DNA from: Candidatus Nealsonbacteria bacterium | GTDB lineage: Bacteria; Patescibacteriota; Minisyncoccia; Minisyncoccales; JANBVM01 | Direction of reading: 5' to 3' | Assembly: GCA_026016225.1 (NCBI GenBank) | Contig: CP061210.1 | Coordinates: forward strand, 593,131-657,130 | Length of the DNA: 64,000 bases | Shown here: positions 1 through 64,000 of the stretch, in pieces | Numbering within the stretch: position 1 is the stretch's first letter | How the letters are laid out: every line of letters starts with the position of its first letter | Notes under the pieces: model-generated | Database searches by the model: none | What the model was told of the DNA's origin: nothing | Seen by the model: the letters and a program-made list of their open reading frames with translations, nothing else | Translations under genes and position numbers: made by a program

Positions 1-133
1 CTCGATAGTCAGGATAACTTAATTTTTCAAAGGGAATTTTTTCTTTTTTCAAAAAATTACTCAGTAATTTAGTCTGGGTTTCCCCTCCAGCTCCATCCAA
101 TCCCTCAAAAACCAAAAAAGTATTTTTTTCCAT
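1..133 (-). CDS. tmk: thymidylate kinase, N-terminal fragment (gene runs off the window start)
   Basis: Reverse-strand ATG at 131-133. My translation is MEKNTFLVFEGLDGAGGETQTKLLSNFLKKEKIPFEKLSYPDYR, which has the FEGxDGxG..TQ P-loop start typical of Tmk. It is truncated, so it is absent from the ORF track. Confidence 0.7.
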   Translation of the reverse strand, partial: MEKNTFLVFEGLDGAGGETQTKLLSNFLKKEKIPFEKLSYPDYR

Positions 134-171
134 TGGTTAATTATAGACTAATTATATAAAATTTCAAAAGT

Positions 172-196
172 AAAAAAAAGGGGTCTTAAGAAACCC
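172..196 (-). terminator. putative intrinsic terminator after the NYN-like gene
   Basis: Minus strand reads GGGU-uucuuaag-ACCC followed by a U8 run, immediately after the stop at 199. The stem is short. Confidence 0.45.
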
Positions 197-198
197 TT

Positions 199-775
199 TT
201 ATGATGACAAACATAATTCTGGACTTTGTTGAACAAAGTCTTCAATGTAAAGAACTTTATTTGCGATTCCCTTTAACAGCCCTGCACAGCTTTCTTTTCC
301 AGATATTACCCAGACTTCTATTCCCTCCTTCTTAGCTCTCCGAAGGACTCGACTAAAATCTCTATCACCTGAAAGTAAAACTATTTTCTCAATCTTGCGT
401 TTATAATCAAACAATGTCTCATAGATACAAGAAGCCAAGACTACATCTACGCTATCTTTGGATAATGGGAATCCTTTATATGTTACTCTTATATCTTCTA
501 GCTGCTCGCTCAATATGTTGCAAATAAAATCTACTTTTCTTAAAGAATCTTCTTCCTTTTCCGTTCCTTCTTTGTTTTTGTTTTTTACCGACTTCCGCAG
601 TGCTAAAAAAGAATGAAATATTAATCTTTTTGCCTTCGAAATATTCTCTAATAATAAATTTAAAGAGCTTGATGTAGCTTAACTTACTAACACTTTCACT
701 TTTTTCTATAAACCTGAGATTATCTCCATCAACAAAAATAAAAATAATCGGTTCTTTTCTTTCAAATCTTTCCAA
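199..775 (-). pseudogene. NYN/LabA-like (DUF88) nuclease-fold gene split by a frameshift
   Basis: ORFs 476..775 (IIFIFVDGDNLRF...) and 199..513 (KIVLLSGDRDFSRVLRRAKKEGIEVWVISG) together make one NYN/LabA-type domain. The downstream frame stays open upstream to about 678. The frames must switch near the A6/T5 homopolymers at about 605-635. Confidence 0.55.
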
Positions 776-841
776 CTTTTTTTTACCTCTTAAACACTTT
801 AGTTTATTTTAAAATACCGCAATAAAATCATTTTGTCAACA

Positions 842-880
842 AAAAAAAGAGGCTTCAAAGAAATCTCTCTTAAAAAGCCT
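842..880 (-). terminator. possible terminator after thyX (long loop)
   Basis: Minus strand reads AGGCUU-20 nt-AAGCCU followed by a U8 run, directly after the thyX stop at 883. Confidence 0.35.
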
Positions 881-882
881 TA

Positions 883-1581
883 CTAAATTCTGTTTATTAT
901 TACTGCACTTTTACCATCTTCACTGACCTTAAAATCATCAAAAACTATTGGAACTCTTTTTTGAACATCTTTTAAGAGATTAATCATTACCCTTCTAATT
1001 TCCCAATGAGCTCCAGGAGCACATCTAAGTTTAAAAATATGCCGCCATTCTCTAAAATTTGCCCCCACGATAATCTGTGATTTTATTCCTATTGGAATTA
1101 CCTGTCTAGAATCTTCACATTTCCATTCTGCTTTTCTTAAACCTCGATACATTTGTTCGTTCAAATCCATCCAATCTCTAAAAGAAACTTTTATCTTTTT
1201 GTCGTTGGGCAAGATTAATTCAACAAGTTTTTCATCGGGATCTTTTGTGGGAGGAATAACTACTTCAAAGTCACTCTCGTCAACTCTTCTGGTTGATTCT
1301 TGAACATAAGAAGCTAAACGGTGACGCACAAGCTCATGGGTAAAACCCCTGGAAACATTATTGAATTGCACAATCATTGAAGAAAATTCAAGAACGCTTT
1401 CATGCCCTAATTTTCTTAGCATCTCGACAAATTTCGTTGCTGAAGTATCAGTGATTTTCCCTTGAGATTGGTAAGAAACCCTACCTGCTAACTCAATTAA
1501 TTGCAAAGGTTTCTCTCCTTTCAGTCCATAGGTTACAGCTACAATTTCGAAATTTCCTTCATTTTTCAAAATCTTTACCAA
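883..1581 (-). CDS. thyX: flavin-dependent thymidylate synthase
   Basis: The protein carries the ThyX signature RHRxxSxxxxSxR (RHRLASYVQESTRRV). Length is 232 aa. Confidence 0.85.
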   Translation of the reverse strand: MVKILKNEGNFEIVAVTYGLKGEKPLQLIELAGRVSYQSQGKITDTSATKFVEMLRKLGHESVLEFSSMIVQFNNVSRGFTHELVRHRLASYVQESTRRVDESDFEVVIPPTKDPDEKLVELILPNDKKIKVSFRDWMDLNEQMYRGLRKAEWKCEDSRQVIPIGIKSQIIVGANFREWRHIFKLRCAPGAHWEIRRVMINLLKDVQKRVPIVFDDFKVSEDGKSAVIINRI

Positions 1582-1640
1582 TTTTTTCTACCATTCCAAT
1601 TATATTAATTTTTTAACGAATATTATTTCCTAACACAAAC

Positions 1641-1665
1641 AAAAAACTCTGTCAAATTAACAGAG
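1641..1665 (-). terminator. intrinsic terminator after the dCMP deaminase gene
   Basis: Minus strand reads CUCUGU-uaauuug-ACAGAG followed by U6, about 25 nt after the stop at 1689. Confidence 0.55.
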
Positions 1666-1688
1666 ACTATAAATGGCTTTAAAAATCT

Positions 1689-2222
1689 TTAAACTTCTTT
1701 TAATTTCTTGTTTTGGTCCCGGCCGTATTGTTGTTTATCATCTAAGACATCTCCTTCCTGCCAATCTTTAACCCAATCTTGAACATTAAAAATTCTGTAT
1801 TCTCCATCGTTGGTGGAACAAACTACTCTGTTCAAACCAGCATTAATGAGCATTTTTTTACAAATAAAGCAAGGAAAAGCATCAGCCACCTTCCCCTGTA
1901 TATTTTCACAGTAAATAAACATATCTCCACCCAACACGCTTGCTCCCGAACGGGCTGCATTTATTAATGCATTTTGCTCTGCGTGCACGCTTCGGCAGAG
2001 TTCGTATTGTCTACCGTGAGGAATTTTCAATTTGTCTCTTAAACATTCACCTCTTTCAAAACAATCCCTTGTTTTTCTCGGAGCTCCATTATAACCGGTA
2101 GCCACAATCGCATCATCTTTTACAATAATTGCTCCAAATTTCATTCTAAAACAGGTTGAACGTTGGGCAATTTCTTTTGCAATATTTAAATAATATTTAT
2201 CCTTTGGAGGTCTTTTTTTCAT
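1689..2222 (-). CDS. deoxycytidylate (dCMP) deaminase, ComEB-type
   Basis: Zinc motifs HAEQNAL and PCFICKKMLINAG of the CMP/dCMP deaminase family. Confidence 0.8.
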   Translation of the reverse strand: MKKRPPKDKYYLNIAKEIAQRSTCFRMKFGAIIVKDDAIVATGYNGAPRKTRDCFERGECLRDKLKIPHGRQYELCRSVHAEQNALINAARSGASVLGGDMFIYCENIQGKVADAFPCFICKKMLINAGLNRVVCSTNDGEYRIFNVQDWVKDWQEGDVLDDKQQYGRDQNKKLKEV

Positions 2223-2239
2223 AGATTTGTAATGCTAAT

Positions 2240-2665
2240 TCATCCTTGAATCTCTATTCCCATATTTTTAGCTGTAGCTTCAATAATCTTCATTGCCTTT
2301 TCTACATCTTCAGTATTCAAATCAGCCATTTTCTGTTCGGCTATTTTTCTTAACTGTTCTTTTGTAATTTTACCTACCTTTTTTTTGTTGGGCTCTCCTG
2401 AACCTTTTTCAATACCTGCTGCTTTTTTTAATAAATCAGAAACCAAAGGTTGTTTTACCTTAAAATCATAACTTTTATCTTCATAAACACTAACTATTAC
2501 CGGAATTACAGAACCCTGTTTTTCTTTGGTTACATCATTAAACTTCTTACAAAAATCAGCAATGTTCAGACCGTGCTGAGCTAAAGCAGGCCCCACCGGA
2601 GGAGCAGGAGTAGCTTGACCTGCTGGAATTTGTAATTTTATTACAGCTGTGATTTTTTTAGCCAT
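2240..2665 (-). CDS. rplK: 50S ribosomal protein L11
   Basis: Canonical L11 N-terminus [26 protein letters not shown]. It follows nusG. Confidence 0.95.
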
Positions 2666-2683
2666 ATTGAAATTAGAAAACAG

Positions 2684-3229
2684 TTATAGTTTTTTCACCT
2701 GAAGAGAATCAAGTTCTATTGGGGTGTCCCTGCCAAACATATCCACTAAAACTTTTATCTTTCCCTTTTCTTCATCAATCTCTGAAACTCTGCCATCTGA
2801 ATCCTTAAAAGGACCATCTGTAATTTTTACTAAATCACCAATCTTAACCTCAATTTTAAATTGGGGCTCCTCTATTTCCATCCTCTTTTTCAAGTTATTA
2901 ATCTCTTCTTCAGAAACCGGAATAGGGATAGTTCCAGCTCCAATAAAACCCGTTACATTAGGAGTATTTCTTACAATATACCAAGAGTCATCTGTAACAA
3001 TCATTTCAACTAAAACATAACCTGGATAAATTTTTTCCTCAACCACTTTTCTTTTACCGCTTTTAATCTTTATTTTTCTTTCTTTAGGGACAATAACATT
3101 AAAGATTTTATCTTCCATACTTAAAGACTCAATCCTCTGCCTCAGATTTTTAGCTACAGATTCTTCATATCCCGAATAAGTGTGTAGAACATACCAGTTT
3201 CTTTTTTGGGGTAGTTTTTGTTTTGGCAT
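2684..3229 (-). CDS. nusG: transcription termination/antitermination factor NusG
   Basis: NGN start (WYVLHTYSGYE) and a C-terminal KOW (ITDGPFKDSDGRVSEID). It sits between secE and rplK. Confidence 0.9.
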   Translation of the reverse strand: MPKQKLPQKRNWYVLHTYSGYEESVAKNLRQRIESLSMEDKIFNVIVPKERKIKIKSGKRKVVEEKIYPGYVLVEMIVTDDSWYIVRNTPNVTGFIGAGTIPIPVSEEEINNLKKRMEIEEPQFKIEVKIGDLVKITDGPFKDSDGRVSEIDEEKGKIKVLVDMFGRDTPIELDSLQVKKL

Positions 3230-3233
3230 AGTT

Positions 3234-3431
3234 TTATAGGAATTTATTCAATATTCTGGTAAAAATGAAGTCTATTCCACCTAAAAATATAGCAACAACT
3301 ATTGAAACACCAATTACAATCAAGGTATCCCTTGCAGTTTCTTTTTTTCTCGGCCAGTTAACCTTCTTTATTTCTAATTTAACTTCCTTTAAAAAATTAG
3401 TGATGTCCTTTGGAATGTTTCTAAAATTCAT
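3234..3431 (-). CDS. secE: preprotein translocase subunit SecE
   Basis: Small protein with VNWPRKKET followed by one TM helix, upstream of nusG. I prefer the internal ATG at 3431 (MNFRNIP...), which removes the overlap with gyrB. Confidence 0.75.
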   Translation of the reverse strand: MNFRNIPKDITNFLKEVKLEIKKVNWPRKKETARDTLIVIGVSIVVAIFLGGIDFIFTRILNKFL

Positions 3432-3447
3432 AGTGTTATTTTTAATA

Positions 3448-5430
3448 TTAAATGTCAAGATTTTTTACTTTTTTTGCATAACTTTGGATAAACTTTTTTC
3501 TTGATAAAACTTCTTTCCCCATTAAAGTATCAAAAATTTTATCTGCCTCTCTTGCATCTTCAATATTAACTTGAAGTAATGTTCTATTTTCAGGGTTCAT
3601 TGTTGTATCCCATAATTCTCCTGCATTCATCTCTCCTAATCCTTTGTATCTCTGAATAGAGGGTTTAATATTTTTCTTTATTGCCTTTAAAATGCTGAAT
3701 TTCTGGTCTTCGGTGTAAGCGTATTTAATTTCTTTTCCAACCTGAATCTTATAAAGAGGGGGCTGGGCAATATATATGTAACCCTTTTCAATTAAAGGTT
3801 TAAAATAACGGTAAAATAAAGTCAAGAGTAAAGCCTTAATATGATTTCCGTCACTATCTGCATCGCACATTATGATTATACGATGATATCTTGCTTTCTC
3901 GATATTAAAATCTTCGGCAATAGCAGTACCTAAAGCAATAACTAAAGATTTAATTTCTTTTGAAGAAAGAATTCTATCCAGTCGAGCTCTCTCCACGTTC
4001 AAAATTTTACCGCGCAGAGGCAATATGGCTTGAAAATGCCTATCCCTGGCCTGTCTTGAACTTCCGCCTGCCGACTCGCCTTCCACTATATATAATTCTG
4101 ACTCTTCTGCTTTTTTAGAAGAACAATCAGCCAACTTTCCCGGTAGAGCCAGGCCATCTAAAACTCTCTTTCTTAAAATTATGTCTTTGGCAGCTTTGGC
4201 AGCTTTTCTTGCTTTTTGAGCCAAAATAAATTTTTGAATTATTGATTTGGCGTCAATTGGGTTTCTCTCTAAAAAATCCATTAAAGACATGCCCATCACC
4301 TGCTCCACTACTGCTTTGGCTTCAGAATTACCTAATTTTGCCTTTGTCTGACCTTCAAATTGAGGTTCTCTGATTTTAATGGAGATTATCGCCGTTAATC
4401 CTTCTCTGGTATCAAAACCTGTAAAGTTATTGCCGTTTTCTTTTATAAATTCATTTCTTCTGGCATAGTCGTTAAATGTCCTGGTTAAGGCACTTCTAAA
4501 ACCCGTCAGATGCATCCCTCCTTCATGAGTATAGATATTGTTGGCAAAACTATCTTCAATACACTCATACTCGTCTGTATAAATTAAAGCAGCTTCAACT
4601 ATAATTCCGTTTTTTTCTCCATAACAATAAAAAACGTTCTCGGTAAGAGGAGTACGGCCTCGAACCAAATATTTAACGTAAGAAACTATTCCTCCTTCAA
4701 AATAAAAACTATAACCGGTATTAGGTTTAACCGTTTTGTCTATAAAGGTAATTCTCAAACCTTTAGTTAAATAAGCTTGCTGACGGAGATAATCTAAAAT
4801 TTTCTTTTTGTTGAATTTTATCTCTTTAAAAATTGCTGAATCTGGTTCAAAAATAATTATTGTTCCGCTTGTCCTGCACCTGCCAATTTTTTCAACTTTT
4901 GTCTTTGGCTTTCCCCGCGAATATTCTTGGAAATATCTGAAACCATCCCGACAAATTTCAGCTCTCATATATGTTGAAAGAGCGCAAACCACAGAAATAC
5001 CAACACCATGTAATCCACCAGTAGAAACATAAACCTTTCCTCCAAATTTCGCCCCCGTATGTAGAGTTGTCATCACTGTCTCTAAAGCGGATTTTTTTGT
5101 TTGAGGGTGTTTGTCTACCGGAATACCTCTTCCATTATCTTCAACCTTAACTCTATTCCCCGGCAAAAACGTAATTTTAATATCGCTGCAGTAACCCATT
5201 ATGGCTTCATCAATGCTATTTCCAACACATTCTTTTATTAATTGATGCAAACCATCAGGCCCTGTCGACCCAATAAACATTCCCGGTCTTTTCCTAATAG
5301 GTTCTAAGCCATGCAATACATAAATATCTTTTGCCGTATATGTTTTTGACTTACTTTCTTCACTTTTCTTCATCCTCTTTATACTCTTTTTCTTCTTTAA
5401 CTTTTTTACTTTTTTTGTTTTTTTCACCAT
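3448..5430 (-). CDS. gyrB: type IIA topoisomerase subunit B (GyrB/ParE family) with Lys-rich N-terminal tail
   Basis: GHKL ATPase motifs (VEDNGRGIP, GGLHGVG), Toprim EGESAGGS and MCDADSDGNHI. GyrB versus ParE cannot be decided by eye. Confidence 0.8.
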   Translation of the reverse strand: MVKKTKKVKKLKKKKSIKRMKKSEESKSKTYTAKDIYVLHGLEPIRKRPGMFIGSTGPDGLHQLIKECVGNSIDEAIMGYCSDIKITFLPGNRVKVEDNGRGIPVDKHPQTKKSALETVMTTLHTGAKFGGKVYVSTGGLHGVGISVVCALSTYMRAEICRDGFRYFQEYSRGKPKTKVEKIGRCRTSGTIIIFEPDSAIFKEIKFNKKKILDYLRQQAYLTKGLRITFIDKTVKPNTGYSFYFEGGIVSYVKYLVRGRTPLTENVFYCYGEKNGIIVEAALIYTDEYECIEDSFANNIYTHEGGMHLTGFRSALTRTFNDYARRNEFIKENGNNFTGFDTREGLTAIISIKIREPQFEGQTKAKLGNSEAKAVVEQVMGMSLMDFLERNPIDAKSIIQKFILAQKARKAAKAAKDIILRKRVLDGLALPGKLADCSSKKAEESELYIVEGESAGGSSRQARDRHFQAILPLRGKILNVERARLDRILSSKEIKSLVIALGTAIAEDFNIEKARYHRIIIMCDADSDGNHIKALLLTLFYRYFKPLIEKGYIYIAQPPLYKIQVGKEIKYAYTEDQKFSILKAIKKNIKPSIQRYKGLGEMNAGELWDTTMNPENRTLLQVNIEDAREADKIFDTLMGKEVLSRKKFIQSYAKKVKNLDI

Positions 5431-5459
5431 TGCTAATTATAAGTTGAGATTATTAATAA

Positions 5460-7529
5460 TTATTTCCTTACCTCCCATTCAGGATCTTTTTCTAAGACTT
5501 TAATTATTTTCTCTTGAATATCATCTATTTCTTTTGAAGTTAGTGTTCTGTCTTCTGCTTGATAAATTATATGAAAAGCCAAATTCTTTTTTCCCTCAGC
5601 TATTTCTTCTCCTTCGTAAATGTCAAAAAGGTCAACATCTTTAATCAGATTAAGACCAGTTCCCTCAATTTTATTTAAAACCTCCTCAACTAAAACATCT
5701 CTCGGAACCAAAACCGCTATATCTCTGACAGCAGATGGATAAGGAGAAATTGGTCTAAATTCCTGTTCTTCTGAAACAAGTTCTTGTAGTTTTTCAAAAT
5801 CAAAATCAAAAATCACTACTTTAGCGTTTAATTTTAAGGCCTCTGTAATTTTAGAAGAAATCTCTCCCAGAAAACCGACTTCCTCATTACCTATCTTAAT
5901 CTCAGCACGCCTTTTGGAATTCCAGACAAAAGCTTTTGATTCTTCTGGTGTTGGTTGATATTGGTCATACCAAATATCGCTTATTCCCAAATTATTCAAA
6001 AGCAAATCTATAACACCTTTTGCCTCATAAAATACCTCACCTGTCATTAAACCTGTGAGAGCTGTTTTTTCTTTATCTTTTTCATTTTTGAAAATCTTTC
6101 CCAGCTCAAAAATTCTAATATCATTGAAACTCGCCTGCCATCGCCTTGAGCTCAAGCGATTGGCGGGCAGGAACTTTTGATTCTCCTGAAAGCTTTTTAG
6201 AACTTTTGGAATCAAACTTGGCCTTAAATACTGAAAGTCAGCACTAATCGGATTCTCTGTCTCAATCAACTGAAAATTTCTATAACCGAATAATTTAGCT
6301 TCTTCCTTATTAATAAAAGAAGAGCTATAAATCTCAGTAAATTCTGCTTCCTTTAATATATTTTTTGTCATATCTTCCCAGAAAACATTAAGATTTCTTT
6401 CAGGCGGAATCAAAGCAGCTTTAGGAAAAACAGAAGGAATTTTCTCATAACCATAAATCCTTCCAATTTCCTCAATTAAATCCTCAGGAATTGAAACATC
6501 CAGTCTAAAACTAGGAATCTCTATCATAAGTTGATTGGTTGATGATTTGAGAAATTTAAAACCAAGTCGCTTTAGAATATTTTTTATTCTGCTTGTTGAA
6601 ATTCTAACTCCCAGCAAACTCTCGACATAATCTAAATCTAATTTAATTTTCTTTATTGAAACTTTTTTAGGGTAAAAATCAACCAATCCCTTACAGATTT
6701 TGCCTCCGGCAATCTTTCCAATCAAATAAGCTGCTCCATTTATTCCAAATTCGGTTAAATTCAAATCCAAACCATGTTCAAATCTCCATGAAGCATCTGT
6801 TTTCAAATCTATTTTTTTGGAACCCTTACGAACAACTCTTGGATTAAAATTAGCAGACTCTAACACAATAACTTTTGTTTTTTTTGTTATCTCGGCCTTT
6901 TTCCCGCCTTTTATCCCGGCAATTGCCAAAGGGTCTTTTACATCCGAAATAACTAAAATATCCTTATTTAATTTATATCTTTCATTGTCTAAAGTAATAA
7001 TTTTTTCTCCTTTTTTAGCTCTCCTGATAATTATCTTTTGGTCTAAAATTTTATCCAAATCAAAAGCGTGTAATGGCTGACCTGTTTCCAACATCACGTA
7101 ATTTGCAATATCAACCACATTATTAATCGGTTTTAAACCTAAAATCTTTAATCTGTCCCGAAGCCATTTTGGAGAAGGAGCTATCTTGACATCTGTAACA
7201 ACTCTGGCTGTATACCTTAAACAGTCTTTTTTGCTTTTAACTTTTAGTTCTATAAAATCCTTTGCTCTATATTTTCCCTCTTTTAAAGAATAGTCTTCAA
7301 ATCTTAATTTAGTATCTAAAACAGCAGAAATCTCTCGAGCAATACCTAAATGAGAAAAACAATCAGGTCCCCTATTGGGCAAAATATCAATATCTAAAAC
7401 CCAATCCTTTCCTATTTTTTCTACCTCTTCAACCTCAAAGCTGTGCATTGTTAAAACCTCTGCTAATTTATTGGCTTTTGGCAGTTTTTTCTTAAAAAAT
7501 GATTGTAACCAGTTATAAGAAAAAAGCAT
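5460..7529 (-). CDS. pheT: phenylalanine--tRNA ligase beta subunit
   Basis: N-terminus MLFSYNWLQSF, B3/4 and B5 regions, and a C-terminal anticodon-binding-like domain. It is adjacent to pheS. It is short at 689 aa and seems to lack the N-terminal OB tRNA-binding domain. Confidence 0.9.
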   Translation of the reverse strand: MLFSYNWLQSFFKKKLPKANKLAEVLTMHSFEVEEVEKIGKDWVLDIDILPNRGPDCFSHLGIAREISAVLDTKLRFEDYSLKEGKYRAKDFIELKVKSKKDCLRYTARVVTDVKIAPSPKWLRDRLKILGLKPINNVVDIANYVMLETGQPLHAFDLDKILDQKIIIRRAKKGEKIITLDNERYKLNKDILVISDVKDPLAIAGIKGGKKAEITKKTKVIVLESANFNPRVVRKGSKKIDLKTDASWRFEHGLDLNLTEFGINGAAYLIGKIAGGKICKGLVDFYPKKVSIKKIKLDLDYVESLLGVRISTSRIKNILKRLGFKFLKSSTNQLMIEIPSFRLDVSIPEDLIEEIGRIYGYEKIPSVFPKAALIPPERNLNVFWEDMTKNILKEAEFTEIYSSSFINKEEAKLFGYRNFQLIETENPISADFQYLRPSLIPKVLKSFQENQKFLPANRLSSRRWQASFNDIRIFELGKIFKNEKDKEKTALTGLMTGEVFYEAKGVIDLLLNNLGISDIWYDQYQPTPEESKAFVWNSKRRAEIKIGNEEVGFLGEISSKITEALKLNAKVVIFDFDFEKLQELVSEEQEFRPISPYPSAVRDIAVLVPRDVLVEEVLNKIEGTGLNLIKDVDLFDIYEGEEIAEGKKNLAFHIIYQAEDRTLTSKEIDDIQEKIIKVLEKDPEWEVRK

Positions 7530-7543
7530 AGTGATAAGATAAA

Positions 7544-8596
7544 TTAAAATTGATTTAAAAATCTGAGGTCGCCTCCATAAAACAACCTAATATCATTGAT
7601 TTTATATTTAAGCATAGCCATTCTATCCATACCCATACCAAAAGCAAAAGCCTGCCAGTTTTTAGGGCTTAAACCAGAATTCTTGAAAACATTAGGATGA
7701 ACCATCCCTCCCGGAAAAACCTCTAACCATCCACTCTGACCACAAGTACTGCAACCTTTCCCATTACATATTGCACACTGAACATCTACTTCAAAAGAAG
7801 GTTCTGTAAAGGGAAAATAACCCGGTCGAAGGCGAACTTTTAAATCTTTCTTAAAAAATTGTTTGAAAAATTTTTTTGCTATTGCTTTAAAATTAGCAAC
7901 AGAAATTGTTTTATCAACCATTAATCCTTCAACCTGGTAAAAATTAATCTCATGTCTGGCATCAGTTGCCTCGTGCCTAAATACCCTGCCAGGAACAATA
8001 ATTCTTAAAGGAGGCTGATTCTTTTCCATGTAACGAACCTGAACAGGAGAAGTTTGGGTTCTCATTAAAAACTTATTTCGAGAAGGAAGATTTTCTCTAT
8101 TCCTTTGCTTTATAAACAAAGTATCTTGCATATCTCGAGCTGGATGGTTTTTGGGAAAATTCAAAGCATCAAAGTTATACCACTCATTTTCAAGCTCAGG
8201 ACCCTCAATAATTGAAAAGCCCATTGACTGGAATATCTTTTCGATTTCTATTTTAGTCTGGGTCAAGGGGTGTAAATGACCAACAGCCGGCTTTTTCCCG
8301 GGGATTGTAATATCAAAAAACTCCTCTTTTTCTCTCCTTACACCTGCCTTTTCTTTAATTTTCAGGCTTTTTTTAACAATCTTCTCTTCTAAAACAGCTT
8401 TAAGCTTATTTGCTTCTTTCCCAACCTTTACTCTTTTTTTCTTTGGCATCTTTTTCAGAGAACGCAAAACCAGGGAAAGTTCACCTTTCTTTCCTAAATA
8501 TTGTTTATAAACATCGTTCAACTCAGTTAAATTTTGGCTCTTTTTTATCTCTTTTTCAGCCCTTTTTTCAATGTTTTTTAAGTTAATTTTTTTCAT
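7544..8596 (-). CDS. pheS: phenylalanine--tRNA ligase alpha subunit
   Basis: Class II motifs (HPARDMQDTLF, FRHEATDARH, GMGMDRMAML). Confidence 0.92.
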   Translation of the reverse strand: MKKINLKNIEKRAEKEIKKSQNLTELNDVYKQYLGKKGELSLVLRSLKKMPKKKRVKVGKEANKLKAVLEEKIVKKSLKIKEKAGVRREKEEFFDITIPGKKPAVGHLHPLTQTKIEIEKIFQSMGFSIIEGPELENEWYNFDALNFPKNHPARDMQDTLFIKQRNRENLPSRNKFLMRTQTSPVQVRYMEKNQPPLRIIVPGRVFRHEATDARHEINFYQVEGLMVDKTISVANFKAIAKKFFKQFFKKDLKVRLRPGYFPFTEPSFEVDVQCAICNGKGCSTCGQSGWLEVFPGGMVHPNVFKNSGLSPKNWQAFAFGMGMDRMAMLKYKINDIRLFYGGDLRFLNQF

Positions 8597-8796
8597 TTCT
8601 TCGCTAAAAAATAAGTTCCTTCTACTATTAATTTTACCTTAATTTTTGCCTTAAATCAAGGTAAAACTGTGCACAAATAAACCTCCTTAAAATAAAAAAA
8701 ACAGAAGAAATAAATATAAAAAAAATTACATTATTTTTTCTTTCTGTTTTTTGATATACAATTACATCCAATTACATACAATTCTATCTAATTTTG

Positions 8797-8870
8797 CGGG
8801 GACGACGAGACTCGAACTCGCAACCTCGTGATCGACAATCACGAGCTCTAACCAATTGAGCTACGTCCCC
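8797..8870 (-). tRNA. tRNA-Asp (anticodon GTC)
   Basis: Minus strand: GGGGACG TA GCTC AATTGGTTA GAGC T CGTGA TTGTCGA TCACG AGGTT GCGAG TTCGAGT CTCGT CGTCCCC G. Cloverleaf is canonical with a TTCGAGT T-loop and a GG D-loop. No CCA is encoded. Confidence 0.85.
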
Positions 8871-8874
8871 AGGG

Positions 8875-8947
8875 TGCCGGTGACGGGACTCGAACCTGTA
8901 ACCTCTAGCTTATGATGCTATCGCTCTAACCATTGAGCTACACCGGC
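8875..8947 (-). tRNA. tRNA with CAT anticodon (elongator Met or Ile2/lysidine type)
   Basis: Minus strand: GCCGGTG TA GCTC AATGGTTA GAGC G ATAGC ATCATAA GCTAG AGGTT ACAGG TTCGAGT CCCGT CACCGGC A. G1-C72 is paired and the T-loop is canonical. There is one A/C mismatch in the T stem. Confidence 0.75.
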
Positions 8948-8948
8948 T

Positions 8949-9019
8949 TTGCGGTGCCTGGAATTGCACCAGGGCCTCCAGCTTATGGGACTGGCGAGGT
9001 ACTACTCCTCTACACCGCG
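8949..9019 (-). tRNA. tRNA with CAT anticodon and an initiator-like acceptor (C1/A72 mismatch), atypical loops
   Basis: Minus strand: CGCGGTG TA GAGG AGTAGTA CCTC G CCAGT CCCATAA GCTGG AGGC CCTGG TGCAATT CCAGG CACCGCA A. The acceptor resembles E. coli tRNA-fMet (CGCGGGG...CCCCGCA). Atypical points are C at position 33, no GGG/CCC in the anticodon stem, a D-loop without GG, and T-loop TGCAATT. Confidence 0.5.
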
Positions 9020-9031
9020 ACAATATCGCTA

Positions 9032-9060
9032 ATTTTAGCTTTTTTGAACACAAGAGTCAA
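9032..9060 (-). promoter_or_regulatory. sigma70-like promoter for the tRNA trio
   Basis: Minus strand reads TTGACT (9055-9060), a 17-nt spacer, then TAAAAT (9032-9037). The -10 ends 12 nt upstream of tRNA position 1. Confidence 0.5.
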
Positions 9061-9088
9061 TCCTTCGGCGCGGGCTCAGGACAACTTA

Positions 9089-9604
9089 TCACAACGCCTC
9101 CAAATCAACCAAAGCTTTTTCGTATACATCTAAAACCCTTTTTGACTCTTTTATATCCAAGCGATAACTTATATCATGAACAATATTCAAACATACTTTG
9201 TGAGCCTCTCTGACTTCTTCAATATTCTCAATAACGTTGGTAGTTAACTTGTTTAATCTCTCTTCTAAAGTCTGACCTAAAAAACCCTCTTTTTGTAAAA
9301 TATCGTTCAAAATAGCTTCTGCTTCAATTATGGCTAACTTTGCTTCAGGTTCACTGCCTGTATCCAATTTTTCTCTAATCTTAACCCATTTCTTATCGAT
9401 TCTTGGTAATCCATAATGTCGAAAAGTTAAGTATTCTTTAATGTCCCAAAATATTAGTCTTTTTAACCAGGTGGTTCTAAGTAAAACAAGAACAATTGTT
9501 ACAATGAAAAATAAATTTAGAGCTAAAAAGATAAATTTTACAATCAAAAGCCAGTCAGGAAGAATGGGGTTTAAAATAAATTGAATTATATTATCTAAGG
9601 TCAT
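9089..9604 (-). CDS. hypothetical membrane-anchored protein
   Basis: 171-aa ORF with an N-terminal TM segment (WLLIVKFIFLALNLFFIVTIVLVLL) and a helical C-terminus. I recognise no family. Confidence 0.45.
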   Translation of the reverse strand: MTLDNIIQFILNPILPDWLLIVKFIFLALNLFFIVTIVLVLLRTTWLKRLIFWDIKEYLTFRHYGLPRIDKKWVKIREKLDTGSEPEAKLAIIEAEAILNDILQKEGFLGQTLEERLNKLTTNVIENIEEVREAHKVCLNIVHDISYRLDIKESKRVLDVYEKALVDLEAL

Positions 9605-9615
9605 AAATGTATTCT

Positions 9616-11055
9616 TTAAATATATTCTTTTTCCAAAACCTCAGCTATATTCATTATCTTTTCCTCCTCAAAGGGCTTCCCAATAATTTGCAAGCCAACA
9701 GGTAAATTTTGAACTCTACCGCAGGAAACGGATATTGCAGGCAATCCAGCTAAATTAACAGAGGCAGTGAAAATATCAGATAAATACATTTGTAAGGGGT
9801 CTTTGGCTCTCTCTCCTAATTTAAATGCAGGGGTTGGAGAAGTAGGAGTAAAAATAACATCGACTTTTTCAAAGGCTTTATCAAAATCTTTTTTAATTAA
9901 TGTTCTAACTTTTTGGGCTCTTACATAATAAGCTTCATAATAACCCGAGGACAGAGCATATGTCCCTAACATTATTCTTCTTCTCACCTCATTTCCAAAA
10001 CCTTCTCCCCTACTTTTTAAATAAACATTCAATAAATTGTTGGATTGTTTGATTGTTGGATTGTTGGATATTGAGTATCCGTATTTAATTCCATCATAAC
10101 GAGCAAGATTGGCACTAGCTTCAGAAGGAGCAATTATATAATAACACGGTAAAGCATATTCTGTATGAGGAAGACTAACTTCTTCAATTTTAGCTCCTTC
10201 TTTTTCATATTTTTTTATTGCCTTTTTTATTAATTTTATCACTTCAGGGTCAGTCCCTTCAACAAAATACTCTTTGGGAACACCAATAACTAAATTGGAA
10301 ATTGGATATTGAATATTGGAAATTTTAGATTCGACTGAAGTAGAATCTAATGGGTCCTTTCCTTTTATAACATCAAATACAATTTTACAATCTTGAACCG
10401 TTTTTGTAATGGGTCCTATCTGGTCTAAAGAAGAAGCAAAAGCAATCAAGCCATATCTTGATACAGAACCATAAGTAGGTTTTAAGCCAACCAGGCCACA
10501 AAAAGAAGCAGGTTGTCTGATTGAACCTCCTGTATCAGAACCTAAAGCAAAAAGGCAAAAATTGGCAGCTACTGCAGCAGCTGACCCTCCTGAAGAGCCT
10601 CCAGGTACTCTGGTTAAATCAATCGGGTTTTTCGTCGGACCAAAAGCAGAATTCTCTGTAGAAGAACCCATTGCAAACTCATCCAGATTTGTTTTGGCCA
10701 AAATTACAGCTCCTTGTTCCTTTAATTCCTTTATACAAGTAGCATCATAGGGAGCTATGTAATTTTCTAAAATCTTAGAACCTGCAGTACATTTTATTCC
10801 CTCCACCAAGATATTATCTTTTATAGCTACCGGACTTCCTGCAAGGAAAGAAATTTCCTTTTCTTTAGAAATCATCTCATCTACCTTTTTTGCTTCAGAG
10901 AGAGCTGAATCTTCAGAAACAGTTAAAAAAGAATGAATTTTTTTATCTTCTTTTTTAATCTTTTCTAAATATGCTTTGGTTAATTCTACTGCCGAAAATT
11001 CTTTTTTTAATAGACCTTGGTGAACTTTTTTTATTGTAAGATTTATTAATTCCAT
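9616..11055 (-). CDS. gatA: Glu/Asp-tRNA amidotransferase subunit A
   Basis: Amidase signature [12 protein letters not shown]...[12 protein letters not shown]. It directly follows gatC. Confidence 0.92.
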
Positions 11056-11342
11056 TAAAGTATCTGTTTTACCTTCAGGTATCCGCCCTTTTCTTCGGGT
11101 GCTAATTCTAATAATTTTTTATTTTTTAGTTTTGATTTTTCATCCTCTTTGTCTTCTCTCATTACATTCTTAAGCTTTCCTGAAGAAATAAAAAAATCAA
11201 CACCTGAAATATCAACTTCTTTTAATTTCTCGATATAATCTAAGATCGCAGATAGCTCTTTTTGCATTTCCTCCATTTCTTTTTCACTCAATCCTAATCT
11301 GGCAAGATTAGCTACATGTTGAACTTCTTTTTTGGAAATCAT
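11055..11342 (-). CDS. gatC: Glu/Asp-tRNA amidotransferase subunit C
   Basis: 95 aa starting [22 protein letters not shown], which is GatC-like. Its stop overlaps the gatA start by 1 nt. Confidence 0.85.
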
Positions 11343-11352
11343 AAATGTAATA

Positions 11353-12396
11353 TTAATGTGGAGGTTCTAACTCTGCTGTCTCCACCAATACTTCCTCTAA
11401 CTCATCTAAATTCTCTAAAACCATCCCCGCTCCCCTAACAACAGCTGTCATTGGGTCTTCAATAATTCTTGTTGGTATCCTTGTCTCTTTCTGAATTAAT
11501 ACATTTAATCCTCTTAAAAGAGCTCCGCCACCTGACAAATAAATTCCTTTTGTCATTACGTCAGCTAAAAGTTCAGGCGGTGTCTCTTCAATAGCTATTT
11601 TAATTTCTGTCACAATTCTTCCTATAGATTTTTCCATCGCCCTCCTTACTTCCCTATGAGAAATCAAAACTTCTTCAGGAAGACCAGTTACTAAATTTCT
11701 TCCTCGCATTGGAATTTCTTTTTTCTCTTTTAAAAGATGGGCTGAACCTATACCAATTTTAATCATTTCAGCTGTTCTCTCCCCGATTAATAGTTTATAT
11801 TCTTCCTGGGCAAAATGAATTATGTCATCATTAAGCTTATCTCCAGCTATTCTAAGACTTTTTGATAAAACTATACCTCCTAAGGAAATTACTGCCACCT
11901 CTGTTGTACCTCCTCCGATATCGACAATAAAATTCCCGCCTGCTTCCTGAACGGGCAATCTAGCTCCAATGGCTGATGCCATTGGTTCGTCAATTAAGAA
12001 AACTTCTCTTGCTCCCCCCGATTTTGCAGCATCAATCACTGCTTTTTTTTCTACTTCAGTTACTCCGGAAGGTATACCAATGATAATTCTTGGTCTGAGC
12101 CACCTTTTTTTCCTGGTTTTCTCAATAAAATACCTCAGCATTTGTTCTGTGACTTCAAAGTCAGAAACCACTCCGGCCCTTAAAGGTCTGGTTGCCACAA
12201 TATAAGAAGGGGTTCTCCCTACCATTTTTTTAGCTTCAGAACCAATTGCTAAAACCTGACCTGTTTTTTTATTTACAGCAACTATCGAAGGCTCTTGCAT
12301 AACAATACCCCTTCCACGTACATAGACCACAGAGTTGGCAGTACCAAGATCAATAGCAATATCCTCTGATAAAGCTTTAAAGATTTTTTTCAACAT
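11353..12396 (-). CDS. mreB: rod shape-determining actin homolog MreB (copy 1)
   Basis: IAIDLGTANS, DIGGGTTEVAVISLGG and LSGGGALLRGL motifs. Confidence 0.9.
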   Translation of the reverse strand: MLKKIFKALSEDIAIDLGTANSVVYVRGRGIVMQEPSIVAVNKKTGQVLAIGSEAKKMVGRTPSYIVATRPLRAGVVSDFEVTEQMLRYFIEKTRKKRWLRPRIIIGIPSGVTEVEKKAVIDAAKSGGAREVFLIDEPMASAIGARLPVQEAGGNFIVDIGGGTTEVAVISLGGIVLSKSLRIAGDKLNDDIIHFAQEEYKLLIGERTAEMIKIGIGSAHLLKEKKEIPMRGRNLVTGLPEEVLISHREVRRAMEKSIGRIVTEIKIAIEETPPELLADVMTKGIYLSGGGALLRGLNVLIQKETRIPTRIIEDPMTAVVRGAGMVLENLDELEEVLVETAELEPPH

Positions 12397-13687
12397 TCTT
12401 TTTTAAATTAGTAATTTCTATTAATTTTACTCTACTTTCATCTCTTCTTTTTAACTCAACAGAGTTTTTCCTTAACGTCTTTTCAGAAACAACAATCCTC
12501 ATTGGAATACCTATCAAATCACAATCTGCAAACTTTTCTCCTGCTGATTTATCTTTCCTATCATCATATAATATTTCAATATTTTGTTTTTGTCCACCTA
12601 TGCCGGAGGCTACGGCGGATCTACCGCAACTCCTCTTCTGAGAAGCAGAAACGGATAAATCCCTGTATATTTCATCTGCCTTTTTTCTTACATTTTTAGT
12701 ATTATCAAGAGAAATTAAATGAATCTGAAAAGGAGCTATTTCCTTTGGCCAAATAATTCCATTTTTATCGCTATTGACTTCAACCGAGGTTGCCATTAAT
12801 CTGGGAAGGCCAATTCCATAACACCCCATTAAAATAAATTTCTCTTTACCGTCTTTATCTTTATATTTAGCGTTCATATCCTTACTATACTTTGTCCCCA
12901 GATAGAAGATATGTCCTACTTCAATTGATTTTTTAGTCTCCAATGGACTTTTACATTGGGGACATTTTTTGTTTCTACCCATCACTTCAATATTTACTCC
13001 GTAATTACATTTTTTGCAAAGTAAAATCTTATCCTCGCCAATATTAGATATGACCATGAATTCATGAGAAAGCTTGCCGCCAATTGTACCAGAACTTGCT
13101 TCAACGCAAACTGTTTTTAACCCACACCTCTTAAAGATTTTAAAATAAGATTTTTTTATTTTTTCATAAAAATTGACCAAGTCTTTCTTATTAGAATGAA
13201 AACTATATAAATCCTTCATTATAAATTCTATTGTTCTTAAGAGTCCGCCGGTAGCCCGCATTTCATTACGGAATTTATTCTGAATCTGAAAGAGAAAGAA
13301 AGGTAAATCTTGGTAAGAACTAACTCTTTTTCGGACCATATCCACCATTTCCTCTTCATGGGTAGAACCCAAAGCTAATTCTTTATTGTGGCGGTCTTTC
13401 AATTTAAAAAGAGGTGGATCCATAGCATTCCAGCGTTTAGTTTCCTGCCAAAGATTCTTATTTTGAAAAGTTGACAAATATACTTCTTGAGCACCCAGCT
13501 CAAGCATTTCTTCCCGGATAATTTTTTCAATTTTTTTCAAAACTAAAAATCCTAAGGGTAAAAATCTATAAACTCCGCTAATTGATTGCTCAATAAAATC
13601 CCCTTTAATTAAATATTTATGACTAATAGCTATTGCAGTTCTTGCTATTTTCTTTTTAGTTTTTGTGAAAAGTTGGGATTGAAGCAT
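12377..13687 (-). CDS. proS: proline--tRNA ligase, bacterial-type but without the INS editing domain
   Basis: Start MLQSQLF... (ATG at 13687 is preferred over the track start at 13729, which overlaps rseP). Class II motifs and the MGCYGIG motif are present. A CKKC...CPQC knuckle sits where INS normally lies. A GC-rich insert of about 20 aa lies in the anticodon-binding domain. Confidence 0.88.
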   Translation of the reverse strand: MLQSQLFTKTKKKIARTAIAISHKYLIKGDFIEQSISGVYRFLPLGFLVLKKIEKIIREEMLELGAQEVYLSTFQNKNLWQETKRWNAMDPPLFKLKDRHNKELALGSTHEEEMVDMVRKRVSSYQDLPFFLFQIQNKFRNEMRATGGLLRTIEFIMKDLYSFHSNKKDLVNFYEKIKKSYFKIFKRCGLKTVCVEASSGTIGGKLSHEFMVISNIGEDKILLCKKCNYGVNIEVMGRNKKCPQCKSPLETKKSIEVGHIFYLGTKYSKDMNAKYKDKDGKEKFILMGCYGIGLPRLMATSVEVNSDKNGIIWPKEIAPFQIHLISLDNTKNVRKKADEIYRDLSVSASQKRSCGRSAVASGIGGQKQNIEILYDDRKDKSAGEKFADCDLIGIPMRIVVSEKTLRKNSVELKRRDESRVKLIEITNLKKNVEKNL

Positions 13688-13692
13688 ATGTT

Positions 13693-14772
13693 TTAGAAAA
13701 TTCTTGCTATATCTTTTATTGTTACCCAAACCATTAGCAAGAGCAAAGCCATAAAAGAAAAAGCAATCATTTTTTGTTGAATTTTTTCAGAAACTGGTTT
13801 TTTTCTTACGGCCTCAATTGCTAAAAATAAAATTCTACCTCCGTCTACTGCCGGAATAGGTAAAAGATTAAATATGGCTAATTGAATAGAAATTAAAGAT
13901 AGAAAGTTCAAAAAATAAATTAATCCTAATCGTTGAGTCTGAGTTAACATTTGAAAGATTCCAACAGGTCCTACTATCTCTATTCCTGTCCGCTGGCCTA
14001 AAAATAAGTTTTCAAGAGCTTGAATATAAACTTGAATTACAGCCAAAGTAATCTTCCCCGTAGTCACAATTCCTTTAAAAGGAGCTAAATACCAGGGATG
14101 TTTTTGAATTGCCGTCCTAATTAAAGCTACTCCCATTGGTCCCTCACCTTCGGGCGGCAAAATTCTTGGTATTAAAGAAGCTTCGAAAACCTCTTTTTCT
14201 CTCTCAATTATCAAAATAATATTCTGACCTTTATTCTGGTTAATAATCTCTTTTATTTCTTTAATCTTCGTTACATCAAACCTCAAACCTCCAATCTTAA
14301 AACCTTTTATTATATCTCCTACTTTTAAACCCGCAATATCAGCCGGCGAATCTGAAGCTATATCTATAATATTGACTTTAGGATTTAAAAAATTAGAAAT
14401 TTCTTCATCTTCAATCATAACAGGAGCGCCGAGACCAAAGACAATACTAAAAAGAATTGCTGCTATTACCCAAAAAGAAAGCACCCCTCCCAAAGCAATC
14501 AAAAATCTTTTTCCAACCGATTGTCGAGAAAAACTATGAGGATCACGGCTTTTTTCAATCTCTCCCGGCATCCTGACAAAAGCACCGAAGGGCAAAAGAT
14601 TAAGAGAATAAATAGTTTCTCCAATTTTTTTTGCAATTATTCTTGGAGGATAACCTATCCCAAACTCTTCAACTTTTACTCTAAATTTTTTAGCCAATAT
14701 AAAATGACCCAGCTCATGAAGAGTTATTAAACTAATAAGACTGATAAGACCTATTATAAATGTTAAAATCAT
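13693..14772 (-). CDS. rseP: RIP site-2 metalloprotease (RseP/M50 family) with PDZ domain
   Basis: HELGHF zinc motif, a PDZ-like segment (ADIAGLKVGDII) and LLPIPAVDGG. Confidence 0.8.
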   Translation of the reverse strand: MILTFIIGLISLISLITLHELGHFILAKKFRVKVEEFGIGYPPRIIAKKIGETIYSLNLLPFGAFVRMPGEIEKSRDPHSFSRQSVGKRFLIALGGVLSFWVIAAILFSIVFGLGAPVMIEDEEISNFLNPKVNIIDIASDSPADIAGLKVGDIIKGFKIGGLRFDVTKIKEIKEIINQNKGQNIILIIEREKEVFEASLIPRILPPEGEGPMGVALIRTAIQKHPWYLAPFKGIVTTGKITLAVIQVYIQALENLFLGQRTGIEIVGPVGIFQMLTQTQRLGLIYFLNFLSLISIQLAIFNLLPIPAVDGGRILFLAIEAVRKKPVSEKIQQKMIAFSFMALLLLMVWVTIKDIARIF

Positions 14773-14781
14773 CTAACCATT

Positions 14782-15354
14782 TTAACCTTCTATTTCTTTT
14801 TTCTTTTTTTGTACTATTTCTTCAATTTTCTCTTGAAACTCCTTTATCAAATCCTCTAGTTCATCTTTTCCTTTATACTTATCATCTTCACTAAGCTTGC
14901 TTTCTCTAAATGCTTCCTGTATCTCTTTCCAAGCCTCATCTCTCCACTTCCTGATTGTTTTTTTAATCTGTTCTTGTTTCTCAATAACTAAACGAATCAA
15001 ATCATTTCTAAACTCTTCGCTTAAAGGCGGCAGGGTGATTCTAATTAGGGCTTTGTCAACTATTGGTGAAGCCCCTATACTGCTTTTTTCCAAAGACTTT
15101 ACAATTTCCTCGATATAGGATTTGTCCCAGGGTTGAATCAAAATCTCTCTTGGCTGGGGAATTGATATTGCAGCTAACTGCTTCAAAGAATATATCTTGC
15201 CAAAATATCCGACGCTAATATTCTCAACTAAAGAAGGAGAAGCTCTCTCGGCTCTAATTTTTTGCAATTCTCTATTTAAAAAATTGACAACCTTTTCTAA
15301 TTCAGGTTTTATTTTTTCAATAATGTCTTTGTAAGAAATTCTTTCTTCTGACAT
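14782..15354 (-). CDS. frr: ribosome recycling factor
   Basis: 190 aa with typical RRF segments (RASPSLVENISV.YFG, IPQPREILIQPWD). Confidence 0.9.
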   Translation of the reverse strand: MSEERISYKDIIEKIKPELEKVVNFLNRELQKIRAERASPSLVENISVGYFGKIYSLKQLAAISIPQPREILIQPWDKSYIEEIVKSLEKSSIGASPIVDKALIRITLPPLSEEFRNDLIRLVIEKQEQIKKTIRKWRDEAWKEIQEAFRESKLSEDDKYKGKDELEDLIKEFQEKIEEIVQKKKKEIEG

Positions 15355-15362
15355 AAAATGGC

Positions 15363-16280
15363 TTAAAGCTTCATCATTAATATTTCTAAAGCTAATCTTG
15401 GGTTAATGTTCGTGGTTGAAATTACATAAATTGTTTCTTGAATAGCGTCGAGAATGTTTTTTATTTTTAATAAATTTGGTCTGTTTTTAGCAAAAAGTAA
15501 ATTCTTTCTGAAATAAAACAACCAAGCATCCAATGTTTCTTTCAGGTCTTCTTTTTGGGATAATTCTTTAACATATTGAAAACGTAAAGAAAGCGGAGAA
15601 TTTGAAATTTTTTCCAATTTTTTTATCTTTTTCTTTCTCTGTTCTAATTTCTCGGAGTTTTGCAAAAAATTAATAGCTTTTCCGGGTCTCCCTAATGAAA
15701 GTTCAACAATTTGTTTAATATCTTCCTTCGGAACTTTTTTTTGTTTCAAGTAAAGACTTATTTCTTCATTTTTCACGGAGTAAAACTTAACATTTTCACA
15801 CCTTGAAAGGATAGTAGGTAAAAGATAACCTGGATGCTCTGTAATTAAAATTAAAAGACTTTTAGTTTTTGGTTCTTCTAAGCTCTTTAAAAAACAGTTT
15901 TGGGCCTCCCGGGTCATTAAATGAGCTTTATCAACTATTACGCCTAAAAGAGGTGCTTTTATAGGTTTTAAGGATAATTTCCAATTAAGCTCTCTAATCT
16001 GAGCAATTTGAATCTGCTCACGCACCAGAGCAGACCTCGGAGCGGGGGTGTTGCGCCCAACCGAACTTTGTTCTGGTCTGGGATGTTTTGTTCTTGGGAC
16101 AATCAAAATAAAATCTGGATGACGAGACAGTTCTTCTTTAAAAAGAGAAGAAATTAGCTCTAAAGCTATTGTTCTTTTACCTAACTCTTCGGGTCCGGTA
16201 AACAGTAAAGCATGAGGAATTTTTCCTGAGCTAACTATTTTTTTTAAAAACTCTTGTTGTTTTTTATGGCCAATAATCAC
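15363..16280 (-). CDS. holB: DNA polymerase III delta-prime subunit
   Basis: HALLFTGPEELGKRT P-loop-like start, HPDF, and the SLEEP...ILSRC sensor region. It contains a GC-rich insert of about 20 aa. Confidence 0.7.
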   Translation of the reverse strand: MIIGHKKQQEFLKKIVSSGKIPHALLFTGPEELGKRTIALELISSLFKEELSRHPDFILIVPRTKHPRPEQSSVGRNTPAPRSALVREQIQIAQIRELNWKLSLKPIKAPLLGVIVDKAHLMTREAQNCFLKSLEEPKTKSLLILITEHPGYLLPTILSRCENVKFYSVKNEEISLYLKQKKVPKEDIKQIVELSLGRPGKAINFLQNSEKLEQRKKKIKKLEKISNSPLSLRFQYVKELSQKEDLKETLDAWLFYFRKNLLFAKNRPNLLKIKNILDAIQETIYVISTTNINPRLALEILMMKL

Positions 16281-17278
16281 TGTTTCTTCCTCATTATTGT
16301 TTTTTTATAGAGGTCTAAATTTTCTAACATTACTCCTGTTCCCTTTGCTACGCATAAAGACGGGTCCTCAACTAAAATAGCTGGAACACCTATGGATTTG
16401 GCAATTAATTCTGGAAGATTATCTAATAGAGAACCTCCTCCTGTCATTACCATCCCTTTATTCATGATATCAGCCGACAGTTCAGGTGGAGTATCTCTAA
16501 GTACTAATTTAATTACGTGAATAATCTCGGAAAGAATATCAGAGAGGGCTTCGCACATATCATTTGACGAAATTTTAATATTTTTAGGTAATCCTAAAGA
16601 CATATCTCTTCCTCGAATCTCCATCTTTTTTTCTTCCTTCTCGGGAAGAGCGGTACCGATTCTCTTCTTTATCTCCTCTGATGTTTGTTCTCCGATAGCT
16701 AAATTGTATTTCTTCCTAATATAATCAGAAATAGCAATATCCATTTTATCTCCTGCTATTCTTATAGAATGAAAATTAACAATTCCACCCAAAGAAATCA
16801 CTGCAGCTTCAGTTGTCCCTCCCCCAATATCAACAATCATATTACCGGAACAACTATCAATTGGAACCCCCGCTCCAATAGCTGCTAAGATGGGCTCTTT
16901 CGCTAAATAAACTGTTTTCGCTCCGACATTCATGCCGGCTTCAATTACCGCCCTTTTTTCAGTAGAAGTAATACCGGCTGGAACACCAATCATCAAATCT
17001 GGCTTGAAAAGGCGAAAATGACCCATCGTTTTATCAATAAAATGTTTAAGCATTGCCTGGGTTACTCTAAAATCAGCAATCACTCCGTCCTTAAGAGGTC
17101 GATAAATACGGATTGTATCGGGAGTACGTCCCATCATTTCTTTAGCTTCTCTTCCCACAGCTAAAATCTCATTCTCTGCTATGGCTACTGCCACTACTGA
17201 TGGTTCTTGTAAAACCACTCCTTTTTTAGGAATAAAAACAACTGAATTGCAGGTTCCTAAATCAATACCAATTCTCAT
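16277..17278 (-). CDS. MreB-like actin homolog (copy 2)
   Basis: MRIGIDLGTCNS, DIGGGTTEAAVISLGG and MTGGGSLLDNL motifs. It lacks the N-terminal extension of copy 1. Confidence 0.85.
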   Translation of the reverse strand: MRIGIDLGTCNSVVFIPKKGVVLQEPSVVAVAIAENEILAVGREAKEMMGRTPDTIRIYRPLKDGVIADFRVTQAMLKHFIDKTMGHFRLFKPDLMIGVPAGITSTEKRAVIEAGMNVGAKTVYLAKEPILAAIGAGVPIDSCSGNMIVDIGGGTTEAAVISLGGIVNFHSIRIAGDKMDIAISDYIRKKYNLAIGEQTSEEIKKRIGTALPEKEEKKMEIRGRDMSLGLPKNIKISSNDMCEALSDILSEIIHVIKLVLRDTPPELSADIMNKGMVMTGGGSLLDNLPELIAKSIGVPAILVEDPSLCVAKGTGVMLENLDLYKKTIMRKKQ

Positions 17279-17295
17279 AGTAGTGCTAATACATA

Positions 17296-17392
17296 ATCAG
17301 GTCGCTCGCCTTCGGCGAAAGCCTGTTTTCCTACATGGGGGAAACCTGAGAGTGGTGGACACTCACTCTCGCCCCCCCCCTCCGATATAGGA
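17296..17392 (-). promoter_or_regulatory. GC-rich structured leader upstream of mreB copy 2
   Basis: Minus strand reads ...UAUAUCGGAGGGGGGGGGCGAGAGUGAGUGUCCACCACUCUCAGGUUUCCCCC...CAGGCUUUCGCCGAAGGCGAGCGACCUG. Hairpins are GAGAGUG/CACUCUC and UCGCC-GAA-GGCGA. It shares a motif of about 35 nt with the rpsQ leader. Confidence 0.4.
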
Positions 17393-17505
17393 AAGTCTGT
17401 TTAAAAGATTATCTTTTTCCTCTTTAAAGATAACTTATCTTTTCAAATTTTGCAACTTTCAAAAAAAAAGAAGTCAAAAAATAGTCCTCTATAAGTTAAT
17501 GGCTC

Positions 17506-18870
17506 TTGAAGTTAATATTTAAAACAAATATAATGTTTAAAATGAGAGGAAAAACTCGCAAAATTCTATTGTTTCTATTTTTCCTTATATTTATTATCTC
17601 AGCACCCTTATTGGTGTTTTATTTTCAGGGATATAGATTTGATTTTAAAAACAAAAAATTGATCCAAACGGGCGGTCTTTTCTTTAAAATAAAACCGAAA
17701 CAAACAAAAATTTATTTAGACGAAAAATTATCAAAAGAAACTGATTTTCTTTTTGGTTCAGCTCTAATTGAAAATCTTTTACCAAAAAAATATAATGTTA
17801 AAGTAAAAAAAGAGGGGTATTTTGATTGGGAAAAAAACTTAGAAATAAGAGAAAAGGAGGTTACAGAAGCTAGAAATATTGTTCTTTTTCCAAATGATAT
17901 TAATTTTAGTTTTTTATCAAAAGGAATTAAAGATGTTTGGCTTTCTCCCGACGAAAGAAAAATGATTTTTAAAGAAAAGAAAGAAGATATCTGGGAATTG
18001 AAAATTTATGATTTAGAGAAAAACTTAAAGAGCCACCTTCTTAAAGAAAGTGATATCTCAAGTAAAGGAGCTGATTTATTTGACCTGGAATTTTCCAGAG
18101 ACGGAAAGAAAATATATTTTGATACTTTAATTGAAGAACAATTAAGAAAAAAGAAGAGTTTTGTTTTAGAAATCGATAAGAGCCCCCCTTTCTTAAAAGA
18201 AACTGAAAAAACTTTACCACCTCTGGAAAATATTATAACCTCTCAACAAATCAATGAAGAAGTTTATTATCTGGATAATTTTGGTTATCTTTACAAATCG
18301 GATAGTTCTTTCTCTAAAGCAGAAGAAATCACAAGAGTGCCTTTTCCTTTAAAACAGGAAACCGACTATCAATTATATGTTTTTTCTGACTTTGTCTTTC
18401 TAATAGAAGGAGGGAAATCTCTGCATTTATTAAATCAAGAAACAAAATTATTCGAAAATTTCTTCGAAGGAATAAAGTCTCTAAAAATCTCTCCTGATTT
18501 TGAAAAGATAGTCTATTTCTCTAATTACGAAATTCAAATTTTTTTCCTGAAAGAAAGTCCAAAGCAGCCAAAAAGGGAAAAAGGAGAAAATATGTTTTTA
18601 CTCCGCCTTTCAGAAAAAATCAAAGATGTTTTCTGGATAACACCAAATCATTTGATTTTCAGCACCGAGAATAATATAAAAATTACTGAAATTGACAATA
18701 GAGATATAATAAATATTATTCAATTAGCTGAGTTTTCATCTTTTATTAAGAACCACGGAGAATCTACTAAAGACCGGGGAAATCTAAAAATATTCTGGAA
18801 CTCTATTAATGAAAGACTCTATGTCTTAGCTAAAGAAAGTCTATGGGTTTCAAATAAACTGACTCCCTAA
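17506..18870 (+). CDS. membrane-anchored protein with PEGA-like domain and beta-propeller-like repeats
   Basis: N-terminal TM (ILLFLFFLIFIISAPLLVF), a PEGA-like stretch (KYNVKVKKEGYFDWEKNLEI), and repeated WLSPDERKMIF / FSRDGKKIYF / ISPDFEKIVYF motifs resembling TolB/PD40 blades. The true start may be the internal MRGKTRK. Confidence 0.4.
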   Translation: MKLIFKTNIMFKMRGKTRKILLFLFFLIFIISAPLLVFYFQGYRFDFKNKKLIQTGGLFFKIKPKQTKIYLDEKLSKETDFLFGSALIENLLPKKYNVKVKKEGYFDWEKNLEIREKEVTEARNIVLFPNDINFSFLSKGIKDVWLSPDERKMIFKEKKEDIWELKIYDLEKNLKSHLLKESDISSKGADLFDLEFSRDGKKIYFDTLIEEQLRKKKSFVLEIDKSPPFLKETEKTLPPLENIITSQQINEEVYYLDNFGYLYKSDSSFSKAEEITRVPFPLKQETDYQLYVFSDFVFLIEGGKSLHLLNQETKLFENFFEGIKSLKISPDFEKIVYFSNYEIQIFFLKESPKQPKREKGENMFLLRLSEKIKDVFWITPNHLIFSTENNIKITEIDNRDIINIIQLAEFSSFIKNHGESTKDRGNLKIFWNSINERLYVLAKESLWVSNKLTP

Positions 18871-18904
18871 AAACTCTTGAAACTTAAAGGGTGAAACTTG
18901 AACC

Positions 18905-19600
18905 TTAAGCGGTTTTGTTTTGCGCCTGAATTCTTTTCTTAAATTCTTCCCAGTTTACATTTCCCCCTCCTGTCATCTGACAGACTTCTTTAAACGGACA
19001 ATAACGACATTGCCAACTTAGGGGATAATCAGCGAGCTGGGAAGGAATAATATTTGAATCTATCTTTCTTTTTAGCTCGGTTAATTTTTTCAAAAGTCCC
19101 CGGGCTCTATTTTTATCATAATCTACTAAAAATTCTTTTAATTCCTGGCTATCTTTATTAACGTAAAGCAAAATTCCTTTTGATACTTTGAAAAAATGTA
19201 AATAAAGCTGAAGCTGGTCAACGTTTTCTACTTTAGGTTCTTTTAGATTTCTAAAAATCATACTGTTCATACTTTTGATGTCAACAATATATAAATCTTT
19301 TCCGTCACTAATGATTGCATCAGCCCTTCCAGCGATTAATTCTTTGGGAGGGATATTAACCTCTGACGCTACCACATGAATCTTTCTCAAACTCAACAAA
19401 GGCTTCATAATAAGCTGATGTATATAATCTCCGTGCTCAAACAATCTTAAGATTCTCGCTTCCATATCTTCTTTGGGAGCTTTTTTGAATTTATAAAATA
19501 TTGCCCTTGGACATTTTCCAGCGTCGGTAATATAAAAACGGGTCCTTTCTCTATCTTTTTGGCGGTCTAAGTAAAATTGGTTGATAAGTTTTTTGAGCAT
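18905..19600 (-). CDS. PD-(D/E)XK nuclease with Cas4/AddB-type 4-Cys cluster
   Basis: N-terminal Cys (DAGKCPRAIFY), core GRADAI...LYIVDIKS, and C-terminal CRYCPFKEVC. No cas genes or CRISPR array are nearby. Confidence 0.5.
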   Translation of the reverse strand: MLKKLINQFYLDRQKDRERTRFYITDAGKCPRAIFYKFKKAPKEDMEARILRLFEHGDYIHQLIMKPLLSLRKIHVVASEVNIPPKELIAGRADAIISDGKDLYIVDIKSMNSMIFRNLKEPKVENVDQLQLYLHFFKVSKGILLYVNKDSQELKEFLVDYDKNRARGLLKKLTELKRKIDSNIIPSQLADYPLSWQCRYCPFKEVCQMTGGGNVNWEEFKKRIQAQNKTA

Positions 19601-19744
19601 AATAAATTAGGGTCTAGTATGTTTTTGTGTATGGTAATTTTAACAAATCCGGGGTTAATTGTCGAGGAATTTTACTCGATATATAAACTATTTTCCGCTT
19701 GAAAAATTATTTTGTTGTTATAATATAAAGAAGGTGTTTTAAAA

Positions 19745-20032
19745 ATGTCATCAGGTAAGCCATCAGATGAAATTCTAAAGGCCTTAGAAAAGATTAATCA
19801 AGATTTATCAGGAGAACTTTTGATAAGTGCATTGGATAATTTGAAAAATATCGTAGAAAAAAGTGTCTTAGAAGACCATCATAAAGAATTACTCAGGAAA
19901 ATATTTTTTTGGAAAAATATAAGGGAAAATCGAGAAGCTCGTGAAATTTTAAAGCAAATATTAACGAAATTCATTAGAGAAGCTATCCTTGACCTGTTTA
20001 AAGTCTTATCATATACCTTCAATAATCTTTAA
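19745..20032 (+). CDS. hypothetical small helical protein
   Basis: 95-aa ORF preceded by AAGGTG and by a TGtTATAAT extended -10. It is followed by a strong hairpin terminator. Confidence 0.4.
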   Translation: MSSGKPSDEILKALEKINQDLSGELLISALDNLKNIVEKSVLEDHHKELLRKIFFWKNIRENREAREILKQILTKFIREAILDLFKVLSYTFNNL

Positions 20033-20051
20033 ACTATATCCTTTTTTAAAA

Positions 20052-20080
20052 AATCTCTTTTTAAAAGAGATTATTTTTTT
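20052..20080. terminator. bidirectional intrinsic terminator
   Basis: AATCTCTTT-tta-AAAGAGATT, a 9-bp stem flanked by an A-run and a T-run, between convergent ORF 19745..20032 and rpsI. Confidence 0.65.
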
Positions 20081-20119
20081 ATATAAGATTATCACAAGAC
20101 TCAGGGTTACGAAAACGCT

Positions 20120-20695
20120 TTAGCGTTTCCTCCACTGCTTTGCTCTTCTGGCTCTTCTTAAACCAAACTTTTTTCTTTCTCTCATTCTTGAATCCCTTCT
20201 TAAAAAGCCAGCTTTTTTTAATCTTTTTCTAAAGTCGGGGTTAAAAAGAACAAGTACTCTGGCTATTCCATGACGAATAGCTTCTGCTTGACCGGAAATA
20301 CCTCCCCCTTTCACGATTACTGAAATCCTAAACTTATCTATGCACTTCATTTTTTCTAAAGAAGCTAAAGCAGTTTTTTGAAGCTCAAGAATAGGAAAAT
20401 ATTTTTCCAATGGCTTTTTGTTAACTAAAAATTCTTTCTCTCCTTTAGTCCAAATTCTCACCCTGGCTACCGATGTCTTTCTTCTCCCTTGAGATTCATA
20501 ATATTTATCAGGTTTACTAACCTTTTTTTCCGCCAGCTGGCGGATTTCTTTTCTTCTCTTGTCCTCCACATCCTTGACTACGGAGGGTTTCTCTACTTTC
20601 TTCTTTTTCTTTTCTTTCTTAGGAGCTTTAGGTTTTTTCTTGGTTTTTGTTTTAGTTTTTGTTTTAGTTTTTGTTTCTGTTTTAGCTTTTACCAT
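20120..20695 (-). CDS. rpsI: 30S ribosomal protein S9 with Lys-rich N-terminal extension of about 65 aa
   Basis: S9 core GRRKTSVARVRI...GGGISGQAEAIRHGIARVL...RRAKQWRKR. The N-terminus contains (KT)6 encoded by a hexanucleotide tandem repeat. Confidence 0.92.
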   Translation of the reverse strand: MVKAKTETKTKTKTKTKTKKKPKAPKKEKKKKKVEKPSVVKDVEDKRRKEIRQLAEKKVSKPDKYYESQGRRKTSVARVRIWTKGEKEFLVNKKPLEKYFPILELQKTALASLEKMKCIDKFRISVIVKGGGISGQAEAIRHGIARVLVLFNPDFRKRLKKAGFLRRDSRMRERKKFGLRRARRAKQWRKR

Positions 20696-20713
20696 ATAAT
20701 ATTAATTTAAAAC

Positions 20714-21070
20714 CTATTTAGATTTTTCAAATCTTAATCTTTTTATCTGTTTTGACCTTAATTTATTTTTTGGCAACATCCCATAAACTGCTTTTTTTAA
20801 AACTTCTTCAGGTTTTGTCTTAAAAAGTCGTTTTAAAGGAATTTCTTTCAATCCACCGGGATATCCTGAATATCGATAATATTTTTTCTGCTCCATTTTC
20901 CTTCCCGTAATTTTTAACTTCTCAACATTTTTAACAATTACAATATCACCCATATCTTTATAGGGTACAAAGTCAGGTTTTTGTTTGCCACGCAAAAGAA
21001 TGGCGACTTTGCTAGCTAGCCTACCCAAAACTTTATCTTCAGCATCAATAGTATGAGTTTTCCGTTGCAT
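20714..21070 (-). CDS. rplM: 50S ribosomal protein L13
   Basis: MQRKTHTIDAEDKVLGRLASKVAILLRGKQKP is the L13 N-terminus. The ATG at 21070 is preferred over the track start. Confidence 0.92.
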   Translation of the reverse strand: MQRKTHTIDAEDKVLGRLASKVAILLRGKQKPDFVPYKDMGDIVIVKNVEKLKITGRKMEQKKYYRYSGYPGGLKEIPLKRLFKTKPEEVLKKAVYGMLPKNKLRSKQIKRLRFEKSK

Positions 21071-21087
21071 AGCTAAATGGTTGCCAT

Positions 21088-21438
21088 TCATTCTACTAAT
21101 TCTATTATTGCCATTTTTGCCCCGTTGCTCTTTCTTGGTCCCAATTTAATAATTCTTGTGTATCCTCCTTTCCTCTCTTTATACCTCGGAGCTATTTCCT
21201 CGACTATTTTTTTTACCATTTGTGAAGAAAAATTCTTAGCTAATAGTCTTCTTGCTGACAGATCAGCCTTCTTGGCTTTAGTAATTTGTTTTTCGGCAAA
21301 AATAGAAAGCTCTTTAGCTTTAGCTTTCGTAGTTTTAATCTTTTCTTTTAAGAAAAATTCTCTGGCCAAAGACCTCAAAAGTGCTCTTCTTTGGTTTCTT
21401 TTCCTGCTAAGCTTTCTTCCTTTTTTTCTTTTTTTCAT
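21088..21438 (-). CDS. rplQ: 50S ribosomal protein L17
   Basis: The start KKGRKLSRKRNQRRALLRSLA is L17-like. It follows rpoA and overlaps it by 32 nt. Confidence 0.9.
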   Translation of the reverse strand: MKKRKKGRKLSRKRNQRRALLRSLAREFFLKEKIKTTKAKAKELSIFAEKQITKAKKADLSARRLLAKNFSSQMVKKIVEEIAPRYKERKGGYTRIIKLGPRKSNGAKMAIIELVE

Positions 21439-22204
21439 GTTTTTTGCTTTTAACTGTTTTATCGTGTTCTTTTTTCAACTCTCTCTTTCTCTTATCTTCA
21501 GCTTTAACTAAGGAGGATTCCTTTTTGAAGGTCTGAGAAAATAAATCAAAGTGATTTAATAAAATCTTTGAAGCTCTGAAAAATGCCTCTTGGGGAGATA
21601 TAATACCATCAGTCTCAATCTCTAAAAATAACCTATCAAAATCTGTTCTCTTCCCCACCCTCATATTCTCTACCTTAAAAGCCACTCTTTTTACCGGAGT
21701 AAAGATAGAGTCCAAAAGAATTACTCCAACTTCTAATTTTTCTTTCTTCCTTGCTTCTTTTGGTACATATCCTGTTCCTTTTTCAACCTGAATTTCTATC
21801 TCTAATTCTGCTTTTTTTTCGGTCAAAGTGGCAATATGGGCTTCTTTATCCACTAACTCTAATTGGGCTGGAAGTTTAAAATCAGAACCTGTCACTTTCT
21901 TTTCACCTTTTACCTTTAAAACAGCTTTTTGAGGCTCTTTTGTGAAAATCTTAAATCTTAACTTTTTTAAATTAAGTAGAATATCAATTACATCCTCGAG
22001 CACGCCGGGAATAGTTGAAAATTCATGGGAAACATTTTTTATCCTAACATGGGTGAGCGCAGCACCCTCTAAAGAAGAAAGTAAAACTCTTCTTAAAGAA
22101 TTTCCAATTGTGACTCCATAACCCGGATAAAGAGCTTCTATTTCAAAAATGGCTTTATTTTTTTCTTTTTTAATAGCTTTTGGCTTAAGGGGTAAAGGAA
22201 TCAT
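21407..22204 (-). CDS. rpoA: DNA-directed RNA polymerase alpha subunit, N-terminal domain only plus Lys-rich tail
   Basis: Alpha-NTD motifs (GYGVTIGNSLRRVLLSSLEGAA). The protein ends at 265 aa in KKEHDKTVKSKKHEKKKKRKKA, with no recognisable alpha-CTD. Confidence 0.88.
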   Translation of the reverse strand: MIPLPLKPKAIKKEKNKAIFEIEALYPGYGVTIGNSLRRVLLSSLEGAALTHVRIKNVSHEFSTIPGVLEDVIDILLNLKKLRFKIFTKEPQKAVLKVKGEKKVTGSDFKLPAQLELVDKEAHIATLTEKKAELEIEIQVEKGTGYVPKEARKKEKLEVGVILLDSIFTPVKRVAFKVENMRVGKRTDFDRLFLEIETDGIISPQEAFFRASKILLNHFDLFSQTFKKESSLVKAEDKRKRELKKEHDKTVKSKKHEKKKKRKKA

Positions 22205-22275
22205 GATTTAAAAAACAAGCAACAAGAGAAGGGGAATAAAGATTTTTCTTATTTTCCATTTCCTGCTCCTTGAAA

Positions 22276-22908
22276 TTATCTTGAATAAAACTCGAAAATA
22301 GTTGGTATTTCCACCGGTGGAGATACTTCTTCTAAAGTAGGAATTCCAACTATTTTCCCTTCTAATTTTTCGGTATTTAATTCAAGCCAACTCGGAACTT
22401 TTTGTTTTTTCATTAAAGCTCTAATTTCTTTCACAACCTTCCTTCCAGATTTTTTAGGTTTTAGGGAAATAACATCTCCTTTTTTTAATTGGTGAGAGGG
22501 AATATTCATGGCTTTTTTATTAACCATAAAAAACCTATGCGACACTAATTGTCTTGCTTTAGCTCTTGAAAGAGTGAAACCTAATCTAAAAACTACATTA
22601 TCTAAACGAAACTCTAACATTTGAATCAGTAAAGCTGAGGTATCTTTTACTTTGCCTCTTTTTCCCAGTATCTTCTTTATATAATTTTTAAACTGTTTTT
22701 CTCTTAAATTATACCAGTTTCTTAATTTTTGTTTTTCTCTCAACTCCTTTGCATATTCTGAAGGACGACTTCTTCTTCTTCTCTTTGCTTTTTGACCGGG
22801 AGGATAAGCCCTTTTTACCATAGCGCACTTTGGCGAAAAACAACGTTCGCCTTTTAAAAAAAGTTTTTCACCTACTCTCCGACAAATTTTGCACTTCGCA
22901 TTTATCAT
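22276..22908 (-). CDS. rpsD: 30S ribosomal protein S4
   Basis: N-terminal Zn-knuckle CKICRRVGEKLFLKGERC and an S4 domain (RLDNVVFRLGF). Confidence 0.93.
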   Translation of the reverse strand: MINAKCKICRRVGEKLFLKGERCFSPKCAMVKRAYPPGQKAKRRRRSRPSEYAKELREKQKLRNWYNLREKQFKNYIKKILGKRGKVKDTSALLIQMLEFRLDNVVFRLGFTLSRAKARQLVSHRFFMVNKKAMNIPSHQLKKGDVISLKPKKSGRKVVKEIRALMKKQKVPSWLELNTEKLEGKIVGIPTLEEVSPPVEIPTIFEFYSR

Positions 22909-22913
22909 CTTAT

Positions 22914-23033
22914 TTCTTAATTCGTAGAATCAAGGTTCTGAGGAGCGGAGCGACGAATGGTTCTTAATTCAAAGAATCAAGGTTCTGAGGAGCGGAGCGA
23001 CGAATGGTTCTTAATTCAAAGAATCAAGGTTCT
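22914..23033. repeat. 47-bp tandem repeat, about 2.5 copies, in the rpsK-rpsD spacer
   Basis: The unit ttcttaattcRWagaatcaaggttctgaggagcggagcgacgaatgg occurs at 22914-22960 and 22961-23007 with 2 mismatches, plus a 26-nt partial copy at 23008-23033. This is followed by the hairpin CTCACC-gaa-GGTGAG. Confidence 0.85.
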
Positions 23034-23050
23034 CACCGAAGGTGAGGTTC

Positions 23051-23503
23051 TTACACTCTCCTTGGTTTTTTAGGCCGACAACCGTTATGGGGAACAGGAG
23101 TTACATCTTTAATTGAGATTATATCCAAACGCCGAGCCGCCAGACTTCTTATTGCCGAGTCCCTTCCGGAACCTATTCCCTTAACTAAAACCTTAATTTT
23201 TTTGATCTTCAATTTATCTACCACTTGACTCATTGCTTCAGCTACCTTTGAAGCAGCAAAAGGAGTGCCTTTCTTTGTACCTTTAAAACCAATTCTACCC
23301 GCCGAAGTCCAGTATAAAACATTTCCTTCAAGGTCAGTTAAGCTTAAGAGTGTATTATTATACGAAGAATAAATATAAATTCTCCCCTCTTTTACTTTCT
23401 GAGGAGCTTTTATTTTAACTTCTTTCCTTACAGCTGCTTCTACTTTTTCTCTCTCTTTTAATAATTCTTCTTTAGTTTTAACAACAACACGTTTCTTACC
23501 CAT
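23051..23503 (-). CDS. rpsK: 30S ribosomal protein S11
   Basis: The S11 core GFKGTKKGTPFAASKVAE...HNGCRPKKPRRV. Confidence 0.93.
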   Translation of the reverse strand: MGKKRVVVKTKEELLKEREKVEAAVRKEVKIKAPQKVKEGRIYIYSSYNNTLLSLTDLEGNVLYWTSAGRIGFKGTKKGTPFAASKVAEAMSQVVDKLKIKKIKVLVKGIGSGRDSAIRSLAARRLDIISIKDVTPVPHNGCRPKKPRRV

Positions 23504-23528
23504 AGTGGTAATATTTTTTGATATTATT

Positions 23529-23918
23529 CTATTTTGAGGTTGGAGGCGGTTTTCTGCCTGAACCTACAGTTTTCCTTACATTTCCTCTTACTGTCCTGGT
23601 GTTTGTCTTGGTTCTCTGACCTCTAACAGGCAATCCTTTAGCATGACGAAGACCCCTCCATGTCCCGATATCTCTTAATCTTTTAATTGCCATCATTTTC
23701 CCTCTTTTCACTTCTCCTTCTACTTTATAATTTCTTTCAATTATTTCTTTTAAACGGTTAATTTCATCGGGTGTAAGATCTTTTGCTTTTTTAAAAGGAT
23801 TTATGCTGGTTTGTATAAGAATTTTACTACTTAAAGAAAGACCTATTCCGTAAATGTAGGTCAAAGCTATTTCTATTTGTTTGTTTTCTGGTATATTAAC
23901 TCCGGCAATTCTTGGCAT
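23529..23918 (-). CDS. rpsM: 30S ribosomal protein S13
   Basis: Starts MPRIAGVNIPENKQIEIALTYIYGIG. Confidence 0.94.
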   Translation of the reverse strand: MPRIAGVNIPENKQIEIALTYIYGIGLSLSSKILIQTSINPFKKAKDLTPDEINRLKEIIERNYKVEGEVKRGKMMAIKRLRDIGTWRGLRHAKGLPVRGQRTKTNTRTVRGNVRKTVGSGRKPPPTSK

Positions 23919-23932
23919 TGTATTTACTTTTT

Positions 23933-24046
23933 TTATCCTTGTCTTTGTTTATGTTTAGGGTTCTTACATATTATATAAACCCGTCCTTTTCTCCGAACAA
24001 CCTTACAATGTCGACACCTTTTTTTTACAGATGATTTTACTTTCAT
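23933..24046 (-). CDS. rpmJ: 50S ribosomal protein L36
   Basis: Below the ORF-track size cutoff. My translation is [37 protein letters not shown] (37 aa), between infA and rpsM as expected. Confidence 0.9.
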
Positions 24047-24056
24047 AAAAAGCTAA

Positions 24057-24275
24057 TTATTTATTTCGATAAACTATTCTTCCCCTCTTTTCATCATAGG
24101 GGCTTAGCTCTACCGTTACTTTGTCACCTGGTAAAACTTTAATCCTATATATCCTCAACTTTCCGGCAAGATGACATAATGCCTCTTTCCCATCCTCTAA
24201 TCTTATACGAAAATTACCAGCTGGTAGAGCCTCTAAAACTACTCCATATTTTTTAATTTTTTTGTTTTTCACCAA
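24057..24275 (-). CDS. infA: translation initiation factor IF-1
   Basis: 72-aa S1-like OB protein (GVVLEALPAGNFRIRLEDGKEALCHLAGKLR). Confidence 0.93.
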   Translation of the reverse strand: MVKNKKIKKYGVVLEALPAGNFRIRLEDGKEALCHLAGKLRIYRIKVLPGDKVTVELSPYDEKRGRIVYRNK

Positions 24276-24361
24276 TGATTGATAATTGATTAATTTACCA
24301 AAAATTTAAATTTTAGTCAACACTTTGGCTTTACTTAATACAAGCCCTTTTAGAATAGACT

Positions 24362-25597
24362 TTAATCTATAATAGGATATTTAATCTCAATTTTATTTAA
24401 ATCCTCTGGTACACTTTTCACCCAAAATGGCCAAAATCTAATTTCTATATTGATAAATTCTGATTGTTTTTCCAGAAAAATTTTTGTTTCAATTAAGGAT
24501 TTTCCGACTAACGACTCCTTTAAAAGTTGTAAATTAATATCGGGATACATCTTAATTGAAAAACTCAAAGAGAGAACAACCTTCCCAGATTCAAAATCAA
24601 CAATTTGAGGAGTATAATCTATTTTTAAGCTCTCCTCGTAGAGTAATTTTTCTTCATGAGTTTCAGAAAAGATAAATTCTTTTACAAAATTTTGGACTTC
24701 TTCTTTTTTAAAAATAATCGTAGTAGCTTCTACCGTTGCTCCGGAATTAAATCTTTCTACCTCATTTCCTTCCTTTGCTAAAGAAAATATGTCTTTAATC
24801 TCTGTCTCTAAAATGTCGTCCAAAAATACGAATTCATCTGTAACCTTGTTTTCTAAACTTACCGCAGCTTTTGTTTTTGCTTTCTTTGAGACACTCTCTT
24901 TTGCATTTTCTATATCTTCTGTAGTAATTTGAGGTGAATCTCCTCCTCCTTTTATTTCTTCAAAAGACTCTCCGTAAAATTTAGTATACCTTGGAGTTCC
25001 TCTGAAAACAAAAATAGAAAAATGGGAAGGTCCAATATTATAATCTTCACCTGCTTCAGCAGCTATTACCGGAACGTCAACATATTTTGGGATAATTTTT
25101 CCATTTTCGATTTCAGCTCCAGGCACAGCAATTTTATCTTTTGATTTATATAGTTTTCCTTCAGAGGATACAAATCTTGTTTCTGCTAACCAATTTTCGG
25201 ATTTTGTACTATAAGCATTATAAAGTCTAATAATACCTTCTGCTTTCTTTAAAGTTCTGCCAGAAGATAAAAAACTGTCAGAGATACTTTCTTCAATCTT
25301 AAGAAATTGACCGGGAATAGTTTTGTTTTCAAAATCAGGTTTTTCAACTTCTGTATCTATGGTTAAGTTTGTCTTAGAAAAATCTGTCTTTGTCTCCGGC
25401 CAAATTTTAATCTCAACTTTTGAGAGCTGAAAACCAACGATAACAGCTATTATTAAGGATAAAGGAATTAAAAACCAAACCCAGTTTATCTTGATTTTTT
25501 TAGGTAATTCTTCTTTCTCTTCTACTAATGGTTTTTCCATTTTTAAAGAGGAAGAAGGTTCTTCAGGCGGTAAAATGTCCCAGATTTTCCTTGTCAT
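24362..25597 (-). CDS. membrane-anchored hypothetical protein (possibly baseplate J/gp47-like; tentative)
   Basis: 411 aa with one N-terminal TM (WVWFLIPLSLIIAVIVGF). The central segment IRLYNAYS...ETRFVSSEGKLYKS...VPVIAAEAGEDYNIG...GTPRYTKFYGES recalls proteins often annotated as baseplate J-like in CPR genomes. This is from memory only. Confidence 0.3.
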   Translation of the reverse strand: MTRKIWDILPPEEPSSSLKMEKPLVEEKEELPKKIKINWVWFLIPLSLIIAVIVGFQLSKVEIKIWPETKTDFSKTNLTIDTEVEKPDFENKTIPGQFLKIEESISDSFLSSGRTLKKAEGIIRLYNAYSTKSENWLAETRFVSSEGKLYKSKDKIAVPGAEIENGKIIPKYVDVPVIAAEAGEDYNIGPSHFSIFVFRGTPRYTKFYGESFEEIKGGGDSPQITTEDIENAKESVSKKAKTKAAVSLENKVTDEFVFLDDILETEIKDIFSLAKEGNEVERFNSGATVEATTIIFKKEEVQNFVKEFIFSETHEEKLLYEESLKIDYTPQIVDFESGKVVLSLSFSIKMYPDINLQLLKESLVGKSLIETKIFLEKQSEFINIEIRFWPFWVKSVPEDLNKIEIKYPIID

Positions 25598-25613
25598 ACT
25601 TTATATATTATAT

Positions 25614-25644
25614 CAAAAAATCCTTTACTTTAAAATGAAGGATT
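25614..25644 (-). terminator. intrinsic terminator after alaS
   Basis: Minus strand reads AAUCCUU-12 nt-AAGGAUU followed by a U-run, about 25 nt after the stop at 25669. Confidence 0.5.
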
Positions 25645-25668
25645 AAAAAAGGATTAATGAGGTGGAAT

Positions 25669-27483
25669 TTATTCAAGAATTGCTCGAATTCTTCTTATCC
25701 CGGCTCCTGCTGACTCTTCTTTTACAATTTTAAAATGCCCTAATTCCCCTGTACTATTTTCATGGGGCCCGGCACAAATCTCTTTTGAAAAAATTTTTCC
25801 TCCAGACTCCCTAATAGAATATACCGTCACCCTATCAGGGTATTTATCTTTGAAAAAAGCCAGGGCTCCTGATTTTACGGCTGTTTGATAGGGCAATTCC
25901 TCTTTTATAACCTCTAAATCTTCTTTTATTTTCTGGTTAACCAAGTCTTGAACTCTTTTAAGTTCTTTATCTGTTAATTTTTGAGGGTGAGAAAAATCAA
26001 ACCTTAAACGTTGAGGGGTAATATCAGAACCCATCTGCTTTACATGAAAGCCTAAAACATTCCTTAAGGCTTGATGAAGTAAATGAGTAGCAGTGTGAAG
26101 TTTTGTAGCTGTATAAGTAGCTTCCTTGCCAATTCCACCAAATTTCTTTTCAACCCCTGCCCTTGAAATCTCCTGATGTTTCTTAAATTCCTCTTTAAAT
26201 CCTTTTTTATCAACCTTTATCCCCTTTTCTTTAGCTAACTCCTCGCTTAATTCCAGAGGGAATCCATAAGTATCGTAAAGATGGAAAGCATCACTGCCTG
26301 AAATATTTCCTTTTGATGAGATTTTTTTAAACTGTTTCAAACCCTTTTTTAAGGTCTTCTCAAATCTTTCTTCTTCTCTTTGAATTACGGTTAAACTATC
26401 TGTTTGTTTAGATTTTACTTCAGGATATACATCTTTGTAAATTTCAATCACTTTTTTGGCTAAAGGAACCAAGAAATTATTTGGCAAATTGAGCACTTTT
26501 CCAAATCTTATTGCTCTTCTTAAAATGCGTCTCAAGATATATCCTTGCTCCACGTTTGATGGAAGAACTCCATCAGCTGTTAGAAAAACAATTGACCTGA
26601 TGTGGTCAGCCAAAATTCTAAAAATTCTCTTTTCTTCCTTTAATTCCTTTAATTCCTCATATTTTTTAGAAGAGATTCTTTCAAGTTCCTGAATCACTGG
26701 CAAAAATAAATCTGTTTCATAAGCTGAACTTTTGTGCTGTAAAAGAGCTGCCAACCTTTCAAAACCTACTCCTGTGTCTACATTTTTTTGAGAAAGAAGT
26801 TTATAACTTCCATCCTCATCTTTAAAATATTCCATAAAAACTAAATTCCATAATTCTACAAAACGCTTGCAATTGCCGCAATTAGGACCGCATTCAACTG
26901 CCCCACAACCAAATGACTCACCTCTATCATAAAAGATTTCTGAACAAGGTCCGCAGGGACCCCTTTTCCCAACCGGTCCCCAAAAATTATCTTTTATTCC
27001 AAATTCTCTTATTCTTTCTTCTGGAATTCGGTTTTCTTGCCAGATTCTCTTTAACTCTTCATCTTTAGGTATGTTCTTCTCGCCTTTAAAAACAGTTGTC
27101 CAAAGTCTATTTTTATCTAAACCTAAAACATCCACGAAAAATTCTAAAGCATATTTAACAGCCCCTTCTTTGAAATAACCTTTCTCTGCATCTTGCCCAA
27201 TCGACCAATTCCCTAACATTTCAAAAAAAGTATGATGAGTATCATCTCCCACCTTATCAATATCGTCCGTTCTAAAACATTTCTGGCAAGAAGCCAAATG
27301 TCTCCGACCAAAATCTACGATAGGGTCTTTTTCTCCTTGTAAATATAAAGTAAATTGCTGCATTCCAGCTGTAGTAAATAAAACTGTTGTATCTTCTGGC
27401 AATAATGAAGAAGAAGGCACAATTTTATGCCCCTTTTTCCTAAAGAAGTTTAAGAATTTTTTTCTTATCTCTTTTGAAATCAT
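25669..27483 (-). CDS. alaS: alanine--tRNA ligase, short form without the C-Ala domain
   Basis: The catalytic core (FFRKKGHKIVPSSSL, WGPVGKRGPCGPCSEIFYD) and the editing-domain motifs HTATHLLHQALR and CAGPH are present. Length is 604 aa versus roughly 870 aa for typical AlaRS. Confidence 0.9.
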   Translation of the reverse strand: MISKEIRKKFLNFFRKKGHKIVPSSSLLPEDTTVLFTTAGMQQFTLYLQGEKDPIVDFGRRHLASCQKCFRTDDIDKVGDDTHHTFFEMLGNWSIGQDAEKGYFKEGAVKYALEFFVDVLGLDKNRLWTTVFKGEKNIPKDEELKRIWQENRIPEERIREFGIKDNFWGPVGKRGPCGPCSEIFYDRGESFGCGAVECGPNCGNCKRFVELWNLVFMEYFKDEDGSYKLLSQKNVDTGVGFERLAALLQHKSSAYETDLFLPVIQELERISSKKYEELKELKEEKRIFRILADHIRSIVFLTADGVLPSNVEQGYILRRILRRAIRFGKVLNLPNNFLVPLAKKVIEIYKDVYPEVKSKQTDSLTVIQREEERFEKTLKKGLKQFKKISSKGNISGSDAFHLYDTYGFPLELSEELAKEKGIKVDKKGFKEEFKKHQEISRAGVEKKFGGIGKEATYTATKLHTATHLLHQALRNVLGFHVKQMGSDITPQRLRFDFSHPQKLTDKELKRVQDLVNQKIKEDLEVIKEELPYQTAVKSGALAFFKDKYPDRVTVYSIRESGGKIFSKEICAGPHENSTGELGHFKIVKEESAGAGIRRIRAILE

Positions 27484-27507
27484 TACCTAAATTTCAAAGT
27501 TAAAAGT

Positions 27508-28056
27508 TTAAGCGTATCTATCTGCTACCGACGAAGCGACATATGCTTCGGGTTTTATTTTTGGCTCAAAACCATTTCCTCTAATCAATCCAACTACTTC
27601 TTTTATCATATCTTTCGTGCCTCCATTTTCTCCTATATCAGCGTGAATATAGCAAAATCTATAATTATAATTTTTATCTTTAGTCTCAATTCTTTTTTCA
27701 AGTTTTTCTTTAAAAAGAAGGGCCAATTTACAAGATAACAAAACCTCTTCTAATATTCTCTCCTTCCATGAGTAAAATTTTCGATTTTTATAGCTAATTT
27801 TTTTAAGAAAAAATCTTCCTCCTTCTCCCATTTTCAAAACAACAATTGCCACCGGGAAATTAGGAACTTTCTCAGAAGAAGAATCACAACCAATAATGAT
27901 ATCATAAAAATTATCAGTTTCAGATTCTATGTAAGCTAAAATCTCATCAATGACTTGATCTAATTTTAAGCTCCCTTTAGTGGGGTTATAAAAATAACCT
28001 CCAAAAACAGGATTTTTTTTCTCAGAAGATAAACGAGATTGCATGATATCTTTCAT
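27508..28056 (-). CDS. DUF458/YkuK-like RNase H-fold protein
   Basis: IIIGCDSS...VAIVVL...IHADIGENGGTKDMIKEVVGLIRGNGFEPKIKPEAYVASSVADRYA closely parallels my recollection of B. subtilis YkuK. Confidence 0.55.
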   Translation of the reverse strand: MKDIMQSRLSSEKKNPVFGGYFYNPTKGSLKLDQVIDEILAYIESETDNFYDIIIGCDSSSEKVPNFPVAIVVLKMGEGGRFFLKKISYKNRKFYSWKERILEEVLLSCKLALLFKEKLEKRIETKDKNYNYRFCYIHADIGENGGTKDMIKEVVGLIRGNGFEPKIKPEAYVASSVADRYA

Positions 28057-28125
28057 ATACTTAATATAACAAAAAAATATAAAAAATCAACCCTTCGGCA
28101 AGCTCAGGGCAAGACTCTTCGGGAT

Positions 28126-28148
28126 AAAAAAAAAGGGTTAAACCCTTT
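28126..28148 (-). terminator. intrinsic terminator after the small membrane-protein gene
   Basis: Minus strand reads AAAGGGUU-u-AACCCUUU followed by U9, about 17 nt after the stop at 28165. Confidence 0.65.
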
Positions 28149-28164
28149 AAAACTTTTTTGATTA

Positions 28165-28377
28165 TTAAAAATAGTTATCATAAAGTACGATAACAAACGC
28201 CGTAAGCAATACCATCCCTAATAAACCTCCCCAGTAAAATATATATTGTAGAATATATCCTTCGAACATAAAAGCACCAAGAATCCCAAGTCCTACCCAT
28301 AGCAATATGAAGGGAAATATTATCAAAAGGTAAATGCCCAAAAACTCTAATACAGTTCTTTCTTTCATTTTAATCAT
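28165..28377 (-). CDS. small hypothetical membrane protein (two TM helices)
   Basis: 70-aa hydrophobic ORF followed by a strong terminator. Confidence 0.4.
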   Translation of the reverse strand: MIKMKERTVLEFLGIYLLIIFPFILLWVGLGILGAFMFEGYILQYIFYWGGLLGMVLLTAFVIVLYDNYF

Positions 28378-28433
28378 CTGTAATTATTTAATTTAGAATT
28401 ACTAATTATTTAATAGCAAAATTAAAATATTTG

Positions 28434-29156
28434 TCAATAGTTACTTTTAGATAATAGTTTAACTATCTTAATAAATTCTTTTGGTTTTAAAGAAGCTCCT
28501 CCAATTAAAAGACCTTGAAATTTGGATTCTTTAATATAACCTAAGGCATTTTGAGAATTAACACTGCCACCGTATAAAACAGGATGTTTCTTTCCTAAAA
28601 CCTTTTTAATTGAAAGATTGAATCTTTTGGCCTGGGAAAAACTACAGGCTTTTCCAGTTCCAATCGCCCATATTGGTTCGTAAGCCACAATTATCTTTTT
28701 AATTTGGCTTTTTAAAATTCCCTTAATACCTCTTTTAATTTGAGAAATCTCATCAATGCATAAAATAGGTCTTAAATTTTGTTTAAGGACTGCTTTTAGC
28801 TTCTTATTAATTTCTGCGTCTTTTTCTAAGAAATGACTTCGTCTTTCAGAATGACCAATAATTACGTATTTACAACCCAAATCCGTAAGCATCAAAGGAG
28901 ATATCTCTCCTGTAAAAGCGCCTCTTTCTTCCCGGAAACAATTCTGTGAGCCGAAGGCGAGTCCTCCGTAGCTCGCCCTGCGGCGAGCGGAGGAGGGAGC
29001 TCCCAATAAAGATAGATAAACAAAAGGTGGACAAATTACTACTTCTGCATTTTTGACATCTTCAATCCCTCTTCTTATTGAATTGAAAAGATTACTTGCT
29101 TTTTTTAAGCTTGTTGGATTACATTTCCAATTACCTATAATGAAAATTTTATCCAT
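28434..29156 (-). CDS. tpiA: triosephosphate isomerase
   Basis: GNWKCN, GHSERR, AYEPIWAIGTG and GGASLK motifs. It contains a GC-rich palindromic patch at 28947-29003. Confidence 0.88.
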   Translation of the reverse strand: MDKIFIIGNWKCNPTSLKKASNLFNSIRRGIEDVKNAEVVICPPFVYLSLLGAPSSARRRASYGGLAFGSQNCFREERGAFTGEISPLMLTDLGCKYVIIGHSERRSHFLEKDAEINKKLKAVLKQNLRPILCIDEISQIKRGIKGILKSQIKKIIVAYEPIWAIGTGKACSFSQAKRFNLSIKKVLGKKHPVLYGGSVNSQNALGYIKESKFQGLLIGGASLKPKEFIKIVKLLSKSNY

Positions 29157-29160
29157 GGTT

Positions 29161-30228
29161 TCATTTTAATTTTATTTGTTTCTTCAAATATTTTGCTGCT
29201 TTTTCCGGCTCAATAGTAGAAATTTCCATCCTCGTCCCTATTTCAAAACCTGCAAAAATAGCTGTTTTTGGCAAAATTGTCCAGTGCCAGTGATAGTGAG
29301 GATGGCTTTTGCCGTCACAGGGAGCTGTATGTAAATAAAAATTATAAGCCGGGTCTGATAACCCTTTATACAAAGCCCGCATGGATGCTCTAAAGGCTTC
29401 TGCTAAATACCATTTTTCTTCTTCATTAGTTCTTTCAAAATATACTGAGTGCTGTTTTGGAGAAACAATAACTTGAAAAGCTGCTTTTGAAGCAAAGGGA
29501 CAGATTGCTAAGAAATATTTATTTTCAAAAATAACCCTCTTTCTAACTTTTCTCTCCCAATTATTCATTTCACAATAAATACATTTTTTATTCTTTTTAA
29601 AATACCTTTCAGAGTTTAAAAGGGCATTCTTTAAATCAATATCAATTAAAGGAGTGGTTATGATTTGGGAATGGGGATGAGGTTGAGAAGCCCCAGCTTC
29701 AACTCCATGATTGTGAAAAATTGAAACATAATTGACAAATCTTTTGTTCATTAAACTCAAATATCTTTCTTGATAAACATCAAATACTTCTTTTACCCGC
29801 CCTGTATTAAAATGAGGAAAGTGTTTCTGATGGTCTTTTGTTATGACCAATTCACAAAAACCAACAGCATTCATTGTTTGATAAAATTTCCCTTCTCTCT
29901 TTTTCTTCAGTTTTGAATAAGGGAGTAAAGCGGGATATTTGTTGGGAATAACAAGGGTAGACCATTCTTCTGGAAACTCACCTTTTTTGAAAAAAACTTT
30001 TTTACCTTTAAAATAAACTAAAACCGGAGGCTCTTGAGTTTCAGTATTGCAAAAAGGACAATCTTTTCTGAGCATCTTAATTTCTGTCCTTTTCTTTTTT
30101 TTGAAAGCTTCGGGTCTCTTTCCCCTGCCAGTCGCTATCACTACCCAATCTTTTGAAACTAAATCAAACCTTAGCTCTGATGGAAATTTTATCCCGGACC
30201 TTAAATGTTTTTTCTTATCTTTTTTCAT
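29161..30228 (-). CDS. galT: galactose-1-phosphate uridylyltransferase (HIT superfamily)
   Basis: CPFC zinc site and the active-site motif HPHSQI. Confidence 0.7.
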   Translation of the reverse strand: MKKDKKKHLRSGIKFPSELRFDLVSKDWVVIATGRGKRPEAFKKKKRTEIKMLRKDCPFCNTETQEPPVLVYFKGKKVFFKKGEFPEEWSTLVIPNKYPALLPYSKLKKKREGKFYQTMNAVGFCELVITKDHQKHFPHFNTGRVKEVFDVYQERYLSLMNKRFVNYVSIFHNHGVEAGASQPHPHSQIITTPLIDIDLKNALLNSERYFKKNKKCIYCEMNNWERKVRKRVIFENKYFLAICPFASKAAFQVIVSPKQHSVYFERTNEEEKWYLAEAFRASMRALYKGLSDPAYNFYLHTAPCDGKSHPHYHWHWTILPKTAIFAGFEIGTRMEISTIEPEKAAKYLKKQIKLK

Positions 30229-30952
30229 ATAAACTCTTGAACATATTTAATCTTATTTTAAATAAATCTTTTCCCATTCTGAACATACTTTTTATTTTCA
30301 CTTTGCTTTCTGGATCATTTATCCAGGTAACAGGAATTTCTTTTATTTTATATCCCATTTTTTTAGCGATGACCAATATCTCGGGGTCAAAAGCAAAACG
30401 GTCAATTATGCACTTAGGAAAAATATCTTCTGCAGCTTTTTTTGTAAATCCTTTAAATCCACACTGTGTATCCCAGATTCCCCAAAGACCACAAACAACC
30501 TGAACCATTAAATTAAAAACATCTCCTATTCTTCTTCTTAGCCAAGTTTGAGGAACAGAAAGCACAGCACCTTTTATGTCTCTGGAACCTATGACAACAT
30601 CATATCCTTTCTTAAATTCTGGCCACATTTTTTCTACCTGGTCAATGGAGGTTGAATTATCAGCATCTGTAAAAACCCTGTATTTTCCCCTGGCTGTTAA
30701 CATTCCCTGTCTTACAACATAACCCTTACCGTGATTTTCTTTGTTATCAACCAGTCTTAAATTCTCAATTTCATAAGATAGTTCTTTGACAACTTGAGCT
30801 GTGTTATCTTTTGAACCATCATTAACTAGCAAAATTTCCCAATTATAAGATTGGGTTCTCAAATACTTTGCAATCTCTCGTAAAGTTTTATGTAACCGCT
30901 TTTCCTCATTATAAGCAGGAATAATAACTGAAAGATGAATTTCTAGAAACAT
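30215..30952 (-). CDS. family 2 glycosyltransferase (dolichyl-phosphate hexosyltransferase-like)
   Basis: SVIIPAYNEE...LVNDGSKDNT...FTDADNS, the GT-A DxD pattern. Confidence 0.75.
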   Translation of the reverse strand: MFLEIHLSVIIPAYNEEKRLHKTLREIAKYLRTQSYNWEILLVNDGSKDNTAQVVKELSYEIENLRLVDNKENHGKGYVVRQGMLTARGKYRVFTDADNSTSIDQVEKMWPEFKKGYDVVIGSRDIKGAVLSVPQTWLRRRIGDVFNLMVQVVCGLWGIWDTQCGFKGFTKKAAEDIFPKCIIDRFAFDPEILVIAKKMGYKIKEIPVTWINDPESKVKIKSMFRMGKDLFKIRLNMFKSLYEKR

Positions 30953-31054
30953 TTTTTCATTTTATCACAATTTCAAAATAAATAAAAAAGAGGCCTCAGC
31001 CTCAGAAAAGATTGAAAAGAACTTTTAGAAAAGACACTTCACTCGAGATATGTC

Positions 31055-31378
31055 TCATATTATGAATATAAAACCGCACTTACAAGCTTTAACAAAAGGA
31101 ACTAAAGTCTTTTTTTCTTCACCAGATAAAAGTCTAAGAGCTACAATATGTATTTTTTTGCTTCTGTTCCTGCAAAAATTGTGATGAATCTCCATCCACG
31201 TCATCTCCCCCACTCTCTGTTTTTCTTCTGGTTTTAACTGTTGAAGAAAATTTTTAAAATATTTCTTCTTAGTCTCAGCAATTTCAGAATCTAAGTCTTT
31301 AAAAGAACTCTCGAACTTCTTCATTAGCTGATCTATTTCCAAATCTTTTTCCTCCATTACTTCTGTAATTTCTGGCAT
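31055..31378 (-). CDS. hypothetical protein
   Basis: 107-aa ORF followed by the hairpin GAGGC-cuca-GCCUC plus a U-run at about 30995-31015. I recognise no family. Confidence 0.35.
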   Translation of the reverse strand: MPEITEVMEEKDLEIDQLMKKFESSFKDLDSEIAETKKKYFKNFLQQLKPEEKQRVGEMTWMEIHHNFCRNRSKKIHIVALRLLSGEEKKTLVPFVKACKCGFIFII

Positions 31379-31407
31379 TTCATTCCACCAACTTTCATTA
31401 TATCTTA

Positions 31408-32157
31408 TTACTCAAATTTTGTTAATATCTGACAACCCTTTTTGGTTACAATTAATGTATGTTCAAAATGTGCTGATAAAGAACCGTCTTTTGTTTCAAG
31501 GCCGAATCCATCTTTTGATTTTTTAATCTCATATCCTCTCATTGTTAACATTGGCTCTAAACAAAAACACATACCTTCTTTAATCTTAGGCCCAGTCCTT
31601 CTTTTACCATAATTTAATATCTGAGGTTCTTCATGTAATTTTCTCCCAATTCCATGACCGCAAAGCTCTTTTACAACATTAAAACCCTGGTTTTCTGCGT
31701 ATCTCTGAATTGTATTTGAAATATCACCAAAAGTATTTCCAATACGTGCCTTTTTAATTCCTCTCTTTAAGGCTTTTTTTGTAGCTCTTAAAAGCCTCCT
31801 CACTTCGGGTTTAATATCTCCTACAGGTAAGGTAATTGCCATATCACTATGAAAACCATTATAAAAAATACCTAAATCTAAAGATATTATATCTCCTTCT
31901 TTCAAAACCCTTTTAGAAGGTAAAGCATGAACAATCTCTTCGTTTATTGAAGTACATAAAGCAGCCGGATATCCTTCATATCCCTTAAAGGAAGGTTTTA
32001 CTTTGTATTTAAAAATTAGACTCTCTGTGAGTCTATCTAATTCTTTGGTGGTAATTCCGGGCGTTATTCTTTTCTCTAATTCTTTCATTATCTGAGCTAA
32101 AATCTTACCACCTTCTGACATTATTTTGATTTCTTCCTCTGTTTTTATAGGAATCAT
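31408..32157 (-). CDS. map: type I methionine aminopeptidase
   Basis: Metal ligand pattern (DIISLDLG, HSDMA, CGHGIG, LEPM, HFEHT). Confidence 0.92.
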   Translation of the reverse strand: MIPIKTEEEIKIMSEGGKILAQIMKELEKRITPGITTKELDRLTESLIFKYKVKPSFKGYEGYPAALCTSINEEIVHALPSKRVLKEGDIISLDLGIFYNGFHSDMAITLPVGDIKPEVRRLLRATKKALKRGIKKARIGNTFGDISNTIQRYAENQGFNVVKELCGHGIGRKLHEEPQILNYGKRRTGPKIKEGMCFCLEPMLTMRGYEIKKSKDGFGLETKDGSLSAHFEHTLIVTKKGCQILTKFE

Positions 32158-32834
32158 TTCACAACTTTTAAGACATCTTTAAAAACATCTTCAATACTCT
32201 GTTCACCATTGATTTTTATTAATTCTCCTCTCTTTTGGTAATATCTGACTGCAGGTTTTACATCTGTCTTGTACCATGCAAGTCTTTTTTTAACCCCCTC
32301 TATTGAGTCATCCCTTCTAGTAAATAAATCTCCTCCACATTTGTCACATTTTTTAAGTTTTTTAAACTCACCAATAAAAGGGATAATCCTCCCACATTCT
32401 CTGCACATTCTTCTCTTGGTTAATCTCTTAATAACTTCTCTTTGAGAAATTTCTATAAGGAGAACTCTTTTGTTTTTTGTCCATCCATACCATCCCAGAG
32501 CCTGTTCTACCATTTCCGCTTCCAAATCAGTTCTAGGGCTTCCATCTATAATTATCCCTTTGAATCCCTCCTTTTTCTTAAACTTTTCAAATTCATCCAT
32601 CCATATTTTAAAGATAACTGGCGTTGGAACTCTTTTCCCCTGGTCAATTTCTTTACTAATTTTAATCCCGGTAAAATCTTTTTTCTTTTTCCTAGCTCTT
32701 AATAAATCTCCACTTCCAACATATTCCAGACCAAATTTCTTTTTCAAAAGTTTTGCTTGAGTTCCCTTTCCTGAACCCGGAGGTCCTAAAATAATAATGA
32801 CTTTTTTATTTTTTATTTTTCTAAAATGTATCAT
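32154..32834 (-). CDS. adk: adenylate kinase with zinc-lid
   Basis: GPPGSGKGTQA P-loop, DGSPRT, and lid CRECGRI...CDKCGGDL. Confidence 0.92.
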   Translation of the reverse strand: MIHFRKIKNKKVIIILGPPGSGKGTQAKLLKKKFGLEYVGSGDLLRARKKKKDFTGIKISKEIDQGKRVPTPVIFKIWMDEFEKFKKKEGFKGIIIDGSPRTDLEAEMVEQALGWYGWTKNKRVLLIEISQREVIKRLTKRRMCRECGRIIPFIGEFKKLKKCDKCGGDLFTRRDDSIEGVKKRLAWYKTDVKPAVRYYQKRGELIKINGEQSIEDVFKDVLKVVK

Positions 32835-34104
32835 ACTCTCTCATTTCTAATTGAGCTTGTATTTGCTTTATTGTTTCCAAAACTACCGAAACAATAATTA
32901 TGATTGAGGTTCCCCCAATCAAGAAACTAAAAGCAGTAATTTTCGTCATGCCTTGAATAATTGAAGGCATTAAGGCGATTAAAGCTAAAAACAAAGCTCC
33001 AATAGGTAAAATTCGATTTAATATAAAGTTTAAGTATTTAGCAGTGGATTTGCCGGGTCGAATACCGGGAACAAAACCGCCCATTTTTTTCAAGTTTTCT
33101 GCCACTGAATCTGGTTCAAAAGTAATAAGAGTATAAAAATAAGTAAAAAGGAAAATTAAAATAAAATATAAAATCCCGTAAAGCCAGGGGTTGTTAAAAA
33201 AATCTATAATCCCTTGAGCTGCTATACCCCAAAAACCTTCAGAACCTAATAAGAAATTAGCAATCATTGAAGGGAAAGTCAAAATCGATAAAGCAAAAAT
33301 AATTGGAATTACTCCAGCCGGATTAACACTTAAAGGCAGGTAAGTGGAAGCTCCTCCATAAACCATTCTTCCTCTCACCCTTTTTGCATAAGAAACTGGA
33401 ATATTTCTCCTTGCTTCGTTAATAATAGTAACTCCTGCAATAATAAGCAAAGAAGCAGCAAAGAAAACCAAAATTAAATAAAAAGGGATTTTTCCTTCCT
33501 GAAAAATAGCGATTAGCTGACCTAAGTTTCTAGGAAAATCAGCAATAATCCCTGCAAAAATTAAAAGGGATACACCGTTTCCAATCCCTTTTTCTGAAAT
33601 TAATTCTCCCAACCACATTAAAAAGATACTTCCAGCTGTAACGGTAACAATAGAACTTATTTTAGCTAAAGGACTAATTTCTCCAATCAATCCCTGACGA
33701 GAAAATAAAGTAAGCATTCCAAAAGATTGAAGAATGGCTAAAGGCATTGTTAAAATTCTTCCGTATTGTTCAAACTTCCTTCTACCTTCTTCTCCTTCTT
33801 CTTTATACATTTCTTCAAGTTTAGGAAATATCATTGTTAGCAACTGAAGAATAATTGTGGCTGTAATATAAGGACCTAGTCCCAGCATAATAATAGAAAA
33901 TCTTTCAAGTGCACCACCCGTAAAGATATTCATAAGACCCAGTAGTTGAAATTGTCCAAAAAACTCCTTTATTTTCGCAGGATCAATCCCTGGAATAGGA
34001 ATATTAGCCATTACTCGAAAAATAACAAAGATACCCAAAACAAAAAGAATTTTATTCCTTAAATCTTTCGCTTTAAATATTTGGATAATTGCGTTATACC
34101 ACAT
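32821..34104 (-). CDS. secY: preprotein translocase subunit SecY
   Basis: A 10-TM protein with typical SecY segments (GIDPAKI, GELISEKGIGNGVSLLIFAGI). The ATG at 34104 (MWYNAII) is preferred because the track start overlaps rplO. Confidence 0.92.
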   Translation of the reverse strand: MWYNAIIQIFKAKDLRNKILFVLGIFVIFRVMANIPIPGIDPAKIKEFFGQFQLLGLMNIFTGGALERFSIIMLGLGPYITATIILQLLTMIFPKLEEMYKEEGEEGRRKFEQYGRILTMPLAILQSFGMLTLFSRQGLIGEISPLAKISSIVTVTAGSIFLMWLGELISEKGIGNGVSLLIFAGIIADFPRNLGQLIAIFQEGKIPFYLILVFFAASLLIIAGVTIINEARRNIPVSYAKRVRGRMVYGGASTYLPLSVNPAGVIPIIFALSILTFPSMIANFLLGSEGFWGIAAQGIIDFFNNPWLYGILYFILIFLFTYFYTLITFEPDSVAENLKKMGGFVPGIRPGKSTAKYLNFILNRILPIGALFLALIALMPSIIQGMTKITAFSFLIGGTSIIIIVSVVLETIKQIQAQLEMREYDTF

Positions 34105-34115
34105 TTCAATTGCTT

Positions 34116-34550
34116 TTATGATTTTATTTCTCCTCCTGCTTTCTTTATTTTCTCTTTGGCTTTTTCTGAAAGCTGACATCCTTTAACTATCAACTTTTTA
34201 GTCAAATTACCTTGTGCCAAAATTTTTACTTCTGGCAACATTCCTTTTATTTTACGGATTAATCTCTTTTCAATCAATACCTGAGGTGAAATTAAATCTC
34301 CCTTTTTAAAAACTTTATCTAAATCTTTGATGTTAATAATGGCTGGTTTTTTCTTTCTTGATTTAAACCTATACCCTCTAAGTTTAGGATATTTTTTAAT
34401 CAACTGCCGAATCGGAGGCACCATTTTTCGGCCTGCCCTTGTTTTTTGTCCTTTTATTCCCCGGCCAGAATAAGTACCTCTTTTACCGCCACGTCCGATT
34501 CGCTTCTGCTTTTTCCTTTTATGAATTGATTTTAATTGGTGTAATTGCAT
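34116..34550 (-). CDS. rplO: 50S ribosomal protein L15
   Basis: MQLHQLKS...KRIGRGGKRGTYSGRGIKGQK. The ATG at 34550 is preferred. Confidence 0.92.
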   Translation of the reverse strand: MQLHQLKSIHKRKKQKRIGRGGKRGTYSGRGIKGQKTRAGRKMVPPIRQLIKKYPKLRGYRFKSRKKKPAIINIKDLDKVFKKGDLISPQVLIEKRLIRKIKGMLPEVKILAQGNLTKKLIVKGCQLSEKAKEKIKKAGGEIKS

Positions 34551-34576
34551 AGTGGTAACACTTATTTTCATTTTCC

Positions 34577-35059
34577 TTATTGCCTGTCTTTTCTTACTTT
34601 CAATCTCTTCAATGCCTCAATCATTGCCTTAGCATTATTTAACTTATTGCTTGTTGCTCCCAAAATCTTAGAAGATATATTTTTTATTCCAGCTAAAGTA
34701 CAGATAATTCTTACTGTTCCCCCGGCTACCAATCCTCTTCCTTTTCTCTGGGGTTTTAAAAGTATTTTAGCTGCCCCAAATTTAGCTTCAACCTGATGAG
34801 GAATGGTGTCTTCGACAATCGGTATTTCAATTAAATTCTTCTTAGACAATCTAGTTGCTTTCTCAATAGCTTTGGCAACGTCTGAACCTGAAGCTACTCC
34901 TACTCCTACTTTCCCTTGCTTATCTCCCACCACCATCACTGCTCTAAATCTTAGTTTTCTACCTCCTTCCCGGGTATGAGAAACGCGGGCTAAATCTAAA
35001 AGCTTTGATTCAAACTCATCTTTATCTCTCTGGAATCTATCTATTCTTTTATTTCTCAT
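34577..35059 (-). CDS. rpsE: 30S ribosomal protein S5
   Basis: RVSHTREGGRKLRFRAVMVVGD...GRGLVAGGTVR. Confidence 0.93.
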   Translation of the reverse strand: MRNKRIDRFQRDKDEFESKLLDLARVSHTREGGRKLRFRAVMVVGDKQGKVGVGVASGSDVAKAIEKATRLSKKNLIEIPIVEDTIPHQVEAKFGAAKILLKPQRKGRGLVAGGTVRIICTLAGIKNISSKILGATSNKLNNAKAMIEALKRLKVRKDRQ

Positions 35060-35088
35060 TTTATTAAATCTTAACTATTTTTTTAATA

Positions 35089-35490
35089 TTAAAATTTTAG
35101 TTCTCCTGCTCGAGCTCCCTCTGCTAATGATTTTACTCTTCCATGATATTTATATCCTCCCCTATCAAAAACAATCTCCTTAATCTTTAACTCTTTGGCT
35201 TTTTGGGCGATTAATTTACCAACTTCAAATGCTGGGGCTAATTTACCTGAAAATTCTTCCTTGCCCGCCGTAGCTTTCTTTATCGACTTCTTACTCTTCT
35301 TTACTACATTCAACTCCAAATCATTAGCTGAAGCAATAATCCTATTTCTTTCATCATCAATTAATTGAGCGTATATATGTTTGTTTGAACGAAAAACACA
35401 AAGACGGGGTCTCTTTGCTGTACCAGAAATTTTACCTCTTACTCTCTTATGTCGTCTATATTTTTTTCTTCTTTTCCCCTTTACATTCAT
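35089..35490 (-). CDS. rplR: 50S ribosomal protein L18
   Basis: [20 protein letters not shown]...[25 protein letters not shown]. Confidence 0.93.
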
Positions 35491-35536
35491 AGATTAATTA
35501 TTGTCTTTTAACATTTATTTTTGCGAATAATATTTT

Positions 35537-36088
35537 CTATCCAGCTACGCCTCCTGTTACTACTTTCTTTCCTGCTTTTCTTCTTACCTCTTCACCTACA
35601 TATCTAATTCCCTTTCCTTTATAGGGTTCGGGAGGTTTCACTTTCCTTGTCTTTGCTGCAATTAAACCTACAAGTTCTTTATCTATACCTGAAATAGTAA
35701 TTATATTCTTTTCTACCGAAATTTTAATTTCTTTTGGGATTTTTATCTTAACGGAATGGGTAAAACCAACCATTAAAACTAAATTATCTCCTTCGACATT
35801 AGCTTTATATCCTAAACCTCGAATTTCTAACTTCTTTTCATATCCTTCGGTTACTCCCTTTACCATATTGTTCAGGAGAGCTCTAGTTAAACCCCAAAAA
35901 GCTTTAGTATTTTTTGTTTTAGATTTTGGCAAAACAAAGATTTTTCCTTCTTTCAATTCAACCTTAATCTCAGGTCTAACTTCTCGGGATAATTCCCCTC
36001 TCGGACCTTTTATTGTTACTCTTTTATAGTCTATTTTTACTTCAACGCCTTCCGGTATTTCAATTGGTTTTTTACCTATTCGGGACAT
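35537..36088 (-). CDS. rplF: 50S ribosomal protein L6
   Basis: MSRIGKKPIEIPEGVEV...PEPYKGKGIRYVGE. Confidence 0.94.
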   Translation of the reverse strand: MSRIGKKPIEIPEGVEVKIDYKRVTIKGPRGELSREVRPEIKVELKEGKIFVLPKSKTKNTKAFWGLTRALLNNMVKGVTEGYEKKLEIRGLGYKANVEGDNLVLMVGFTHSVKIKIPKEIKISVEKNIITISGIDKELVGLIAAKTRKVKPPEPYKGKGIRYVGEEVRRKAGKKVVTGGVAG

Positions 36089-36109
36089 ATAAAGTGAATG
36101 TGTTATCTA

Positions 36110-36496
36110 TTACCATACCTCGCATATTACTTCTCCTCCTATGTTTTGTTTTCTAACTTCTTCATCTGTTAGCAAACCTTTTGAGGTTGAAATGATACTA
36201 ATACCATAACCGCTTCTTACAGGTTTTATTTTTTTTGCTCTGAGATAAATCCTCTGACCAGGCTTGGAAATTCTTTTTAAACCAGATATTACTGGTTTTT
36301 TATCTTCATACTTTAGTTTGATTTCTATAATTCTTTTGATTCCCCTACCTTTTTTCTCAACTTTTTCAACAAAAGCGTTTTTTTCTAAAATTTTAGCAAT
36401 TTCAAACTTTAATTTAGAAAAAGGAATCTTAACTGTTTCTTTTAAAACAGCCTGGGCGTTTCTAATTGATGTTAACATGTCAGCTATTGGATCCAT
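36110..36496 (-). CDS. rpsH: 30S ribosomal protein S8
   Basis: MDPIADMLTSIRNAQ...GGEVICEVW. Confidence 0.94.
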   Translation of the reverse strand: MDPIADMLTSIRNAQAVLKETVKIPFSKLKFEIAKILEKNAFVEKVEKKGRGIKRIIEIKLKYEDKKPVISGLKRISKPGQRIYLRAKKIKPVRSGYGISIISTSKGLLTDEEVRKQNIGGEVICEVW

Positions 36497-36500
36497 ACTT

Positions 36501-36701
36501 TTACCAGCTGCTTTTTTTTACCCCCGGGATTAGACCTTTATTTGCCATTTCCCTAAAGCAAATTCTGCATAGACCAAACTTTCTCATATATCCCCTTTTT
36601 CTTCCACATCTAAAGCACCTTCGCACAATTCGAGTTTTGAATTTTGGTTTTTTCTTTGCTTTAGCAATTAGGGATTTTTTTGGCATAGTGATAATACCCA
36701 A
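36501..36701 (-). CDS. rpsN: 30S ribosomal protein S14, zinc-binding type Z
   Basis: 66 aa with [23 protein letters not shown]. Confidence 0.92.
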
Positions 36702-36725
36702 TTGGGAAGGTATGTTTTACTTATA

Positions 36726-37283
36726 CTACTTTTTTATGGGGAATCCCATTAATCTTAATAACTCTAATCCTTCCTCGCGTTTTTGGGTTGTCGTAACTAT
36801 TGTTATCTCTAAACTAAAAATTATTTTAGCTTTCTCAGGTAAAATTTCAGCAAAAGATATGTGCTCTTTAATAGCTATGGTCAAATTCCCTTTTTTATCA
36901 ACAGAATCAGGTTTTATACCTGAAAAATCTCGGGAACGGGGTAATGTTATGTGAATCAATCTTTCCAAAAGGTCAAACATTTTCTTCTTCCTTAAGGTAA
37001 CCATAATTCCAACTGGAGAACCCTTACGAATTTTAAAACCAGAAATTGACTTCCTTGCTTTAGTTAGAATGGGGTGTTGACCGGTAATTAGGGTTAAACC
37101 ATTTGAAATACTATTTAAAATCTTTTTTTGCTCATCTGAAGTTTTTCCAGAAATCAATTTCCCAAACCCAACATTCACTACCACTTTTTCAATATTTGGA
37201 ACAGCCATCTTACTCTTATAGCCAAATTTTTCCATCATAGCCGAAATCACTTCTTTCTTGTACTTTTCAGTTATACCAATCAT
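36726..37283 (-). CDS. rplE: 50S ribosomal protein L5
   Basis: KYKKEVISAMMEKFGYKSKMAVPNIEKVVVNVG. The ATG at 37283 gives the usual 4-nt overlap with rplX. Confidence 0.93.
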   Translation of the reverse strand: MIGITEKYKKEVISAMMEKFGYKSKMAVPNIEKVVVNVGFGKLISGKTSDEQKKILNSISNGLTLITGQHPILTKARKSISGFKIRKGSPVGIMVTLRKKKMFDLLERLIHITLPRSRDFSGIKPDSVDKKGNLTIAIKEHISFAEILPEKAKIIFSLEITIVTTTQKREEGLELLRLMGFPIKK

Positions 37284-37585
37284 ACTTCTTTGCCGCATTT
37301 TTTACAGATGCGATATTTTTTGTTATCTATAATTTTATAACCTATCCTTGTGGACTTTCCACATTTAGGACAAATTAATTTCACATTTGAAACATCTATT
37401 GGAGAAGGCATTTCGATAATTTGACCTTTTTCTCCTGTTCTTTTAGCTCTTTGATGTTTTTTTATCAAATTTACTCCTTCAACTACAACTTTTCTCTCTT
37501 TCGGGAGAGCCCTTAAAACCCTACCTTTTTTAGTCCGATATTTGCCAGAAATAACCAGAACCTGATCACCTTTGCGTATTTTCAT
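37280..37585 (-). CDS. rplX: 50S ribosomal protein L24 with C-terminal Zn-ribbon
   Basis: KOW motif [21 protein letters not shown] and C-terminal CPKCGK...CKKCG. Confidence 0.92.
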   Translation of the reverse strand: MKIRKGDQVLVISGKYRTKKGRVLRALPKERKVVVEGVNLIKKHQRAKRTGEKGQIIEMPSPIDVSNVKLICPKCGKSTRIGYKIIDNKKYRICKKCGKEV

Positions 37586-37953
37586 ACAATTTCTCTTGCT
37601 AAAGTTATTACTTTTTCAAAACCTTTTTCTTTTATTTCTCTTGCTATAGGACCGAAAATTCTTCCTCCTCTTGGGTTTTTTGTTTTTCCTTCTAAGATAA
37701 TACAGGCATTATCATCAAATCTAATGTAAGAACCATCACGCCTCCGATATTCTTTTTTCTGTCTTACAATCAAAGCTCTAACTACATCATGTTTTTTCAC
37801 CTCCCTTCTCGGTTCTGCTACTTTTACTGTTCCGACGACAACATCACCAATTCGAGCATAACGTTTTTTGCTACCACCTAAAACATGAATGCATTGAAGA
37901 ATCTTTGCTCCGCTATTATCTATTACTTTTATTATTGTTCTTATTTGAATCAT
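37582..37953 (-). CDS. rplN: 50S ribosomal protein L14
   Basis: [17 protein letters not shown]... Confidence 0.95.
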
Positions 37954-38194
37954 AGAAACTGTTTATTTTCTTAATAACTCTCCACCTCTTCCCTTTGCTT
38001 AAGGGTCTGCACTCTTTAATTATAACCCTATCTCCAATCTTATATTCTTCTTTTTCATCATGGGCTTTATACTTTTTATGAATCTTATATCTCCTTTTAT
38101 ACTTTGGGCTTTCCTTTATTCTTTCAACCTCAACCACAACTGTTTTTTGCATTTTGTTTGAAATAATTATACCTTTTAATTGTTTTTTAGGCAT
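37916..38194 (-). CDS. rpsQ: 30S ribosomal protein S17
   Basis: [25 protein letters not shown]. The ATG at 38194 is preferred over the GTG track start at 38206. The 3' end overlaps rplN. Confidence 0.9.
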
Positions 38195-38233
38195 AGTGGT
38201 ACTCACTCTTGACCCCCCTCCGATATGGGGAGG
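38192..38233 (-). promoter_or_regulatory. G-run/hairpin leader motif abutting the rpsQ start codon
   Basis: Minus strand reads CCUCCCCAUAUCGGAGGGGGGUCAAGAGUGAGUACCACU-AUG. CCUCCCC can pair with the G-run. About 33 nt are shared with the mreB-2 leader at 17348-17388. Confidence 0.45.
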
Positions 38234-38255
38234 ATTATTTTATATTTTTCATGTT

Positions 38256-38438
38256 TCACGCTTCACGAAGAATGGTTAATATTCTTGCAATGTCTTTTTT
38301 AGTTTGTCGAACTTCTCTAACATTTTTTAGCTTTCCACCTGCTAAATGAAAACGTAAAACCCTTAATTTTTCTCTCTTATTTGCTATAAGTTTTTTTAAT
38401 TCTGATTTAGATTTATTCTGTAATTTATCTATCTTCAT
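38256..38438 (-). CDS. rpmC: 50S ribosomal protein L29
   Basis: A 60-aa helical protein between rplP and rpsQ (SELKKLIANKREKLRVLRF). Confidence 0.9.
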   Translation of the reverse strand: MKIDKLQNKSKSELKKLIANKREKLRVLRFHLAGGKLKNVREVRQTKKDIARILTILREA

Positions 38439-38440
38439 TT

Positions 38441-38854
38441 TTATCTTCGAGTAATAAATTTAGTTTTAATTGGTAATTTATCTGAGGCTCTTCTCAAAGC
38501 TTCCTTTGCTACTTCCTCTTTTACCCCTTCTAATTCAAAGATAACTCTTCCTGGTTTTATTGGAAAGACATAATGAGAAAAAGAGCCTTTTCCGCCGCCC
38601 ATCGTAAATTCTGTCCCTTTCGATGTCACAGGTTTATCCGGGAAAACTCTAATCCATAACTTCCCGCCTTTTTTTAAATATCTCATAATTGTTCTTCTGG
38701 CAGCTTCAATTTGTCTAACAGTAAGCCAATGAGTTCCTAAAGATTTCAACCCATAAGAACCAAAACTAAGTTCGGTTCCCCGTGTTGAAATGCCTTTTGA
38801 TCTTCCTTTAAACCGCTTTTTATATTTAAGTTTTTTTGGTCCTAATATAGCCAT
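38441..38854 (-). CDS. rplP: 50S ribosomal protein L16
   Basis: PKKLKYKKRFKGR...ARRTIMRYLKKGGKLWIRVFPD. Confidence 0.94.
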   Translation of the reverse strand: MAILGPKKLKYKKRFKGRSKGISTRGTELSFGSYGLKSLGTHWLTVRQIEAARRTIMRYLKKGGKLWIRVFPDKPVTSKGTEFTMGGGKGSFSHYVFPIKPGRVIFELEGVKEEVAKEALRRASDKLPIKTKFITRR

Positions 38855-38866
38855 GATATTAAAATC

Positions 38867-38943
38867 CTAAATTCAAATATCTTTTAATTGCTCCGCAATT
38901 ACAGGAAGCAAAGCGACTGGTTTGTAACTCTAAATTCAAATAT
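38867..38943. repeat. perfect 14-bp direct repeat flanking a 49-bp GC-richer segment in the rplP-rpsC spacer
   Basis: ctaaattcaaatat occurs at 38867-38880 and again at 38930-38943. The segment between them is cttttaattgctccgcaattacaggaagcaaagcgactggtttgtaact. Confidence 0.8.
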
Positions 38944-38961
38944 TATAAACATGTTTTGGAT

Positions 38962-39627
38962 TTAGAATTTTTCTCCTTTATATATCCAAACTTTTATCCC
39001 TACGGCTCCGTAACTACAAAAAGCTGTATCTCGAGCATAGTCAATATCAGCTCTCAAGGTTTGTCTCGGAAGCAAACCTTTTTGCAGCCATTCTCTTCTT
39101 GCAATAGAGATTCCATTTAATCTACCTGCAACTTCAAGTCTTGCTCCTTTCGCTCCTTTTTGACTCATAATCTTACTTAAGGTCTTTTTCAAAACTCTTC
39201 GATAGGGCATTCTTTTTTCAATTTGAGCAGCCATCAACTGAGCAACTAAAAGAGCAGAAAGCCATATGTTTTTAATTTCTCTAATTTCAATCTTTGAATC
39301 TAACTTTATGCCTCCTCTTTTGTTATAGGGAGCTTTTGTTTTTAAAATCTTTTGCCTTAATTCTTTTATTAATCTTTCAACACCTTCTCCTGCCCGACCT
39401 ATTACTAATCCCGGCCTAGCAGTAAAAATTATAATATTTATCTTACCGGGAGACCTCTCAATTTCAATCTTACCCAACCCAAACTTTTTAATCTTCTTTT
39501 TGATAAATTCTCTAATCTCAAAATCTTCCTTTAAATAGGAAGCGAAATTTTTTTCGTAAAATCCGCGAGAATCCCAATCTTTTATTTCCCTTATTCTGAA
39601 TGCTTTTGGGTGAACCTTGTGTGACAT
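38962..39627 (-). CDS. rpsC: 30S ribosomal protein S3
   Basis: MSHKVHPKAFRI..., a KH domain, and the C-terminal GAKGARLEVAGRLNG. Confidence 0.94.
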   Translation of the reverse strand: MSHKVHPKAFRIREIKDWDSRGFYEKNFASYLKEDFEIREFIKKKIKKFGLGKIEIERSPGKINIIIFTARPGLVIGRAGEGVERLIKELRQKILKTKAPYNKRGGIKLDSKIEIREIKNIWLSALLVAQLMAAQIEKRMPYRRVLKKTLSKIMSQKGAKGARLEVAGRLNGISIARREWLQKGLLPRQTLRADIDYARDTAFCSYGAVGIKVWIYKGEKF

Positions 39628-39666
39628 AATAATTTAAATTCTAAATTCTTTTTACGAAGTGAAAGG

Positions 39667-40251
39667 CTATATGGCTTTTCGCCTAAAAAATCTTTTTATC
39701 CCTCTTTCTCTTTTTGGTCTAATTCTTTTTGTTCTAATTTTTTCTGTTTTTAATCTTTTTTTCATTTTTTCTTTTATCTCTCTTGATTCCTCTGCCTTTA
39801 ATGTTTCTTTCTTTCTATCTTTTTCAATCTTAACGGTTTTTTTCTCTTCCTTCGTAGTTTTGATAAAGGAGGGTTTTTCCCCTGCCAATTTTAATTTTTT
39901 CTTGACAACTTTTTTCTCAACCTCCTCTAAAACAATTGTTATATGAGATGTTCTCTTAAGGATTATATCTGCCTTTCCTCTCGCCCGAGGAAAAGTTCTT
40001 TTATAACTTGGACCTCCGTCAACAAAAATTTTGGAAACATAAATATTTTTTTTATCCAGTTTCAAGTTTCTATCTTTAGCATTGGCTAAGGCTTGATTAA
40101 GAAGTTTCAATATTGGCAAGGCAGCTCTTTTCTGAGTGAAATTCAAAATAGTTTGAGCTTCCTCAACCTTTTCTCCCCGAATCAAATCAGCTACTAATCT
40201 TACTTTTCGAGGAGCAATCCTTAAATAACGTAGTTTAGCACTTGAAATCAT
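39667..40251 (-). CDS. rplV: 50S ribosomal protein L22 with Lys-rich C-terminal extension of about 80 aa
   Basis: LRIAPRKVRLVADLIRG...KRTFPRARGKADIILKRTSHITIVL, followed by a KKK/EKK-rich tail. Confidence 0.92.
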   Translation of the reverse strand: MISSAKLRYLRIAPRKVRLVADLIRGEKVEEAQTILNFTQKRAALPILKLLNQALANAKDRNLKLDKKNIYVSKIFVDGGPSYKRTFPRARGKADIILKRTSHITIVLEEVEKKVVKKKLKLAGEKPSFIKTTKEEKKTVKIEKDRKKETLKAEESREIKEKMKKRLKTEKIRTKRIRPKRERGIKRFFRRKAI

Positions 40252-40287
40252 AATTTGCCTTATTTAATGCCTGTATGTTCTTATGTT

Positions 40288-40596
40288 TTACTTCTTTCCT
40301 GTTTCTTTTCGAACTCCCTTCTTTTCTAAGTCTCTTTGCATTTTTCCACCATGCCTTAAAAACTTAGTGGTTGGAGAAAATTCACCAAGTTTATGTCCAA
40401 CCATAGCTTCTTCAACCTTCACAGAAATAAATTCTTTTCCGTTATGGACAAGAAAAGTAAAACCAACCATTTCCGGACTAATAACACAATTTCTTCTCCA
40501 TGTTCTGATGGGTTCTTTTTTATTACCTTTTAATCTCTCTATTTTCTTCATTAACTTTGGGTCAATATATGGACCTTTTTTAAGACTTCTAGCCAT
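40288..40596 (-). CDS. rpsS: 30S ribosomal protein S19
   Basis: [12 protein letters not shown]...[17 protein letters not shown]. Confidence 0.94.
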
Positions 40597-40597
40597 A

Positions 40598-41404
40598 TTA
40601 TTTTCTCTTTCTTCTTCTTTTAATTATTAATTTATCTGTCCATTTTTTTCTTCTGGTTCTAACTCCGAGAGCCGGTTTTCCCCAGGGTGTTTTTGGATGC
40701 TTCATTCCAATCGGACTCTTTCCAGACCCTCCTCCATGCGGATGGTCTACCGGGTTCATAGCCGTTCCTCTGACAGCTGGCCGCCAACCCCTCAATCTTC
40801 TCCTACCTGCTTTTCCTATTTTTTCAAAACGCTTTTTGGGATTTGAAACCTGACCTATTGAAGCAAAACAATCTTTAAAAACCTTTCTGATTTCTCCTGA
40901 AGGCATCTTCAAATGAGTATAACGTCCTTCGTGAACCAAAATCTTAGCAGATGTTCCAGCTGACCTTACTATTTTTCCTCCTCTACCCACCTCTAATTCA
41001 ATATTATAAACACCGCTTCCTGAAGGAATATTCTTTAATCTCATTCTATTGCCGATTTTTACCTTAGCTTTCTCAGAACAAATTATCTCATCTGATTCCT
41101 TAAGACCAACAGGAGCTAAAACATATCTTTTATCGCCATCTTCATAAGTAATTAAAGCTATAAAAGCAGTCCGGTTTGGGTCATATTCTAAAGCTAAAAC
41201 CTTTCCTTTAATGTCTAACTTTTCTTGACCAAAATCCAAAATCCTGTAAAGTCTTTTAACGCCTCCTCCTCTATGGCGAACACTTATCCTGCCTGAACTA
41301 CTCCTGCCCCCTTTTTTCTTTAAAGGCGAAAGTAGTTTTTTTTCCGGCTTTTTCTTACTTAATAACTTTCTTAATGATACTGTTTTTTTCATAATAAATT
41401 TCAA
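40598..41404 (-). CDS. rplB: 50S ribosomal protein L2
   Basis: [23 protein letters not shown]...[11 protein letters not shown]. Confidence 0.95.
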
Positions 41405-41420
41405 AAAGATATATAAATAA

Positions 41421-41840
41421 TTAGGGGGTTAGTTCTCCAATCTTTTGTCCTTCTTTTATTTTTACAATTGCTTTTTTGTAAGCTTTTGTCCATCCTGAAG
41501 TCTTACCTAATCTTCTTCTTTTTTTAGGAATTTTTATAATCTTAACACTTAAAACATCAACACCGTATAATTGTTTAACTGCTTTTTTAATTTCAGTTTT
41601 ATTAGAATCTAAAAAGACCTTAAAAGTATATTGGTTTTTTTTCGTCAAATCTGTTGCTTTTTCTGTAATATGAGGGGCTTTTAGAATAGTAACTGCTAAT
41701 TTAGTATCAGTCTTTTTCTTTTTTCTTTTTAAAATTTTCTCTGTCTTTTTTTTAATTTCCTTTGGCTCCTCAATGGTCTCTTTTACTTCTTTTTTTTCAG
41801 ATAAGGGTTTTTTCTTTTTGAATAAATCTCGTAAATCCAT
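41421..41840 (-). CDS. rplW: 50S ribosomal protein L23 with Lys-rich N-terminal extension
   Basis: L23 core ILKAPHITEKATDL...YTFKV...KAVKQLYGV, preceded by about 45 aa of K/E-rich sequence. Confidence 0.9.
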   Translation of the reverse strand: MDLRDLFKKKKPLSEKKEVKETIEEPKEIKKKTEKILKRKKKKTDTKLAVTILKAPHITEKATDLTKKNQYTFKVFLDSNKTEIKKAVKQLYGVDVLSVKIIKIPKKRRRLGKTSGWTKAYKKAIVKIKEGQKIGELTP

Positions 41841-41853
41841 AGAATGTAATTAA

Positions 41854-42486
41854 TTATTTTTTTAAAAATGTTTCTTTTATTATTTTTACACTTTCGACTG
41901 GCATAATTAAATATTTAAAAGAGGCTAAATCTAAACAATTCAAATTCTTTGCCTCTATAGTTTCTACGCGGGGAATGTTCCTTACAGCCAAAATTATTTT
42001 TTTGTCGACTGCAGGTAGAGCAACCAGAGCACTTTCTTTTTTAGAAGGAAGCCTTTCTAAAATTTGAGCTGCTTGTTTTGTTTTTGGTTGTTCTATTTTT
42101 AGCTCATCAATCAATACTATCAATTTCCTTTTTGCCTTTTCAGATAACAGCATAAAAAGAGCTGACCTTTTCATTTTTTTTGGAATTTTTTTCTTAAACT
42201 TTTTTTCTTTTGTTGGACCGAAAGTCACTCCTCCTCCTGTCCAGATAGGAGACCTGATTGAACCATGTCTTGCTCTCCCCAATCCCTTTTGGCGCCAGGG
42301 CTTCCTCCCTCCTCCTCTTACTTCACCTCTACCTTTTGTATGTGCTATCACTCTTCTTCTATTTGCCATTTGAGATGTAACAACCTGGTAAATTAAATCA
42401 GTATTAATTTTTACGCCAAAAAATTCTTCTGGTAATAATTCTTCTCCAACTTTCTTACCTCTTTGGTCTAAAACTTCATATTTCAT
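41854..42486 (-). CDS. rplD: 50S ribosomal protein L4
   Basis: GRGEVRGGGRKPWRQKGLGRARHGSIRSPIWTGGG. Confidence 0.94.
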   Translation of the reverse strand: MKYEVLDQRGKKVGEELLPEEFFGVKINTDLIYQVVTSQMANRRRVIAHTKGRGEVRGGGRKPWRQKGLGRARHGSIRSPIWTGGGVTFGPTKEKKFKKKIPKKMKRSALFMLLSEKAKRKLIVLIDELKIEQPKTKQAAQILERLPSKKESALVALPAVDKKIILAVRNIPRVETIEAKNLNCLDLASFKYLIMPVESVKIIKETFLKK

Positions 42487-42491
42487 AATAA

Positions 42492-43085
42492 TTAATCTTT
42501 AACTAATTCCAAAAGGGTTCCCTTTCTTCCAGGAACCGCTCCTTTTATCATTAATAAATTATTTTCCGGGTCAACTTTAAGTATCTTTAGATTTTTAATT
42601 GTGACTCTTTCACTTCCCATTCTTCCAGGCATTTTTTTTCCTTTCAGCACTCTTGGAGGCATTGAAGCACCTACAGAACCTATAGTCCTGTGCTCATGTT
42701 TTGTTCCCCGGGTTCTTGGTCTTCCATGGAACCCCCATTTTTTCACCACTCCTGCAAAACCTTTTCCTTTTGAAATCCCGGAAACCTTAACAATATCCCC
42801 TTCTTTAAAAATCGAGACATCAAATTCTTGTCCTGTCTCATACTCTGAAATATCTCCTCTAAATTCTCTTAAGTATTTAAAGGGTTTTTGCTTTTGTGTT
42901 TTTTTAAGCTTTTTATCTTTTAATTTTTTAAACCCAATTTGAATAGCTGTGTATCCGTCTCGTTCTTTTGTTTTAATCTGCAATACCTTACATATGCCCG
43001 ACTCAATCACTGTTAAAGGAACTTGATTACCTTGTTCATCAAAAATCTGGGACATTCCTACTTTTAAACCTAATATAAATTTCAT
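42492..43085 (-). CDS. rplC: 50S ribosomal protein L3
   Basis: MKFILGLKVGMSQIF...KGKGFAGVVKKWGFHG. Confidence 0.94.
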   Translation of the reverse strand: MKFILGLKVGMSQIFDEQGNQVPLTVIESGICKVLQIKTKERDGYTAIQIGFKKLKDKKLKKTQKQKPFKYLREFRGDISEYETGQEFDVSIFKEGDIVKVSGISKGKGFAGVVKKWGFHGRPRTRGTKHEHRTIGSVGASMPPRVLKGKKMPGRMGSERVTIKNLKILKVDPENNLLMIKGAVPGRKGTLLELVKD

Positions 43086-43131
43086 AATGGTGAATTAACT
43101 GCGAATTTTATTTTAACTTGTCTGTTAATTT

Positions 43132-43154
43132 AAAGCCGGGCATAGCCCGGCTTT
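43132..43154 (-). promoter_or_regulatory. perfect 10-bp GC-rich hairpin inside the rpsJ-rplC spacer
   Basis: AAAGCCGGGC-aua-GCCCGGCUUU reads the same on both strands. On the minus strand it is followed by AAAUUAA. The spacer is 146 nt, which is unusually long. Confidence 0.5.
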
Positions 43155-43231
43155 AAACCTTTAGCTATTTGAATTTAATTTATAAATTTATAAGATTTAC
43201 TTTTAACATTAATTTTAATTAAAAAATATTA

Positions 43232-43576
43232 CTATCGCATCTTTATCTCGATATTCACTCCTGTGGGTAGATTCAAGTCCCTCAAAGCGTCAATCACTTT
43301 AGCATTAGGTTCTAAAACATCAATCAATCTCTTATGAACTCTAATTTCAAACTGTTCCCTGCTATCTTTATGGATAAAAGTAGACCTATTGACAGTATAT
43401 TTATGAATTTCAGTAGGTAAAGGAACGGGTCCTGAAACTTTTGTTCCAAAACGGATTACTACTTCAACAATTTGTTTGGCAGAACTATCAATTACTTTAT
43501 GGTCATAAGCCCATAATTTAATACGGAGTTTTGGTTTAGCTTCTTGTTCGGTTGCTACTGTTTTTTTCTTTGGCAT
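43232..43576 (-). CDS. rpsJ: 30S ribosomal protein S10
   Basis: [22 protein letters not shown]...GPVPLPT. Confidence 0.94.
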
Positions 43577-43647
43577 CTTTAAAAATTTACTGTTGGAATG
43601 TTCGCTCGCAAAGAGTGGTCTTACAATCTAATCACTCTATCATTTAT

Positions 43648-44847
43648 TTACTTCGCTATTTTCGTTACCACTCCTGCTCCCACTGTTTTCCCACCTTCTC
43701 TAATAGCAAATCTTTGTTTCTCTTCCATTGCAATAGGAGCCATTAATTTAATTTTTAGATTTACAGTATCACCCGGCATAACCATCTCCGTTCCTTCAGA
43801 TAATGAAACCTCTCCAGTAACATCGGTAGTTCTGAAGTAAAACTGAGGTTTATAACCTGTAAAGAAAGGGGTATGTCTTCCTCCTTCTTCTTTAGTCAAA
43901 ATGTAAACCTGACCATCAAATTCACTGTGAGGAGTAATACTTCCTGGTTTAGCTAATACCTGGCCTCTCTCAACCTCTTCCTTTTTTATTCCCCTTAATA
44001 AAACTCCAACATTATCTCCTGCCCTACCTTCATCTAAAATTTTATTAAACATTTCAATTGAAACTGCTGTTGTTTTCACGGTGGGTTTTATACCAATTAA
44101 TTCCACTTCTTCGTTGGGTTTTACAATTCCTCTCTCAATTCTACCTGTAGTTACTGTTCCACGACCAGCAATTGAGAAAACATCTTCAATTGCCATTAAA
44201 AATGGTTTATCTGTTTCTCTGGAAGGTTCTGGAATATAATCATCAACAGCCTTAATCAGCTCTAAAATTGGTTTTACAGCCTCATCTTCTAAGGATTTTA
44301 CATCTAAAGCCTTTAAAGCGGAACCTCTAATTATTGGAATTTCATCTCCTGGAAACTCATATTTTTTCAAAAGCTCCCTTAATTCTGACTCAACCAAATC
44401 AATAATCTCAGGGTCATCAACAACATCGCATTTATTAATAAAAACCACTATAGAGGGAAGACCAACCTGCCTGGCTAAGAGTATATGTTCTCTTGTCTGA
44501 GGCATTGCACCATCAACGGCTGAAACAACCAAAATTGCCCCATCCATTTGAGCAGCCCCCGTAATCATGTTCTTAATATAGTCAGCGTGTCCAGGGCAAT
44601 CAATTAAAGCATAGTGACGTTTTTCTGACTCATACTCAACATGAGAAACAGAAATAGTCAAGCCCCTGGCTTTTTCCTCTGGAGCGGCGTTTAGTTCGTC
44701 TACTCCCCAGTTTGTTGCACTCAGACCCTTAAGTCTGCTGATGTGAAGAATGGCTGCGGTAGTAGTAGTCTTTCCATGAGCAACATGGCCAATGGTACCT
44801 ATATTGACGTGAGGTTTTGTTCTTACAAATTTTTCTTTTTCTGCCAT
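43648..44847 (-). CDS. tuf: elongation factor Tu
   Basis: [21 protein letters not shown] and SALKAL motifs. Confidence 0.97.
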
Positions 44848-44854
44848 AATAAAT

Positions 44855-44930
44855 CATGAAACATGGAACATGGAACATGGAACATAATTATAGAATTCAG
44901 GTCTCAGGTTTCAGGCTTCAAGCTTCAAGA
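44855..44930. repeat. two heptamer tandem arrays in the tuf 5' leader
   Basis: catgRaa occurs 4-5 times at 44855-44889. YtcaRgN occurs 5 times (ttcaggt ctcaggt ttcaggc ttcaagc ttcaaga) at 44896-44930. Confidence 0.85.
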
Positions 44931-44949
44931 AATTTTATTTATATTTGTT

Positions 44950-44978
44950 ATTTTATTTAATTTTAAAAAATAAGTCAA
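44950..44978 (-). promoter_or_regulatory. sigma70-like promoter for tuf
   Basis: Minus strand reads TTGACT (44973-44978), a 17-nt spacer, then TAAAAT (44950-44955). This gives a leader of about 95 nt containing the heptamer arrays. Confidence 0.55.
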
Positions 44979-45000
44979 CCCCGCACCACTTTATTATAAA

Positions 45001-47103
45001 CTATTTCTTCTTTCCTTCAATAATATCCTGAGCAATGTTCTGTGGCACTTCGTTATAACAATCAAATTCCATTGTAAATGTTCCCCTTCCTTCCGTCAAG
45101 CTTCTTAAGGTAGTGGCATAACCAAACATTTCAGTTAAGGGAACCTCTGCATCAATAATCTTGAGATTTAACCTATCTTTTGTTTCTTTAATTTTTCCTC
45201 TTCGAGCCGATAAATCTCCGATAACATCGCCAAAAAATTCAGAAGGAATCACTACTTCCAACTTCATTATTGGTTCTAATAAAACAAGTTCTGCTTTCTT
45301 TGCAGCTGCTTGAAGCGCCATGGAAGCTGCAATCTTAAAGGCAAATTCGGAAGAATCAACTTCATGGAAAGAACCATCATAAAGAGTAGCAGAAAAGTCA
45401 ACCAGAGGATAACCAGCCAATATTCCTTTTTCCATGGCTTCTTTCACTCCCTTCCCAACAGCAGGAATATATTCTTTCGGTATAATTCCTCCTTTAATCT
45501 TATCAATAAACTCAAAACCTTCTCCTCTTTTTTTAGGCTCTAACTTCAGCCAAACATGTCCATACTGACCTCTACCTCCAGACTGCCTAATGTATTTACC
45601 TTCAGCTTCAGCTATCTTTTTTATTGTTTCTTTAAAAGCGACCTGGGGTTTACCAATATTTCCTTCAATCTTAAATTCTCTTTTCATTCTATCAACAATA
45701 ACCTCTAAATGTAGCTCACCCATACCAGAGATAATTGTTTCACCTGTTTCTACATCTCCCTTTATTGTAAAAGTAGGGTCTTCTCCAGATAACTTTTTTA
45801 AAGCTAAATTCATTTTTTCTTCATCAATCTTATTCTTAGGTTCAATTCTAATAGAAATTACAGGTTCAGGAAAAATAATTTTTTCTAAAACAATGGGATG
45901 CTCTTGGTCACAAAGTGTATGACCTGTAGAACTATTTTTTAAACCAACCGTAGAAGCAATGTCTCCGGCTGACACTTCGTCAATATCTTCTCTTTTATCA
46001 GCGAGCATCCTCAAAATTCTACCTATCCTTTCTTTCTCTCCGGTAGTAGTATTGAAAACATAAGAACCTTTTTTTAATTGTCCTGAATAAACCCTGAAAT
46101 AGCTTAAAGTACCAACATAAGGATCTGTAGCAACCTTGAAAACTAAAGCAGAAAATGGCTCTGAATCATCACTTTTTCTTTCAATAACTTTACCAGACTT
46201 TGGGTCAGTGCCCTTAACTAACGGAATGTCAAGGGGACTGGGTAAATAATAAATTACTCCATCTAAAAGAGGTTGAACTCCTTTATTTTTCAAAGCCGAA
46301 CCGCAGAATACCGGAATTAATTTATATTCTATGGTGGCTTTTCTCAAAGCTTCTCTTAACTCATCAATAGAAATTTCTTCTTTGTTTAAATACTTTTCTA
46401 AAAGTTTTTCATCTTCAGCAACAATTTTCTCTATCAATTTTTTTCTCCACTCTTTGGCTTTTTTTAATAAATTAGAAGGGATATCAATTTCTCTTATGTT
46501 CTCCCCAGACTCACCTTCAAATTTGACAGCTTTCATTTTTAACAAATCAATAACCCCCTCATATTTTTCTTCCAAACCAATCGGTAATTGAAGAGCGACT
46601 GCCTTGGGAGATAGTTTTTTCCAGATTGATTCTAAACTTTTTTCAAAATCAGCTCCCATTCGGTCTAATTTATTTATAAAGCAGATTCTTGGAACATTAA
46701 ATTTATCTGCCTGACGCCAAACAGTTTCTGATTGAGGCTCCACTCCCGCCACTCCATCAAAAACAACAACTCCCCCATCAAGAACGCGTAAAGACCTTTG
46801 AACTTCAGCCGTAAAGTCAATATGTCCGGGCGTATCAATAATATTTATTTTATACTCTTTATCTTCTTTTTCTTTTAAATCGTCAGGTAGCCAAAAACAG
46901 GTAATGGCAGCCGAAGTAATTGTAATTCCTCTTTCCCTTTCTTGAGCCATCCAGTCAGTAATAGTGGTGCCCTTATCAACGCTTCCAATTTTATGAGTCA
47001 TGCCGGTATAAAACAAAATCCGCTCGGTAGTTGTTGTTTTACCGGCATCGATGTGAGCAATAATACCTATGTTTCTATATTTTTCAAGCGGATATTGTCT
47101 CAT
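45001..47103 (-). CDS. fusA: elongation factor G
   Basis: [23 protein letters not shown] and NKLDR motifs. Length is 700 aa. Confidence 0.97.
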
Positions 47104-47112
47104 ATCACTTCC

Positions 47113-47583
47113 TCACCATGAAAAATGAGCAAAAGCTCTATTAGCTTCTGCCATTCTATGTGTATCTTCTTTCTTTTTTACTGCCCAACCTGTATTATTG
47201 GCAGCTGCAAGCAATTCTTCGGCCAATTTCTCCTTCATTGGTTTCCCCTTCTTTGATTTTGCTGCCTGAATTATCCAGCGCATAGCCAAAACTAATTTTC
47301 TATCTCCTCTCACTTCTCTTGGAATCTGATAAGTAGCACCACCAATCCGCCTTGGCTTCACCTCTAAGAATGGACTTGTATTCTTAATAGCTACCTCAAA
47401 AACATCTATTGGGTCTTTTTTTGTTTTTTCTTTTAAAATATCAAAGGCGCCATAAACAATCTTTCTGGCAACAGTTTTTTTACCTTTCCTCATTATATAA
47501 TTAATTAATTTAGCAACAGTAACATTATTATAAACGAAGTCAGGTTCAATTATTCTTTTTTTTGCTTTCTTTTGTCGAGCCAT
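47113..47583 (-). CDS. rpsG: 30S ribosomal protein S7
   Basis: [16 protein letters not shown]...NRAFAHFSW. Confidence 0.95.
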
Positions 47584-47595
47584 GGTATTAAATGG

Positions 47596-48006
47596 TTATT
47601 TCTCTTTCTTCGTGCCGTACTTGGAGCGTTCCTGTTTTCTTCCCTCAACACCTCCTGCATCTAACACTCCTCTAACCACCTTGTAGTTTACTCCCGGTAA
47701 ATCCTTTATTTTTGCCCCCCTAATTAAGACTACCGAATGCTCTTGTAAATCGTGACCTTCTCCGGGAATATAAGCAGTCAGTTCCTGTCCATTGCTTAAA
47801 CGAACCCTGGCTACTTTTCTTAAAGCTGAGTGAGGCTTCTTTGGAGTCATAGTAAAAACCTTAATACAAACTCCTCTTTTAAAAGGAGATGGATGTCTTG
47901 ATCTTCTATTTTTCAAAACATTAAAGGTAAATTTAAAAACAGACGCTTTTTTGCGTTTTTTAATCTTTTTTCTTCCCTTTTTAATTAATTGATGAATAGT
48001 TGGCAT
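47596..48006 (-). CDS. rpsL: 30S ribosomal protein S12
   Basis: [12 protein letters not shown]...[19 protein letters not shown]...GVNYKVVRG. The ATG at 48006 is preferred. Confidence 0.94.
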
Positions 48007-48060
48007 AGTAATAATTGAAAAGATTAACACAAACTAAAAAGGAAGTCAACACTTTTCTGT

Positions 48061-48696
48061 TTAAAAAAGTGGAGCACCAACAATTATAGTAAAAATCCAA
48101 TTAACAATATAAATTAAAAATTGAAAGAACCATGGGAAAAAGAAAATAAGAAAAATCAAAATGAAAAAACCAAATTGAGTTAGAAATATTTTTATTTTCT
48201 GCATTGAATAAGGCAAGAAAGTAAAAAGAACATGTGAACCATCCAAAGGCGGAATGGGTAATAAGTTAAATACACCTAAAATTATATTTAAATAAATAAT
48301 AGAAGAAAAAATTGAAGCAAGACTACTAGGAATGAAGCCTAAAGAAAAGCGAAGAATTAAACCAAAAACTAAAGCCACAGCTAAATTTACTCCTGGTCCA
48401 GCTAAAGCTACTTTAAGGGAACCATATTTTTGGTCTCGAAAATTATAAGGATTAATTGGTACAGGTTTTGCCCAACCAAAACCTCTGCCTGTGGTAAGAA
48501 TTAAAAAAAGCGGTACAATAACTGAACCAATTAGATCTAAATGTTTTGAAGGATTCAAAGTAAGACGACCGGCGTATTTTGCTGTTGGATCGCCTAAGTA
48601 ATCTGCCATAGCTCCATGAGAAACCTCATGAATAACAATAGAAAAAATCAAAATAATAATTTGTAATATAAGAGATACCAGAAATAAAAATTCCAT
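48061..48696 (-). CDS. site-2 protease family (M50) membrane metalloprotease
   Basis: HEVSHG zinc motif in TM1, and LLPIPPLDGSH. Confidence 0.7.
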   Translation of the reverse strand: MEFLFLVSLILQIIILIFSIVIHEVSHGAMADYLGDPTAKYAGRLTLNPSKHLDLIGSVIVPLFLILTTGRGFGWAKPVPINPYNFRDQKYGSLKVALAGPGVNLAVALVFGLILRFSLGFIPSSLASIFSSIIYLNIILGVFNLLPIPPLDGSHVLFTFLPYSMQKIKIFLTQFGFFILIFLIFFFPWFFQFLIYIVNWIFTIIVGAPLF

Positions 48697-48756
48697 ATTA
48701 GATAACTATACCAGATAATTTACAAAAATAAAAATTTTTGGTAAAATGTGACTACT

Positions 48757-48978
48757 ATGGCAAAGCAATGTCAAATCTGCGGAAAAACCTCGCAAAAGTT
48801 TAGAAAACTAATTAAACTTCGAGGAAAGTATAATCCAAGCACTAAAAAAAGAAGGTACCCTAATTTGCAATGGGTCCGGGTTCCTGGTGGAACAAAAAGG
48901 AAAAAATTTAAAAGCTTTGCAGGAAAAAGGATTTTAGCCTGCACAAAATGTATCAAAACCCTGGGAAAGATAAAATAA
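48757..48978 (+). CDS. rpmB: 50S ribosomal protein L28
   Basis: MAKQCQICGKT...KKRRYPNLQWVRV matches the L28 pattern C.ICGK...R.F.PNLQ. It is preceded by a TGgTAAAAT extended -10. Confidence 0.8.
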   Translation: MAKQCQICGKTSQKFRKLIKLRGKYNPSTKKRRYPNLQWVRVPGGTKRKKFKSFAGKRILACTKCIKTLGKIK

Positions 48979-48982
48979 TTTT

Positions 48983-49057
48983 CGGGCTGTAGCGCAGTTT
49001 AGTTAGCGCGCTCGCATGGGGCGCGAGAGGCCGCCGGGGCAGAGCCGGCCAGCCCGA
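48983..49057 (+). tRNA. tRNA-Pro (anticodon GGG) with non-canonical T- and D-loops
   Basis: CGGGCTG TA GCGC AGTTTAGTTA GCGC G CTCGC ATGGGGC GCGAG AGGCC GCCGG GGCAGAG CCGGC CAGCCCG A. All four stems are perfect and G37 is present. The T-loop is GGCAGAG rather than TTCRANY, and the D-loop lacks GG. Confidence 0.6.
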
Positions 49058-49088
49058 CACTTTTATTTAGAGACGCTAAAAAATGAAC

Positions 49089-49171
49089 TACCCCGCCCTA
49101 AAGGGACGGGGTATCCCTTCCGCCAACTGGCGGAGGGGCAAGTTCTTTTGCCCCGCCTGGGCGGGGCAAAA
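49089..49171. repeat. cluster of three GC-rich hairpins between tRNA-Pro and the nuclease-like gene
   Basis: TACCCCGCCC-taaa-GGGaCGGGGTA at 49089-49113. CCTTCCGCC-aact-GGCGGAGGG at 49115-49138. TTTTGCCCCGC-ctgg-GCGGGGCAAAA at 49146-49171. None is followed by a T-run. Confidence 0.8.
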
Positions 49172-49179
49172 TAAAATCT

Positions 49180-50037
49180 ATGAGTAAAGTTATTGTTAAG
49201 TGCTCTTATTGTAAAACGGAATTCCAGCGAGAATTGGGAAGATACAACGAAGCAATAAAGAAAAGTTGGAATCAGTATTGCTCTCAAGAATGTCAAAATA
49301 AGTCTAAGATTAAAAGAGTAGAAAAAATTTGCGGTAATCCAAAATGTAACAAGAGGGTGTCTCGTAAATTCCACGAATTTAAAAAATCAAAATCAGGCAG
49401 CATCTTTTGTTCTCTTTCTTGTGCCGTGTCGGTCAACAATTCTAAATTTCCAAAAAGACAGGCAATAAAAAGAAAATGTCTCTATTGTGAAAAAGATTTT
49501 GTCGGCGGAAAGAAATATTGCTCGATAAAATGCAAAAATAAAGCCCAAATTATAAGCAAAGAAGAAATCTGTGATAAAATTAAAGGGTTCTATAAAAAAT
49601 ATAGAAGGATTCCTGTCAAAAAAGAGTTCTCTCATTATAATGCTGCTCGAGATCGGTTCGGTTCTTGGAATAAAGCAATAGAATCAGCAGGCTTCGTACC
49701 TAATCCAGTAGTATTTGCAAGAAAGCACAAAGCAGAAGATGGACATGTGTGCGATTCTCTATCGGAAAAAATTGTTGATGATTGGCTTTCTAAAAACAAC
49801 TTAAAGCACAAAATTAATGTTGCCTATCCAGGGAATCCCCGTCTAACATGTGATTTTTTAGTAGGTAACTATTTTATAGAATTTTTCGGAATTGGAAAAG
49901 AACACGTACGATACACAGAACTAATGAAAGAAAAAAGGCGATTGGCTCAACAGTATAACCTTAATATGGTAGAACTAAAGCCTGAACACATTTTTCCTAA
50001 AAATAAGTTAGACGCTGTATTAAATTTTCTTCTATAA
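49180..50037 (+). CDS. multi-Zn-ribbon protein with homing-endonuclease-associated repeat and C-terminal PD-(D/E)XK/Vsr-like nuclease-like domain
   Basis: Three CxxC...(F/Y)CSxxC modules are followed by FYKKYRRIPVKKEFSHYNAARDRFGSWNKAIESAGF, an HNH-associated-repeat-like pattern. The C-terminus is CDSLSEKIVDDWL...TCDFLVGNYFIEFFG, like small DUF559/Vsr-type nuclease folds. The family assignment is pattern-based only. Confidence 0.45.
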   Translation: MSKVIVKCSYCKTEFQRELGRYNEAIKKSWNQYCSQECQNKSKIKRVEKICGNPKCNKRVSRKFHEFKKSKSGSIFCSLSCAVSVNNSKFPKRQAIKRKCLYCEKDFVGGKKYCSIKCKNKAQIISKEEICDKIKGFYKKYRRIPVKKEFSHYNAARDRFGSWNKAIESAGFVPNPVVFARKHKAEDGHVCDSLSEKIVDDWLSKNNLKHKINVAYPGNPRLTCDFLVGNYFIEFFGIGKEHVRYTELMKEKRRLAQQYNLNMVELKPEHIFPKNKLDAVLNFLL

Positions 50038-50105
50038 AAACAACTAAGATTAATTACAGAGATAGAAATTCTCGGGTATTCTAAACTTAGCGCGAACCTA
50101 TTTTC

Positions 50106-50155
50106 AGCGAAACGCCTAACCGCCGTTTCGCTTTGCCCGCGCGAAGCGCGGGCAA
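50106..50155. repeat. two adjacent perfect GC-rich hairpins downstream of the nuclease-like gene
   Basis: AGCGAAACG-cctaaccgc-CGTTTCGCT at 50106-50132. TTGCCCGCGC-gaa-GCGCGGGCAA at 50133-50155. Confidence 0.8.
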
Positions 50156-50187
50156 GGAAAAGAAAGTTTTTCAAAAATCTTTATTGG

Positions 50188-50212
50188 ACGCCGTAAAAAT
50201 CGGTGTTTTTTT
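50188..50212 (+). terminator. intrinsic terminator
   Basis: ACGCCG-taaaaat-CGGTGT (one G-T pair) followed by T7. Confidence 0.5.
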
Positions 50213-50260
50213 GTTGTTTTTGTAAAAGGAGCATTTTTACGAAAAACCGGTCTTTTGCTC

Positions 50261-50289
50261 TTGACAAAATTAAAGTATGGGTGTATAGT
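50261..50289 (+). promoter_or_regulatory. sigma70-like promoter
   Basis: TTGACA (50261-50266), a 17-nt spacer, then TATAGT (50284-50289). Confidence 0.6.
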
Positions 50290-50341
50290 AGAGGTGTAAG
50301 AATAAGATAGTTCTTTGAAAAAATATGGGGAAGGGAATTTG

Positions 50342-50388
50342 CATCACCCGAATTGTTCATCAAATTCTGGTGGCCAGCTCGGGTGATG
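50342..50388 (+). promoter_or_regulatory. leader hairpin that can sequester the Shine-Dalgarno of the downstream ORF
   Basis: CATCACCCGA (50342-50351) and TCGGGTGATG (50379-50388) form a perfect 10-bp stem, with a nested CTGG-tgg-CCAG hairpin inside. The 3' arm contains GGTGA 7 nt before the ATG at 50394. Confidence 0.45.
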
Positions 50389-50393
50389 TAAAA

Positions 50394-50903
50394 ATGAAAA
50401 TAATAGATAATAGCAAAGCAATAATATTGGGGGAGAAGGTAAGGTTTAAGAAAAACGCAACATTAATTGATGAAAAAATAAAGGTTAACCGGGATTATAT
50501 AGTAAAACAAGTGGAAACACAAACACTTAACTTTAGAAAACGAGGAATTAGAAAGATTAATCAAATTATAGAACTACAAGAGCTACCAGGGCGCTGGTTT
50601 TCAGTAGATTGGCTTGATTTAGTCGAGTCAGAGGAAATCCCAATTCGTGGAATAAACCTAGTTTCATTCGAAGAATATAAGAAGCTTGGAGGAAAGTTGG
50701 CTAGGGAGGAACACAAACGGCTTAAGCGAATAAGCTCTCCACAAGAGGAATATCGAGAAGCATTCAGAGTGGCTGGTGATGTAGGGTGTGGATATCCTCC
50801 TCATCCAGAAATGGAGTTACTTGCAAGAGTATGCATGTTGAAGTCTAACCTTTCATCGTTAGATAAAATGTGCGAAATGCTCCTTCTGCAAGGTAAAAAA
50901 TAA
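50394..50903 (+). CDS. hypothetical protein (ORFan)
   Basis: The track ORF 50325..50903 has an alternative ATG at 50394 (MKIIDNSK...) with a GGTGA SD, whereas the ATG at 50325 has none. I recognise no family. Confidence 0.4.
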   Translation: MKIIDNSKAIILGEKVRFKKNATLIDEKIKVNRDYIVKQVETQTLNFRKRGIRKINQIIELQELPGRWFSVDWLDLVESEEIPIRGINLVSFEEYKKLGGKLAREEHKRLKRISSPQEEYREAFRVAGDVGCGYPPHPEMELLARVCMLKSNLSSLDKMCEMLLLQGKK

Positions 50904-51046
50904 TCCTCTCCCTTTCCCCCTCTCTTTTCGAGCCCATAAAGAATTGTGGGTTGGAAAAAGAAGTTAATTATCTAACAAAATTTATTATAGAAAGAGAGAA
51001 AATCAATGCTCGCTTTTTTTTATTTATTGAAAACACACCCTAAAAC

Positions 51047-51207
51047 CAAAAAACACCGCAATGCGGCGTTTTTTAGAGCCCTGCTTTACTCTGGAAAAGC
51101 TAATCTGGAAAAATCCAAGTGGGTGTCTAAGATGTGTCCCACGGGACACATTCATTTCGAACTCCCTCTAAAAGCTTATACCAGATTTAACCAGAAAAAG
51201 CAGGGCT
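51047..51207 (-). ncRNA. candidate structured sRNA of about 160 nt (closing stem / large internal bubble / apical hairpin; 6S-like architecture), class unknown
   Basis: It has its own promoter (51213-51241). Helices are 51197-51207/51077-51087 (11 bp perfect), 51191-51194/51091-51094, and 51181-51187/51102-51108. The apical hairpin is GUGUCCC..GGGACAC at 51134-51149. The terminator ACGCCGC-auu-GCGGUGU plus U6 lies at 51047-51069. Confidence 0.45.
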
Positions 51208-51212
51208 ATTTT

Positions 51213-51241
51213 ATTTTATGCTTCCTGCACCCCTTTGTCAA
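51213..51241 (-). promoter_or_regulatory. sigma70-like promoter driving the sRNA candidate
   Basis: Minus strand reads TTGACA (51236-51241), a 17-nt spacer, then TAAAAT (51213-51218). Confidence 0.55.
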
Positions 51242-51267
51242 CTTTCCTAACTTTTTAGCTTCTTAAC

Positions 51268-52332
51268 TTAAATATTGAAAACATCAACCAATTGTTTTAT
51301 CAAAGAAACAACTACCGGTGGAGGTAATAAACTATAAGAAGAGACACCTTCATCATCTGTCACTACCCATGGTTTCTCTTTTATTTTTACTTTTTTTATC
51401 TTTTTATCCCATTCAAAAATATATTCTGGGGTTATTTCATAATCATCAACAAAATTTGCAGCTTCCTTAACAGGTACCGAATTTCTCAATAAAACCTTTG
51501 GAATTCCATAGAGAGAAAAAGATTGTCTAATTAATTTATCATCCATAATTAATCTTTTTTTTATAGGTGCAATCCCCAACTCGTCTCCTTCTTTTAAAAT
51601 CATTTTAGCTTTTTTACACCTGGGATTGTCGCAAATTAAATAAAATTCATTGCTTTTTTCATCAAATCCAGCTTCTGAGGTTGGAAGTAGCTTTAAGTTT
51701 CTCGAAGTCTGGCAAACCGGACAAATCCTTCTCCATCTAATTCTTTCATCAATTACTTTTTCAGGAACATCAATTAAAATAAAAACGTCCGGGTCATCTC
51801 GATGACCAACCAAGTCTCTGAAAAACAAAGAAAAATCTATCTGGTCTAAATCCCTTGGAAAACCATCCACAAAAAGAGTTTTCTTTTCCATTCTTTCCAT
51901 CTCTCTTTTAACCAAAGTTAAAATCAATTCTGTAGGTAAAAGAACTTTTGTGCTCCTGTTTTCTAAAAGGGATATTATTTCTTTAATTGAAATCCTGCCC
52001 CGATAATTTCTTTTTAAAAAATCAAAGAATCCTTCTCTCTTTTTTTTATCTGTTAATTCTCCGTCTATTTTTCTAATCATATCTCCAATGGAAAAGTGCT
52101 CTATCTTTTCAGGCCCAATAATTTCTGCAAACATCTTTGAATAAGTTCCCTTACCTGAGTTTTTCTTACCTAACAAATAAGCAACAAAAGTATTTTCTTT
52201 CAAATACTCTTTTAATTTTTCTATCTCTTTTCCTGCTTTGGCTTTAAAATATTTTTTTCTCTCCCTGAGGTTTATTAAATTAAATTTTTTTTCAAAGCCT
52301 TTAATTTTTGTTTTAAAAAGAGGAAATTCCAT
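51268..52332 (-). CDS. divergent adenylate-kinase-family protein with extended Zn-lid and an extra C-terminal domain of about 100 aa
   Basis: P-loop GKKNSGKGT, DGFPRD, and lid RWRRICPVCQ...CDNPRCKK. It is a second AK-like gene besides adk at 32154. Confidence 0.5.
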   Translation of the reverse strand: MEFPLFKTKIKGFEKKFNLINLRERKKYFKAKAGKEIEKLKEYLKENTFVAYLLGKKNSGKGTYSKMFAEIIGPEKIEHFSIGDMIRKIDGELTDKKKREGFFDFLKRNYRGRISIKEIISLLENRSTKVLLPTELILTLVKREMERMEKKTLFVDGFPRDLDQIDFSLFFRDLVGHRDDPDVFILIDVPEKVIDERIRWRRICPVCQTSRNLKLLPTSEAGFDEKSNEFYLICDNPRCKKAKMILKEGDELGIAPIKKRLIMDDKLIRQSFSLYGIPKVLLRNSVPVKEAANFVDDYEITPEYIFEWDKKIKKVKIKEKPWVVTDDEGVSSYSLLPPPVVVSLIKQLVDVFNI

Positions 52333-53203
52333 AGTATTTAGGGTTTAGGATTTTTAAATTTTCTCCATCAGAGAAAATCTTTATATCTCCGTCTCTGTCG
52401 GTTCTTAAAACTTTTATATCATATTTATCTAAAATATCCAAAACTTCTGGATGGGGGTGCCCATAACTGTTTTCTTTACCAACAGAAATTACAGCTATTT
52501 CAGGATTCACTTCTTCCAAAAATTTTTCCGAAGTAGAAGTCTTACTTCCATGATGACCAACCTTTAAAATATCAGAATTAAGATATAATCCCCTATCCAC
52601 AAGTTTTTTCTCTATTGATTTGTAAAGGTCTCCGGTAAAGATAAAAGAATTATTATTAAAGACCAATCGAAGTGCAATTGAAGTATTGTTAGTATTCTTA
52701 ACTTCTTTACCTTCTAAATCCTCAAAAGGATGTAAGACATCAAAAAAGATTTTTGGAGTTAGTATCTTCTGACCTATTTTAGCTATCTTTGTTTTAACAT
52801 CTTCGTCCTCAATTAATTTTTTCCATTCTTTATACTCTCCAGTATCCTTTAACACACCACTCCATAAAATAAAATCTACTTTATATCTCTTTAAAACCTC
52901 AAGCAAACCTGCGATATGGTCATGCTCAGGATGAGTCAAAACAATCAAATCAATAGTTCTATCCCAAAAAGGCATTTCTTTACCTAATTTTTCCAAAACA
53001 GCGGAGGTCGGACCTCCGTCAATTAAAATTTGATAATTATTTGGGGTTTCAATAAAAATAGCATCACCTTGTCCTACATCAAAGAAACTAACCTCAAGAA
53101 ATTGAGGTTTGTTTAAATCATAAACTACAGACCAGGCAAAAATATTAACACAGAATAAAGTAACCAGAATCCAGAAAATAAGTTTTTTGTCTTTCTCTAT
53201 CAT
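52313..53203 (-). CDS. membrane-anchored MBL-fold hydrolase, ComEC/Rec2 C-terminal-domain-like
   Basis: N-terminal TM, DVGQGDAIFIE, THPEHDHIAGL (HxHxDH), and KVGHHGSKTS. Confidence 0.7.
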   Translation of the reverse strand: MIEKDKKLIFWILVTLFCVNIFAWSVVYDLNKPQFLEVSFFDVGQGDAIFIETPNNYQILIDGGPTSAVLEKLGKEMPFWDRTIDLIVLTHPEHDHIAGLLEVLKRYKVDFILWSGVLKDTGEYKEWKKLIEDEDVKTKIAKIGQKILTPKIFFDVLHPFEDLEGKEVKNTNNTSIALRLVFNNNSFIFTGDLYKSIEKKLVDRGLYLNSDILKVGHHGSKTSTSEKFLEEVNPEIAVISVGKENSYGHPHPEVLDILDKYDIKVLRTDRDGDIKIFSDGENLKILNPKYYGISSF

Positions 53204-53315
53204 TTTTTACACTATAAACAATTTGATTATTTACTTCAACAATAATCTTTGACAAAAATATAAAGATATGTTAGAAATAGGTAGTTACATTATATATTAT
53301 TTTAAATAAGACAGA

Positions 53316-53672
53316 ATGGGTGAGGAAAGATTGGAATCGTTTAAAATAAAAGCAGAAGAGGATAAGGAAAATCCTCCAGAAATACCACCGTTGCCTAATA
53401 AGAAAGGAGATTTAATAAAGTTATCAAGGAAAAGATTTGAAGTTGTAGCAAGAGGTTTACCAGACCTAAACCTGACCTTTAAACCAGGAGCAATAAGCAC
53501 ATTCTTTGAAGGCGTAAGATGTCCTTTCTGTGCTACGAGGTTCATTAGAAAAGTAACATGTGGTCATTTAAACATTACGCGTGAACCTTTCTTGTGTCCT
53601 AATTGTGACTTTCCAACAAATGTTTATAAAGTTAGAGATGCTCTTTTAAAGAAAAGTAATCTGAATTTATAA
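53316..53672 (+). CDS. hypothetical Cys-rich protein (CPFC...CPNC)
   Basis: 118-aa ORF. I prefer it over the antisense ORF 53297..53545 because of its composition and Zn-ribbon-like Cys pairs. Confidence 0.4.
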   Translation: MGEERLESFKIKAEEDKENPPEIPPLPNKKGDLIKLSRKRFEVVARGLPDLNLTFKPGAISTFFEGVRCPFCATRFIRKVTCGHLNITREPFLCPNCDFPTNVYKVRDALLKKSNLNL

Positions 53673-53704
53673 ACAATGAGGGTAATAACTTACTCTCTTT
53701 TTTT

Positions 53705-53750
53705 ACACCCTCACTGCTATCCTGAAAGGAGCATAGTTGTCTAAACTTTG
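53705..53750 (+). repeat. left copy of an imperfect 45-bp direct repeat
   Basis: acaccctcactgctatcctgaaaggagcatagttgtctaaacttt matches 54974-55019 at about 33 of 45 positions with no gaps. Confidence 0.6.
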
Positions 53751-53758
53751 AATTAACT

Positions 53759-54106
53759 GTGCTCTGGCTGACCGAAAATTTTAGTTGTGTTTCCTTTGAC
53801 AGAAGTCTAATGATAGTCTATAAACAAGATAGAAAATTAAAAAAGGTGAAATATTCTTTGATAAGGGAAGAAAGAAATTATCTGGGGATATTGATATATA
53901 TATTTGGATTAATGTCATTGTGTTATGGGCTTGAAATCTACTCTGCGAACCTTTTCCTTACAATTGTACTAGGGATTTTAGGAATAGGTTTAATATTAAC
54001 CGGTTGTGCACTTAACAAAGAAAGGGACTTTATACTGGGATTTTTTTTAGTATGTGGCTTGATTATATCTGCCATGTATTCTTTACTCTTATTTAAGTTA
54101 CTATAA
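53759..54106 (+). CDS. hypothetical small membrane protein (start uncertain)
   Basis: Hydrophobic C-terminal two thirds (ILIYIFGLMSLCYGL..., LTIVLGILGIGLILTGC, FFLVCGLIISAMYSLLLF). A good promoter at 53796-53824 lies inside the track ORF, so the real start is probably downstream of about 53830. Confidence 0.35.
   Translation: MLWLTENFSCVSFDRSLMIVYKQDRKLKKVKYSLIREERNYLGILIYIFGLMSLCYGLEIYSANLFLTIVLGILGIGLILTGCALNKERDFILGFFLVCGLIISAMYSLLLFKLL
53796..53824 (+). promoter_or_regulatory. sigma70-like promoter
   Basis: TTGACA, a 17-nt spacer, then TATAAA. The architecture is identical to the promoter at 55039. Confidence 0.5.
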
Positions 54107-54234
54107 TGTGAAGTATTGCCGTAAAAAGTAGAATAAAGTCTTGCAGGCAAAGTATAAGCCTGCCTTTTTTATTCCTAAAGCCAAAAAACCAAAGCTTTTA
54201 AACTTTGGTTTCAATTTTAAAGGGAGCTTTATTT

Positions 54235-54465
54235 TTACTTTAAAACATTTAATATTTTTTCTTCGTCAAAATCTTTTGAAAGGAGAAACTTGCAGATACT
54301 ATCCGTTATTTCTCTTTTAATATCATTTTTTCTTGGAATAGTAGTTTTTTTGCCATTTTCTTTACATTCGGCTTTAGTGTGCTTACCTCCTTCTTGAATA
54401 TCAAGCCCTAATTGTCTTAAACCACTGAGCATTACCTTTCTCTTACAAGGAAAATAAAAATTCAT
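54235..54465 (-). CDS. hicA: HicA/YcfA-like toxin (putative mRNA interferase)
   Basis: From the ATG at 54465: MNFYFPCKRKVMLSGLRQLGLDIQEGGKHTKAECKENGKKTTIPRKNDIKREITDSICKFL. This fits the HicA pattern, with GKH in place of GSH and with TIPRxxxIKxxTxxSIxK. Confidence 0.55.
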   Translation of the reverse strand: MNFYFPCKRKVMLSGLRQLGLDIQEGGKHTKAECKENGKKTTIPRKNDIKREITDSICKFLLSKDFDEEKILNVLK

Positions 54466-54473
54466 AAAATTGG

Positions 54474-54821
54474 CTAAGGGACACAAACGACTCCTCGAAA
54501 AAATGGAATTGGTCTTCGGAGAAATTCGGCTGGTATAGCCTTTTTCCAAGCTTGGACTAACTTTTTTCTTATTTCCTCAGAAGGAAAATATCGAGGCAAA
54601 TAAGGAATATATTTTTCAGGAATACCGAAATAAGTATAAATAGCGTCATTGACCATCACAAATAACTCTTCGGAGTTTTCCGCTTGCGTAAAACACCCCT
54701 CAAGATTTAATATTTTTACCCAATATCCTCCATCTTTAGATTCTTCAACCTGAACCCGAACAGAATCAGGAAGTTGTGCCTGATAGTTAATTAATTTATT
54801 AAATTCAACTTTTTCAAACAT
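54474..54821 (-). CDS. hicB: HicB-like antitoxin (N-terminal RNase H-like fold domain)
   Basis: DGGYWVKILNLEGCFTQAENSEELFVMVNDAIYTYF is the typical HicB/UPF0150 core. The ATG at 54821 is preferred over the TTG track start at 54860. The gene ends 8 nt before hicA. Confidence 0.6.
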   Translation of the reverse strand: MFEKVEFNKLINYQAQLPDSVRVQVEESKDGGYWVKILNLEGCFTQAENSEELFVMVNDAIYTYFGIPEKYIPYLPRYFPSEEIRKKLVQAWKKAIPAEFLRRPIPFFRGVVCVP

Positions 54822-54938
54822 AGGAGAGATATTAATGATTAAAAATAGTAATAAAAACAAAAGCGACTTCTCTTACAAAAGATTTAATAGTCGCATAGTG
54901 TTTTGGCTACTACTCGCATAGTCGACTTCTACATCCTC

Positions 54939-54964
54939 ATTATAGCATAAAAAATATTTGTCAA
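54939..54964 (-). promoter_or_regulatory. extended -10 promoter for hicBA with downstream direct-repeat operator candidates
   Basis: Minus strand reads TTGACA, a 14-nt spacer, then TGcTATAAT. The leader carries ACTATGCGA twice (plus-strand tcgcatagt at about 54891 and 54914). Confidence 0.45.
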
Positions 54965-54973
54965 GAAGTATTT

Positions 54974-55019
54974 AAACCCTCACCTCTATCTCAAACGGAA
55001 TATAGCTGTTTAAACCTTT
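54974..55019 (+). repeat. right copy of the imperfect 45-bp direct repeat
   Basis: aaaccctcacctctatctcaaacggaatatagctgtttaaacctt. See the left copy at 53705. Confidence 0.6.
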
Positions 55020-55038
55020 TTTTTTATTATTGCCGCTT

Positions 55039-55067
55039 TTGACAAAGGCCTAACAATAATTTATAAA
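55039..55067 (+). promoter_or_regulatory. sigma70-like promoter
   Basis: TTGACA (55039-55044), a 17-nt spacer, then TATAAA (55062-55067). Confidence 0.5.
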
Positions 55068-55116
55068 TAAAATGGTATATTAAATTATAAATAAAAAAAT
55101 AAAGGAGGTGAGAAAG

Positions 55117-55410
55117 ATGGAGAAGCTTGAATCTGTAGTTTCAACGATTATCGAACTTTTCATAAGATATTGTCCTTCGGTTAAGAAAATTGCAGGGGAT
55201 TTAATAACAGAAGAATTTAAAGTAATAGAGTTAGAAAACAAGGATGACACTCAGAAATTAGTAAAATATCTTTCCAAAAAGGGATGGAAGGGAGATTTCA
55301 CTTCAGTGGTAAATTGGAAAGAAATAAAAATAGTATGGAGGGTATATTTTAAAAGAAAAGTAGGAGTAACTAATGTACTATGTAATTATCTGAATTATAT
55401 AAAAAAATAA
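55117..55410 (+). CDS. hypothetical protein (ORFan)
   Basis: A strong SD (AAAGGAGGTG) lies 6-7 nt before the ATG at 55117. It is followed by the GGTGC-acaa-GCACC hairpin. Confidence 0.45.
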   Translation: MEKLESVVSTIIELFIRYCPSVKKIAGDLITEEFKVIELENKDDTQKLVKYLSKKGWKGDFTSVVNWKEIKIVWRVYFKRKVGVTNVLCNYLNYIKK

Positions 55411-55494
55411 TAATGATGTAGTTTTTAAGAAAAAGGGTGCACAAGCACCTCTTCTCTTTTTCTAAACTTATATTTTTTTATTTTTTATAAGAAG

Positions 55495-55527
55495 AAAAAC
55501 GCCAGTTTTCAAAAGCTGGCGTTTTTA
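55495..55527. terminator. bidirectional intrinsic terminator
   Basis: AACGCCAG-ttttcaaaag-CTGGCGTT, an 8-bp stem flanked by A5 and T5, between convergent genes. Confidence 0.6.
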
Positions 55528-55551
55528 GAAAACTTCCGGAAATTCTCTAAT

Positions 55552-55713
55552 CTATGCTTTTCCTAATATTCTAAACATTGTAGTTCCACATTTCGGACAT
55601 TTTCCTTTTGCAGCCCTTCTCTTAGTTCCACCCTTTCCCTTCATTGTCACTTCCTTCATATCTTCCATCGTCTGCTTTTTTTTACATTTTACGCAATATG
55701 CTATTGTTGCCAT
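55552..55713 (-). CDS. small zinc-ribbon protein (DUF5679-like pattern)
   Basis: Below the ORF-track cutoff. My translation is MATIAYCVKCKKKQTMEDMKEVTMKGKGGTKRRAAKGKCPKCGTTMFRILGKA (53 aa), with CxxC...CxxC. Confidence 0.55.
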   Translation of the reverse strand: MATIAYCVKCKKKQTMEDMKEVTMKGKGGTKRRAAKGKCPKCGTTMFRILGKA

Positions 55714-55775
55714 AATAATTTTAATTTAGTTTCCAAACGCGACCTTTAATATTAGACTATTTTAATTAGTTTACC

Positions 55776-56324
55776 TTATTTTAAGGAAAAATGATAGTCA
55801 AGTACTTCTAATTTTACAGCAAGGATAGTTTTGACGTCAATTATTCTTTTATCTCTTATCATCTTTAAAACCTCTTTTAAATCAAAAATCTTTACATTAT
55901 TTATAATTTCATCATTATCAAGAGCTTGATTTCCTTTTTTTAATAAATCAGCTCTAAAAAGATACATATATTCTGTGGTATAACCTGGAGATACATAAAA
56001 TTCTCCAATCTTTTCTAATTTGCCTGTTTTAAATCCTGTTTCTTCTTCTAATTCTCTTTTAGCTCCCTCTTCAGGTTTCTCATCTTTATCTAACTTACCT
56101 GCTGGAACTTCCCACAGTTCTTTTTTAGCTGGAAATCGATATTGTTTAACTAAAATTACTTTATCTTTTTTAATTAAAGGTAAAACAGCAACAGTATTTG
56201 GGAAAATAACTACTTCTTTTCTCATTTCTTTTCCCTTGAATTTCCAGTCAATCCTATTCAAAGAAATTTCATTTCCTTTGTATAGTGATTTAGTCTTTGT
56301 AATTTTAATTTTTGATTTTTTCAT
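55776..56324 (-). CDS. NUDIX hydrolase (ADP-ribose pyrophosphatase-like)
   Basis: Nudix box GKLDKDEKPEEGAKRELEEETGF. Confidence 0.8.
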   Translation of the reverse strand: MKKSKIKITKTKSLYKGNEISLNRIDWKFKGKEMRKEVVIFPNTVAVLPLIKKDKVILVKQYRFPAKKELWEVPAGKLDKDEKPEEGAKRELEEETGFKTGKLEKIGEFYVSPGYTTEYMYLFRADLLKKGNQALDNDEIINNVKIFDLKEVLKMIRDKRIIDVKTILAVKLEVLDYHFSLK

Positions 56325-56433
56325 AAATCAAGTTTTTCTGATAATAACGAAAACAAAAATTTGTCAAAAAAAACTGCCCTTAATGGCTTTTAATTTTGGT
56401 TTCAGGGAAACTCAAAAACATACTAAAATTGAA

Positions 56434-58419
56434 TTACAGAAAAAGAGGAAGAGAAATCAAGGCTACTTTTCCAATTAATTTTATCAAAATATCTATTGCC
56501 GGACCTGAAGTATCTTTAAAAGGATCTCCTACCGTATCGCCAATTATTGCTGCCCGGTGAGCAGCAGACCCCTTACCTCCTAAGTTTCCAGCTTCAATAT
56601 ATTTTTTGGCATTATCCCAGGCTCCTCCGGCATTTGCCATAGTGAGGGCAAGTGGAAAGCCAGCGATTAAACTTCCAGCTAAAATTCCAGCTAAACCTTC
56701 TACTCCTAAGAAAAGTCCGGCTAAAATTGGAACTAAAATGATTAAAATTCCAGGAAGAATCATCTCCTTTAGGGATATTTTAGTAACAAGGTCAATACAT
56801 CTTCCATAATCAGGTTTTACCTTTCCCTCCCTCAAACCAGGAATCTCTTTAAATTGTCTTCTTACTTCTTTAACAACTTTTAAGCCTCCCCTACTCACCC
56901 CCCTCATTAATAAAGAAGAAAACAAAAAAGAAAGCATAGCTCCAATGAAAAGTCCAGCCATTACTTTAGGATTTGAAAGGTTAACTGTTTCCAGGCGAGC
57001 AGCCTGAAAAAAAGCAGCTAACCAAGCCAGGGCAACTAAACCAGCCGAGCCAATAGCAAATCCTTTTCCAGCAGCAGCAGTAGTATTACCAACAGCATCT
57101 AAGGCTTCTGTTTTTTGACGCACTTCTTCTGGTAAACCAGCCATCTCAGAAATTCCAGCCGCATTATCAGCAATTGGACCATAACAATCAGCAGAAAGAT
57201 TAATTCCCAAAACTCCCAAAATTCCAATTGAGGCAATAGCAATTCCATAAAGACCCCCTAAATAATATGTCAAAACCGTAGCCACTGCCACTCCTAAAAT
57301 CGGTAAAAAGATACTTTCAATTCCAACTGAGAGTCCTTCAATAATCAAGATTGAGGCTCCGGTCTGAGAAGCTTTAGCAATGCTTAAAACTGGTGGTTTA
57401 TCTCCTGCGGTATAATATTCAGTAACCTTGCCAATCAAGAAACCAACTCCCAAGCCCAGTAAGAAACTATAAAAAAGATTAATTTGATTAAAAAGTTTAG
57501 AAATTATTAAATAAGCAGCAATAACCATTAAGACATTAGCTATTAAAATTCCTTTTCCCATAGCTTTTTGGATTTCTTCTATCTGTTTATTAAATTCAGC
57601 TTTTTCTATCCTTTTGGAAACCCTGATAAAAAAGCTGCCTACAAGTGAGCTTAAGATTCCTGCTGAGGCCAAAATTATTGGTAAGGAAACACCCTTTACT
57701 CCATAGATGTTCCAACCAATAACCATAGAAGCTATAATTGCTGAAACATAGGTTTCAAAGAGGTCCGAACCCATACCAGCAATATCCCCAACATTATCAC
57801 CAACCTGGTCAGCAATTACAGCCGGGTTTCTAATATCATCTTCTGGAATTCCTATCTCAATCTTTCCAACTAAATCTGCTCCTATATCAGCACTCTTAGT
57901 AAAAATCCCACCTCCTACTCTTAAAAAAAGAGCTGTCAGAGAAGAACCAAAAGCAAAACTTATTAAAAGCTCAACATCTTTAAAGAAAAACCAAAGTGTG
58001 CTAATACCTAACAACCCTAAGCCAACTACTAAAAATCCCATCACCATTCCAGCCGAAAAAGCAATCTTGAAACCCTTGGAAAAACTAATCCTGGTAGCTT
58101 CAGTTGTTCTAACATTGGCTTGAGTTGAAACCATCATTCCTATATATCCTGCCAGATAAGAAACTCCTGCCCCACCCAAAAAAACCAAAACCTTTAAAGG
58201 ACTCTTGGTCATCAATCCCAATCCTAAAGCAATCAAGGCCAAAACTATAACCATTACCTTAAATTCCCTTTTCAAAAAAGCCTTAGCTCCTTCCCGAATG
58301 GCCTGAGATATCTCTATCATTTTACCTGAACCAGAAGAGGCTTGTTTTATCTTTTGAATTAAAAAAACTGCAAAAGCTATGGCGGAAAGAGAACTAATAA
58401 TTGAAATTAAGTTTTCCAT
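56434..58419 (-). CDS. hppA: membrane-integral ion-translocating pyrophosphatase
   Basis: 661 aa and multi-TM, with ADLVGKIE, DNVGDIAGMGSDLFE and GDTVGDPFKDTSGPAIDILIKL motifs. Confidence 0.92.
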   Translation of the reverse strand: MENLISIISSLSAIAFAVFLIQKIKQASSGSGKMIEISQAIREGAKAFLKREFKVMVIVLALIALGLGLMTKSPLKVLVFLGGAGVSYLAGYIGMMVSTQANVRTTEATRISFSKGFKIAFSAGMVMGFLVVGLGLLGISTLWFFFKDVELLISFAFGSSLTALFLRVGGGIFTKSADIGADLVGKIEIGIPEDDIRNPAVIADQVGDNVGDIAGMGSDLFETYVSAIIASMVIGWNIYGVKGVSLPIILASAGILSSLVGSFFIRVSKRIEKAEFNKQIEEIQKAMGKGILIANVLMVIAAYLIISKLFNQINLFYSFLLGLGVGFLIGKVTEYYTAGDKPPVLSIAKASQTGASILIIEGLSVGIESIFLPILGVAVATVLTYYLGGLYGIAIASIGILGVLGINLSADCYGPIADNAAGISEMAGLPEEVRQKTEALDAVGNTTAAAGKGFAIGSAGLVALAWLAAFFQAARLETVNLSNPKVMAGLFIGAMLSFLFSSLLMRGVSRGGLKVVKEVRRQFKEIPGLREGKVKPDYGRCIDLVTKISLKEMILPGILIILVPILAGLFLGVEGLAGILAGSLIAGFPLALTMANAGGAWDNAKKYIEAGNLGGKGSAAHRAAIIGDTVGDPFKDTSGPAIDILIKLIGKVALISLPLFL

Positions 58420-58520
58420 ATTATTAAAAAATCTGTTTTTAACAGATTCATCTCCTATTTTATTTAATTAATGATATTGATTTTGAAACTATTGTCAAGA
58501 GGAAATATTTTTAAAAAATA

Positions 58521-58553
58521 AAAAAATACAGAGGACAACCCTCTGTATTTTTG
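58521..58553. terminator. bidirectional intrinsic terminator
   Basis: TACAGAGG-acaac-CCTCTGTA flanked by an A-run and a T-run. Confidence 0.6.
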
Positions 58554-58571
58554 TTTAATTATCAAGTAAGT

Positions 58572-58898
58572 TTATTCTTCTTCGTATAAATTATACGCTT
58601 TTCCCTTTTTTCTGGAAAGAGACCACCGAATTAAAAAAGTGCTGAATCCCAAAACAAGGAAAATCCATATAGTCAAACAAGCACAAATTTTAAGATAGAA
58701 AAAAATTGTCAAAATTATAAGTATTAAAGTCCAGACAAGCCAAGTTCTTGTTTCCTTGTTCCTCTTCTTCCATACCTTAATAGTTTTTACTAATGAATAT
58801 AAGACTAAGATTAAAATTATCCACCAGGGGAAACAAGAAGAAGCTTCTATACTAAATATTTGAGATATAAAGGAAAATACAAAATCATCTAAAAACAA
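58572..58898 (-). CDS. hypothetical small membrane protein
   Basis: 108-aa ORF with 3-4 hydrophobic helices. The start is uncertain because the first codon overlaps a terminator hairpin. Confidence 0.35.
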   Translation of the reverse strand: MFLDDFVFSFISQIFSIEASSCFPWWIILILVLYSLVKTIKVWKKRNKETRTWLVWTLILIILTIFFYLKICACLTIWIFLVLGFSTFLIRWSLSRKKGKAYNLYEEE

Positions 58899-58928
58899 AA
58901 ACCGATATTTTTCAAATCGGTTTTTTTT
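58898..58928 (-). terminator. intrinsic terminator after the ZIP transporter gene
   Basis: AAAACCGAT-9 nt-ATCGGTTTT with T-runs on both strands. Confidence 0.5.
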
Positions 58929-59017
58929 AATCTTTCAAAACTTTCAAATCTTTATTTTTAACAGTTCTCTTCTTTATTATATTAGTTATCTTTTTTCTGA
59001 TTTAGTCTCTGCTCTCA

Positions 59018-59770
59018 TTATAACACAATTTTTATTAACAACATTAGTGATATCCCAAATAAAAAGACAGTAAAATAGATTATTGATTTTTTAACATTTT
59101 CCTGCTGTTTAATCTCAGGGATTAAATCTGATGAAGCAATATAAATGAAATTCCCAGCAGCAAAGGGTAATAAAAAAACAATTGATTCTCCTATTCTTTC
59201 TGAAAGTAAAAACCCAATAATTCCACCAAAAATTACACTAATAGCTGATAAAAAGTTTAAAAACAAAGCCCTTGTTTTTTTAAACCCTCCATAGATTAAA
59301 ATTCCAAAGTCTCCGATTTCTTGAGGAATTTCATGAAGAGCTACTGCTAAAGAAGTAACTACTCCCAGCTGAAATGAAGCGACAAAAGAAGCTGCAATGA
59401 CTAAGCCATCAATAAAGTTATGTATGGCATCTGAAAATAAAATTAAATAAGAAAATGGCATTATCTTAGGGTGCTCTCTGGCGTGATGGTGATGCCACTT
59501 AATAAAGTTTTCCAAAACAAAAAAGGTACAAAATCCAAAAATCAAATATAAAAATAAATTCAAAATTTGGTCTGGTTCAAAGAGCTCAATTGCTTCTGGA
59601 AGTAAATGAAGAAAAGCTCCTCCGATTAAGGCGCCGGCAGAAAAAGCCACTAAAACCAATAGGAGTTGGTCTAATAATCTTTCTTTTAAAAATAAGGTTA
59701 AAGCTCCGATAAAGGCGATAAGACTGATTAAAGAAGTACAGAGAATGATATAAAAAAAGACAGCTGCCAT
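59018..59770 (-). CDS. zupT: ZIP-family divalent metal (zinc) transporter
   Basis: HNFIDGL and HEIPQEIGDF motifs, and a His-rich loop (WHHHHAREH). Confidence 0.8.
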   Translation of the reverse strand: MAAVFFYIILCTSLISLIAFIGALTLFLKERLLDQLLLVLVAFSAGALIGGAFLHLLPEAIELFEPDQILNLFLYLIFGFCTFFVLENFIKWHHHHAREHPKIMPFSYLILFSDAIHNFIDGLVIAASFVASFQLGVVTSLAVALHEIPQEIGDFGILIYGGFKKTRALFLNFLSAISVIFGGIIGFLLSERIGESIVFLLPFAAGNFIYIASSDLIPEIKQQENVKKSIIYFTVFLFGISLMLLIKIVL

Positions 59771-59818
59771 TTTATCATCTTAATTATATCACAACTTCTT
59801 AAAATTCAACTTTTGAGT

Positions 59819-60106
59819 TCAATTTCTTATCTTCTTTTGAATCCTAATTGCTTTCCCTTTAATAAGAGCTTGGGCTATTTTTCTGTGGGCTGAGATTAAG
59901 ATTCGTCCAAGAGTGCTTTGAGAAATTCTCATTTTTTTGGCAGCCTCGGTTTGACTTAATCCTCTTAAATCACAAAGTCTAATTGCTTCCAACTCATCTA
60001 CTTTTAAATCCACTTCTTCTAACACAGAAAGAGGTATAGCTCTTGGTTTAAAATAAGTGACATTGGGGTCAAATGAAATTCTTCTTGGTTTTATTGGTCT
60101 TGACAT
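59819..60106 (-). CDS. DUF134 (UPF0251) small DNA-binding protein
   Basis: MSRPIKPRRISFDPNVTYFKPRAIPL... followed by a sigma-70 region-4-like HTH (LSQTEAAKKMRISQSTLGRIL). Confidence 0.7.
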   Translation of the reverse strand: MSRPIKPRRISFDPNVTYFKPRAIPLSVLEEVDLKVDELEAIRLCDLRGLSQTEAAKKMRISQSTLGRILISAHRKIAQALIKGKAIRIQKKIRN

Positions 60107-60984
60107 ATTACATTATTTAATTTTTTAAATATTTTTTTAATTTCGGTTTTGGCTTTAAGGTTAGTTTCTACAATTGGCTTTAAGTTAGAAACTGCTTTAA
60201 ATATCTTTTTATCGTAAGAAATTTTACCTAAAATTCTTTTACCTATCTGTCCTGAGCCATGTCGAAGGGTCCATTTCTCAATTTTATTACTCAATCCAGG
60301 ATCAATATTCCACTTATTAATTACCAAACCCCAAGGAATATTAAAATGATTTACTACTTTCAAAACCCTTTTTAAATCGGAAAAAGCTGAAGGAGTAGGC
60401 TCTGTAATCAAAATAGCAAAATTTGAATCCTGTAAGGCAGCTATAACCGGACAACCTGTTCCCGGAGAAGAATCTAAGATTTGAAGCTTACAGCCAGATT
60501 TGTCTGCCTGTTTTTTAAGTTCTGTTATTATTTTTCCCGAACCTGTTTCTCCAGGTAAAAGATTTCCAATGATTAAAGGAAAACCGTATTTTGTATTCTT
60601 TATTATAATCTCCCCATTTTGAACAGGTTTTAATTTAATGGCTTTTTGAGGACAGACAATTTCACAAACACCGCACCCCTCACATAAAAATGGATTTAGT
60701 TTTGGTTTTCCATCTACCATTTTTATTGCTCCAAAACGACATTTCTCAACACATAAACCACAACCATTACACTTTTTATAATCAATTATTGGTTTAGCTG
60801 AAGTAACCACTGGAATCTTCTCCCTCGAGTCTTTAATTTCATTCAACCAAATAGCTAAATTAGGAGCATCAACATCACAATCTACAGCTACTATTTTTTT
60901 AGATTCAGTAAAAAGTATTGCTAAACTTGAAGCCAACATTGATTTTCCTACACCTCCCTTTCCGCTCGCAATTACCAATTTCAT
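60091..60984 (-). CDS. MinD/ParA-superfamily P-loop ATPase with inserted 2x[4Fe-4S] ferredoxin domain (COG1149-like), copy 1
   Basis: Deviant Walker A SGKGGVGKS and two CxxCxxCxxxC motifs (CNGCGLCVEKC, CEGCGVCEIVC). Confidence 0.72.
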   Translation of the reverse strand: MKLVIASGKGGVGKSMLASSLAILFTESKKIVAVDCDVDAPNLAIWLNEIKDSREKIPVVTSAKPIIDYKKCNGCGLCVEKCRFGAIKMVDGKPKLNPFLCEGCGVCEIVCPQKAIKLKPVQNGEIIIKNTKYGFPLIIGNLLPGETGSGKIITELKKQADKSGCKLQILDSSPGTGCPVIAALQDSNFAILITEPTPSAFSDLKRVLKVVNHFNIPWGLVINKWNIDPGLSNKIEKWTLRHGSGQIGKRILGKISYDKKIFKAVSNLKPIVETNLKAKTEIKKIFKKLNNVICQDQ

Positions 60985-61574
60985 ATTTTTGGTATTAATT
61001 TTTCTAAAATCTTAAAATCCTTTTTAAGAATTCCTTTCATATTGATGTTATAAGTAGCTACGGCCGGATGATAAAGAGGAATAATTTTAATGCTCTGAAA
61101 AAGACTTTTAACCTCAAAAACTTTTCCGTGGATTTTGCTTATTCCCTGAATTTGATCTTTTAGTCCGTATTCTTCAAAAATATATTTTGTAGAATGATTC
61201 CCTAAGGTGCAAATTACCTTGGGTTTTATGATTTTTATCTGTCTATCTAAATATGGAGAACAAGCTTCAATCTCGTTTAAATTTGGAGCTCTATTCTTCA
61301 AATCAGAAGTTACAGGCCGGCATTTAAGTAAATTGCAAATATAGACTTCTTCTCTCTTCAGGTTAATGGATTTTAAAAGCTCATCCAAAATCTTCCCCGC
61401 AGCCCCAACAAACGGTTTGCCTTTTGCGTCTTCCCAATATCCCGGGGCCTCAGCGCAAAACATTATTTTCGCCCGAGGGTTCCCTTCTCCGGGGACATAA
61501 TGGGCAATATTTTTGTACAAAGGGCATTTCTTACAGCTCAAGATTTCATTTTTTATTTTTTCTAACTCTTCCAT
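60981..61574 (-). CDS. family 4 uracil-DNA glycosylase (Fe-S type)
   Basis: CKKCPLY...GEGNPRAKIMFCAEAPG...C...HP pattern. Confidence 0.8.
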   Translation of the reverse strand: MEELEKIKNEILSCKKCPLYKNIAHYVPGEGNPRAKIMFCAEAPGYWEDAKGKPFVGAAGKILDELLKSINLKREEVYICNLLKCRPVTSDLKNRAPNLNEIEACSPYLDRQIKIIKPKVICTLGNHSTKYIFEEYGLKDQIQGISKIHGKVFEVKSLFQSIKIIPLYHPAVATYNINMKGILKKDFKILEKLIPKI

Positions 61575-61606
61575 TTAAAAAACTAAATTTTAATTATTTT
61601 TGACAT

Positions 61607-62776
61607 TTAGCCAAACATTAAAACTTCAGGACGAAACATTATAACTAAGCCCAAAAGCAAAAGTAAAATTCCACTAATCAGTTTTATTGCTTTAAGATAT
61701 TTTTGAGAGGCTTGAGTAATTCTTAGAGTCAAAACTGCAATTATAAAAATGATAAAATCATCTATCATATAAAATAAGATATAAATCAAAAGATAAAAGT
61801 AATAGGAAAGAGTAGGTAAATTGAAGCCCGTTAAAATTTTAGTAAAAACTAAAGGAAAACCAAAAGAGCAACAGAGTTCCACCATATTTACTCCAGCTGC
61901 TACTATTGCTGTCCCCAATATAGTTATAGACAAGGAAGTTTCTCTTTTGGAAATGGTTTCCATTTTTTCAAATAGTTTCCTCTCAAATCTCACAAAAACA
62001 CCTTCTTTTACAGAGCCAACCTCGCACAATTTACAAATTATGCCGTGGAAATAATCTTTTAATAAAAAGAGAGCGAAGATCGCAATAATCCCCCCAACTA
62101 AATTAGTTATGAACTTTATGTGAGATAGAACTAAGAATAAATTCAGCCAAGCAGAAATGAATAAAAAGTAAACTATTCCTGAAACCAAAATAAAAGTTCC
62201 TCCAATCAAAAACACTCTTTCTCTAATTCCGGTTGAAATCAAAACAGTAAGTAAAAATCCCAAAGCTACCATAGCACAAGCATTAAAGCCATCCAAAGCT
62301 CCTAAAACTATGGATAGAGCTAAGGGAGAAAATTTTGAAAGAGAAATTTCGCCGAAAATTGGAAGAGAAATTTTATGTTCGTCTGATGGAGGCTCATGTG
62401 GAGGCTGAGAAATTTCTTCTATTAATCCCAAAACATAATTTTCAATATCATTACCTATTTCTTGAGAAAAACCCAAAAAATAACGCTCTCCAATAAAGGT
62501 TATTGGTACATATCCTTGAACCTCTCGAGCCACTTCATAAACCTGATACATTTCTTTTAACAAATCCACATTTTCTTTTTCAAAAATGCCATATTCTTTA
62601 AGTTCAATCTCTGAATATTTATTTGCTAATTCCTCCAGAAATATCTTTTTTGAGGCACAATTAAGGCAGGTATAACTAAAGAAAAAATTAATTTCTATTT
62701 TTTCTTGTGCCTGAGTGAAATTAAACGCAGTTAACAGCAAACAAGAAAGCAAAATAACTAAGACTTTTTCTTTCAT
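61607..62776 (-). CDS. secreted thioredoxin-like (CxxC) domain fused to a multi-pass membrane domain (CcdA/DsbD-like; tentative)
   Basis: Signal peptide, FFFSYTCLNCASKK in a Trx-like N-domain, then 6 or more TM helices with the LGALDGFNACAM and CCSFGFP motifs. Confidence 0.4.
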   Translation of the reverse strand: MKEKVLVILLSCLLLTAFNFTQAQEKIEINFFFSYTCLNCASKKIFLEELANKYSEIELKEYGIFEKENVDLLKEMYQVYEVAREVQGYVPITFIGERYFLGFSQEIGNDIENYVLGLIEEISQPPHEPPSDEHKISLPIFGEISLSKFSPLALSIVLGALDGFNACAMVALGFLLTVLISTGIRERVFLIGGTFILVSGIVYFLFISAWLNLFLVLSHIKFITNLVGGIIAIFALFLLKDYFHGIICKLCEVGSVKEGVFVRFERKLFEKMETISKRETSLSITILGTAIVAAGVNMVELCCSFGFPLVFTKILTGFNLPTLSYYFYLLIYILFYMIDDFIIFIIAVLTLRITQASQKYLKAIKLISGILLLLLGLVIMFRPEVLMFG

Positions 62777-62842
62777 ATTTTGATAAATTATTAATTATTT
62801 TTATTGAGGAAGAATACAAAAAGAAGAAATAATAGCCACAAT

Positions 62843-63685
62843 TTATATACATTTATTATAATCAAAGTCTAATAAACGACCTTTTGAATAAAGTTCAACT
62901 AATTTTCTTGAATAAGGAATTTCTTTTTCAACGCTCACACCAAATTTCTTGGTGATGGGGTAAATTTTTTTCTTATCACCCAAGTTTGCTTGATTTAAAA
63001 TTACCTTAGCTGGCACTTTGAGTTTTTGGCACAAATCCAGAATTAAATTCAAGTCGTGGGCTCCCATTGGGGTAGGTTCCGTAACAGCATAAGCTAAATC
63101 ACAATCCAATAAAGCTGAAATTACCGGACAATGGGTACCGGGAGCTGTATCAAATAAAATGAAATCTGCTTTTTGTTTTTTAGCAAAATCTAAAGCAAAT
63201 TTTTTAGTCTTAGCAACAATGGGTCCTGTTTCCTCTACTCCAGGATTAGATAGTCCTGAAATTAACCAAAAATTATTTTTTATTCGATTTACAAAAATCT
63301 GACCTACTTTTTCTTTTCTTGACATTATAGCTCCGTAAGGACAAACTATCCAGCATGCTCCGCAAGAAGAACACAATTCTTTAATAAATATTGGAAATTT
63401 CTTTGGTGGCTGAAACACAGCGTTACTCCTGCAGGTCTTTACACATAATCCACATTTTTTGCATTTTTGTTTAATTAATCTGGGATATTCAGCATAAACA
63501 TTTTTTCTGACTTTTTTCAGTTTCTGTCCCAATAACAAATAATCATTGGGACACTCCACGTCGCAATCACAAAGAATAACTCTCTGTTTCTTTCTTATTA
63601 GCTGACTTGCCATCAAAATAGAGAAGGTGCTTTTTCCCGTACCTCCCTTCCCTCCTGTGATAGCGAATTTCTTAATTTTTCCCAT
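62843..63685 (-). CDS. MinD/ParA-superfamily P-loop ATPase with inserted ferredoxin domain (COG1149-like), copy 2
   Basis: TGGKGGTGKST with CKKCGLCVKTC and CSSCGACWIVC. Confidence 0.72.
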   Translation of the reverse strand: MGKIKKFAITGGKGGTGKSTFSILMASQLIRKKQRVILCDCDVECPNDYLLLGQKLKKVRKNVYAEYPRLIKQKCKKCGLCVKTCRSNAVFQPPKKFPIFIKELCSSCGACWIVCPYGAIMSRKEKVGQIFVNRIKNNFWLISGLSNPGVEETGPIVAKTKKFALDFAKKQKADFILFDTAPGTHCPVISALLDCDLAYAVTEPTPMGAHDLNLILDLCQKLKVPAKVILNQANLGDKKKIYPITKKFGVSVEKEIPYSRKLVELYSKGRLLDFDYNKCI

Positions 63686-63790
63686 ACCCTACTAACAAAT
63701 ATTTTGTTCCCCTAATTCACAAAGGTTACCTTTTTGGAATTCTTCTATATTCTTGGCAATATTTTTATCAAACGCCTTATATATTTTTAA

Positions 63791-64000
63791 TTACTCTTTT
63801 TCTTTTGTCGGCTTTTCCAACTTAACCAATTGGTTCTCTGAAAAATCTTTTATTATTTGTCTTATTGTGCCCTGTTCCGCTTTATAAACCTCTATTAAAT
63901 TATCCCTTAATGTATGAAAAGATATGGGACCGATTTGTCTTACAATTAAAACATCTGGTTTTTGTTCTAATAAATATTTAGCTACCGCAAGACCTGCCCT
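63791..64000 (-). CDS. NifX/NifB-C-terminal-like (dinitrogenase Fe-Mo cofactor family, PF02579-type) protein, C-terminal fragment
   Basis: My translation from the window edge is RAGLAVAKYLLEQKPDVLIVRQIGPISFHTLRDNLIEVYKAEQGTIRQIIKDF...KEKE*. It fits the G.G..A...L...gvdvvI...iGp.a...L...gI.vy pattern. The gene continues beyond 64000. Confidence 0.55.
   Translation of the reverse strand, partial: RAGLAVAKYLLEQKPDVLIVRQIGPISFHTLRDNLIEVYKAEQGTIRQIIKDFSENQLVKLEKPTKEKE

Follow-up and report, generated by a model that had tools for sequence, protein, structure and literature searches.

The BOX elements of Streptococcus pneumoniae are modular intergenic repeats (boxA-boxB-boxC) that occur in more than 100 copies per genome and are not tied to the start codon or to a single orientation. 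The Correia elements of Neisseria show well-defined terminal inverted repeats together with a TA duplication, and Rickettsia palindromic elements (RPEs) are inserted in frame in coding regions. Patescibacteria (CPR) are considered to have extremely streamlined genomes, and few bacterial loci are as compact and conserved as the S10/spc ribosomal-protein cluster. Here we describe a GC-rich leader directly upstream of an mreB gene (mreB2) in a 64-kb stretch of DNA, the window, from a host whose closest publicly available genomes belong to Candidatus Nealsonbacteria / Paceibacteria (phylum Patescibacteria). With a probability that we put at roughly one half, this leader represents one member of a low-copy dispersed family of modular insertion elements that are short (~40-150 nt), form hairpins and have no coding capacity. 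Judging from the genomes compared, the family appears to be confined to some Nealsonbacteria/Paceibacteria genomes.

The element resembles BOX in several respects: it is small, modular and non-coding, its ends are conserved while the modules between them vary in number, it is strongly hairpin-forming, and it lies in intergenic sequence next to genes, would be co-transcribed and encodes no transposase. It differs in having no sequence similarity to BOX and in numbering 2 copies in 64 kb. The REP/BIME-RAYT and IS200/IS605-derived elements are hairpin-based and have neither terminal inverted repeats nor target duplications, an architecture that the element may share; further common traits are a GTAG-like motif (GUAGGAAAA) 5′ of a palindrome, an orientation bias (in those elements, relative to replication and genes) and a possible role as an intercistronic mRNA stabilizer. 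However, GTAG is not invariant here (ATAG in the Paceibacteria genome L060 and the sister strain L085), and the element is longer, multi-hairpin and apparently low in copy number. Correia elements and RPEs are likewise small palindromic insertions in compact genomes that enter the transcripts of essential genes and alter 5′ UTR structure, with GC-rich or structured islands being tolerated at unusual sites, but neither the Correia termini and TA duplication nor in-frame insertion is seen. The cis-regulatory leaders of ribosomal protein genes and other genes in Rfam share the multi-hairpin 5′ leader at ribosomal protein genes and the open start region; the element matches none of them, is found upstream of mreB, holB, rpsQ and rpsH alike, and is absent from the orthologous leaders of relatives. 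By sequence and by their defining features, the element lies outside BOX, REP/BIME, Correia and RPE. It is also unusual in its ultra-reduced CPR host, its ribosomal-protein-operon and mreB locations, and its strict abutment on start codons.

The GC content of the window is 0.30-0.36 in all 2-kb bins, with a background of 0.33. The upstream regions of ~75 of its genes are AT-rich and contain almost no SD motifs. At least 10 window gene starts have YACT immediately 5′ of the ATG (for example those at 48006, 38194, 36686, 34550, 23503, 17278 and 7529), a start shared by many highly expressed genes, and ACTATG is a common start context across the clade. The leader heads a gene run that Pfam identifies as mreB2-holB-frr-rseP-proS-mreB1 (Table 1). 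Its sequence as quoted in the preliminary description is found on the minus strand at 17296-17392, and the GC richness reported there is confirmed: 17300-17399 has a GC content of 0.70 and is the sole intergenic 100-nt island of that GC in the window, lying between the promoter and the gene start.

Table 1. Coordinates and composition of the element, its copies and neighboring features (window positions unless a genome is named)
Feature	Position	Strand	Description
Whole insertion element (mreB2 copy)	17279..17395	-	Modules A-B-linker-C-tail; GC 0.70; homologous to L100, L060, L008
Module A	17372..17395	-	Pyrimidine arm CUUUCC 17395-17390; loop UAUAUCGGA 17389-17381; G-run of 9 at 17380-17372
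Module B	17337..17380	-	G-run paired with C-run CCCCC 17341-17337; apical GAGAGUG 17370-17364 / CACUCUC 17354-17348
Linker GUAGGAAAA	17326..17334	-	(G/A)UAGGAAAA in window cluster, L100, L060
Module C hairpin	17298..17325	-	CAGGC-UUUCGCC-GAA-GGCGAG-C-GACCUG; nearly the same in all strains, one G>A in L085
Tail AUUAUGUAUUAGCACUACU	17279..17297	-	Predicted unpaired; abuts mreB2 ATG
mreB2	16277..17278	-	Pfam MreB_Mbl, E = 1e-133; ATG 17278-17276
Putative mreB2-operon promoter	17427..17455	-	-35 TTGCAA 17455-17450, 17-nt spacer, -10 TATCTT 17432-17427
Short-form rpsQ copy (module A + tail) CCUCCCCAUAUCGGAGGGGGGUCAAGAGUGAGUACCACU	38195..38233	-	A-tail; between rpmC stop 38258-38256 and rpsQ ATG 38194-38192
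Possible tail-only remnant UAUUACCACU	23504..23513	-	Before rpsK ATG; low confidence
L100 copy	9050-9184		A-B-linker-C-D′-tail
L060 copy	4058-4201		A-B-linker-D-E-tail
L008 copy			linker-D-E-tail; cut by contig end

The 125 nt up to the ATG have a predicted folding energy of -50.1 kcal/mol, compared with -35.9 ± 3.7 for shuffled sequences (z = -3.80), and 0 of 200 shuffles was as stable. The predicted fold comprises a long hairpin (17394-17327), a second hairpin (17325-17298) pairing as CAGGC.UUCGCC-GAA-GGCGAG.GACCUG, and then an unpaired tail of 19 nt before the ATG at 17278. The perfect stem GAGAGUG/CACUCUC that had been reported is indeed present as the apical stem, but only in the window strain; in three sister strains it is mismatched or missing. 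The linker GUAGGAAAA can pair with UUUCCUAUAU (17394-17385) in the window strain, yielding one long hairpin, and is predicted to be single-stranded in the folds of the L100 and L060 copies. The leader had also been described as something other than an ordinary SD. This agrees with the position of GGAGG, which lies ~100 nt (mreB2) and 22 nt (rpsQ) 5′ of the conserved ATG, too far for the 5-10 nt of an SD. Two further candidates were rejected. One was a leader peptide following the G-run, whose GUG-initiated 11-codon ORF is lost in L087 (GUG to GUA) and is unconserved between strains. The other was an HDV-like or other ribozyme topology, for which no P2 equivalent is seen by eye and no Rfam match is found.

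A putative promoter lies upstream of the element (Table 1). TTGCAA-N17-TAnnnT occurs at the same position 5′ of mreB in L089, L095, L102, L007, L009, L010 and L064, and this conservation spans genera. A generic sigma-70 scan does not call the mreB2 promoter, and the assignment draws on the conservation instead. A conserved promoter at 17455-17427 would place the element within a ~150-nt 5′ UTR of mreB2. In L009, L010 and L064 the mreB ATG is found 9 nt after the -10 box, so that the mRNAs are nearly leaderless, and this short gap suggests that the ancestral mreB leader was short. Two similar AT-rich palindromes lie at 17405-17450 on the minus strand, AAAGATAAGTTATCTTT overlapping the -10 box and AAAAGATAATCTTTT at the start of the 5′ UTR; they could be an operator.

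A second copy of the element is found in the window. The first ~38 nt of the leader were said to recur 5′ of rpsQ, and this recurrence is real, at 38195-38233. The rpsQ copy is recovered by nhmmer with E = 0.003 (window+L100 model) and is present with minor changes in strains L090-L093. ATATCGGAGGGGGG occurs exactly twice in the window (17375-17388 and 38213-38226; 0.22 expected by chance), and the motif search that had been proposed, AGAGTGAGT-N(0-6)-ACCACT, likewise finds exactly two sites, in the mreB2 and rpsQ leaders, where 0.00 are expected. Allowing 2 mismatches, ATATCGGAGG has two more matches, both in coding sequence (the MreB DIGGG motif and rplX). A derivation of ATATCGGAGG from the MreB DIGGG codons was rejected, the similarity being confined to that motif.

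Other resemblances within the window do not belong to the family or may do so at most. The preliminary description had proposed that a sub-hairpin recurs between tuf and rpsJ. AGAGTG (43638-43633) and CACTCT (43617-43612) do exist there, but as a chance match: AGAGTGA is observed 6 times in the window against 7.65 expected, the tuf-rpsJ spacer has no HMM match to the family profile, the stem is outside the minimum-free-energy fold, and the spacer sequence of relatives is unrelated. At the start of rpsK, where a tail-only remnant is possible, the window reads ...aaaaatattaccactATG compared with attaaaattATG in its sisters L085 and L087; the conserved ATG of rplO at 34550 follows a comparable GUUACCACU. 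The rplE-rpsN spacer (36687-36725, minus strand) contains CCTTCCCAATTGGGTATTATCACT-ATG, with a small C/G hairpin and a tail-like TATTATCACT, where the spacers of relatives are unrelated and AT-rich; this may be a degenerate short form of the element. Two GC-rich islands, in tpiA (28938-29016) and holB (16007-16083), were considered as in-frame insertions of this type. For tpiA this was rejected, as the Pfam TIM alignment runs end to end without an insertion; the 12-nt match GCCGAAGGCGAG has E = 0.41.

Homologous copies are found in three other Paceibacteria genomes, in an rpsN-rpsH spacer, an mreB-holB spacer and an mreB leader. The first is in L100, another Nealsonbacteria genome with ~75-80% nucleotide identity, and is detected by nhmmer with E = 3e-11 using a profile built solely from four strain alleles of the window cluster. 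Plain BLAST of the window against L100 gives E = 3e-8 over 36 nt at 92% identity, the shared module C sequence being CAGGCTTTCGCTGAAGGCGA. The L060 copy, in the mreB-holB spacer, has E = 0.0022 with the window+L100 model, and the strain-allele profile matches L060 at 4067-4201 more weakly than L100. As a non-circular check, a model of L060 and L008 finds the L100 copy at E = 2e-4. The L008 copy is in the mreB leader. The genome with the copy at rpsH (L100) lacks the element at mreB. A GC-rich CCCCTCC...GGAGGGG hairpin at L042 1395-1436 was not accepted as a family member (HMM E = 0.5-1.2), and N-terminally extended MreB calls were rejected as a source of extra copies, their extensions being unrelated.

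The copies share a modular architecture (Table 1). All consist of several predicted hairpins followed by an unpaired tail, and the tail is unpaired in every predicted fold of the family copies. The tail GACCUGAUUAUGUAUUACCACU is conserved across the family (consensus GACCUGAUWAKGURWYACCACU, then ATG), with GACCTGAT-N-GT-N-CCACT-ATG kept in L100 and L060 and a close variant in L008. The module A hairpin with its AUCGGA loop is also found in the rpsQ copy, L100 and L060. In L008, AAGAAAA takes the aligned place of the linker. Module C (consensus CAGGCUUUCGCYGAAGGCGA...) is common to the window and L100, and modules D/E (...GUUUUUAAAGAGC...CGUGCCGC) occur in L060, L008 and partly in L100. Module B is a hairpin whose sequence is unrelated between lineages, an unrelated hairpin occupying its position in L100 and L060. 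What is conserved are the predicted single-stranded segments (the AUCGGA loop, UAGGAAAA and the tail), while the stems differ between copies. In the family as a whole, which numbers two copies in the 64-kb window and five independent loci overall, 5/5 loci are in sense orientation and abut the ATG. The proposal that this is a repeated structured element is supported.

Both window copies are present in all strains 97-99.7% identical to the window, and the mreB2 copy is seen in five independent strain-cluster assemblies (L085/L086, L087/L088, L094); the strain sources comprise two NCBI complete genomes, one NCBI MAG, four Logan assemblies and one JGI metagenome. All more distant relatives (MreB identity of 91% or less) lack the copies in their orthologous leaders; the mreB2 copy is absent from the mreB leaders of L089 (MreB 91% identical), L095 (88%), L102 (87%), L007 (86%) and L017 (85%), and the promoter is retained in element-free relatives. 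Among ~60 Patescibacteria mreB leaders, all but that of L008 lack the element. A comparable situation is seen at rpsQ. In the window, 61 nt separate rpmC and rpsQ, compared with AT-rich spacers of 5, 23 and 15 nt in L096, L098 and L100, respectively, and the conserved S17 start MPKKQLKG corresponds to the ATG at 38194. Together, the short spacers of relatives and the conserved start place the 39-nt CCTCCCC...ACCACT exactly between the old spacer and the ATG. Both window copies are lineage-specific and are read as recent insertions. The preliminary description had named two observations that would count against its proposal, a lack of other copies in the genome and a lack of conservation in orthologous leaders. 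The second is what we find in other species; other copies, however, do exist.

Each of the strain alleles is backed by two independent assemblies. Between the window and L085 the overall difference is ~1.4%, but module B differs at 17/60 nt (28%), and the flanks, module C and tail are almost unchanged. The G-run is 9, 8, 8 and 5 nt long in the four strain alleles. Two-sided compensatory changes number 0 among these alleles and several base pairs are disrupted, giving no sign of selection on the apical structure; in the basal stem and hairpin C, pairing persists because the sequence itself is unchanged. The divergence is too fast for simple relaxed constraint and suggests that the G/C-runs undergo slippage or hypermutation, or that sequence is exchanged between copies.

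Searches of Rfam and of phage, plasmid and viral collections find no match to the element. An Rfam scan, which had been suggested as a check, finds no match in the window at the gathering threshold and only noise at E up to 10 (17000-17700), and with the L100 and L060 copies nothing above noise appears in Rfam 15 up to E = 5. Phage and plasmid BLAST searches give no match to the element, and the tail and linker patterns have 0 matches in viral contigs. The exact pattern TATCGGAGGGGGG-N(1-8)-AGAGTGAG has 0 matches in 185,579 species genomes, and its five matches in JGI metagenomes, on contigs of 54-69% GC, were judged to be chance; neither collection contains the source genome. A literature search on this topic found no relevant paper.

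Several properties bear on the kind of element involved. Multiple copies occur at non-orthologous sites, two in the window and others in rpsH, holB and mreB leaders elsewhere. Pfam finds no transposase families among the 20 window ORFs scanned. The terminal inverted repeats of a MITE are not found: the inverted repeat TTTCCTATA(T)/(A)TATAGGAAA is internal, with module C and the tail outside it, and TTTCCTATA/TATAGGAAA is found neither in the L100 and L060 copies nor at rpsQ. No flanking repeat is shared between filled and empty sites at rpsQ (window compared with L096, L098 and L100) or at rpsH (L100 compared with the window); the empty sites come from diverged genomes and fix the element ends only approximately. 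Hairpins lie near both element ends, three 5′ ends follow ATAA, and the 3′ end is always at an ATG (n = 5 loci). The marks of a conserved mreB cis-regulatory leader are lacking, the element being absent from orthologous leaders and having 0 covarying pairs.

The preliminary description had offered three candidates: a processing site, a protein-binding site and an inserted mobile hairpin element. The last is the best fit, given the absence of the element outside the 97-99.7% cluster and its homologues at other genes, though the mobility itself is inferred; a processing or protein-binding role may still apply. An element of this kind would recently have entered the mreB2 5′ UTR in the lineage of the window and its 97-99.7% strains, and the rpmC-rpsQ spacer of that lineage would have received a truncated copy consisting of module A and tail. 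The mobility presumably operates at the DNA level, non-autonomous or duplicative, with mobilization in trans; by analogy, hairpin-dependent single-strand transposition of the REP/RAYT or IS200/IS605 type would fit the sub-terminal hairpins, the GTAG-like motif, the fixed orientation and the failure to define inverted repeats or duplications. Once inserted, the element would be co-transcribed with the downstream gene as a structured leader, its 5′ modules forming stable GC-rich hairpins and its 3′ tail staying single-stranded. The tail would place the UAUUACCACU context, which is also found at other highly expressed genes, immediately before the AUG. This start context would keep an essential gene translatable after the insertion, which is perhaps why only sense, ATG-abutting copies occur. 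In the RNA, the hairpins would serve to stabilize the transcript at its 5′ end or between cistrons, or would mark a processing boundary; a ligand-sensing switch is less expected.

The main alternative is that the leader is a cis-regulatory RNA, protein- or ligand-binding, recruited before mreB, holB, rpsQ and rpsH, in which a trans factor would bind GGA-type sites, the AUCGGA loop and the UAGGAAAA linker, and thereby govern translation at the adjacent open tail. Sense orientation and conserved unpaired segments are equally expected of such an RNA: each of the five loci is sense-oriented and adjoins a start codon, conservation falls on loops, linker and tail, stems B and C vary in sequence yet stay hairpins, and every host gene has a core function in growth. 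Against this, close relatives regulate the same essential genes without the element, its presence is patchy and differs by genome, and the core changes by 28% between 98.8%-identical strains with no compensatory pairs. There is also no Rfam family match, and no candidate binding protein was identified. We consider this explanation rather unlikely, albeit a serious competitor to the insertion element.

A variant with a somewhat smaller chance of being correct is that the family is a portable translation-initiation cassette, that is, a mobile element that targets, or is tolerated only at, sites immediately 5′ of start codons and brings with it a structured leader and a conserved open UAUUACCACU-AUG context, supplying these to essential genes of an ultra-reduced CPR genome poor in SD sites. 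If this were true, tail-only remnants would be spreading the start context through ribosomal protein operons.

Doubtful to a slightly greater degree is an origin without mobility, through local expansion by slippage or templated insertion and then gene conversion between leaders, with the similarity to other genomes due to convergence on GC-rich hairpins and a favored start context. The strain-dependent G-run length, the neighboring spacer with copy-number change of a tandem unit, the 14-nt duplication around another insertion, of a kind that replication errors produce, and the ACTATG start context common in the clade would all be in keeping with such an origin. However, the L100 match (36 nt at 92%, with the full-length HMM at E = 3e-11) is in the spacer of a different gene and is far beyond convergence, and the modules of L060, L008 and L100 interlock.

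That the leader is a small RNA gene in its own right, encoded on either strand and located by chance between promoter and mreB2, is very improbable. GC-rich and stably folded in an AT-rich genome, the leader does look like a structural RNA, but no promoter or terminator of its own was found, neither strand has an Rfam match, and the copies in other genomes lie within operons between stop and ATG, which leaves no room for such a gene. An assembly artefact or chance GC-rich sequence deserves almost no credence: although two short-read contigs break in or near the element (L001 24 nt 5′ of the ATG and L008 inside its copy), the same alleles were obtained independently from NCBI complete genomes, Logan assemblies and the JGI metagenome, which refutes an artefact, and the motif statistics exclude chance.

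Taking the insertion-element reading, structured insertions are gained, lost and remodeled among 97-99.7% strains before rpsQ, rpsH, rpsD, rplP, mreB and holB. Polymorphic spacer inserts in the same strains suggest that small operon-spacer insertion is ongoing in this lineage. If confirmed genome-wide, this would be the first such element family that we have found described in the phylum. Its members could then serve as strain-level markers, explain short-read contig breaks, and provide a natural experiment on start-codon function in an organism that barely uses SD.

Several other small insertions were observed. The rpsK-rpsD spacer (22909-23050, minus strand) holds a second dispersed leader element, taaGAACCTCACCTTCGGTGAGAACCTTGATTC..GAATTAAGAACC.., which begins right after the stop codon and consists of a tandem 47-nt hairpin unit repeated ~2.5×; its copy number is strain-variable and it is absent in L089. 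Homologues lie on both sides of mreB in L062 (1-57 and 1071-1176; E = 1e-10), with a compensatory stem change from CUCAC/GUGAG to CUCGC/GCGAG. The rpsC-rplP spacer (38881-38929, minus strand) contains a 49-nt insert, AGTTACAAACCAGTCGCTTTGCTTCCTGTAATTGCGGAGCAATTAAAAG, flanked by a 14-nt direct repeat, ATATTTGAATTTAG. This insert is present in the window and L090 and absent from L091 and L092, and L087 alone has a relative of it (14078-14128), reversed, between gatC and gatA. Contigs break at small insertions in L001 (24 nt before the mreB2 ATG), L008 (in the leader element) and L093 (after the 49-nt insert), and such short-read breaks fit samples that contain repeats or are heterogeneous at strain level. 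One Nealsonbacteria genome has, at two sites, a MITE-like element whose terminal inverted repeats (ATCTTCACCTGATTGCCTCGG ... CCCTCGACAATCAGCTGAAGAT) are ~20 nt long: L100/L101 (~7690-7865, rplN-rplX spacer) and L102 (~7680-7760).

Different motifs occupy the mreB leaders of other relatives. In three other Paceibacteria (L020 2925-3000, L031 2910-2998, L063 228-300) the leader has the motif GCUCAA-[hairpin]-UUUCG(A/C)(C/G)C, with 3 compensatory pairs among only 3 sequences; it may be a real mreB cis-regulatory RNA. Its layout of outer stem and inner hairpin is like that of module C of the window element. Palindromes made of heptamer repeats fill the mreB leaders of L035, L037, L038, L048, L049 and L079, similar to the fusA-tuf spacer of the window (44848-45000, minus strand), which has two heptamer tandem-repeat runs, CTTGAAG/CCTGAAA... 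and ATGTTCC ×3.

Elsewhere in the window, a GC-rich hairpin block (48981-49174 and 50102-50168; GC up to 0.85) lies beside an ORF (49180-50037) with an HNH_repeat domain, which is homing-endonuclease-associated. Within this block, 48985-49060 is tRNA-like (GGGCTGTAGCGCAGTT...), yet is called by neither ARAGORN nor Rfam. S17 (37916-38194, minus strand) is 92 aa long compared with 77 aa in relatives, and its changed C-terminus overlaps the rplN start. L085 (CP179891) has a LAGLIDADG_3 ORF at 18414-19094, between a 171-aa gene and pheS; the window counterpart of this region (8796-9020) holds tRNA-Met, tRNA-Met and tRNA-Asp.

Follow-up and report, generated by a model that had tools for sequence, protein, structure and literature searches.

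A GC-rich hairpin within tpiA of a Nealsonbacteria-type CPR bacterium probably belongs to a dispersed family of tiny palindromic repeats

Background

REP and REPIN elements are imperfect GC-rich hairpins of 20-40 nt, found both as singletons and as inverted doublets, which are moved by the RAYT Y1 transposases and leave no target-site duplication. The REPs are extragenic by definition. Rickettsia palindromic elements (RPEs) are likewise dispersed palindromes; they reside in frame within housekeeping genes, and no transposase is known for them (PMC10969869). The GC clusters of yeast mitochondria form a third point of reference, as their stems are under constraint, they occur sporadically among close strains, their units can merge, and they are exchanged by homologous recombination, with co-conversion tracts as a result (PMC4478555).

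The first-pass annotation of a 64-kb stretch of Nealsonbacteria DNA (the whole stretch that was analysed, hereafter referred to as the window) had drawn attention to a very GC-rich, palindromic patch inside the gene tpiA and had suggested an RPE-like event, i.e. the in-frame insertion of a hairpin element into a housekeeping gene. The analysis presented here supports that suggestion, in that the core of the patch belongs to a dispersed palindromic family and in that orthologous sites are filled or empty among close relatives. We estimate the chance at roughly three in four that the patch belongs to a set of dispersed GC-rich palindromes of very small size, which reside within genes of CPR bacteria of the Nealsonbacteria type and are selfish or neutral in nature. 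Full-text literature searches, which had an incomplete coverage, returned no description of such elements in Patescibacteria, and the repeat family is apparently undescribed.

Results

The GC-rich patch in tpiA

The host gene is tpiA, a coding sequence for 240 amino acids on the minus strand (28434..29156), which was recognized by its open reading frame, a match to the Pfam TIM family (E=4.5e-70) and 98% identity to a TpiA of Ca. Nealsonbacteria. It is located between the spc-type and the alpha-type ribosomal-protein clusters, a synteny that is kept even in distant carriers of the patch. The patch itself (28947..29003, minus strand) has the letters that were originally quoted for it and consists of the codons GGA GCT, followed by a hairpin core and then a tail. 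Its product, GAPSSARRRASYGGLAFGS, is flanked by PPFVY and GSQN in the translated reading frame, which agrees with the location between the PPF..Y and GSQN segments that had been proposed.

The compositional anomaly of this in-frame patch within an AT-rich gene was confirmed. The GC content reaches 0.75 (40-nt windows), compared to a 99.9th percentile of 0.70 and an overall value of 0.334 for the window, and no other coding region of the 64 kb matches this peak. The same holds at the third codon positions, where GC3 is 0.68 for the 19 codons of the patch versus 0.20 for the rest of tpiA. The codons used include rare ones such as CGC (2.8% of Arg), CTC (3.5% of Leu) and GCG (4.5% of Ala), and an average draw from the codon usage of the genome would be around 10^6 times more probable than this combination of synonymous codons (log10 of -9.9 versus -16.0). 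Both of the nested inverted repeats that had been claimed are present: an outer TCCTCCG/CGGAGGA, paired at 7/7 positions, encloses GCTCGCC-CTGC-GGCGAGC, that is, a 7-bp inner stem around CTGC. The predicted folding energy of the patch as RNA is -29.4 kcal/mol (z=-2.2), and the z-score of the patch as DNA is -2.1.

At the protein level the region is six residues longer than in the TIM of T. maritima, in line with the earlier remark that it exceeds other TIMs by only a few residues. The AlphaFold model of TpiA has a mean pLDDT of 82, with values below 50 exactly at residues 53-64 (APSSARRRASYG), and contains a helix at 45-51 and an intact strand at 66-71 (LAFGSQ). The 12 residues encoded by the core are thus modelled as a low-confidence excursion between helix 2 and strand 3. 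In a TIM barrel the loop connecting helix 2 to strand 3 faces the side opposite to the active site, and the insert in TpiA would be expected on the face away from it.

Architecture of the element

The core is of the long form and comprises 36 nt (28962..28997, minus strand), which encode APSSARRRASYG; it was delimited on basis of the inverted repeats, the match to a covariance model (see below), the long-form alignment and the pLDDT values. Its outer stem is followed inwards by a 3x3 internal loop (or bulge) and by the 7-bp inner stem, in which 28971-28977 pair with 28982-28988 around the tetraloop at 28978-28981. The core is accompanied by a recoded stretch, the tail CTCGCCTTCGGCTCA (28947..28961, minus strand), which encodes LAFGS and corresponds to strand beta-3. 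The tail resembles a partial copy of the 5' half of the element, agreeing with TCCGCCTTCGCC at 9/12 positions, and the tpiA site probably represents one and a half units. Its nucleotides are kept in nearly all tpiA alleles that bear the patch (GGA CTC GCC TTC GGC TCG across loci), whereas AT-type codons are found at this place in the empty alleles.

The consensus of the family is a unit of 27 nt that reads TCCGCC-TTC-GCC-AAA-GGC-TAC-GGCGGA. Besides this basic form there are a 36-nt form with a longer inner stem, a shorter form of 15 nt and some doublets of a forward and a reverse unit. Within tpiA (at least 30 loci) the outer stem has TCC[GAT]CC paired with GG[CTA]GGA, and the 3x3 internal loop has TYC opposite TWC. 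The inner stem measures 3 bp in the short form, around the loop AAA, and 7 bp in the long form, around tetraloops that read GCAG, GAAA, GTAA or AAAA; loops are often GNRA-like (GAAA, GTAA). Most copies contain CTAC within the 3' internal loop (GGCTACGG), others contain CTTC instead.

The alignments of both forms show a hairpin that is maintained through paired changes. In the long-form alignment 87% of the cells are paired, compared to 35-46% in slid controls, and five pairs are altered on both sides. For the short form (21 ungapped copies of 27 nt, mean column identity 89%) the figure is 94.7%, versus 21-54% in the slid controls. The compensatory changes include GCT..AGC to GCC..GGC, at the price of a Ser-to-Gly replacement, the pair GCCCGT/ACGGGC and, in the short form, GCC/GGC to GCT/AGC. 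Partly decayed copies exist within tpiA as well (L091, L099/L101 and the P0016 type).

A dispersed family of in-frame copies

Copies were collected by local BLAST and pattern scans over fetched CPR loci, and the sequence covered consisted of the 64-kb window and about 0.6 Mb of related loci. The resulting family is dispersed, with copies in many genes and with insertions that are in frame. At least 8 unrelated genes are involved, being tpiA, proS, pheT, alaS, map, mnmA, a GT2 glycosyltransferase gene and an RNaseH-like gene. The copies outside tpiA contain no stop codon and are read straight through, in both orientations and in more than one frame. Those that are not linked to tpiA include copies in the GT2 glycosyltransferase gene (L097), alaS (L094), map (L110, in another frame) and mnmA (L113, two to three copies), as well as two head-to-head 27-nt units in the RNaseH-like gene (L086, L087 and L097). 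Only two clear family copies were recovered within the window, one in tpiA and one in proS. The latter constitutes the final 27 nt (12593-12619, plus strand) of a 63-nt in-frame insertion in proS (SVSASQKRSCGRSAVASGIGG; 12593..12655, minus strand) and is oriented in reverse relative to the gene.

From 21 short-form copies we built a covariance model, R1, for which the window's tpiA copy was left out and the proS copy was included; the E-values it yields are rough. Its top two matches in the window were the proS copy on which it had been trained (34.4 bits, E=1.6e-6) and, untrained and marginal, the tpiA patch (28962-28998; 17.7 bits, E=0.035). Further untrained long forms of tpiA were recovered at E=3e-4 to 2e-3. 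The model also retrieved two untrained cases from a single locus (L124), namely a forward-plus-reverse doublet within pheT (E=1e-8 and 2e-5) and an intergenic copy of the long form directly adjoining a tRNA-Asp gene at its 3' end (E=4e-5). When R1 was run on 1.28 Mb from 80 mostly non-CPR loci, nothing better than E=0.49 was obtained; this negative control was composed of distant TpiA gene loci, among the matches listed in the contig scan of the TpiA alignment. A loose regular-expression scan for copies with a variable apex gave mostly chance matches, 108 of its matches being in the non-CPR loci, and was useful only in combination with a fold-energy filter. In the search against Rfam only tRNAs reached the gathering score, and the best permissive match near the patch (E=0.11) was located elsewhere.

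The first-pass annotation had also mentioned a word that the patch shares with the leader of mreB-2. The coincidence is real, as the 12-mer CTCGCCTTCGGC occurs twice in the window, at 28950-28961 (minus strand) and at 17305-17316 (plus strand), where shuffled sequences lead one to expect 0.04 occurrences. However, the GC-rich intergenic hairpin in which the second occurrence lies is not recognized by R1 as a family copy (nothing was reported for 17305 at E<=10), and its relation to the family is uncertain. The 8-mer CGCCTTCG at 7827 is a chance match and sits within a conserved motif of pheS.

Hairpins of a like design were encountered in high-GC contigs, where they lie directly after stop codons. 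High-GC prophage-like contigs contain multi-copy repeats that share the hairpin design of the CPR units (outer stem TCCGCC/GGCGGA, internal loop TTC/TWC), and a BLAST search of the high-GC variant against plasmids gave weak partial matches only.

Filled and empty sites among relatives

The set of TpiA sequences that was parsed comprised 120 homologues and the window. The 21-aa form of the region (GASSFARRKASYGGLAF-GSQN type) was found in 14 of these and the 18-aa form (GASAFAKGYGGLAF-GSQN) in 9, while 7 looked decayed and 88 had short segments of AT-type, such as LSKLSGLTL-GAQNC and LKSQVSNLKL-GAQDC. The alignment of orthologs that had been recommended at the outset places the patch in some close relatives and not in others, and the codon usage of the patch is not the normal one. 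On a crude neighbour-joining tree of the 121 TpiA sequences, for which the region itself was masked, the 24 carriers require 16 state changes, which is hardly fewer than with shuffled labels (mean 21.3, minimum 17).

When set against the closest empty alleles, the core stands out as a cleanly inserted block of 12 codons, or 9 for the short form. The empty tpiA of L122 reads TCT GGT TTG ACA TTG GGA GCT CAA (peptide LSKLS-GLTLGAQNC), and filled alleles read GGA-[core]-GGA CTC GCC NTC GGC TCG CAA. The compensating deletion, which was originally thought to be necessary in the case of a simple insertion, is therefore not needed. The 18 nt after the core are recoded at unchanged length, from GGT TTG ACA TTG GGA GCT to GGA CTC GCC TTC GGC TCA, and the peptide changes from GLTLGA to GLAFGS.

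Clean pairs of filled and empty orthologous sites were also found in the GT2, alaS, RNaseH-like and map genes, with insertions of 27 nt or 54 nt; neither a target-site duplication nor a conserved target sequence was seen at the clean pairs. The 63-nt insertion in proS is missing from nearly all of 109 ProS orthologues, including one that is 80% identical (P0123). In addition, the pheT gene of the window contains a 42-nt GC-rich palindrome whose sequence is unlike that of the family and which is missing in 67 of the 69 orthologues. Neither this patch nor the patch in a holB-like gene of the window had relatives in 1.8 Mb of local sequence.

Close relatives thus differ by presence or absence of an element, and the borders of recombination tracts coincide with element edges, as observed for three pairs in tpiA and pheT. 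With the exception of the patch, identity between the filled locus L115 and the empty locus L116 amounts to 88-98%. Between L098, which has the patch, and L122, which lacks it, identity is 90-97% over 5 kb, with a divergent tract of ~200 nt that stops at the 3' edge of the patch. The window is 99.1% identical to CP179891.1 across 20 kb, and the flanks of its pheT insertion are 100% identical for more than 600 nt on the 3' side and mosaic, at 52-98% identity, on the 5' side. The substitutions within the tracts represent ordinary divergence of the synonymous type. A diversity-generating retroelement had come under consideration given the GC hairpin, the GAAA loop and the one-sided tracts, and was dropped because the changes are ordinary synonymous ones and not adenine-specific.

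Discussion

Alternative explanations

The main rival explanation regards the hairpin as a cis-acting structure, of RNA or DNA, that has a function and is selected in place; it might stabilize the mRNA, mark a site of processing or pausing, or bind a protein, and so tune the expression of tpiA. We attach a small though not negligible probability to this explanation, since old copies show compensatory changes and one copy directly follows a tRNA gene. In particular, paired substitutions have preserved the hairpin across TpiA lineages that are 52-74% identical, despite the amino-acid cost, and the intergenic copy lies immediately after its tRNA. The conserved synteny in the ribosomal-protein cluster, the frequent GNRA-like loops and the position of the high-GC-contig copies directly after stop codons, like that of REP-type stabilizers, point in the same direction. 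Yet a structure with a local task is hard to reconcile with a 27-nt unit that recurs in at least 8 unrelated genes, in both orientations and differing frames. Moreover, many close relatives do without the hairpin and have no visible replacement, partly decayed copies persist, and no Rfam family was matched. One specific role, the sequestration of an internal Shine-Dalgarno sequence (GGAGGA), was considered and dropped, as most family members have GGCGGA.

It is very improbable that the core acts as a programmed translational bypass element, in which case the ribosome would leave at GGA (Gly52) and land 36 nt downstream on a matching GGA, so that the canonical protein in its short form would be made. 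The 36-nt hairpin is indeed flanked by GGA codons, and removal of the 12 codons would yield LSLLG-GLAFGSQNC, equal in length to the empty form LSKLSGLTLGAQNC. However, every one of the roughly 25 variants of tpiA, and likewise every copy in another gene, is in frame and free of stops, with lengths that differ only by multiples of three, and the copies in the GT2, alaS and map genes have no matching flanking codons.

The idea of an ordinary lineage-specific protein loop, in which a peptide rich in Gly, Ala, Ser and Arg would bring along the high GC content and the palindromy as by-products, derives some appeal from the related peptide found at the equivalent place in about 20% of the listed orthologues. 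It is already contradicted by the copies in other genes and we give it hardly any credit: there are nucleotide homologues in unrelated proteins that, being in reverse orientation or in other frames, encode different peptides, the synonymous choice is strongly skewed towards rare GC-ending codons, and the AlphaFold model has no confidence in the loop.

Finally, an assembly chimera or a contaminating GC-rich fragment, as the abrupt jump in composition might suggest, is excluded as far as assemblies can show, for the patch is base-for-base identical in the closed genome CP179891.1 (L081; 694,748 bp) and in an independent Logan assembly from another run (L082), more than 25 tpiA genes, recovered from many metagenomes, have a homologous patch, and the reading frame is intact.

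Mobility and implications

The reading that we prefer, a dispersed repeat that is selfish or neutral and would have no regulatory role, draws on the many host genes, the use of both orientations and several frames, the empty relatives that are apparently fine, and the decayed copies. The unit would be a 27-nt imperfect hairpin, present in the tpiA of the window as the 36-nt form with its 7-bp inner stem and tetraloop and followed there by the 15-nt tail that looks like a half-copy. As the units are rich in GC and measure multiples of three bases, nearly all of their reading frames are free of stops, and a copy inserted where a surface loop tolerates extra residues would simply be translated. 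In the case of TpiA, the 12 core residues would form a protrusion between helix 2 and strand 3, the latter being recoded by the tail.

With respect to its spread, the tpiA copy may move from allele to allele by homologous recombination or gene conversion, following the uptake of DNA. Considering the constant flanks and tail at tpiA, the patchy phylogeny fits recombination between alleles, with short tracts, better than repeated independent insertion; the tpiA distribution is in fact explained by inter-allele recombination alone and provides no proof of transposition. New sites would have to be colonized through some hairpin-recognizing activity, for which a single-strand transposase of the REP/RAYT type could serve as the obvious model: in the modest size and imperfect pairing of the hairpin, in its inverted doublets and in the missing target duplication, the element resembles the REP/REPIN that are moved by Y1 transposases. 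Among the 30 less obvious open reading frames of the window that were scanned there was no transposase, reverse transcriptase or RAYT. The old orthologous copies in tpiA have kept their hairpin where pure junk should decay, which could mean that there is selection for a local function.

A more far-reaching proposal, which we regard as possible yet rather doubtful, is that the repeats represent an undescribed class of in-frame palindromic mobile elements of 27-54 nt that actively colonize the essential genes of streamlined CPR bacteria. Their spread between alleles would then be a one-sided, hairpin-bounded gene conversion, either homing-like or mediated by cDNA, and their hairpin design would be common with that of the repeats on the high-GC prophage-like contigs. 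Should the latter be the true reading, it would imply a cross-phylum element or vector.

The CPR/Patescibacteria serve as models of genome streamlining, yet selfish-looking palindromes are found inside essential genes (tpiA, aminoacyl-tRNA synthetases, map), and repeat DNA is apparently carried and exchanged. Because tract borders sit at the edges of the elements, these could be used as ready markers of recombination among uncultivated lineages. They may also provide conserved enzymes with new surface loops. At the same time they form a trap for phylogenetics and for the quality control of metagenome-assembled genomes, considering their chimera-like look and the 'motifs' (SAFAKGYGG) that are shared between unrelated proteins. 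The enzyme or process that mobilizes the elements, if identified, may turn out to be a new hairpin-directed recombination activity.

Comparison with known systems

There are several parallels with the RPEs. In both cases dispersed palindromic repeats reside in frame within unrelated housekeeping genes of a small AT-rich genome and vary in presence between relatives, with no transposase known; like the RPEs, the CPR copies would be translated as extra peptides, which may lie at the protein surface. The differences concern size, as RPEs measure about 100-150 bp and the CPR units 27-36 nt (54 nt for doublets), as well as the host phylum and the fact that the CPR units are far GC-richer than the host genome. 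Judged by its length and its host, the CPR element is not a member of RPE families 1-10.

In architecture the CPR element is closer to REP/REPIN than to RPE. Like REP/REPIN, the CPR units are imperfect GC-rich palindromes of 20-40 nt without a target-site duplication, they occur as singletons and as forward-plus-reverse doublets (the RNaseH-like gene of L086 and L097, pheT of L124), and in the high-GC contigs a hairpin is carried just past stop codons. Unlike REP/REPIN, the CPR copies are mostly in-frame coding, with one intergenic copy after tRNA-Asp. A RAYT gene was not among the 30 window ORFs scanned. As regards the conserved GTAG/CTAC head of REPs, no obvious counterpart lies beyond the stem, while most copies have CTAC in the 3' internal loop. 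The absence of a target-site duplication at the clean filled and empty pairs also distinguishes the insertions from MITEs.

The yeast GC clusters, e.g. GC42, are short GC-rich palindromes in an AT-rich genome as well, with constrained stems, units that merge, a sporadic occurrence among close relatives and comparable tract borders (PMC4478555). They differ in being organellar and mostly intergenic and in the short AG target-site duplication that has been reported for them, whereas the CPR copies are bacterial and mostly intragenic. A further likeness is to the bypass elements ('byps' of Magnusiomyces mitochondria and that of T4 gene 60), which are GC-rich hairpin inserts in coding sequence too, comparable to the GGA-flanked copy in tpiA; however, byps break the frame or carry stops and must be skipped, while the CPR copies are always open. 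On balance, the CPR element behaves like an RPE, is built like a REP/REPIN and resembles the yeast GC clusters in its population behaviour, and it lacks defining features of each, namely the size and host of the RPEs, the position of REPs outside genes, and the organellar, intergenic setting of the GC clusters.

Insertions within genes and divergence from the sister genome

Apart from tpiA, the pheT gene of the window (5460..7529) was found to carry a 42-nt GC-rich palindrome in frame (6129-6170, minus strand; LPANRLSSRRWQAS), which folds at -20 to -24 kcal/mol and whose sequence is unlike that of the tpiA family of dispersed hairpin repeats. The palindrome is absent from 67 of 69 orthologues, including the 92%-identical PheT of the closed sister genome, CP179891.1. 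A comparison of the two genes revealed 100% identity on the 3' side of the palindrome and a mosaic on its 5' side. The same site is occupied in another lineage by a doublet of the tpiA-type family (locus L124, 6372-6425). In CP179891.1, the pheST operon is adjoined by a gene for a LAGLIDADG_3 homing endonuclease, located upstream of pheS (L123, 1-673).

The loop of ProS that holds the 63-nt insertion of the window has also received other sequences. The homolog P0185, from a different lineage, contains a 13-aa insert (VDELRLSSLFANARV) in tandem duplicate, and yet another, different insert is present in the homolog P0141. The loop appears to be a hotspot for insertion, or simply a tolerant site. 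Further GC-rich stretches were observed in two other genes. The holB-like gene (15363..16280) contains an in-frame stretch with two hairpins (~16004-16075, minus strand; PEQSSVGRNTPAPRSALVREQ), at a position that comprises just a few residues in canonical delta-prime proteins of DNA polymerase III; no relatives of this stretch were recovered from the local sequence set. In rplX of locus L086, a GC-rich hairpin insert was found (1622-1659; CCGCCCACAAAGTGGGCGAGCCTCGCCTAAGTGGGCGG), and the encoded L24 protein comprises 143 aa, 42 more than the 101 aa of its orthologues in relatives.

The window and CP179891.1 also differ by a 359-nt segment between map and a GT2 gene (~31040-31400), which is missing from the sister genome, elsewhere 99.1% identical to the window. 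The segment contains an ORF of 107 aa (31055-31378, minus strand) for which no Pfam match was obtained.

Intergenic hairpins and mini-hairpins

Strongly structured GC-rich DNA was also found between genes of the window. A dense cluster of hairpins (48983-49171) folds at -99 kcal/mol and is directly followed by an ORF (49180-50037, plus strand) with an HNH_repeat domain, which is associated with homing endonucleases. The first 75 nt of the cluster look tRNA-like, in that AUGGGGC resembles an anticodon loop, with an odd T-loop; neither ARAGORN nor Rfam called a tRNA here. Two neighbouring perfect GC-rich hairpins lie at 50104-50162 (CAGCGAAACG…CGTTTCGCTT and TGCCCGCGC-GAA-GCGCGGGCA). The region between two divergent genes at 17285-17405 (fold of -50 kcal/mol on the minus strand) contains a 12-mer that is shared with the recoded tail of the tpiA copy; it was not recognized as a family copy when the window was searched with R1, the covariance model of the short form.

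The 48983-49171 cluster includes a mini-hairpin, TCCGCC-AACT-GGCGGA, whose outer stem is that of the tpiA family. Similar elements, consisting of the family outer stem and a 3-4-nt loop alone (TCCGCC-AGCT-GGCGGA), were found in the 5' extension of an rpsI-like ORF of the window (20529-20544 within 20120..20695) and twice in locus L112 (2975-2989 and 7444-7458). The latter copy is a 15-nt form, VASARGGLAFGSQ, that occupies the tpiA site itself, which suggests that the mini-hairpins are full family copies after apex deletions.

Occurrence in high-GC contigs

R1 recovered family-type hairpins from three IMG/VR contigs of ~68% GC (E-values 2e-9 to 4e-3), namely six copies in L119 (1426-10999), three in L121 and one in L120, the last adjoining a lambda-like portal gene. 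A plasmid BLAST search with the high-GC variant gave no comparable match. The hairpins in these contigs are often located directly 3' of a TGA stop codon and are then followed by CAAG. Their sequence, TCCGCC-TTC-GCC-AA(G)-GGC-TTC-GGCGGA, follows the same design as the tpiA family, here as a multi-copy repeat of high-GC, prophage-like contigs.

Follow-up and report, generated by a model that had tools for sequence, protein, structure and literature searches.

A conserved small RNA gene of Candidatus Nealsonbacteria that probably encodes a compact variant of 6S RNA

The window studied in this work, a stretch of 64,000 nucleotides from Candidatus Nealsonbacteria, carries a compact RNA gene on its minus strand, where a promoter (51241-51213) is followed by a rod-like hairpin of 131 nt (51207-51077) and then by an intrinsic terminator (51074-51048). 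The gene lies directly downstream of an adenylate-kinase-like gene and faces a convergent gene on its other side. The features of the locus, listed in the direction of transcription of the RNA, are the following:

52332-51268, minus strand: adenylate-kinase-like gene, 354 aa, with Pfam domains ADK and AAA_17, directly upstream of the RNA
51241-51213, minus strand: sigma-70-type promoter, with -35 TTGACA at 51241-51236, a 17-nt spacer and -10 TAAAAT at 51218-51213
51207-51197 and 51087-51077, minus strand: closing stem P1, 5' strand AGCCCUGCUUU and 3' strand AAAGCAGGGCU, paired in the fold
51196-51191 and 51094-51089, minus strand: helix P2, UUCUGG and CCAGAG
51187-51181 and 51108-51102, minus strand: helix P3, AAUCUGG and CCAGAUU, bordering the bubble on the closing-stem side
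51180-51167, minus strand: 5' strand of the central bubble, 14 nt, UAUAAGCUUUUAGA (family consensus GACAAAAGUUCUUUUA), unpaired in the consensus structure
51166-51160 and 51127-51121, minus strand: helix P4, GGGAGUU and GACACCC
51151-51132, minus strand: apical hairpin P5, AUGUGUCC-CGUG-GGACACAU, separated from P4 by an asymmetric loop
51120-51109, minus strand: 3' strand of the central bubble, 12 nt, ACUUGGAUUUUU, whose AC completes the invariant CACCCAC
51074-51048, minus strand: intrinsic terminator, with an A-tract at 51074-51069, the stem CGCCGC 51068-51063 and GCGGUG 51059-51054, an AUU loop and U6 at 51053-51048
50325-50903, convergent to the RNA: downstream neighbour in the window, with no Pfam match

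The promoter matches the consensus at 11 of 12 positions and is one of only two sites of this quality within 2.5 kb. Because the usual distance from the -10 to +1 is 7 nt, transcription is predicted to start at A51207 or G51206, the first base pair of P1. In 65 of the 72 homologues described below, a promoter matching the consensus at 9 or more of 12 positions occurs at a fixed distance, its -10 ending 2-3 nt upstream of the start of the family model, so that transcription would again be predicted to begin with the first pair of P1. At the other end of the gene, the terminator begins two nucleotides beyond P1 and its hairpin belongs to the minimum-free-energy fold; the site was absent from a rule-based terminator scan, though hairpin and U-run are plain in the sequence. 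Among the homologues, 58 of 72 have five or more consecutive T no farther than 70 nt beyond the RNA, usually after a separate hairpin preceded by an A-run, and directly after P1 in four cases. As the terminator of the window is symmetric (A-run, hairpin, U-run), it could act in both directions and also stop transcription arriving from the convergent gene 50325-50903.

The predicted fold of the window copy is a rod, with a closing arm formed by P1-P3, a central bubble and an apical arm formed by P4 and P5. Its minimum free energy in RNAfold is -66.2 kcal/mol, compared with -38.6 +/- 3.5 kcal/mol for dinucleotide shuffles (z = -7.8), and none of 200 shuffles was as good. Most of these elements had been described in a first-pass annotation of the sequence, and they are indeed present on the minus strand: the promoter TTGACA-17-TAAAAT, starting 27 nt after the stop of the upstream gene; an 11-bp helix (51197-51207 with 51077-51087) continued inward by CUGG/CCAG and AAUCUGG/CCAGAUU; the apical GUGUCCC..GGGACAC hairpin, refined here to 51151-51132; and the terminator ACGCCGC-AUU-GCGGUGU plus U6 (51069-51048). 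The same annotation had proposed two largely unpairable inner strands of about 31 and 25 nt, which holds in part: a bubble exists, with strands of 14 and 12 nt, but P4, a conserved and covarying helix, had been missed.

The kinase-like protein has thousands of close relatives, named as proteins of Candidatus Nealsonbacteria, Parcubacteria or Patescibacteria. From an alignment of 25 of these, 80 loci from species-representative genomes were sampled, which belong to a single, fairly narrow clade, with kinases 62-78% identical. A search with the window RNA using nhmmer matched about 60 of the 80 loci, always just downstream of the kinase gene. In a MAFFT alignment of 60 sequences (A2), GGGAG and CACCCAC are invariant, a CCCUGC/GCAGGG closing stem is conserved, and the apical hairpin is free in sequence but paired. 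The homologues were used to build a covariance model with five helices (R1), which detects the RNA in the window and in 71 of the 80 loci (72 of 81 sources) at 48-145 bits; all 72 matches closely follow the adenylate-kinase-like gene and share its strand, and the window holds a single match within its 64 kb (51075-51210, 121 bits). In the nine loci without the RNA, nothing above noise was found even with the search filters off, and some of these contigs end just after the kinase gene. The core measures 131 nt in the window and 129-150 nt across homologues (median 140 nt), and one subclade carries an additional leader at the 5' end. Downstream of the RNA, many relatives have an antisense tRNA gene in place of the convergent gene of the window. 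As whatever lies beyond the RNA is either a convergent gene or an antisense tRNA gene, the RNA is not a leader and has no following gene that it could control in cis. The element is a genuine small RNA gene, conserved among relatives and equipped with a promoter and a terminator of its own.

Covariation was assessed in an alignment of 72 sequences fitted to the structure of the covariance model itself (A4). Standard pairs occupy 93.1% of its cells, compared with 76.5% after shuffling, and compensatory double changes occur in 33 of 35 pairs. The covariation score is 0.551 against 0.236 for shuffled alignments, with none of 500 shuffles as high; shifting the 3' partners by 1-3 columns lowers it to 0.08-0.14. 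Each of the five helices contributes: double changes affect all pairs of P1 (8 of 8, with 94% of cells paired), P2 (6 of 6, 91%) and P3 (6 of 6, 84%), four pairs of P4 (98% of cells paired) and all nine pairs of P5, where up to 51 of the 72 sequences are altered on both sides of a single pair. RNAalifold, run on the plain MAFFT alignment, independently recovers P1, P4 and P5 with compensatory changes. The P5 tetraloop is variable (CGUG, UGCG, CUUG, UUCG and others) but stable. In P4, G45, G46, G47 and A48 are invariant or nearly so and the CCC of the 3' strand is invariant, as are C88-C92 of the alignment. The invariant core of the family is made of GGGAG and CACCCAC[CU]UGGA, flanking a bubble whose strands measure 14-16 and 12-14 nt across the family; most members also show strong conservation of the internal loop between P4 and P5 (CUGAAAUGA versus CUUA). 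Selection acts on this structure.

According to the literature, almost every bacterium has a 6S RNA, with a length of 160-200 nt (PMC8414754), or about 200 nt (PMC8876501). In our searches, Rfam 15 (4227 families) was used, in which the gathering score of the 6S family (RF00013) is 46.4 bits, an operational rather than a biological criterion. At gathering thresholds, the window yielded only three tRNAs; at E <= 10, the window copy had no 6S match, and the matches nearby (rimP, STnc540, RsmY and others) were rejected as terminator-driven noise. Among 11 homologous loci scanned at E <= 5, nine gave no 6S match, and the other two gave full-length 6S matches at the exact coordinates and on the strand of the RNA. 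These are L001, with the best score within the family (28.7 bits; E = 0.063 for 65 kb and 4227 families, 1.9e-4 locally), and L062 (27 bits; E = 0.16 for 65 kb and all families).

A search for bridging sequences added one syntenic member (L148) and two linking relatives (L103 and L193). Metagenome contigs were scanned for the pattern GGGAG N40-70 CACCCACCTGGA, which returned 120 loci, and three of them (L148, L103 and L193) match the family model. L148 scores 83 bits and has the kinase gene upstream (69% identity). L103 scores 32.5 bits (E = 9e-5 over 464 kb). This RNA measures 175 nt, has an extended closing stem and a TTGACA promoter of its own, and adjoins a fragment of a peptidase M50 gene; against RF00013 it reaches 36.8 bits (E = 6.5e-4 in 57 kb, 3e-6 locally), and it was the only 6S match among 20 loci of the pattern scan which were also run through Rfam. 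L193 scores 29.3 bits with the family model, and its best Rfam match, at identical coordinates, is likewise RF00013 (21.3 bits). Altogether, RF00013 is the best family for L001, L062, L103 and L193, in full-length matches (model positions 1-187) at the same coordinates and on the same strand as the RNA, with 21-37 bits and local E values of 1.9e-4, 3e-6 and 0.018 among the matched sequences.

The alignment with RF00013 involves specific nucleotides. The most conserved letters of the Rfam 6S consensus (ccCUgc … CCgAaaauuuuuauaauaGGGagccc … gggcaCCCACCUggaAca … gcGGgg) are the invariant letters of the family: CCCUGC/GCAGGG of P1 matches the closing stem ccCUgc/gcGGgg, while GGGAG and CACCCAC[CU]UGGA align to GGGagccc … caCCCACCUgga. 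Further, GGGagcc in the 6S consensus has its counterpart in the 5' strand of P4, down to a lone A that stays unpaired behind three G-C pairs; both also have a 5' bubble strand of 16 nt rich in A and U and a 3' bubble strand that opens with CCCACCUGGA, the latter strand aligning with CCCACCUggaAca of RF00013. Judged from these alignments, P3 would correspond to the "downstream duplex" (P2) of known 6S RNAs. In the reciprocal direction, the family model did not match the E. coli ssrS locus, a result which is uninformative as E. coli 6S RNA does not have the consensus CACCCACCUGGA. With the core of 129-150 nt, the RNA falls below the 6S range of 160-200 nt, and reaches about 160 nt only with the terminator hairpin attached. 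As far as sequence comparison goes, the link to 6S RNA is therefore transitive, through the family model, and sub-threshold, because the window copy is unmatched, the model misses E. coli ssrS and the core is short. Taken together, we consider it likely that the gene encodes a compact 6S RNA (SsrS-type) of Candidatus Nealsonbacteria (Parcubacteria, CPR). As its best scores stay below the gathering score, we class it as a compact variant lying under the RF00013 threshold rather than a plain RF00013 member. The first-pass annotation had suggested a 6S-like structured small RNA and left the class unassigned; the covarying helices, and RF00013 as the only Rfam family matching repeatedly, bear this suggestion out, as do the stability of the fold against dinucleotide shuffles, the recovery of the RNA in syntenic relatives and the Rfam searches, where no other family gave a confident match and 6S appeared through the relatives only, below its gathering score.

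Other explanations of the locus have to be weighed against this reading, beginning with a small-protein gene or a type I toxin-antitoxin locus, to which we give next to no credence. The window does contain open reading frames of 43 aa (51024-51155, minus strand) and 86 aa (51006-51266, plus strand); however, the AUG of the former is missing in 21 of 72 homologues, and in the others the frame encodes 3-76 aa (median 21) in differing reading frames, an ATG-initiated frame of at least 40 aa occurs in only 12-13 of 72 homologues on either strand, and substitutions keep base pairs, not codons. Coding on either strand is effectively refuted by these unconserved frames, in agreement with the earlier judgment that no credible protein gene fits here. 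With conservation in relatives, a 43-aa frame that is not preserved and no confident match to a different family, none of the contrary outcomes that had been named for the 6S-like proposal and checked here was encountered. An element functionally tied to the adenylate-kinase-like gene, such as a structured 3' UTR, an RNA regulating or bound by the kinase, or a protective or terminator module, would account for the RNA following the kinase gene directly in 72 of 81 sources, and also at L148 from the metagenome scan, and for the absence of a terminator between the kinase stop codon (51268) and the RNA promoter in the window. We regard it as very improbable, given that 65 of 72 homologues have their own near-consensus promoter at a fixed distance, that the related L103 RNA adjoins a peptidase M50 gene fragment and not a kinase gene, and that a 130-nt rod with five covarying helices far exceeds what a terminator needs; in so narrow a clade, the linkage may be inherited gene order, as is known for E. 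coli, where ssrS and ygfA (fau) are linked.

A structured small RNA serving some other function, for instance as the partner of another protein, is unlikely but deserves more weight, its likeness to 6S RNA being in that case merely that of an irregular rod with an internal loop. It would agree with RF00013 scores that never reach the gathering score and a window copy that is unmatched, with the negative reciprocal search of E. coli ssrS, with a size under the usual 6S range, and with the conserved P4-P5 internal loop (CUGAAAUGA versus CUUA), which to our knowledge is not a feature of other 6S RNAs. Yet among 4227 families, 6S was the repeated best match, full-length and with the exact RNA boundaries, in four sequences, and the match rests on idiosyncratic nucleotides (GGG, the unpaired A, and CCCACCUGGA by the bubble) and not on a generic hairpin shape. 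Several known RNA classes were also considered and rejected. A small SRP RNA (4.5S; RF00169) had no Rfam match at any threshold, and the variable apical loop does not show the GNRA tetraloop expected of it; 5S rRNA had no Rfam match and a different topology; for a retron msr-msd, no reverse transcriptase lies nearby, the neighbours being the adenylate-kinase-like gene and the convergent gene with no Pfam match; and in a kink-turn or C/D-box reading of CUGA…UGAU, judged by eye, the non-bulged strand does not have the required GA.

Two further forms of the 6S assignment can be set beside these, either a minimal 6S RNA whose apical arm is too short for the "-35-like" contact, or a 6S-derived RNA recruited to another partner, and we grant them jointly a slim chance. 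If the minimal reading is true, GGGAG/CACCCAC together with the bubble would be the least that suffices for polymerase binding, and the RNA might operate with the transcription apparatus of CPR bacteria, which is reduced and unusual. The near-obligate linkage to an atypical 354-aa kinase-like gene and the conserved CUGAAAUGA loop are consistent with recruitment to another partner.

Returning to the compact 6S RNA as the favored interpretation, its likeness to 6S/SsrS (RF00013; E. coli ssrS, B. subtilis 6S-1) extends from the general rod, with closing arm, central bubble and apical arm, to bubble strands of similar length and composition, the GGG-A-helix and CACCCAC[CU]UGGA on the apical side of the bubble, CCCUGC/GCAGGG as the closing stem, and a gene that stands on its own behind a strong promoter of the sigma-70 type. 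In contrast, the compact RNA measures 129-150 nt, compared with 160-200 nt in 6S RNAs (187 in the model), both arms being about 10 nt shorter per strand; it scores 21-37 bits against a gathering score of 46.4, with most members unmatched; and its primary transcript apparently has its 5' end right at P1 and includes a terminator hairpin of its own, a few members having P1 followed by a U-run. The rearrangement helices of E. coli and B. subtilis 6S RNA have no covariation support in the compact RNA. A phylum-specific RNA of the 6S type has a precedent in 6S-Flavo (RF01685), a lineage-specific 6S-like family kept apart from RF00013; this family, from a different lineage, gave no match at E <= 10 in our Rfam searches. 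At the short end of classical 6S RNAs, that of Aquifex measures about 160 nt. Both a truncated B. subtilis 6S-1 and the short Aquifex aeolicus 6S RNA indicate that a bubble with short arms can still bind the holoenzyme, template a product RNA and be released (PMC8876501; PMC8414754), and the compact RNA shares this minimal architecture, with the difference that in this clade the short form occurs naturally and is conserved throughout, whereas those are engineered or longer RNAs. Ms1 RNA of Actinobacteria is also a 6S-like rod and binds the RNA polymerase core, not the holoenzyme (PMC9130861); it is much longer and restricted to Actinobacteria, and no sequence relation to the compact RNA was seen.

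The polymerase binding, product-RNA synthesis and physiological role of the compact RNA that we propose are drawn by analogy from known 6S RNAs. In these, the rod mimics an open promoter, with the 3' bubble strand being "-10-like" and the apical arm carrying a "-35-like" region; the product RNA starts in the 5' bubble strand and reads into the closing-side helix, and the unwinding leads to refolding and release (PMC8876501). When B. subtilis 6S-1 is cut down to its bubble and two short arms, its affinity drops about 10-fold but it still goes through the whole 6S cycle in vitro (PMC8876501), which makes a natural RNA of about 135 nt plausible. The predicted transcript of the window would extend from about 51207 to about 51048, roughly 160 nt, of which 131 nt would adopt the 6S fold. 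The rod would be expected to occupy the DNA-binding channel of the RNA polymerase holoenzyme with the primary sigma factor, where, as an imitation of an open promoter, it would compete with real promoters. P4 and P5 would act as the upstream arm and P3-P1 as the downstream duplex, the arms being predicted to be just long enough for the polymerase footprint; the 3' bubble strand (51120-51109) would be the "-10-like" strand, and the 5' bubble strand the predicted template where product-RNA synthesis would begin (both by analogy with PMC8876501).

Synthesis would start near the conserved Y of GG-G/U-A-Y-AA, which is U51180 in the window. With plentiful nucleotides, the polymerase would copy the 5' bubble strand and then the 5' strands of P3 and P2, making a predicted product RNA 5'-ACCAGAUUUAACCAG…; the corresponding reads would have the plus-strand sequence ACCAGATTTAACCAG…, complementary to 51180-51194. 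This synthesis would unzip P3 and thereby release the polymerase. Two candidate refolded states were evaluated in the family alignment: a hairpin within the 3' bubble strand (UGGA…UCCA), which competes with P3 by re-using its 3' strand, is 69% paired with no covariation beyond that of shuffles, and a bubble-collapse helix, in which the U-rich 5' bubble strand pairs with the 3' strand of P3, is 71% paired and no better than shuffles.

Full-text searches of the consulted library found no paper that combines "6S RNA" with Candidate Phyla Radiation, Saccharibacteria or Parcubacteria, and the only paper pairing 6S RNA with Patescibacteria concerns mitochondrial SRP. We regard the RNA as probably a compact form, specific to this lineage, of a familiar RNA, one that the curated Rfam threshold misses, and not as a new kind of system. 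The alignment and model presented here would allow its annotation across Nealsonbacteria and related Parcubacteria, and would thereby give these organisms, about whose regulation almost nothing is known, a global regulator of transcription. As a naturally minimized 6S RNA of about 130-140 nt, it would complement the in vitro truncations of B. subtilis 6S-1 and point to the key nucleotides of these molecules, and its presence in metatranscriptomes could mark the growth state of uncultivated, ultra-small bacteria.

Directly upstream of the candidate compact 6S RNA lies an atypical member of the adenylate kinase family. It has a P-loop of sequence GKKNSGKGT and a zinc lid of the form CPxC…CxxxxC, and carries long extensions at both termini. 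Its conservation is very high (>4000 relatives at E <= 1e-10; 62-78% identity within the clade), and the 6S-like gene is nearly always found directly after it. The neighbouring features in the window are as follows:

51268-52332, minus strand: atypical adenylate-kinase-family gene, 354 aa, upstream of the 6S-like RNA gene
50325-50903, plus strand: convergent gene, 192 aa, downstream of the 6S-like RNA
49085-49170, plus strand: three or four G+C-rich hairpins, upstream of 49180-50037
48984-49060, plus strand: tRNA-like cloverleaf, -35.6 kcal/mol

The terminator at 51048-51074 is symmetric (A6, hairpin, U6) and has the layout of an intrinsic terminator when read on either strand, an arrangement of A-run, hairpin and U-run common to most homologues. 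Judging from its sequence, it could also stop the convergent gene, whose product displayed no Pfam match at E <= 0.01, thereby shielding the 6S-like RNA gene from antisense transcription.

Farther along, the hairpins at 49085-49170 (CCCCGCCC…GGGACGGGG; CUUCCGCC…GGCGGAGG; GGGGCAAG…GCCCCGCC…GGCGGGGC) are G+C-rich, in contrast to the 33% G+C of the rest of the genome, with a folding energy of -60.3 kcal/mol for 49062-49182 and no Rfam match at E <= 1 for the hairpin stretch. They directly precede a gene (49180-50037) encoding a cysteine-rich product of 285 aa with a homing-endonuclease-associated repeat (Pfam PF18780), and the arrangement may represent a mobile insertion adjoining the cloverleaf. 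The latter comprises an acceptor (GGGCUG), a D arm, an anticodon stem-loop (CUCGC-AUGGGGC-GCGAG) and a T arm (GCCGG-GGCAGAG-CCGGC); its T-loop is non-canonical, CCA is absent, and neither ARAGORN nor the Rfam tRNA model called it as a tRNA. Candidate identities are a pseudo-tRNA and an unusual tRNA-Pro(GGG).

Variation of the RNA itself was observed in a subclade of nine reference loci, where the promoter is placed ~75-90 nt farther upstream and a conserved leader (…GGCRKUGCYYCAUUGGAAGUUAU…AUAAUUUCUAACGG) is present at the 5' end of the RNA. The loci are:

L014:3640-3739
L034:1462-1565
L025:2185-2292
L078:1398-1503
L038:3590-3683
L008:3724-3819
L076:3668-3760
L044:3575-3654
L077:3556-3633

In RNAalifold predictions, this leader pairs with the 5' strand of the closing stem P1, and thus would compete with that stem; the pairing includes a C-G to U-A switch (GCCCC/GGGGC to GCUUC/GGAGC) split 5:4 among the loci. 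The leader may belong to a precursor and be processed, or else serve in folding or regulation. L025 and L078 harbor a second GGCUCUG/AGCCCUG copy at the leader start.

The closest link to canonical 6S, at 36.8 bits, is a metagenome locus, L103, from a contig with 39% G+C:

L103:980-1154, minus strand: related RNA, 175 nt

This RNA, flanked by a peptidase M50 gene fragment on one side and tRNA genes on the other, shares the core of the compact family (GGGAGUCUG … GACACCCACCUGGAUUU) and differs from it in its longer closing stem. It suggests that longer versions have been kept in other CPR lineages.
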